A stretch of DNA of 64,000 bases from the NCBI GenBank assembly GCA_002269645.1, contig NIVC01000214.1:7559-71558 (forward strand), given 5' to 3'. Source of the DNA: Macrostomum lignano (taxonomy: Eukaryota). The position numbers and the translations under genes were made by a program. The notes beneath the pieces were generated by a model that did no database searches, was not told the DNA's origin, and saw nothing but the letters and a program-made list of their open reading frames with translations. Of the stretch, positions 1 through 64,000 are shown piece by piece; position 1 is the stretch's first letter, and each line of letters begins with the position of its first letter.

Positions 1-160
1 GTCCTGTCCTGTCCTGTCCTGTCCTGTCCCGTCCTGTCCTGTCCTGTCATGTCATGTCATGTCCTGTCCTGTCCCGTCCCGTCCTGTCCTGTCCCGTCCT
101 GTCCTGTCCTGTCCTGTCCTGTCATGTCATGTCCTGTCCTGTCCCGTCCTGCCATGTCCT
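1..160. repeat. (GTCCT)n pentanucleotide microsatellite with GTCAT/GTCCC variants
   Basis: Direct inspection; accounts for the spurious ORFs at 54 and 59. Confidence 0.95.
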
Positions 161-417
161 TTCCTGTCCGCTGAGTTTATCCGTCTCCTTTTTCACGTCG
201 CCGTATCTAATTTACTGTATGACAGTGTCAAAAATGCACTCCCCAGCAGTTTCGCGGCCGCATTGGAGGGCTCGCTGGGCGGCCAATCCCGCAAGACGAC
301 CCTGCCTGGCCGTGTGCAGTGCGGCCTATAAAAACCGATGGTTTCTGAAAGTCCCGTCCCGAATTGCGACGAAAACAGACGAGCAGCGCGCTGACCCGAG
401 CGAGCCAGCAGCTCCGA

Positions 418-1602
418 ATGGGCAACACAACAAATGCGCAGTGCACGGATCACTCTCTGCCGGAGTCTCCCCTAGTAGCGATCGGTTCTCTGGCTTTCTA
501 CTCCACCCTGGGCGTGCTCGGACTGTTCGGCAACATCCACGTCATCCTCGTGTTCGCCTCCAGTCGGGAGAAGAGTCTGCGCTTCCTCATCACGGTACTG
601 TCGGCCATGGATCTGTTTATATCGGCAGTGGTGCTGCCCACCGACTGCTACCGGGTGTACAATGACTACCTGGCCAGCAAGTACGAGCTGAAGGCCACTA
701 ATCACTGGTTCAGCACCGTGATTCTGTCGTCCAGGTATGCGGCGTTCGAGATGGAGGCCTGGATTCTGGTATTCATCGCAGTGGACCGCTACCTGTGCAT
801 CGTGAAGGCCAGTCAGCAAGGCCTTACCTACAAGAAGACCCTATGCGCCCTGTTCGCCGCCGCGCTGAGTCTTCTGCTCCTAGAGGTGTGCAACGTGACA
901 AGCCACTACCTAATTGAAGACCAGTGCGGCCTGAAGCTCCAGCTGGAGTCCTACCTGCTGTACTTCTACGGCGCACTCGGCACCCTGTCAGTGCTGGTTG
1001 TCATGTCGCTTTATATCAGAATTTTCACCTTCGTGGCCTCCATGGAGAGGCGGCGCAGTTCGAAGCGCAAAGTCACCAAGCAGACGCTGGCGCTGCTGTC
1101 CAGGGCGGACGAAGTCGGCGCGACCAGCAACTGCGGGGACCTCGGCGGCGGTGGCGACGGCGCTGGCGACAAAAATCTTCAAGGTACCGCCAGCTACGCT
1201 TTGGAAACATCTTTAAAACCGACCAGCTGCTCGCTTCAGGTGACAGCCGACGGTCCAACCGGGTTTAACGGCATCTCCGAGTGTCCCAGCAGCAGCTTCG
1301 TCAGCAATGCGCTGCCGCCGCAGTCGGCGACCGCCGCCGCCGCCGCTGCCGCCGCCACCACCGAGTCATGGTTCCCCAAGAAGCTGGCCTGGATGCTGTT
1401 CGGCGCCACCGTGCTGTTCTACGGCAGCATGCTGCCGATGATCCTCATCAACTTCAAGCTGCTGCCGGACTCGCCGCTGCACCGCATTTTCTATTTGAAC
1501 ACGTCGCTGAACTTTTTCGTCTACGCCATGATGAACTCGAAGTTCAGAGAGGAGCTGCGCAGAATTTACAGCAGGGCCTGCAGGTGCCGCTGCGAGCAGT
1601 GA
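418..1602 (+). CDS. Intronless class A (rhodopsin-like) GPCR, divergent/orphan, 394 aa
   Basis: ATG at 418 (MGNTT, N-glycosylation sequon). Seven hydrophobic segments with GN (TM1), LSAMDL (TM2), AVDRY (TM3), LPMI (TM6) and NTSLNFFVYAMMNSKFR (TM7/H8), a long ICL3 and a Cys-rich C-tail. GC-rich codon usage. Confidence 0.9.
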   Translation: MGNTTNAQCTDHSLPESPLVAIGSLAFYSTLGVLGLFGNIHVILVFASSREKSLRFLITVLSAMDLFISAVVLPTDCYRVYNDYLASKYELKATNHWFSTVILSSRYAAFEMEAWILVFIAVDRYLCIVKASQQGLTYKKTLCALFAAALSLLLLEVCNVTSHYLIEDQCGLKLQLESYLLYFYGALGTLSVLVVMSLYIRIFTFVASMERRRSSKRKVTKQTLALLSRADEVGATSNCGDLGGGGDGAGDKNLQGTASYALETSLKPTSCSLQVTADGPTGFNGISECPSSSFVSNALPPQSATAAAAAAAATTESWFPKKLAWMLFGATVLFYGSMLPMILINFKLLPDSPLHRIFYLNTSLNFFVYAMMNSKFREELRRIYSRACRCRCEQ

Positions 1603-1804
1603 CGGAACTGACAGCAGATCCGCCAGCTGCTCAAGCCTGCGCTGAAGCAGGCGTGTCGGAATCGAATGCGAGCCGGGAAAGAAGAGCTTAAAAGACTTTT
1701 GTGTTGTGACTTTTTCTGCTTTCTCTTGAATATAACAACAAGCTGTTGTAAAACTGTGTAACCAGACCAAACTTCTGTAACCAGAGTCGATCAGGATTTT
1801 GAAG

Positions 1805-1985
1805 TGTCGCTCAGGACCCGGAAGCGTCACTTGGGACTCGGAAGCGTCACTTGGAACTCTGAAGCGTCAATTGGGACTCGGAAGAATCACTTGGGACTCG
1901 GAAGCGTCCCTCAAGACTTTGAAGCGTCACTTAGGACCCAAAAGCGCCACTTGAGACTCGATAACGCTTCCCAAGACTTGAATGT
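1805..1985. repeat. Degenerate tandem repeat built on GAAGCGTCACTTGGGACTCG
   Basis: Several imperfect copies just downstream of the GPCR. Confidence 0.6.
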
Positions 1986-2660
1986 GTCCTTTCTAACAGC
2001 TAGAAAAAGTTTCCTGTCATTCCTGCCCAAGATAGCCACATGCATATCAATAATTCTGTCTGTGTGAAGCCAATGGTTCCTAACTTTGTTCTTTTTCTCA
2101 AAACGATAGAGAAATCTAGGTATTGTAGCCCGACTATAAACTACGGCTCGTAAGTCAGAATCGCACTGTAAACGGACTCGCAGTTTCGTCTTGTTTCGAT
2201 AATCAAAAACTAGAAAAATAAACCGTTTTCCTTTGAAAATAGCTAACAGAAATTTATCAACAATCCTTTTCTAATTACTATATGAAATTTTATTTTTAAA
2301 CGAATGGAATTACGGTTGTATTTTTGCTTGTTATCTTCTCGGCAGTGTTAGTCCGAACCGCTATGAGCAGAAGCGCGAGACTGCCGGATTCCCGACAAAC
2401 TGATCATGCAAATGCGATGCTTTTAGTATATAGGGGAACCGAGCTGGATAAAATAATGTTACAATTATAGTGAATTCGTGGCCACCCAATAATTCATCAT
2501 CGCAATCCCGTGTCCGCATTTCGGCTGCTGAGTCTGCTTGCAGCGGCTAGAAATACGCTAGAAATGGCCGTGTGTTGTTAAAGTATACGCGTCTGAGGCT
2601 TCTGCTGCTGGGGTTGGGAATGAGACGGATACTCGTAACACTGATGGGATAATTAGATAT

Positions 2661-2713
<53 letters not shown>

Positions 2714-2718
2714 AAGAC

Positions 2719-2753
<35 letters not shown>

Positions 2754-2756
2754 CTA

Positions 2757-2789
<33 letters not shown>

Positions 2790-2888
2790 CTAAGACAGAC
2801 AGACACTAAGACAGACAGACACTAAGACAGACAGACAGACAGACACTAAGACAGACAGACAGACAGACAATAAGACAGACAGACACTA

Positions 2889-2921
<33 letters not shown>

Positions 2922-3003
2922 CTAAGACAGACAGACAGACAGACAATAAGACAGACAGACACTAAGACAGACAGACAGACAGACAGACAGTAAGACAGAC
3001 AGA
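2661..3003. repeat. (ACAG)n microsatellite interrupted by ACTAAG/ATAAG
   Basis: Direct inspection. Confidence 0.95.
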
Positions 3004-3714
3004 TAGAATCCGTTGATCGCCGCTTCGCTAAGATGCTTAGAGACGCGCACTTGATTGCAGAACTTGACTTCACTCAGCTGCTCGGACTTGAGTGTTGGCA
3101 ATAATTTTCAAGAATTTCAATCAATGCCGCACTGCACAATGGCTTAGGTAGTGCAGCTTGACCGATGCGAATCCAGCCCTAGCAGAGCATGTGTTTGCAC
3201 TGGGCCGTGTCAATACTGAGCCCGCTAATTGAGGATTATCCGTTGGCATTAGTTAAACAGAAGATTACACCTGCCTCAGACGACCGCTCTGACAGAGAGC
3301 AATTCAGAGCTTATGGGCCTTGATTTAAACAAGCGCAGCTGCATCACCACAGAATAACCGCAGCGGGTAGGCAGAGGGCCAAATGCGTTGAGCAAGCCGG
3401 GAGATTTACTGCCAGCTCAGCTCTATACGCATTGGAGCAGCGGCACTGTTAAGCGGCTAAAGCTCAACCAGAATTTATGAGGCATTTTAGTTTGTATGCA
3501 ATAGCTATCTTATCTTATATAGCGCTTCTGCAGCTATCCAGAGCTTTCGCCAGCTTTCCCCTGCTATCCCGCCACAGCAGTTCGTGCCGTTGCTAAAGAG
3601 CCGCAGGGTTCTCCCCAGAAACTCTGCCAGCGTACTGGACTTGGCGTGGGGAGTTCGGATGGAAGGAAAGTGATGGGGAAAGAAAATTTGTCCGCTTTGA
3701 TCCCCGGCGAAATC

Positions 3715-3716
3715 TG

Positions 3717-3781
<65 letters not shown>

Positions 3782-3815
3782 ATATCCATCTATCTATCTA
3801 TCTATCTATCTATCC

Positions 3816-3907
<92 letters not shown>

Positions 3908-3915
3908 ATCTATCA
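3715..3915. repeat. (TATC)n microsatellite
   Basis: Direct inspection. Confidence 0.95.
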
Positions 3916-4995
3916 TCTGTCTAAAAAACAAATGCCCTCTCCTGTCCAACAAGAGTGTCTCCATAAAAACTCGGCGCCCACAGCGGGAAGCGTGGACCAA
4001 AGCAGGGACATGGCAGTGTGCTCCGGCCAACCGCGCGGCTCGACCTTCTTTATGAACGCCCCGCACGGAGTAGGCAGGGGACCGGCTCTGGCCAACAGGA
4101 AATTGTCTGTCCGGGAACCCGTTTGTGGGCAATAAATATCCAGCAGCTACGGAAGCTTTTGAAACTCGCACAGCCAGCTAAGTCGGGGCGGTTAACTTTA
4201 ATACCGATGAAAGCTAGCAGCAACAGAAATGAGAGGCACTTTTTGCTTTATTGTCTGTCTCTCTAAAGCCAAACGATTAATTATGGTCCTAGTTTATTAA
4301 AATATCATTAATGGGAATTGCGCTAAAGCGCTGGCTTTAATTGGCGACTTCCGGGACAGCTGAACGCACAGAGCACCTGCTAATCCACACTCTTGTCCGG
4401 CCAAGAATTTCGAAATTTGCAAAAGTGCAATCGGCTGCATATTATAGTCTAGAAAATAGATCAGCGGAAAATTGCCTCTGGCGACTCTCGTGCCACGACC
4501 CCTGGGCTCGACCGGGAGGTTGTCGAGCGATTCACACCTACATGTATGTGGGCCAGTCCCAAGGCACAAAGTATACATGTCTAACGATTAGAAAGCGAGA
4601 CAGCCGCTGCACATTCTGTATCAGTGTGTATGAGTGCGTGCCTGTATCGACGATCAGGAGTCAGCGAAATGGGCAGAATTGCAGTCAGCGCTGCTTGCGG
4701 GACGATGTCGCAGGCGTTGCACCAGAGGGCCCACAGCCCTCCTGTAAATGAACGCTTATGAATAACTGGTTTTTATTTAATCAAACTATTTACGCCTTAA
4801 TCAAACTATCGATACGATATTTATTGAAAACGTGGACAGATCAAGTCTTATATTTTCTAAGAAACGAGCTGGATGCCGGCAGTGGTGTGATTGGCAAAGG
4901 GCCATTTTTTCGCGCCTCAAAAAAATTCGCGCCATTGTTTACTAGTTTAAATAACATGCTAACTACATATATGTACATGTAGAAAACCCATATTT

Positions 4996-5450
4996 TTATG
5001 GTTTTTGCTTCTTTTTTCCAGCACTAAGGATCAATCCTTGCTGTGGCAGTACTTTACCACTGATAAAAGTTTGGCCTGCACAACTAAAAGCGAGCAGCAA
5101 ATGTCCTTGGACAAAAATGGGTGTCAAAATTTCATGGTATTTGATTTCTAAACTTTTTTGAAGGACACTCTGGGGCAGGCAATGGCTATTCCTAACTTCC
5201 TGCTCAACAGCCTTCCATTTCAGCACTTGCTCAGCAATTCTTTCAGCTTCCTTCAATTTCTTCTGCTGGAGCTTGCATTTCTCCTGTCGAAGCTGTTCCA
5301 ACTCTTGATCCTTCTCCTTGTTACGAGTCAGCTCCAGCAGCAGTCGTTGGAGCTCCCTTCAGTCTGCTTCCGTTTTGACTGGATCTCGTCTTCTTTCATT
5401 TTCAGCTGCTGCTCCAGATCCAGATTTGCATGTATTGTACACCATAACAT
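4996..5450 (-). pseudogene. Disrupted coiled-coil coding fragment of unknown origin
   Basis: Heptad-like E/Q/K/L-rich translation (NLDLEQQLKMKEDEIQSK... and RELQRLLLELTRNKEKDQELEQLRQEKCKLQQKKLKEAE) split between two frames, with an in-frame TGA. Confidence 0.3.
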
Positions 5451-8400
5451 AAAGTTTAAATTTGAATAAAGCGTGCGTGAATAGACTAAACGTGATCAGT
5501 TCAAAATGAAACTTCGAAAATTGAAAAATCGCGCCTCTGCTTGACGAAAATTCGCGCCTGCCCTCAGAAATCGCATATTCGCGCCTTTTTCGCGCCTGGC
5601 GCGAATTCGCTCCTCAATCACACCACTGCCGGTAAGGAACGCATAGTGCTGAATGGGGTTTCGCCATAGACAAATGCGTGCTAGAAAAATCCCCTTCTTT
5701 CTAAGAAACAACCTGCTCATGGTAAAGAAAATCGGGCATAGCGTCATTCTAATCCAGCTGTCCATGATAGAAAATTACTTGAGAAGATTACTTCTATCTT
5801 GAGACTTTATTTGCTCGATACAAAAGTAGCAAATAACGTATTTCGCAACTAAATCACTTTCAGAATTTGTTTTAACTTTAGCTAAACTTTTGTGAAAATG
5901 AGCTGGAGGCTGGTAATGGAGCGTATACCTGTCGTATCACTCAACTGATATTATAATGGCTAATGCAAGAGGATCAAGGAAGACTGCAGTTTCCAGATGA
6001 AGCCTTCCAAACTAGCTCAAATGCACGATAATGGTTTTTGCGTCAGAATTCCCACAACAGAGTCGAATTCACGATCCTCTCTTCCCCGATCAAACTAGAA
6101 AGCACTATACCGTACACTCTACAACAACTGGGGGATAGGATAAGGGATGAGGGAAAACCCACAGCGATGACAGTTTGTTTAACTAGGAACCCGAGTCAGG
6201 TCGACAATGCAAGAGTGAATCTGTTATACGTTATGCCTGCTAATACAAACAAATTCCCATCCAGCGTTCACAACTTGCTGAATTCATTTTCAGGATGCAC
6301 TTTTGTCAAACCGCCGCATAAAGAGGCTATTGATAGTAGAAGTTGGCTGGAGCGGTTCAAATAGCAACAAAAAGTTCACGAAAGGTCGCACGAGCCCGTA
6401 GCTAAGGATTGATTTCTTCCTTCTCTTCCCACTCTGCAGCTTCGCTTCTGCCGTCCAAGCCAGCAAACACTAGTAGTGGGCTCAGCTGCAATTTATCAAC
6501 TATGCGCTGGACGTACAGGAGCCGTCAGACTCCCGCATGCGCCACTCCTAAACCAGCCAAACTGCGCGATCGAGCTAATAAAAGAGAATCGGCCACAAAA
6601 TTATTCTATTTCTACTAGCAGTAGTTTACAATCTTAGTAGCATTATAATTTATTTACACTTCGATCGGCGACTGATGATCTTTTCTTTGATCACAAAATC
6701 AATGATAGCATTTGATCTGGCTAGGTCAGTGAAGATGACCATTTCTTTAATTTAGCATGCGCAACATGCTACTCTGTTTGTATTTTATACAGCTGTGCAT
6801 GCAGTGAAAGTTTCATTTTCATAATGACACAATCTTTGATTTTCACGTCCTGTTATACTACAGTGGACCTTACGATTGCATACTACCTCGCGCACTTATT
6901 CACTGCGATACTATTTTAATTGTTGTTTAAACGCGAAAACAAATAAAGACAAAAATCCAGTTTGCAATAAAAATGGAATTATTTTTGTCATTATTAGATC
7001 AGCTGGAGTCAACAAACTCCGAGCACTGCAATGAGAATATTGCATTCTGTTTGCTTTGCGTGTTAGTTGACGCAGCACATTGCGCTTAAAAAACACAAAA
7101 CGCAGAGTATAGAGAAATCAATTTGTTGCATTTAAAAAAAGTGAATATGAACAAGTTCAATTGACAATTAGCAAGCCATTAAAAATTGTGGAGGGCAATG
7201 GACAAAAAAACTGGACTATATAGATTTTACTGCCGAATATGACGAATATGGCCTTGCTTCAATTAAAGTTTAAACAGACTGATTATATAGAAAGCACTAA
7301 TTAGTATGAGTAAAGGTAAAAGCATTATGTTGATTCAGACTGAAATTACGAAACGTGCTTTAATTATACATGTCCAAATCTGGTCGTTCTTGAATTTGAA
7401 AGCAGCATATTATATTGAAAAGTTAAAATAAGACCAAACTATCCAAATACCTTACTTCCTTAAATCATTTGATGGTGCATGTGCTACTTAACTACTGCCA
7501 ATTCAGTAGTATGATCTCTCTTTCCCTCAATTTCCTATTGGCTCATTTTATCTGCTTTTCATCGTTCGTGCCATTCCACGCAAACTGCACCCCGTCGCTT
7601 CTTTGCCACCTCTCCATTTTGTTTTTTATTGTCCCCATCGCAGGGTGGGGGGGGGTTAAGCAGCCATGTACATTATCTGCTGCGCTGACCAATGTACACT
7701 GATTGTTCACCACACACGAATAACAAAATGTGTCACGTGATTCTCTCTCTCTCTCTTTCGGGTCATTTTATTGGTTGAATTCCCTAGAGGAAAACAACTG
7801 CTTTTTTACTTGCTACTGAATCAAAAGTACAAAAGGACAATTGGAAAATTTATAAATGTGTAGTTTAATTTTACTAATTTCTACAGAGGAAATTGCGGCA
7901 CAAAAATTCGCGAGTGAGTGAGCAATTAAAAAATACATTTTTTGAGTAGTGAGTTAATTAAAGCTTGATAAGGGGAGAGTACAGAAGTTGCAAATGATAA
8001 AGCTCATCATGCAGGCTGATACATGTAGTTAATGCACCGGCAGTATAATGCAAGTCACACATCATTTACAATTATTCACAATACTGCATGCACTAAATAA
8101 AGTCAGGGAAGATGCTACGTAGCCATGATGATTTAATCATGCTGACTAAAGTTTATTATGCCAATAAAAACCATATTTATGCATTGCAAAAAACGATATA
8201 AACAACTATTGATTAAAACAGATTGATTCCACTTTTTCATCAAGAAACTAACAACAATTTTTGGACTAGAAAATAAAAACAAACTACTTATATAATCAGT
8301 GCATACTTTTAAACACACAAATATATGTTATATACGAGGCACTGACTATTGGTGCTTATCAAACAAAATATCAGCTAGAAAGATGGAAAATATATAAATA

Positions 8401-8979
8401 TAATATTTGAACAGAAAAAACCTGTTTTGGACCAAAATGAGACAGTTGGTAAAAATAATTTATGCTTAATTCCTACAAAATTGAAGATTAATTCATCTAA
8501 TGTGAGAATTTATTCCAGAGGCGCTAAGCGGCAATAAATAATGATAAAAATCCATTAATAGTTTTATGCGAATAGCTTAAAACACAGGGTGGCAATACAT
8601 GCGTGATGTGTAGCCGATGCTCTTGACATGCAAAAAATATTCGAAACAGAGCTCATAAGCACACAGTTGCCGATAAATAACAAAAAAGGCACACAACTAG
8701 TCGAGTGGTTGAGCTGGCCTATTATTAAAAAAATTTTCAGTTTCAATCAATGCTGATTGTATTGCCGTTGTTAAAACATCAATTAAAACAATTTGAAAGA
8801 CTCTTAATTAGTAAAATCCCAAATCTAGTCGCTTTGTTCTTAATCTGCTAATTACTATAAACATACTACTTTTTTCAGTAGTTTGTCCACTCACGCACTA
8901 GATTAGGGTTGTTCATGTGTTTCTCCAGTTTTCAGTCAGTAGACATGTAAAATTCAATAAATATTTGTTCTAGTCTGCA

Positions 8980-9280
8980 TTAATAATAATAATAATTGAT
9001 TACAACTGCCCTAATGGCCAGATGTGCAACCGACAGCTCAGCCGCAGCTATTGTGCGGCGCATCTGAAGGCTGCGTACGGCTGTTCAGTCCAAGGACTGG
9101 GGGGTCACCACACCCAAAATTACCCCAGCTAATGCTGGCACCCATTTTACAGCTGTGTGAACTGAAGCAACGCAGAGTTAAGTGTCTTGCTCAAGAACAC
9201 AAAGTGTTCCAGTGGGATCAGGAATCGAACCCCCGACCTTTAAGTCGTGAGTCTGACGCTCTAACCACTAGGCTGCAACA
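8980..9280 (-). mobile_element. tRNA-derived SINE with CORE-like central domain and (ATT)n tail
   Basis: Minus strand has an A box (TAGTGGTTAGAG) and a B box (GGTTCGATTCC), then TGTGTTCTTGAGCAAGACACTTAACTCT...TTCAGTTCACACAGCTGTAAAATGGG (resembles the MIR/CORE domain) and an (ATT)n tail. TCTGCA direct repeat at 8974-8979 and 9281-9286. The anticodon stem does not pair, so it is not a functional tRNA. Confidence 0.85.
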
Positions 9281-9680
9281 TCTGCACTACAGCCTGCACT
9301 ACAGCTATTATAAAGGCAAAAAAACGCGTCTTGCTACTGAAAAAAAGTAGAAGAAGCGCATTTTGCGAGTGAAATATTCAGTTATTCTTGCATCCGTGCT
9401 GTTTACCACTTGGACTTAAAGTTAGACATGTTATTAATATCGTATCTTAACATTTGTAAACGGTCCATACTACTTACATGTACTATTGAAGAAGTAGTTT
9501 AGGTTAGACACATCTACCCGATATCTAGTCAAGAAGGGACATTTTCACAAGCCCTTGTATTTTATAAACGATTAAATAATAAACAGTTTTATTTGAACCT
9601 CCGCCCTATTTCAACCCACAGGACACCATTGGCCGGACATGTACTATTAGCACAGACAAGGATGCACCATATTATGATAA

Positions 9681-10721
9681 TCAGCCAGTCAGATCAGCCA
9701 GGGCCAGCTCGCACTGCGGAGCGCAGCACCTGAACCGGCAGCGGCGCAGCCTCAGGCCAGCCAGCAGGCGGTCAGTGAGCAGCAGCTGCTCAAGCCGGCG
9801 GGCTACAGTCTCGCTGGACAGATTGGCCAAGAACCGGCGCAGACAGTCGGCCGTGGTGGCAGCCAGCTGGATCTGCAGGCCGCAGTAGGGATCAGAGCCA
9901 GCCTCCAGGCACAGCAGGCCGCAGTCCTGCTCCAGATAGCGGACCAGGCGCTGCTCGGAGTCGGCCAGCACGGCCTGATAGAGCTCGGCCGATTTTTCGG
10001 CCAGCAGGCGGGCCTTTCGGACCAGCAGACCATCGGCTGCGCTGTCAGCAGCTGCAACCAACGAGTCGTTGCCGTCGAGTTGCTGCTGATGCTGGGCCAA
10101 ATACTTTCGATTCGAACTGCTCAGCATTGATTTTTTAGAAGCCGCCACAGACTGCGGCGTCAGCATCTGAGGCGTCGCCGCCGCCGCAGCAGCAGCTGCA
10201 GGTCGCTGACGCTTTCGCCGTCGACTAGAAAAGGGGAAACGAAATAGTCGACTGCAACAGCCGCCGAAGCAGCCGCAGCCTCCGCCGCTGTCATCGGTGC
10301 GGCCAGCCGCCGCGGCCGTCAAAGTAGAGCAGAGCCGGCTGTCCTCGCCAACGGCCAGACTGACCAGATCGTCAACTGATCGGTTGAGCGCCTCGACGCT
10401 GATCCAGCAGGAGGCCGGCCGGTCGCCGCCAGCCGCCGGCGTGGAAACCAACACGGGGCCAGCTGCGGCGGCAGTGAACAGGCCGAAGTCGGCCGGGCAC
10501 ACCTGTATAGCGCTGACCTCCACTGTTAGCGCGAACTGGCCGCGTCTTCGGCCAGTCAGCCTTGCAGCCGAAGCCGACGTCGATAGAGGGGCGTCGATCC
10601 GACGCTCGACATCGTAGCGATTAGCCAGGTCGAGGCGGCCGGCGCAACGAAGCGCGTTGACCAAGAGGCCGCGTACAGCCGGCGGAGAGATGTCCAGCAG
10701 AGCGAGCAGCTGGCCGGGCTC
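9681..10721 (-). CDS. DEDD-like death-fold protein, coding exon 2 (C-terminal part of death fold, basic linker, DEDD-C/TRADD-N-like domain)
   Basis: Acceptor CTTCGCAG|GAG at 10722/10721, phase 0. Open frame to TGA at 9681. Motifs LVNALRCAGRLDLA (RxDL) and LRRFLANLSSETVARRLEQLLLTDRLL. Confidence 0.8.
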   Translation of the reverse strand, partial: EPGQLLALLDISPPAVRGLLVNALRCAGRLDLANRYDVERRIDAPLSTSASAARLTGRRRGQFALTVEVSAIQVCPADFGLFTAAAAGPVLVSTPAAGGDRPASCWISVEALNRSVDDLVSLAVGEDSRLCSTLTAAAAGRTDDSGGGCGCFGGCCSRLFRFPFSSRRRKRQRPAAAAAAAATPQMLTPQSVAASKKSMLSSSNRKYLAQHQQQLDGNDSLVAAADSAADGLLVRKARLLAEKSAELYQAVLADSEQRLVRYLEQDCGLLCLEAGSDPYCGLQIQLAATTADCLRRFLANLSSETVARRLEQLLLTDRLLAGLRLRRCRFRCCAPQCELALADLTG

Positions 10722-11062
10722 CTGCGAAGTGTTGTTTTTTGTAGCCCTTTGTCACAATAAGCAGATTGCTTTACTGATGAGTAGCAAGATAAGAATGTAA
10801 AGTGAATTTATTGCAAAAGAAAACAGAATTGACCCATAAACCCTATCGAGAATTCGATTTCGAATCAACAAAAAGAAAAGTTTGAGACAATTTCAAAGTC
10901 AAAGCGTTAGTCAGCTTGCAGCCAGCGAGAGCAGTCATGCTCATTTTGCTGACCTCTGAGCACGCATACGCAGACACACACAGGGTGTACAGCGGCCCTC
11001 ACTCATCAGGTGCTGTACGCAAGCCAATTTTCATGTATGAGCACCAAAATTAATGTGGCGGA

Positions 11063-11290
11063 GGGCCGTAGCCCAGTGGTCTAGCGCGACACTCCTGTGT
11101 ACCAGCGGCCAGGTTCGATTCCCAGGCCCAGTCGCACTAATTTCGGGCTCAATTGGAGTCTCAGCTTGGCTCTGCTTGTGCAAGTAACGTCATTGAAGGC
11201 CAACCCCAAGGCGCAGTGAAGTGTACATGACTAACGATAAAGGGCCCAAGACAGGCTGACAGGTACTGTCAGCCTGACTCATTATTTACT
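11063..11290 (+). mobile_element. Second tRNA-derived SINE family, intronic and antisense to the host gene
   Basis: GGGCCGTAGCCCAGTGGTCTAGCGCG (A box) and GGTTCGATTCCC (B box), followed by a non-tRNA body, a 3' hairpin and a short AT-rich end. The body differs from the SINE at 8980. Confidence 0.75.
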
Positions 11291-11363
11291 ACACCAGAAT
11301 TAGAACTGAATTATTTTTAGTTGAAGACCTGAACTCATTGCTGATAAAAGAAAAATATTTCAC

Positions 11364-11489
11364 CTGCACTAGGCCAGGCTCGAATCTTAGAGCAGCTCTG
11401 TGCAGCCGCAGGTAGTCCTGCACCTGGTCCAGCTCGGCTGACCCAAGCTGCTGCTGTTGATTGGCATCTTCCTCAGCTGCCTTCTCCAT
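11364..11489 (-). CDS. DEDD-like death-fold protein, coding exon 1 (42 codons)
   Basis: ATG at 11489 with an upstream in-frame stop. Donor CAG|GTGAAA at 11364/11363, phase 0, matches exon 2; joined product is 388 aa. An upstream acceptor TTTTGCATTGCAG lies near 11558. Confidence 0.75.
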
Positions 11490-12224
11490 TGGATGGAGCG
11501 CGCAACTACAGCACTTGTAGACAGCTGGCAGTTGGACAGCTCAATAGTGACTGCCAGCTGCAATGCAAAATAAAATAAATATTACAAAATGCAACTTAGC
11601 TGGCTCTGGTAGTCCACTTTTAACTCCATTTTTGTTTTCTTTCTCCATTTATTTGCTCTTGTGTTTGTGTTTCATTTCTCTTTCCCACTTTGTTTCATTC
11701 TTTTTTGTACTTTTTGCATAATTTGTTTTAGGCAAGGGTTTAATTTTTTGGCTCATTTTGGCTAGGAGCCTCTTTTATCTAGCTAGATTAGCTAGGTTGG
11801 TCAGGTGTTATACATGCATGACAAAGACAAGGGTCATATTTTTCTTTGTTTTGCTAAATCCCTTGAGATAAAATAATTGATAATAGAGCCATCATTTAAT
11901 AAACTTGAGTATTTCCAGTTTTTTTTAGAATGCCAGTGCTAGACTTAGGTAATGGAAGGTAACGGAAGTTATTTTTTATAGGTCCAGTTTTCTAGTACTT
12001 GAAAATAAAATTTTAGGTGCCAAACAGCCAATTTAGCACTAAATATTTCCCAAAAGTGCAAAAAATTCACCAAAATACTTGTAGTACAATTAAAAAAGGT
12101 AAAAAGAGATGATCCTATATCATGTCATTTTTACTTTTTAAGTTAAAACACATTTTAAGCATCATAGAATCATAGAATGAAGTGATTATTGGTAAGATCA
12201 CTAGCAGTATTATCAGGGGGTGAT

Positions 12225-12733
12225 GGTCATTTTGTCAACTAGCATTTTGTCAACTCAGTTGACGAAGTGACCAAAGTGTTGGGGCGACTTTACTGGTTGA
12301 CAAAGTAACCAATGCCTAGGTCCTTCCCATTTGCTTGTTGACGAAGTGACCAAAATTTTTATTATATGAATGATACATGTATATAGCTGATACAGCTGCA
12401 TATCTTGTATAGCTTACAATTATTGTTATATCGATGACTAGTTTTATTAATTGCCTTATTTTTTAAAACAATCAGATTTTGCAATTTTGCAATACCAGAC
12501 TGCATGTCCATAGGTTAAATGTTTTGATGCAAATATCTATGCAAATGCATCACCCATGCACACTTATACCCATATGCGTCTGGGCATTAATGAATCTTGA
12601 GTATTTGTGTTATGTGACCATACATGTGACTATGTAACATTGGTATTTCTCCTATCAAAATGCATCGAGGACTGTGATAAAACCGAGTTGACAAAATGGC
12701 CAGTTGACGAAATGCCAGTTGACAAAATAACTA
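12225..12733. mobile_element. Putative non-autonomous DNA element with inverted subterminal ATTTTGTCAACT repeats
   Basis: Left GGTCATTTTGTCAACTAGCATTTTGTCAACTC; right GAGTTGACAAAATGGCCAGTTGACGAAATGCCAGTTGACAAAATAAC is its imperfect reverse complement. Exact ends and TSD not resolved. Confidence 0.55.
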
Positions 12734-13126
12734 GGACTAGGACCCTTATCAGGATACTTTTGATTTTTGATTCAATCAAAAACAAGATCAAGATCAAGGA
12801 TAGGCCTAATCTTGAATGACCATCATAGGCCTTGTTAGCATTTTTACCTAACTGTTGACATACTTGTTTGAAAACTGAATACTAGGCCCTAATTTATATG
12901 TAGGCCCCTAGGCCTAAGGCCTAAGGCCTAAACAAAAATATTAACACAAAACTGTCTAAGTCAAAATAATGTTAACATAACAGAAACAGACATAGCGAGG
13001 CCTTAATAATGAACACAGACTGCTATAACTTAAAGTTAGGTCTGAACACAATCTATAAGCCTATTAATAGGCCTATGGTTAAAGATTGTCCAGTGAATAA
13101 GTGAATGCAGTAGCAGCACTCCTAAA

Positions 13127-13776
13127 CCATAGTCAGGAAGGTGTCCGTACGCCGGAATTTTCCGGTGTACATCAGCCCCCCCCCCAAAAAAATGGCGTAC
13201 AGTTTCGCGTACACGCGGTCCGAAAAATGGTGTACAGAGTTCTTGGCGTACACAACACAGTTTTTGCATGCAAAAATCTGTCCAAAAATCGGCCTACAAT
13301 ATTTGCATGTGATTGGCGTAAGAACAAATGTTTAAAAAACCTGCAAACAACCCAATTACTTCGACAAAGTATTGTATATCGTTCAATTTTAGTGAAATGG
13401 TAAATCTATTTTCATCTTTAAAACGCTGAAATTACGTAAATTTTGAATCTAATTTATTGTTAACAAAACTTTACTAAAGTTTTGTGTAAGTCAGTTATTT
13501 ATTTTACCTTATTAACTAATTCTGTACAATAATTACTTTAGTATTTTAGATTTCTTCACGTTACAACAGATGACATACAGGTAAGTTAAGATTTAAGTTG
13601 CAAATTTCGCGCATTTGCAGTTTTTTTGGGTCCTCAATTTTGGCGTACGCTTTTTTGGGCTATTCAATTTTGGCGTACGTCAAAAAGCGCTTTTTTAGGG
13701 CTTTTCAATTTTGGCGTACACAACATTTTTTCTTAATTTTCATTCCGGCGTACACTGGACACCTTCCTGACTATGG
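13127..13776. mobile_element. 650-bp non-autonomous DNA transposon (MITE-like), CCATAG termini, 8-bp TSD
   Basis: TIR CCATAGTCAGGAAGGTGTCC(AGT)GTACGCCGGAAT at both ends. TSD CTCCTAAA at 13119-13126 and 13777-13784. Internal GGCGTAC repeats; no transposase ORF. Confidence 0.92.
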
Positions 13777-15559
13777 CTCCTAAATTTAAGCAATAAGAAT
13801 ATTTTTTAGAAATAATTGTTCTTCATTTCATATACTAAAATGAGTTGTCTGTAGCTAAGCTAATAATAACTAATAATGAAGATAATGAAGATAATAACAT
13901 AATAACTAATAATGAAGATAATGAAGATAATAACAGGGCTTCATAAGCTGAATTATAAGCTGAAGGCTAAAGCCTCTTCTTGTTCTTAGTCCTTAGAGAA
14001 CACGAATGTGCCTAGTGAACTCTGAAACCAAAGTTTTGGCCAATTTCCTTTCTGGCAATCCCAATTAGAAACCTAGGATTAATAATGTTGCATTAGAGCA
14101 CTTTAAAACGAGTTAAAATGGTTAGAATTAGCATGTTTTAGTTATGCTGCGATTTTATAAATTAGAAATCATTATTTTCAAAGAAACCAATCAGTTAATT
14201 GCGTTGCGTCTATACTATACCCAATTACCTTGTACCCTGGATGATTTTGATTATGAGTGAGCGTGAACAAATATGCTTACGGACAGAATTAGCGAACAGG
14301 TCATTTCCTTTTGTTGGTAGTATTGGTAGTAGAAAATTTTGATATAAATATTTCTTCCAGAATATGGGAATTTATATAATATATTTATAACAAATATGTT
14401 TTAAGTTTAGTTAGAATTCATATTAGGACTTATATTATATATATGATGTAAGTTAAAAACAAGAGTTATAAAACTTATATTGTAGGACTTATGCATCCTA
14501 ATAAAAATTACTGATCATAAATTTTAGAAAGCTTATAGGCCTAGTTAAGGGTGACTTAAGTCATCCTTGCTTATTTATACTATATATACTATTTTTTAAT
14601 ATAAATAATGCCATGCTCTCAAATTGAGTCTATACAATAGAAAAGAATTTAAAATCTGTTTAAAATATAGTTAGTAATGATTTTTACTTGTTTGTTTGTA
14701 AACTAAACTGAATACTAGTTTCCATTTTTTAATTAAGTATATATATAAACAAAATAAATGTAATACTAATAGAAGTAATCTTTTTTAAATTCTATTCTTA
14801 TATCCAAGTCTATAAAAGCTTAGGCTCCTAATTGATTGTGTTATGACATTATTGTTATGTATTATTATTGCTATTATTAGTGCTACACTTATATACAAAT
14901 ATAGTTATTTTAGATTGCATAAGTCAAAATTATATAAAATATAAAAGCACTAAAATTGTTTGCAAAATATTATTAATAATTTTTTAAATTATGTCTACAA
15001 AAACCCTATATATAAATAAATTTTTGTTCCAAATGAACTAAATACCAAGCCTTCAAGTTCCACTTTCTTGCATGCTTAGAAAAATTTAAATTTTAATAAG
15101 CTATTTACTTTTAACCAAATAAGATCTAAAGTGCTTAGAATCTTATTAAGAAAAAGAATTAGGAAATATTACTAAGAAATTCTATTCTAAGAGGAAAGCT
15201 ATAAACTCTCTAATCCAAATAATACCTAAGACTAAAAATAATATATAAATTTATAATATTTAATATTAATAAAACCATTCAGGCCAGAAATATATTAAGA
15301 AATGCTACTAGAACTGCCATAATATATTATCAAAAATACCATTAGAAATATACTAATAATGAGAATTAGAACAACTAACTAAATTTTATTAATAGCTTTT
15401 TAAAATGAAAAACGTCTATTATACCTTAGTGGTATCAGTAAGATAATTTTAGATGATAGAATCAACAACCCCTTTGGTGGTGGCAGCAGTGGGTTTGCAA
15501 TAAGCAGCACTACCATAACTTGGTAGCAACAATAAGATATTCTAGGATAAAACAAAATG

Positions 15560-15860
15560 CCTATAACAAGTGAATAGGTAAGCAGACACTAAGTGAATAG
15601 GTGAATAGGCATTCAAAATGAATAGGGTGAATAGACACTCTAAGTGAATAGGTGAATAAGCACTCAAAGTGAATGGGTAAATAGGCACTCCAGATAAATG
15701 GGTGAACAGGTAGGTGAATGGGGTGAACAGGCACTCTATGTGAATGGGGTGAACAGGCACTCTATGGAATGGGGTGAACAGGCACTCTATGTGAATTGGG
15801 TGAACAGGCACTATATGTGAATGGGGTGAACAGGCAGTAGGTGAATGGAATAGCCAGGTG
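15560..15860. repeat. About 26-bp minisatellite (GTGAATGGGGTGAACAGGCACTCTAT), degenerate at the left
   Basis: Direct inspection. Confidence 0.8.
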
Positions 15861-16131
15861 AATATGCAGTCCAGATGAGAAGTCTTTAAAGAAACCAATT
15901 TCGAATATCTTGTTTATGAATACTTGAAAAAATATCATAATTTTTTGTTGGCTCACTAATTAGAAACAAAGTTTTAAATTTGTTTGCGTAAAACAGGTAC
16001 AACTGTGTGTCTGCAGTGAATTTTGTTGTCAATCTGAGCTAACAAATATTAGTTGCTATGAAAACTGGCTATCCAACAAGCATATGGTATTGTACTATTT
16101 CTGTTAGTTGAAGCTGTAAAACACTAAAAAG

Positions 16132-16527
16132 ATGTCAGCATCAGCGGCTTCGCTGAGCAGCCAGCGCCAGCGAGTGCTCAGCCTGTACCGTCAGATCCTT
16201 CGTTTGGCCAGGCAGTGGCCTGGCCGGCCAGGCGTGGCAGACCCGGCCACGGAGGCGGCCTACATCCGGACAGAGGCTGGCACCCTGTTCCGCCAGCACA
16301 AGTCTTTGTCAGACCCGGTCGTCATCGAGTCTCACATTGCGGAGGCGGAGTCGCGCATTAATTTGGCTCTGCACTACAATATCCCATATCCGCGCATGCC
16401 AAATTTGCCGCCTGGTTGCTTAGCAACGCCCGGCCAGCCGAAGCGTCGGACAGCCCGCGGCATGGACGACGCCCTGCCGGCTTATATGAAAAGCTACAAA
16501 TCCGGCTACGCGCCTAAGATCAAGTAG
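16132..16527 (+). CDS. LYRM1: LYR motif-containing protein 1 (mitochondrial LYRM family), single coding exon, 131 aa
   Basis: VLSLYRQILRLARQW LYR motif, YIRTEAGTLFRQHKSL and LALHYNIPYPRM match the LYRM1 pattern (LYRxIFRLARKW...YIxxEARTLF...GLHYKIPYPRP). Confidence 0.93.
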   Translation: MSASAASLSSQRQRVLSLYRQILRLARQWPGRPGVADPATEAAYIRTEAGTLFRQHKSLSDPVVIESHIAEAESRINLALHYNIPYPRMPNLPPGCLATPGQPKRRTARGMDDALPAYMKSYKSGYAPKIK

Positions 16528-16801
16528 TATTTGAGCAGCCGTTGCTGAACTTGAGATAGCGGAATTTGACTGCTTATTTAGTGACAGCAACTTGCTTGTT
16601 TGATGTACTTTTGCGATTTCCGAGTTCGAGTTTGATGCCCTAATAGCTCTGAGCTTCATCGGCCTTTTTAACCTTAAAAATCGCTCCCCGCATTATTCCA
16701 GAATCACATTTGAGCTTCATAAATCAATAATCAATAATTGCTTTTCATCGCCCTGAGAAACGGCTTTATAATCATAAAAAAATAGCCCTTCATCGCCCTT
16801 A

Positions 16802-17163
16802 AGAATCGCCCTCCATCATCACCAAGAATCGCCCTCCATCATCACCAAGAATCACCCTCCATCATCACCAAGAATCACCCTCCATCATCACCAAGAATCA
16901 CCCTCCATCATCACCAAGAATCGCCCTCCATCATCACCAAGAATCACCCTCCATCATCACCAAGAATCACCCTCCATCATCACCAAGAATCACCCTCCAT
17001 CATCACCAAGAATCACCTTCCATCATCACCAAGAATCGCCCTCCATCATCACCAAGAATCACCCTCCATCATCACCAAGAATCACCCTCCATCATCACCA
17101 AGAATCACCTTCCATCATCACCAAGAATCGCCCTCCATCATCACCAAGAATCGCCCTCCATCA
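16802..17163. repeat. 23-bp minisatellite (AAGAATCACCCTCCATCATCACC)
   Basis: Direct inspection. Confidence 0.95.
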
Positions 17164-18089
17164 TCATCTCTCCTCGAGCATTGCCATTTGTAACGGGCAT
17201 TTGTAAATTGAATAAATAAAATTGTTTGACTCTGAACTTTGTTTTTCATATTAAACAACACATTTTCGTCTATTTTGCTTACTTTTCTATTTGTAGTAGT
17301 ATAGTAGAATCGCTTTAGGATTTTAATTCGATTGTCATTCAACCGCGAGCAACCCCGCGCAGCCACAAAGGTGGCAGCCTAAATAGGCACGCGCACGCAC
17401 CAACGCACCCACCACCCCACCAGACAGCCAGCACCCAAACAGCCCCCCTTGCACTAACAGCGGTTAGCCCTCGCGGGCTCGCGCAAACCGATGCACTATC
17501 GCGTAGTTATACAAGCAGCACAAGCTGGCCTAAGAGCCTAGAAAATATTCGGTCAACTTCCTGTAGGATATACGACTGAAAATATTCTGCAACTTGTATC
17601 AAATGAATAAACGATTTTAATAAAAAATCTGCTCTTACCAGCTCGTAGTAAAAAGGAGTATAAATTAGGATATTGGAAATCACCTGTCTGTCTCGCGGGT
17701 TTGTCGAAAATGATTTATTAGTTAATATCCTCTGGCAAGTGTTGCTTTCGTGTGTTTTCCATTTCACTCTTGTTGGTTGTTCAGTTCATTTCCTGCCGCG
17801 CTTCTTCTTGGATGAGGAAGGGCAGCCGCGGCTGCTGGGAGCTATAATTAGATTACTTTGAGCGATGAAGCACCGAGCGAGCGTGCAACCTAGCCTAGCT
17901 CGGGTCTGTTTATGTGGGCTGACAAATGCTTTTTGCTTAATAACATTCGCTTGCGTAAGCGGAATTTCTTGTTTTTTTTCTTGTGCAAAAAAATGTAACT
18001 TAAAAAAACAGGGTGATTTTTCGCGCAAAAAAGTTGGCTAGGGCTTCTAAGAGATGTTTCTTTAGCTTTTCTAGGCTTTCTTAGCTGAT

Positions 18090-18160
18090 TCTTTGCGGTT
18101 TTGAACGCGTCCGATTCTTGCATTAGGGTTCTCTCGGGTTCGATTCCTGCCGCGTGCTCA
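18090..18160 (+). promoter_or_regulatory. Pol III B box (GGTTCGATTCC at 18137-18147) in a degenerate tRNA-like head
   Basis: Exact B-box consensus; the A box is degenerate. Confidence 0.5.
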
Positions 18161-18184
18161 GGGTCAGCGGAATGGGCCCGACTG

Positions 18185-18466
18185 CAACTGATTAACTGAC
18201 TGACTAACTAACTAACTGACTGACTAACTAACTGAATAACTAACTAACTGACTAACTAACTAACTGACTGACTAACTAATTAACTAACTGACTAACTAAC
18301 TAACTAACTAACTGACTGACTAACTAACTGAATAACTAACTAACTAACTGACTAACTAACTAACTAACTAACTAACTGACTGACTAACTAACTGAATAAC
18401 TAACTAACTGACTGACTAACTAACTGACTAACTAACTAACTGACTGACTAACTAATTAACTAACTG

Positions 18467-18497
<31 letters not shown>

Positions 18498-18900
18498 GAC
18501 TGACTAACTAACTGAATAACTAACTGACTAACTAACTAACTGACTGACTAACTAATTAACTAACTGACTAACTAATTAACTAACTAACTAACTAACTAAC
18601 TGACTAACTAACTAACTGAATAACTAACTAACTAACTAACTAACTAACTGACTAACTAACTAACTGAATAACTAACTAACTGACTAACTAACTAACTGAC
18701 TGACTAACTAATTAACTAACTGACTAACTAACTGACTAACTAACTGACTAACTAACTGACTAACTAACTAACTGAATAACAAACTAACTGACTAACTAAC
18801 TAACTGACTGACTAACTAATTAACTAACTGACTAACTAACTAACTGACTGACTGACTAACTAACTGACTGACTAACTAACTGACTAACTAATTAACTAAA

Positions 18901-18937
<37 letters not shown>

Positions 18938-18956
18938 GACTAACTAATTAACTAAA

Positions 18957-18993
<37 letters not shown>

Positions 18994-19008
18994 GACTAAC
19001 TAACTGAA

Positions 19009-19051
<43 letters not shown>

Positions 19052-19218
19052 TTAACTAAATAACTAACTAATTAACTAACTAACTAACTGACTAACTAAC
19101 TAACTAACTAACTGAATAACTAACTGACTAACTAACTAACTATCTAACTAACTAACTGAATAAATAACTAACTAACTAACTGACTGACTAACTAATTAAC
19201 TAACTAATTAACTAACTG

Positions 19219-19249
<31 letters not shown>

Positions 19250-19316
19250 GACTAACTAACTGACTAACTAACTAACTAACTGACAGACTAACTAATTAAC
19301 TAAATAACTAACTAAT

Positions 19317-19365
<49 letters not shown>

Positions 19366-19463
19366 GACTGACTGACTGACTGACTAACTAACTGAATAAC
19401 TAACTGACTAACTCACTGAATATCTAACTAACTAACTAACTGACTAATTAACAAAATAACTAG

Positions 19464-19509
<46 letters not shown>

Positions 19510-19514
19510 GACTG

Positions 19515-19545
<31 letters not shown>

Positions 19546-19616
19546 GAATAACTAACTGACTAACTAACTGAATAACTAATTAACTAACTAACTAACTAAC
19601 TAACTAATTAACTAAA

Positions 19617-19649
<33 letters not shown>

Positions 19650-19662
19650 GACTTACTAACTG

Positions 19663-19701
<39 letters not shown>

Positions 19702-19762
19702 GAATAACTAACTAACTAACTAACTGACTGACTAACCAATTAACTAACTAATTAACTAACTG

Positions 19763-19809
<47 letters not shown>

Positions 19810-19978
19810 GACTAACTAACTGACTAACTAACTAACTGACTGACTAACTAACTAACTGACAGACTAACTAATTAACTAAATAACTAACTAACTAACTAAC
19901 TAACTAACTGACTGACTAACTAACTGACTAACTAACTGACTAACTAACTGACTAACTAACTAACTAACTAACTAACTG

Positions 19979-20009
<31 letters not shown>

Positions 20010-20024
20010 GACTAACTAACTGAA

Positions 20025-20067
<43 letters not shown>

Positions 20068-20234
20068 TTAACTAAATAACTAACTAACTAACTAACTAAC
20101 TAACTGACTAACTAACTAACTAACTAACTGAATAACTAACTGACTAACTAACTAACTATCTAACTAACTAACTGAATAAATAACTAACTAACTAACTGAC
20201 TGACTAACTAATTAACTAACTAATTAACTAACTG

Positions 20235-20265
<31 letters not shown>

Positions 20266-20332
20266 GACTAACTAACTGACTAACTAACTAACTAACTGAC
20301 AGACTAACTAATTAACTAAATAACTAACTAAT

Positions 20333-20373
<41 letters not shown>

Positions 20374-20471
20374 GACTGACTGACTGACTGACTAACTAAC
20401 TGAATAACTAACTGACTAACTCACTGAATATCTAACTAACTAACTAACTGACTAATTAACAAAATAACTAG

Positions 20472-20525
<54 letters not shown>

Positions 20526-20632
20526 GACTGACTAACTAACTGACTAACTAACTAACTAACTGAATAACTAACTGACTAACTAACTGAATAACTAATTAAC
20601 TAACTAACTAACTAACTAACTAATTAACTAAA

Positions 20633-20665
<33 letters not shown>

Positions 20666-20678
20666 GACTTACTAACTG

Positions 20679-20717
<39 letters not shown>

Positions 20718-20778
20718 GAATAACTAACTAACTAACTAACTGACTGACTAACCAATTAACTAACTAATTAACTAACTG

Positions 20779-20829
<51 letters not shown>

Positions 20830-20900
20830 GACTAACTAACTGACTAACTAACTAACTGACTGACTAACTAACTAACTGACAGACTAACTAATTAACTAAA

Positions 20901-20933
<33 letters not shown>

Positions 20934-20974
20934 GACTGACTAACTAACTGACTAACTAACTGACTAACTAACTG

Positions 20975-21005
<31 letters not shown>

Positions 21006-21064
21006 GACTAACTAACTAACTGACTGACTAACTAACTAACTGACAGACTAACTAATTAACTAAA

Positions 21065-21101
<37 letters not shown>

Positions 21102-21200
21102 GACTGACTAACTAACTGACTGACTAACTAACGCTAGTTAATTAAATAACTAACGAACCAACTAACTAAATTTGACTAACTAAAAAACTAGCTGACTGAC
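18185..21200. repeat. About 3-kb (ACTA)n/(ACTG)n satellite with a ~1.01-kb higher-order duplication
   Basis: Rare variants recur at offsets of 1008-1016 bp (e.g. ACAAAATAACTAGC at 19451 and 20459). Confidence 0.95.
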
Positions 21201-21202
21201 CA

Positions 21203-21272
21203 ACTGTGGCCACGGTGCGGAATCGAACCTGGGAGCCCTGACGCAACGGTCTATACGCGCTACCACCCCAGT
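21203..21272 (-). promoter_or_regulatory. Degenerate tRNA-like/SINE head with A box (TGGTAGCGCG) and B box (GGTTCGATTCC, 21219-21229)
   Basis: Read on the minus strand; the T-stem does not pair, so it is not a tRNA gene. Confidence 0.6.
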
Positions 21273-21289
21273 CCTCTTAGTTTCTACAG

Positions 21290-21676
21290 CAAGCGCACAT
21301 CGCACTTCTGGAATTCCAGTCGCAATCCGGGCAGACGCACCAGCCGGACGAAGCCGCGAACTGGGAGGCGGTGGACGAGCGGCTGCTGCACGTCGAGCAC
21401 GGCGGCCTGCTGCTGGCCGGCGGCGGCGGCTGCCGCGTCTCCGGCCTCGACTCGGCGGCGCCGCGGCTTCAACAGGGCCGGCTGGATCTGCGCGGCCGCT
21501 ACAAAGACGCCGCTGGCACCGTGATGTACTTTGAGCTGTTGGACGCCGGGGAAGGCGCCGCCGGTCCAACATGTCGGCTGGTTGGCCAGACGGAGAAGCT
21601 GCTGCTGGTGGAGCCGCCTATGCAGAGCAAATCAGTGCTGGGCAGGACGGCAGCTCGCGATAAGGCGGCCAACTGA
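21290..21676 (+). CDS. GTF3C6: General transcription factor IIIC subunit 6-like (TFIIIC35) exon; no in-frame ATG at its 5' end
   Basis: After the acceptor TTTCTACAG the frame reads QAHIALLEF...CRVSGLDSAAPRLQQGRLDLRGRYKDAAGTVMYFE...CRLVGQTEKLLLV. This parallels the GTF3C6 core (LVLVELSG...CKVLGIDTERPILQVDSCVFAGEYEDTLGTCVIFE...YKCHTMKKL). Stop TGA at 21676. Confidence 0.8.
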   Translation, partial: QAHIALLEFQSQSGQTHQPDEAANWEAVDERLLHVEHGGLLLAGGGGCRVSGLDSAAPRLQQGRLDLRGRYKDAAGTVMYFELLDAGEGAAGPTCRLVGQTEKLLLVEPPMQSKSVLGRTAARDKAAN

Positions 21677-21739
21677 TGAATTCAAAGAGTATTTATAAGA
21701 GTATTTAATGGGAGAATTGCTAAGGGCAGTAGATTTTCC

Positions 21740-21960
21740 ATTGACTGGTTGGGGAGAATTTTCCCATAGATTAATTGGGGAGATTTTTCCCATAGACTAA
21801 TTAGGGAGATTTTTCCCATAGACTAATTATGGAGACTTTTGCCATTGACTAGTTGGGGAGATTTTTGCCATTGACTTATTGAGGATATTTTTGCCCTTTG
21901 ACTAATTAGGAAGATTTTCCCATTGACTGGTTGGGTAGGTTTTTCCCATAGACGGGTTTC
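21740..21960. repeat. Degenerate ~26-bp repeat (GGGAGATTTTTCCCATAGACTAATT)
   Basis: Direct inspection. Confidence 0.75.
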
Positions 21961-22374
21961 AGTTTGTTTAGTTTAGTAAATTTTCCCCACAGTTGTATAT
22001 TCTCTTGTCATTTGTCACTTTGCTGTTTTTGCTTTCGAGTTTATAGACTCGTAATTAGTGTTCGCTTTGTACGTTGAAATGTGTAAATATATTATAATTA
22101 TTGTACAGTACATTTAGTGCAGAGTTGAGCACTTCTATACATGTGCTTTCCGAGTTAAAATGCAAAACATGTCTCCATATTGTTCCTATTCATTTTCTTT
22201 ACTGTAATCTGCCCTTAGAATAGGACAGCCAAACAGGTCTGCATCTACTGGCGCTGCAGCTGCTTACCTTTCATTGGATGTCCTATTTATTTAGCGGTAC
22301 CAATTATCCTGGCATGGCTAAATATTGCAACCTAAGAATGCGGTCATATCTAATAATCCGACTCAGAGATTCGC

Positions 22375-23770
22375 TTCCGACTCCGCCCCTCTCAAAAATC
22401 GCATCCAAATCCGCGCCTCTCAAAAATCGCATCCAAATTCGCTCCCTCCCAAAAATCGCATCCAAATCCGCCCCTCTCAAAAATCGTATCCAAATCCGCC
22501 GCCTCTCAAAAATCGCATCTAAATCCGCCCTCTCAAAAATCGCATCCAAATCCGCCCTCTCAAAAATCGCATCCAAATCCGCCCCCTCTCAAAAATCGCA
22601 TCCAAATCCGCCCCCTCTCAAAAATCGCATTTAAATCCGCCCCTCCCAAAAATCGCATCCAAATCCACCATCTCCCAAAAATCGCATCCAAATTCGCTCC
22701 CTCTCAAAAATCGCATCCAAATCCGCGCCTCTCAAAAATCGCATCCAAATCCGCCGCCTCTCAAAAATCGCATCTAAATCCGCCCTCCCAAAAATCGCAT
22801 CTAAATCCGCCCCCTCTCAAAAATCGCATTTAAATCCGCCCCTCCCAAAAATCGCATTTAAATCCGCCCCTCCCAAAAATCGCATCCAAATCCACCATCT
22901 CCCAAAAATCGCATCCAAATTCGCTCCCTCTCAAAAATCGCATCCAAATCCGCGCCTCTCAAAAACCGCATCCAAATCCGCCGCCTCTCAAAAATCGCAT
23001 CTAAATCCGCCCTCCCAAAAATCGCATCTAAATCCGCCCCTCTCAAAAATCGCATCTAAATCCGCCCCCCTCTCAAAAATCACATCTAAATCCGCCCCCC
23101 TCTCAAAAATCACATTTAAATCCGCCCCCTCCAAAAAATCGTATCCAAATCCGCCCCCTCCCAAAAATCGCATCTAAATCCGCCCCCTCCCAAAAATCGC
23201 ATCCAAATCCGCCCCCTCTCAAAAGTCGCATCCAAATCCACCATCTCCCAAAAATCGCATCTAAATCCGCCCCTCCCAAAAATCGTATCCAAATCCGCCC
23301 CCTCCTAAAATCGCATCCAAATCCGCCCCCTCCCAAAAATCGCATCTAAATCCGCCCCCTCTCAAAAATCGTATCCAAATCCGCCCCCTCCCAAAAATCG
23401 CATCTAAATCCGCCCCCTCTCAAAAATCACATCTAAATCCGCCCCCTCCCAAAAATCGCATCCAAATCCGTCCCCTCCCAAAAATCGCATCCATATTCGC
23501 CCCCTCTCAAAAGTCGCATCTAAATCCGCCCCTCCCAAAAATCGTATCTAAATCCGCCCCTCCCAAAAATCGCATCTAAATCCGCCCCCTCCCAAAAATC
23601 GTATCTAAATCCGCCCCTCCCAAAAATCGTATCGAAATCCGCCCCTCCCAAAAATCGCATCTAAATCCGCCCCCTTCCAAAAATCGTATCCAATTCCGCC
23701 CCTCTCAAAAATCGCATCCAAATTCGCCCCCTCTCAAAAGTCGCATCGAATCCAAATCCACCCCCTCCCC
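22375..23770. repeat. About 25-28-bp minisatellite (AAAAATCGCATCCAAATCCGCCCCTCTC)
   Basis: Direct inspection; accounts for the ORFs at 22278-23345. Confidence 0.95.
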
Positions 23771-24281
23771 CAAAATCGTTCGCGAACCCGCCCCTGAGAT
23801 TCGCAAATGCGCCCAAAAACGGCTCCCAAGTCCGCCTCAAATAGCAATGTTGAATCAGAATTCCGCAGTTCTTTTCGCCTGTCCGGTTTGAAAAATCGTA
23901 TTAGCAGCAGCCCAGCGCAGTTGACCCTTCAGTCGGCAATGGAGGAATTCTGTGCAGGGAAGCAGTTGCCCCGTTTGAAGGTTATGTCCATGTCAACTGT
24001 TTCAGTTGCTAACCATAGGTAGCTGTGCTACACTCTTCCCTGCGATTTGAACTGTTCAGAATTGCTGCCCTCCGTCTTGAAATTTGTTTGTTCTTTCTGA
24101 ACTCGCCGACACGTCAAGCATTACGAACACAAAACCGTAAAGCTCTGAATTGTAAAGAAATCGGCCTATCATAAATCACTGTTATCACTGCGGTCGGGTA
24201 CTGTATTTCTTTCAAGTGAAAGTAACTGCTTTGCCGTGTGTTTTCCATATTAGTTTAAGAAACGGTCACTAAATTATATCC

Positions 24282-24358
24282 GTACTATTACCACTACCAC
24301 TACTACCACTACTACTACTACTACTACTACCTCTACTACTACTACTACTACTATACTG

Positions 24359-24415
<57 letters not shown>

Positions 24416-24507
24416 TACTGCTACTACTACTACTAATACTACTACTACTACTACTAATACTACTACTACTACTAATACTACTACTACTACTACTATTATT
24501 ACTACCA

Positions 24508-24560
<53 letters not shown>

Positions 24561-24702
24561 GCTACTACTACTACTACTGCTACTACTACTGCTACTACTA
24601 CTATTATTACTACCACTACCACTACTACCACTACTACTACTACTACTACTAATACTACTACTACTACTAATACTACTACTACTACTACTATTATTACTAC
24701 CA

Positions 24703-24782
<80 letters not shown>

Positions 24783-24894
24783 GCTACTACTACCACTACT
24801 ACTACTACTACTACTACTATTATTACTACCACTACTACTGCTACTACTACTGCTACTACTACTACTGCTACTACTACTACTACTGCTACTACTG

Positions 24895-24951
<57 letters not shown>

Positions 24952-24955
24952 TTAA
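24282..24955. repeat. (ACT)n trinucleotide microsatellite
   Basis: Direct inspection; the poly-Val ORF is an artefact. Confidence 0.97.
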
Positions 24956-25137
24956 TACGAGCGTACTACAAAAACGTCAATACAATTCTTTAAAGCTATT
25001 TCAGTTTAAGTTTCTCCGCTTTTAAAAGAAAACCAAATGAAAAAAAATTATAAAATATTTTTCATGCCACCACCGCTATTAGAAGCAGCAGCAGAAGACT
25101 CGTAAAGACAGGCAACAACTTGCAATAGCTAGCTTTG

Positions 25138-58484
<33,347 letters not shown>

Positions 58485-58494
58485 GGGACTTTCG

Positions 58495-58760
58495 GCTCAA
58501 AATGGGAATTTTTGAGTCCAGTGTCATCAAATTGGGATTTTTGAGTCCAGTGTCATCAAATTGGGATTTTGGAGTCCAGTGTCATCAAATTGGGATTTTT
58601 GAGTCCAGTGTCATCAAATTGGGATTTTGGAGTCCAGTGTCATCAAATTGGGATTTTTGAGTCCAGTGTCATCAAATTGGGATTTTGGAGTCCAGTGTCA
58701 TAAAATTGAGATTTTCGAGTCCAAGTGTCATCGAATTGGGATTTTTGAGTCCAGTGTCGA
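58495..58760. repeat. 29-bp minisatellite (AAATTGGGATTTTTGAGTCCAGTGTCATC)
   Basis: Begins about 10 nt after the ASNSD1 stop. Confidence 0.9.
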
Positions 58761-58974
58761 AGTAGGGATTGTTAGTCGATTCTGTGACCATGAACTTTCT
58801 TGCTTATTGTTCGTAAACAGCTGGTAAAATTCTTATGCAAAGTATAATGCAACTTTGCTGCAGCATTTCTACATAGCTTTAAGCTCTGGCGAAAAATATA
58901 ACTGTTTAACTTTGAATGAATTCCTTTTCTCAAGTTTTTTATGGCTCCAATTTCTTTTTTACAAATAATTTATG

Positions 58975-60612
58975 ATCTCATTAGTCATATTTATTTGTCA
59001 CATTCTACTCTCGTTAGTCACATTCTACCAGCTCTCATTGGTCGCATTATTCTCTCATTAGCCGCATTCTACTCTCATCAGTGACATTCTACTCTCATTA
59101 GTCACAGTCTACTCTCATTGGTCACATTCTACACTCATTGGTCACATTCTACTCTCATTAGTCACAGTCTACTCTCATTTGTCACATTCTACTCTCATTG
59201 GTCACATTCTACTCTCATTAGTCACATTCTACTCTCATTTGTCACATTCTACTCTCATTGGTCACATTCTACACTCATTGGTCACATTCTACATTCATTG
59301 GTCACATTGTACTCTCATTGGTCACATTCTACTCTCATTGGTCACATTCTACTCTCATTGGTCACATTGTACTCTCATTGGTCACATTCTACTCTCATTG
59401 GTTACATTCTACTCTCATTAGTGAAATTTTACACTCATTAGTCACATTCTACTCTCATTAGTCACATTCTACTCTCATTAGTCACAGTCTACACTCATTG
59501 GTCACATTCTACACTCATTGGTCACATTCTACATTCATTTGTCACATTGTACTCTCATTGGTCACATTCTACTCTCATTGGTCACATTCTACACTCATTG
59601 GTCACATTCTACTCTCATTAGTGAAATTTTACACTCATTAGTCACATTCTACTCTCATTAGTCACATTCTAATCTCATTAGTCACATTCTACTCTCATTA
59701 GTCACATTCTACTCTCATTAGTCACATTCTAATCTCATTAGTCACATTCTACTTTCATTAATCACATTCTAATCTCATTAGTCACATTCTACTCTCATTA
59801 GTCACATTCTACTCTCATTAGTCACATTCTACTCTCATTAGTCACAGTCTACACTCATTGGTCACATTCTACACTCATTGGTCACATTCTACTCTCATTG
59901 GTTACATTCTACTCTCATTAGTGAAATTTTACACTCATTAGTCACATTCTAATCTCATTAGTCACATTCTACACTTATTGGTCACATTCTACACTCATTG
60001 GTCACATTATGACTACTCTCATTAGTCACATTCTACTCTTATTAGTCACATTCTACACTCATTGGTCACATTCTACACTCATTAGTCACATTCTACTCTC
60101 ATTGGTCACATTCTACACTTATTGGTCACATTATGACTACTCTCATTAGTCACATTCTACTCTCATTAGTCACATTCTAATCTCATTAGTCACATTCTAC
60201 TCTCATTAGTCACATTCTACTCTCATTAGTCACATTCTACTCTCATTAGTCACATTCTACTCTCATTAGTCACATTCTACACTCATTAGTCACATTCTAC
60301 TCTCATTGGTCACATTCTACACTTATTGGTCACATTATGACTACTCTCATTAGTCACATTCTACTCTCATTAGTCACATTCTAATCTCATTAGTCACATT
60401 CTACTCTCATTAGTCACATTCTACTCTCATTAGTCACATTCTACTCTCATTAGTCACATTCTACTCTCATTAGTCACAGTCTACACTCATTGGTCACATT
60501 CTACACTCATTGGTCACATTCTACTCTCATTGGTTACATTCTACTCTCATTAGTGAAATTTTACACTCATTAGTCACATTCTACTCTCATTAGTCACATT
60601 ATGACTACTCTC
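58975..60612. repeat. 20-bp minisatellite (GTCACATTCTACTCTCATTA)
   Basis: Direct inspection. Confidence 0.95.
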
Positions 60613-61089
60613 AGGGTGACAGCGACCCTGAATTTCTAATCGCCAGGCATGTACACTGCCTGTGCCTTGGAGGGCCGGTTCTTATGGGCGAGAATTGCCA
60701 TTTTTGCTCCTCACTGATTCACACGAATGTAAAAGGAAACTCGCACGAAACGATCCGATGCTTTTCAATTATTCGTGCCAATATCAGCAGCCAGCAGGAA
60801 TATTCCAAAAATGGTTATGAAAATGAAAAACGACTCTTTTGCTCGCAGAGAAGTACTCTCTGCATGCCGGGGCACGAGACAGCGCGGCAATCGTGTTAAT
60901 CTAGCGTTTAATTTTGTATCCATCGATTTTTAAACTGGGGACCAGCAAAGTCAAAGCGACTTGAGGCTGTGCTGTCAGTTGGCCCGCGGCTTGAAGCGAA
61001 TGCTGCGTCCGTATCTGAAATTCATTTGCGGTTTACAGACTTACATGTTAGTTACTTTAGTACATACTCTGCACAATCATCTCATTAGA

Positions 61090-63410
61090 GCCTTCATTGG
61101 GTTTGGGTGCAATTTCATTGGGTTTGGGTGCCATTTCATTGGGTTTGGGTGCCATTTTATTGGATTTAGGTGCTTTTTCATTGGGTTTGGGTGCCATTTC
61201 ATTGGGTTTGGGTGCCATTTCATTGGATTTAGGTGCTTTATCATTGGGTTTGGGTGCCATTTCATTGGGTTTGGGTGCCATTTCATTGGGTTTGGGCGCC
61301 ATTTTATTGGGTTTAAGCACCATTTCATTGAAGTTGGGTGCCATTTCATTGGGTTTGGGTGCCATTTCATTGGGTTTGGGCGCCATTTCATTGGGTTTGG
61401 GTGCCATTTCATTGGGTTTGGAGCCATTTCATTGGGTTTAAGCGCCATTTCATTGAAGTTGGGTGCCATTTCATTGGGTTTGGGTGCCATTTCATTGGGT
61501 TTGGGCGCCATTTCATTGGGTTTGGGTGCCATTTCATTGGGTTTGGGTGCCATTTCATTGGGTTTGCGCCATTTCATTGGGTTTGGGTGCCATTTCATTG
61601 GGTTTGGGTGCCATTTCATTGGGTTTGGGTGCCATTTCATTGGTTTGGGTGCCATTTCATTGGGTTTGGGTGCCATTTCATTGGGTTTGGGTGCCATTTC
61701 ATTGGGTTTGGGTGCCATTTCATTGGGTTTGGGTGCATTTCATTGGAGTTGGGTGCCATTTCATTGGTTTGGGTGCCATTTCATTGGGTTTGGGCGCCAT
61801 TTCATTGGGTTTGGGTGCCATTTCATTGGGTTTGGGTGCCATTTCATTGGGTTTGGGCGCCATTTCATTGGGTTTAAGCACCATTTCATTGAAGTTGGGT
61901 GCCATTTCATTGGGTTTGGGTGCCATTTCATTGGGTTTGGGCGCCATTTCATTGGGTTTGGGTGCCATTTCATTGGGTTTGGCCATTTCATTGGGTTTAA
62001 GCGCCATTTCATTGGAGTTGGGTGCCATTTCATTGGATTTGGGTGCCATTTCATTGGGTTTGGGCGCCATTTCATTGGTTTGGGTGCCATTTCATTGGGT
62101 TTGGGTGCCATTTCATTGGGTTTAAGCGCCATTTCATTGGAGTTTGGGTGCCATTTCATTGGATTTGGGTGCCATTTCATTGGATTTTGGGTGCCATTTC
62201 ATTGGATTTGGGTGCCATTTCATTGGGTTTGGGTGCCATTTCATTGGGTTTGGGTGCCATTTCATTGGGTTTGGGTGCCATTTCATTGGGTTTGGGTGCA
62301 TTTCATTGGTTGGGTGCCATTTCATTGGTTTGGGTGCCATTTCATTGGGTTTGGGCGCCATTTCATTGGATTTGGGTGCCATTTCATTGGGTTTGGGTGC
62401 CATTTCATTGGGTTTGGGTGCCATTTCATTGGGTTTGGTGCCATTTCATTGGGTTTGGGTGCCATTTCATTGGGTTTGGGTGCCAGTTCATTGGGTTTAG
62501 GGTGCCATTTCATTGGATTTGGGTGCATTTCATTGGTTTGGGTGCCATTTCATTGGGTTGGGTGCCATTTCATTGGATTTGGGTGCTATTTCATTGGATT
62601 TGGGTGCCATTTCATTGGGTTTGGGTGCCATTTCATTGGGTTTAAGCGCCATTTCATTGGGTTTGGGCGCCATTTCATTGGTTTGGGTGCCATTTCATTG
62701 GTTTGGGTGCCATTTCATTGGGTTTGGGTGCCATTTCATTGGGTTTGGGTGCCATTTCATTGGGTTTGGGTGCCATTTCATTGGGTTAGGGTGCCATTTC
62801 ATTGGATTTGGGTGTCATTTCATTGGATTTGGGTGCCATTTCATTGGATTTGGGTGCTATTTCATTGGATTTGGGTGCCATTTCATTGGGTTTGGGTGCC
62901 ATTTCATTGGGTTTGGGTGTCATTTCATTGGAGTTGGGTGCCATTTCATTGGATTTGGGTGCCATTTCATTGGATTTGGGTGCCATTTCATTGGATTTGG
63001 GTGCCATTTCATTGGGTTTGGGTGCCATTTCATTGGGTTTGGGTGCCATTTCATTGGGTTTGGGTGTCATTTCATTGGGTTAAGCGCCATTTCATTGGAG
63101 TTGGGTGCCATTTCATTGGATTTGGGTGCTATTTCATTGGATTTGGGTGCTATTTCATTGGGTTTGGGTGCCATTTCATTGGGTTTGGGCGCCATTTTAT
63201 TGGGTTTAAGCACCATTTCATTGAAGTTGGGTGCCATTTCATTGGGTTTGGGTGCCATTTCATTGGGTTTGGGTGCCATTTCATTGGGTTTGGGTGCCAT
63301 TTCATTGGTTAGGGTGCCATTTCATTGGGTTTAAGCGCCATTTCATTGGAGTTGGGTGCCAATTTCATTGGATTTGGGTGCTATTTCATTGGGTTTGGGT
63401 GCTTTGTTCT
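61090..63410. repeat. 21-bp minisatellite (GGGTTTGGGTGCCATTTCATT)
   Basis: Direct inspection; the 783-aa ORF and neighbouring ORFs are artefacts. Confidence 0.96.
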
Positions 63411-63769
63411 TTGGCGTAATAAGCAGATAAGCTCTCTCAGGGGCATCATTAACCAATCAAGGACCAGCTATTGAGAAGCCTGTCTGAGCAAGCCTGATTT
63501 CCACTTCATTTTGGAAGCGCTCGAACCCACCAAGTTCAATTTGTATTCTCGGCTAAGGCTTCCTGGGCCACTTAGCGCACTGGAAATGGCTTCGATTTAC
63601 ACTCGTAGCTTTGAAAAGTTGAAAAGTAAAACTGTTGCCTTACACTGTAGAAAATAATTCATAAACTGGCTAAGATTCACAGGCTCACTAATCACGGTGC
63701 TTCATCCATTTATGAATTTTTGAGGGAAAGCTGTTAGAGTGCAGAAGAAATTTAGGAAGAGGATGGAAA

Positions 63770-64000
63770 GGGTGAGGGAGAGAGGGCAGAAGAGTGAGGG
63801 AGAGAGGGTAGAAGAGTGAGGGAGAGAGGGCAGAAGAGTAAGGGAGAGAGGGCATAAGAGTGAGGAGAGAGGGCAGAAGAGTGAGGGAGAGAGGGTAGAA
63901 GAGTGAGGGAGAGAGGGCAAAGAAGTGAGGGAGAGAGGGCAGAAGAGTGAGGGAGAGAGGGTAGAAGATGAGGGAGAGAGGGTAGAAGAGTGAGGAGAGA
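63770..64000. repeat. Purine-rich ~22-bp minisatellite (GAGTGAGGGAGAGAGGGCAGAA), runs off the window
   Basis: Direct inspection. Confidence 0.9.

What the first reader, a model, noticed from the sequence alone, without database searches (positions are those of the whole stretch)
21281..21676. GTF3C6 has no start codon of its own: the spliced leader may donate the initiator AUG
Seen: the conserved domain starts immediately after a phase-0 acceptor (TTTCTACAG|CAA GCG CAC), an in-frame TAG lies just upstream, and the first in-frame ATG is deep inside the domain. A second acceptor 9 nt upstream is also in frame. Known: flatworm spliced leaders end in AUG, which has been shown in Schistosoma to serve as initiator Met. 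Inference: the mRNA reads SL-AUG-CAA..., giving a 129-aa protein whose translation depends on trans-splicing.
Basis: partly seen in the sequence, partly recalled or inferred. Interest (0 to 1): 0.7.

Follow-up and report, generated by a model that had tools for sequence, protein, structure and literature searches.

The report
Flatworm GTF3C6 gene lacking own ATG
A small, conserved RNA polymerase III factor gene (GTF3C6) of the flatworm Macrostomum lignano has no start codon of its own ahead of its conserved part, and probably borrows the AUG at the end of the trans-spliced leader, a trick already known from schistosomes; no RNA evidence could be reached here.

Summary
The window is Macrostomum lignano (GCA_002269645.1, contig NIVC01000214.1). 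The sequence facts hold. An in-frame TAG sits at 21278-80. A strong acceptor (CTACAG|CAA, 21289|21290) fits the published M. lignano trans-splice motif. The open frame runs to TGA at 21674-76. The first ATG in any frame is at 21524. The protein is a GTF3C6/TFIIIC35 orthologue.

One detail is wrong: the conserved domain starts 24 codons after the acceptor, at Trp (21362), after a non-conserved leader predicted to be disordered. The "second in-frame acceptor" is trivial, because in-frame CAG (Gln) codons create such sites.

The M. lignano leader ends in ATG, so trans-splicing at any of five phase-0 AGs gives an in-frame AUG. Three genomic copies share the stop, the acceptors and the ATG-less exon. 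The transcript-based GenBank annotation gives only 5'-partial proteins (113 and 105 aa) with no upstream exon.

The one rival cis exon (17865-17954, GTAAGC donor) looks non-coding and is within chance expectation, but it is not excluded.

Verdict: spliced-leader AUG initiation is the best explanation (about 0.55) and is unproven. It would be a new member of a known kind. Interest is modest.

The parts
21278..21280 (+). In-frame TAG stop that closes the reading frame upstream. Its AG (21279-80) is also a possible phase-0 acceptor.
   Evidence: Identical in all three genomic copies.
21266..21289 (+). Pyrimidine-rich tract ending in the acceptor CTACAG (21284-89). It is the best 3' splice site and fits the M. 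lignano trans-splice motif [T/C]TNCAG.
   Evidence: motif from PMC8629364. Identical in three copies.
21290..21361 (+). 24-codon leader (QAHIALLEFQSQSGQTHQPDEAAN). It is open, has no ATG, is not conserved among orthologues and is predicted disordered. GC at codon positions 1/2/3 is 0.75/0.38/0.75, in register with the domain.
   Evidence: The only variant among the three copies of the exon lies here (21312, A/C, Glu/Ala).
21314..21319 (+). Second [T/C]TNCAG acceptor (TTCCAG|TCG), also phase 0.
21332..21334 (+). CAG immediately before 21335, the first codon (ACG, Thr16) of the 113-aa 5'-partial protein annotated for this copy. It is either an alternative acceptor or the ragged 5' end of a transcript model.
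21362..21673 (+). Conserved TFIIIC subunit 6 (GTF3C6/TFIIIC35) triple-barrel region, from Trp25 to the last codon.
   Evidence: Pfam PF10419 matches residues 47-106. Invariant columns from W25 on. Human GTF3C6 8clk_F is the only PDB hit. No variant among the three copies.
21524..21526 (+). First ATG in any frame after the acceptor (in-frame Met79). Starting here would drop most invariant residues.
21674..21676 (+). TGA stop codon.
17865..17954 (+). Rival: a candidate cis exon that runs from an ATG for 30 codons (MKHRASVQPSLARVCLCGLTNAFCLITFAC), in phase 0.
   Evidence: GC3 is 0.47 against 0.73-0.83 in neighbouring coding sequence. Shuffles give such a candidate in 27% of cases. Identical in three copies. 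Absent from the annotated proteins.
17955..17960 (+). GTAAGC, the only GT[AG]AG donor on the + strand between the LYR gene and the acceptor.
18193..21169 (.). (TAAC)n microsatellite of about 3 kb that fills most of the outron, intron or intergenic space. It is about 1.06 kb long in copy L001 and about 2.0 kb in copy L005.
16132..16527 (+). Upstream same-strand single-exon gene for an LYR-motif protein (131 aa). It may be the first gene of a two-gene transcription unit.

Best explanation
The single coding exon of M. lignano GTF3C6 is the 5' exon of an SL trans-spliced mRNA. The most likely acceptor is CTACAG|CAA at 21289|21290. The phase-0 AGs at 21280, 21319, 21334 and 21343 may also be used.

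The 35-nt spliced leader (...TTATTGCATG) is joined to the exon, and its terminal AUG becomes codon 1. This gives M-QAHIALLEF...AAN, 129 aa, with the conserved Trp at residue 26. Use of a downstream acceptor would give a somewhat shorter product.

The pre-mRNA would come either from a promoter upstream of the (TAAC)n array or from read-through from the LYR gene, as in an operon.

Shown: the sequence anatomy, the gene identity, the leader sequence and acceptor motif (from the literature), and the 5'-partial annotation. Inferred: that trans-splicing occurs here and that the leader's AUG is the start actually used.
For: 1. No ATG in any frame lies between the in-frame TAG (21278) and 21524, while the family's invariant residues lie upstream of 21524. 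The start must therefore be supplied from outside the exon or be non-AUG.
2. The M. lignano SL ends in ATG and is followed by GTAAG. The trans-acceptor motif is [T/C]TNCAG, and CTACAG fits it. 45.3% of human-conserved genes are trans-spliced (PMC8629364).
3. The leader's AUG is a proven initiator in S. mansoni. It is in frame in 28% of trans-spliced transcripts, and more than 40 cDNAs need it (PMC9851317). PMC10468722 calls the Macrostomum SL's final ATG a translation start codon.
4. Gene calls for this assembly are GenBank PAA/BOX15_Mlig proteins derived from transcripts.
   - Two copies of this gene are annotated as 5'-partial proteins (113 and 105 aa) with no upstream exon.
   - The annotation pipeline trimmed the SL and mapped reads end to end (PMC5730564). 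That would leave exactly this kind of truncated, ATG-less model.
   - A calibration gene shows that partial coding sequences begin at the 5' end of the transcript model.
5. The TAG, both acceptors and the exon are identical in three genomic copies. There is 1 variant in 396 nt, against about 3-5% in the flanks. This is neither an assembly error nor a decaying pseudogene.
6. The only consensus-donor cis candidate has no coding signature and encodes a hydrophobic, Cys-rich peptide unlike the acidic N-termini of orthologues.
7. With the donated Met, Trp is residue 26, as in the Taenia solium orthologue.
Against: - No SL-containing read, cDNA or peptide was available. M. lignano RNA-seq is not in the searchable collections.
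- The annotated partial proteins start at 21335 and at the equivalent of 21359, not at 21290. They differ between copies, so they do not mark one defined SL site.
- A consensus donor (GTAAGC, 17955) lies upstream in a block that varies little among the three copies (17700-17967, 4 variable sites in 268 nt). If the primary transcript includes it, cis-splicing would be expected to win.
- The leader's AUG has a weak context (U at -3, C at +4).
- The acceptor motif and pyrimidine tract do not tell trans-acceptors from cis-acceptors.
- The repeat-adjusted distance to the LYR gene (about 0.9-1.4 kb) is at or above the 1-kb operon criterion of PMC8629364.
Confidence: 0.55

Rival explanations
1. Ordinary cis-splicing. 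Transcription starts upstream of 17865. Exon 1 (the ATG at 17865 through 17954) is spliced from the GTAAGC donor across a 3.3-kb intron that holds the (TAAC)n array, to the acceptor at 21289. The product is a 158-aa protein, MKHRASVQ...TFAC-QAHIALLEF...
For: - This is the only GT[AG]AG donor in the 4.75-kb interval, and it is in phase 0 with an open frame from an ATG.
- The ATG has a purine at -3.
- The exon is identical in three copies and sits in a block that varies little among them.
- By the rule quoted in PMC8629364, an upstream donor in the same transcript favours cis- over trans-splicing.
Against: - Shuffled sequence gives at least one such phase-0 candidate in 27% of trials.
- GC3 is 0.47, flat across codon positions, against 0.73-0.83 in the LYR and GTF3C6 coding sequences.
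- The peptide is hydrophobic and Cys-rich, like a signal or membrane segment. That is unlike the acidic leaders of orthologues and unexpected for a nuclear factor.
- Two transcript-based annotated models lack this exon and are 5'-partial. The 158-aa product is not in the 15-billion-protein collection.
- A TATA-like TATAAT at 17842 would place the transcription start at or beyond the ATG (inference).
Confidence: 0.22
2. Non-AUG initiation on an mRNA whose 5' end lies near the exon, trans-spliced or not. Translation would begin at a near-cognate in-frame codon in the leader: ATC 21299, CTG 21308 or ACG 21335.
For: In-frame near-cognate codons exist upstream of W25. The annotated partial protein happens to start at the ACG. 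Non-AUG starts are documented in SL organisms (PMC9851317).
Against: The contexts are weak (C at -3 for CTG and ACG). Non-AUG starts as the sole start of a housekeeping gene are rare (general knowledge). If the mRNA is trans-spliced, the SL's AUG lies upstream and in frame, and scanning ribosomes would meet it first.
Confidence: 0.08
3. The locus does not make a full-length protein. It is a recently disabled gene copy family, or only the 50-aa product from Met79 is made.
For: There is no start codon in the exon. One of the three copies is not annotated at all.
Against: - The exon is almost invariant among three copies while the flanks differ by 3-5%.
- All family-invariant residues are retained upstream of Met79.
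- No other GTF3C6 homologue from this genome turned up in two whole-database searches, so this is probably the organism's only GTF3C6.
Confidence: 0.05

Closest known systems
Schistosoma mansoni mRNAs that take their initiator Met from the 3'-terminal AUG of the spliced leader (Cheng, Cohen, Ndegwa & Davis 2006, J Biol Chem 281:733; cited in PMC9851317 and PMC12582326). The general class is called 'slORFs' (PMC9851317).
   Same: It is a flatworm SL ending in ...GCAUG. The acceptor is in phase with an open frame that has no AUG of its own before the conserved part, so the predicted protein depends on trans-splicing.
   Different: The species is a free-living macrostomorph. Here neither trans-splicing at the site nor use of the AUG is shown experimentally. 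In S. mansoni both cDNAs and reporter assays exist.
SL trans-spliced genes and operons of Macrostomum lignano (Wudarski et al. 2017, PMC5730564; Ustyantsev & Berezikov 2021, PMC8629364).
   Same: Same organism and assembly. The acceptor fits [T/C]TNCAG. The gene is conserved and of housekeeping type, the class enriched for trans-splicing. A same-strand upstream gene lies at a repeat-adjusted distance of about 1 kb.
   Different: Those papers do not discuss genes that need the leader's AUG, and no SL-read evidence for this gene was reachable. The raw intergenic distance (4.8 kb) is far above the typical 100 bp within operons.
GTF3C6 / TFIIIC35 (Pfam PF10419, TFIIIC subunit triple-barrel domain; human structure 8clk chain F).
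   Same: The family's invariant positions are kept (W-E, G, D-S..P..Q.G, G.Y.D..GT..F). The protein is small (about 130 aa, like the fish orthologue P0006). The N-terminal leader is short, variable and disordered.
   Different: Sequence identity is low (27-38%). The Pfam score is only just above the cut-off. Orthologues, including the flatworm Taenia solium (P0129), have their own genomic ATG. The leader here is not acidic.

Membership tests
GTF3C6 / TFIIIC_sub6 (PF10419) | Match to the family profile above the curated threshold. | tested here: met
   24.0 bits against a cut-off of 22.7, E=3.8e-5, residues 47-106. This is marginal, but library hits P0004-P0006 score 55-82 bits on the same family.
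GTF3C6 / TFIIIC_sub6 (PF10419) | Conservation of the family's invariant residues, and closest relatives named GTF3C6. | tested here: met
   16 invariant columns are shared with 27 orthologues. Named GTF3C6 proteins dominate the hits. The only PDB hit is human GTF3C6 8clk_F, E=0.04.
GTF3C6 / TFIIIC_sub6 (PF10419) | Beta-barrel fold. | tested here: inconclusive
   The AlphaFold2 model has mean pLDDT 57. Beta strands at 33-107 reach pLDDT 65-80, and residues 1-32 are below 50. The model is too weak for a fold search.
SL trans-spliced gene of M. lignano | RNA reads or cDNAs that carry the 35-nt SL joined to the exon at an AG acceptor. | not testable with these tools
   No M. lignano transcript contigs are in the collections. 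No per-gene table was found in the papers or held supplements.
SL trans-spliced gene of M. lignano | [quoted passage not shown] | tested here: met
   CTACAG at 21284-89 and TTCCAG at 21314-19. The motif is from PMC8629364, where it is present at 44% of SL sites. It is not specific against cis-acceptors.
SL trans-spliced gene of M. lignano | No usable splice donor upstream in the same primary transcript. | tested here: inconclusive
   One GT[AG]AG donor lies at 17955, 3.3 kb upstream. Whether it is transcribed with the gene depends on the unknown transcription start.
SL-AUG-dependent ORF (class of Cheng et al. 2006) | The leader ends in AUG directly at the splice junction. | tested here: met
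   The SL is CGGTCTCTTACTGCGAAGACTCAATTTATTGCATG, followed by GTAAG in the SL RNA gene (PMC8629364). This comes from the literature, not from this window. No SL copy is in the window.
SL-AUG-dependent ORF (class of Cheng et al. 2006) | The acceptor is in phase with the open frame, no stop follows the junction, and there is no AUG of its own upstream of the conserved region. | tested here: met
   Five of 7 AGs are in phase 0, and the first ATG in any frame is at codon 79.
SL-AUG-dependent ORF (class of Cheng et al. 2006) | Translation shown to start at the leader's AUG (reporter, ribosome footprints or N-terminal peptide). | not testable with these tools
   No such data are held.
Operon (polycistronic unit) of M. 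lignano | Same-strand neighbour, downstream gene trans-spliced, and repeat-adjusted distance below 1 kb. | tested here: inconclusive
   The LYR gene is on the same strand. The distance from its stop codon to the acceptor is 4762 nt, or about 1419 nt after removing the two tandem arrays. It falls to about 0.9-1.1 kb if the LYR mRNA ends after the AATAAA at 17211 (inference). Trans-splicing is unknown.

The most novel reading that the evidence does not exclude
The ATG-less GTF3C6 exon lies 60 nt downstream of a perfect TFIIIC-binding B-box (GGTTCGATTCC, 21219-29, minus strand). A second B-box (18137-47, plus strand) sits on the far side of the (TAAC)n array. These tRNA-derived fragments might act as 'extra TFIIIC' sites through which TFIIIC regulates the gene for its own subunit, as reported from memory for yeast TFC6. 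Translation would in addition depend strictly on trans-splicing.
Probability: 0.04. Interest if true: 0.6.

Novelty: new member of a known kind. Interest (0 to 1): 0.3.

Why it matters
If confirmed, this is a clear case in a free-living model flatworm of a conserved housekeeping gene whose protein can only be made after trans-splicing. It would extend the schistosome observation to Macrostomorpha.

The practical value is for annotation. The M. lignano pipeline trimmed the whole leader, ATG included. Genes of this type therefore appear in GenBank and UniProt as 5'-partial fragments (here 113 and 105 aa, and one copy unannotated), although the mRNA may encode a complete protein. A systematic re-reading of 5'-partial models that begin at SL sites could repair many entries.

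It does not open a new mechanism.

Tried and rejected
1. Transcript evidence. Two whole-database protein searches found only the two genome-annotated fragments. Exact look-ups of eight possible products (MQAH..., MFLQQ..., MKHR... and others) found none. The neighbouring LYR protein is found only on genome contigs. M. lignano RNA-seq assemblies are therefore not in the collections.

2. Literature and supplements for a per-gene record (GTF3C6, Mlig025865, Mlig027324): nothing. Cheng et al. 2006 is not held.

3. Conservation between genomic copies as a way to find a hidden upstream coding exon. The three copies are too alike (95-97% in alignable flanks) to discriminate.

4. tRNA gene or SINE call for the GC-rich piece just upstream of the acceptor. 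ARAGORN found none. Rfam found none, even at E<=1. Only the B-box motif is solid.

5. An SL RNA gene in the window: none.

6. The antisense ORF 21180-21572 (130 aa, Arg/Pro/Ala-rich) was judged a by-product of the GC-rich exon.

7. A phase-1 alternative: ATG 17912...17954 joined to the AAG|CG acceptor at 21293. It is possible on paper but the acceptor is poor.

8. A fold search was not run, because the model is of low confidence.

Full report
**Origin of the window.** The protein fragment encoded at the finding is annotated on two contigs of assembly GCA_002269645.1. One fetched locus (L002, contig NIVC01000214.1) is 100% identical to window 11335-31676. A paralogous neighbour protein carries the GenBank name 'hypothetical protein BOX15_Mlig025865g1 [Macrostomum lignano]'. 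The window is therefore Macrostomum lignano, assembly Mlig_3_7. The gene calls returned for it are the GenBank proteins derived from the transcript-based annotation of Wudarski et al. 2017 (PMC5730564).

**The observation.**
- Reading 21230-21679 in frame gives ...S S * F L Q | Q A H I A L L E F ... K A A N *.
- The TAG is at 21278-80, and the sequence continues TTT CTA CAG | CAA.
- The acceptor AG is at 21288-89, and CAA begins at 21290.
- The TGA stop is at 21674-76. There are 128 codons from CAA.
- The only ATGs in the exon are at 21524 (in frame, codon 79), 21571 (frame 2) and 21620 (in frame). For 234 nt after the acceptor there is no ATG in any frame.
- A second AG (21279-80), 9 nt upstream, is in phase 0. 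It is the AG of the TAG itself.

**Gene identity.**
- Pfam gives one family above its threshold: TFIIIC_sub6, PF10419, 24.0 bits against a cut-off of 22.7.
- An exhaustive HMMER search of 1.84 billion representatives returns three clear TFIIIC_sub6 proteins, apart from the window's own fragment and a stretch of an unexamined 2470-aa protein (P0003).
- A profile search returns hundreds of proteins named 'general transcription factor 3C polypeptide 6'.
- The only solved structure matched is human GTF3C6, 8clk chain F.
- Sixteen columns are invariant across 28 sequences, starting with W25-E26.

The conserved part does not start at the acceptor.
- NWEAVDERLLHVEHGG aligns with DEWEEEEQLVVVELSG of vertebrates and with DEWEVVNDTLVYADCVG of Taenia solium.
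- The 24 codons from 21290 to 21361 are a non-conserved leader.
- AlphaFold2 gives pLDDT below 50 for residues 1-32.
- The leader does show the same GC pattern over codon positions as the domain: 0.75/0.38/0.75 against 0.78/0.50/0.83. That fits translation but is weak evidence at this length.
- The 'second in-frame acceptor' is not remarkable. Of the 7 AGs between the TAG and W25, five are in phase 0, and four of these are in-frame CAG glutamine codons.

**Why a start codon is nonetheless missing.** All family-invariant residues from W25 to T77 lie upstream of the first ATG and are retained. Translation must therefore start upstream of 21362. Between the TAG and 21362 there is no ATG. The start must come from a spliced-on sequence or be non-AUG.

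**This is not an error or a dead gene.**
- Three genomic copies exist: the window, L001 on NIVC01001844.1 and L005 on NIVC01000753.1.
- They have identical TAG, acceptors and exon, with one variant in 396 nt (21312 A/C, Glu/Ala, in the leader).
- Alignable flanks differ by 3-5%, and the repeat arrays differ in length.

**What is known about the organism.**
- M. lignano has one 35-nt spliced leader, CGGTCTCTTACTGCGAAGACTCAATTTATTGCATG, followed by GTAAG in the SL RNA gene.
- 30% of genes and 45.3% of human-conserved genes are trans-spliced.
- The top motif at trans-acceptors is [T/C]TNCAG.
- Operons were defined by a repeat-adjusted spacing below 1 kb (PMC8629364).
- CTACAG (21284-89) fits the motif, as does TTCCAG (21314-19).
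- That a flatworm leader's terminal AUG can serve as initiator was shown for S. mansoni. It is in frame in 28% of trans-spliced transcripts, and more than 40 cDNAs need it (Cheng et al. 2006, as summarised in PMC9851317; also PMC12582326).
- A Macrostomum genome paper calls the final ATG of the leader a 'translation start codon' (PMC10468722).
- The mechanism is therefore known. Only its use by this gene would be new.

**Indirect RNA-based evidence.**
- The GenBank proteins for this gene are 5'-partial. P0002 (113 aa, window copy) starts at Thr16 (ACG, 21335, right after GGGCAG). P0001 (105 aa, L001 copy) starts at Asn24. The third copy has no annotated gene.
- A calibration case is a GPCR paralogue whose partial protein begins at the equivalent of window 373, about 43 nt after a TATAAAAA box and not after an AG. 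It shows that such partial coding sequences begin at the 5' end of the transcript model.
- Two independent transcript models thus begin inside this exon, and neither has an upstream exon.
- The pipeline trimmed leaders and mapped reads end to end. That would erode the 5' end of a trans-spliced exon and remove the ATG.
- This fits the hypothesis and speaks against a cis-spliced ATG exon. However, the two models end at different places, so they do not define the acceptor.

**The rival cis exon.**
- Between the LYR gene and the acceptor, only eight ATG-to-GT combinations are open and in phase 0.
- Only one has a consensus donor: 17865-17954 followed by GTAAGC. That is also the only GT[AG]AG on this strand in the interval.
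- Dinucleotide shuffles of the non-repeat sequence give at least one such candidate in 27% of trials.
- Its GC3 is 0.47 with no codon-position pattern.
- Its peptide (MKHRASVQPSLARVCLCGLTNAFCLITFAC) is hydrophobic and Cys-rich.
- It is absent from the annotation.
- On the other hand, it is identical in all three copies and lies in a 268-nt block with only 4 variable sites. That block may be a promoter or first exon. A donor within the primary transcript would favour cis-splicing.
- I give this rival about 0.2.

**How the pre-mRNA might arise.**
- The space upstream of the acceptor holds about 120 nt of unique sequence, then a 2977-nt (TAAC)n array (18193-21169). Before that lie about 1 kb of unique sequence, a 23-nt minisatellite (16801-17166) and the single-exon LYR-motif gene (16132-16527, same strand).
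- Without the two arrays, the LYR stop codon is about 1.4 kb from the acceptor. From a likely LYR poly(A) site after the AATAAA at 17211 the distance is about 1 kb.
- That is borderline for the published operon criterion. Both an operon and a separate promoter remain possible.

**Comparison with other flatworms.**
- The Taenia solium orthologue (P0129) has its own ATG and a 25-residue leader, with Trp at residue 26. That is the same position as in the M. lignano protein with a donated Met at 21290.
- It lies 97 nt downstream of a Tim29 gene on the same strand.
- A second, probably flatworm, transcript (P0005) also has its own ATG.
- Dependence on the leader's AUG, if real, is therefore not conserved across the phylum.

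**Verdict.**
It rests on anatomy, literature and an indirect reading of the annotation, not on a junction read.
- Probabilities: SL-AUG initiation at one of the phase-0 acceptors 0.55, cis exon 0.22, non-AUG start 0.08, no full-length product 0.05, other or unresolved 0.10.
- It would be a new member of a known kind. Interest is modest (0.3), mainly as a pointer to a systematic annotation artefact in this model organism.

Noticed in passing
window 18193-21169: A (TAAC)n microsatellite of 2977 nt (744 units, 86% matches) sits between the LYR gene and GTF3C6. Its length differs among the three genomic copies: about 1.06 kb in L001 and about 2.0 kb in L005.
   Followed up: partly
window 9221-9231 (-), 11112-11122 (+), 18137-18147 (+), 21219-21229 (-): The Pol III B-box consensus GGTTCGANTCC occurs four times, always as GGTTCGATTCC, against 0.07 expected. 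It lies in tRNA-like fragments that neither ARAGORN nor Rfam calls as tRNA. Two of them flank the (TAAC)n array in inverted orientation, and one is 60 nt upstream of the GTF3C6 acceptor. The B-box at 21219 is mutated in copy L001 (GGTTTGATTCC).
   Followed up: partly
window 16801-17166: A 23-nt minisatellite (AAGAATCACCCTCCATCATCACC, 16 copies) lies just downstream of the LYR coding sequence, probably in its 3' UTR. Copy L001 has far fewer units.
   Followed up: partly
window 17339-17495: A GC-rich insertion of about 157 nt is present only in the window copy and absent from L001 and L005.
   Followed up: no
window 21677-23000: No AATAAA or ATTAAA occurs within 1.3 kb downstream of the GTF3C6 stop codon. 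The stop is followed by a 26-nt tandem array (21734-21953) and a 29/57-nt array (22371-23747, 48 copies). The 3' end of the mRNA is therefore unclear.
   Followed up: no
window 35958-39498: A 3.5-kb pure polypyrimidine array (19-nt period, CTCTCTCCTCTCTTCCCTT, about 193 copies) has GC skew and AT skew near -1. It is followed by a 21/139-nt array at 39934-40645.
   Followed up: no
window 373-1599 (+), TATA box at 328-335: A single-exon G-protein-coupled-receptor-like gene. Its paralogue is annotated in GenBank as a 5'-partial 409-aa protein (PAA77293.1), although an in-frame Met lies 16 residues in. This shows that 'partial' calls in this annotation reflect ORFs open to the end of the transcript model.
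   Followed up: partly
window 16130-16134: The ATG of the LYR-motif gene is directly preceded by an AG (ctaaaaag|ATG). If that AG were a trans-splice acceptor, the leader's AUG and the gene's own AUG would be adjacent and in frame.
   Followed up: no
L006 1845-3490 (Taenia solium MIEF01007743.1): The tapeworm GTF3C6 orthologue lies 97 nt downstream of a Tim29 gene on the same strand. This is an operon-like spacing.
   Followed up: no
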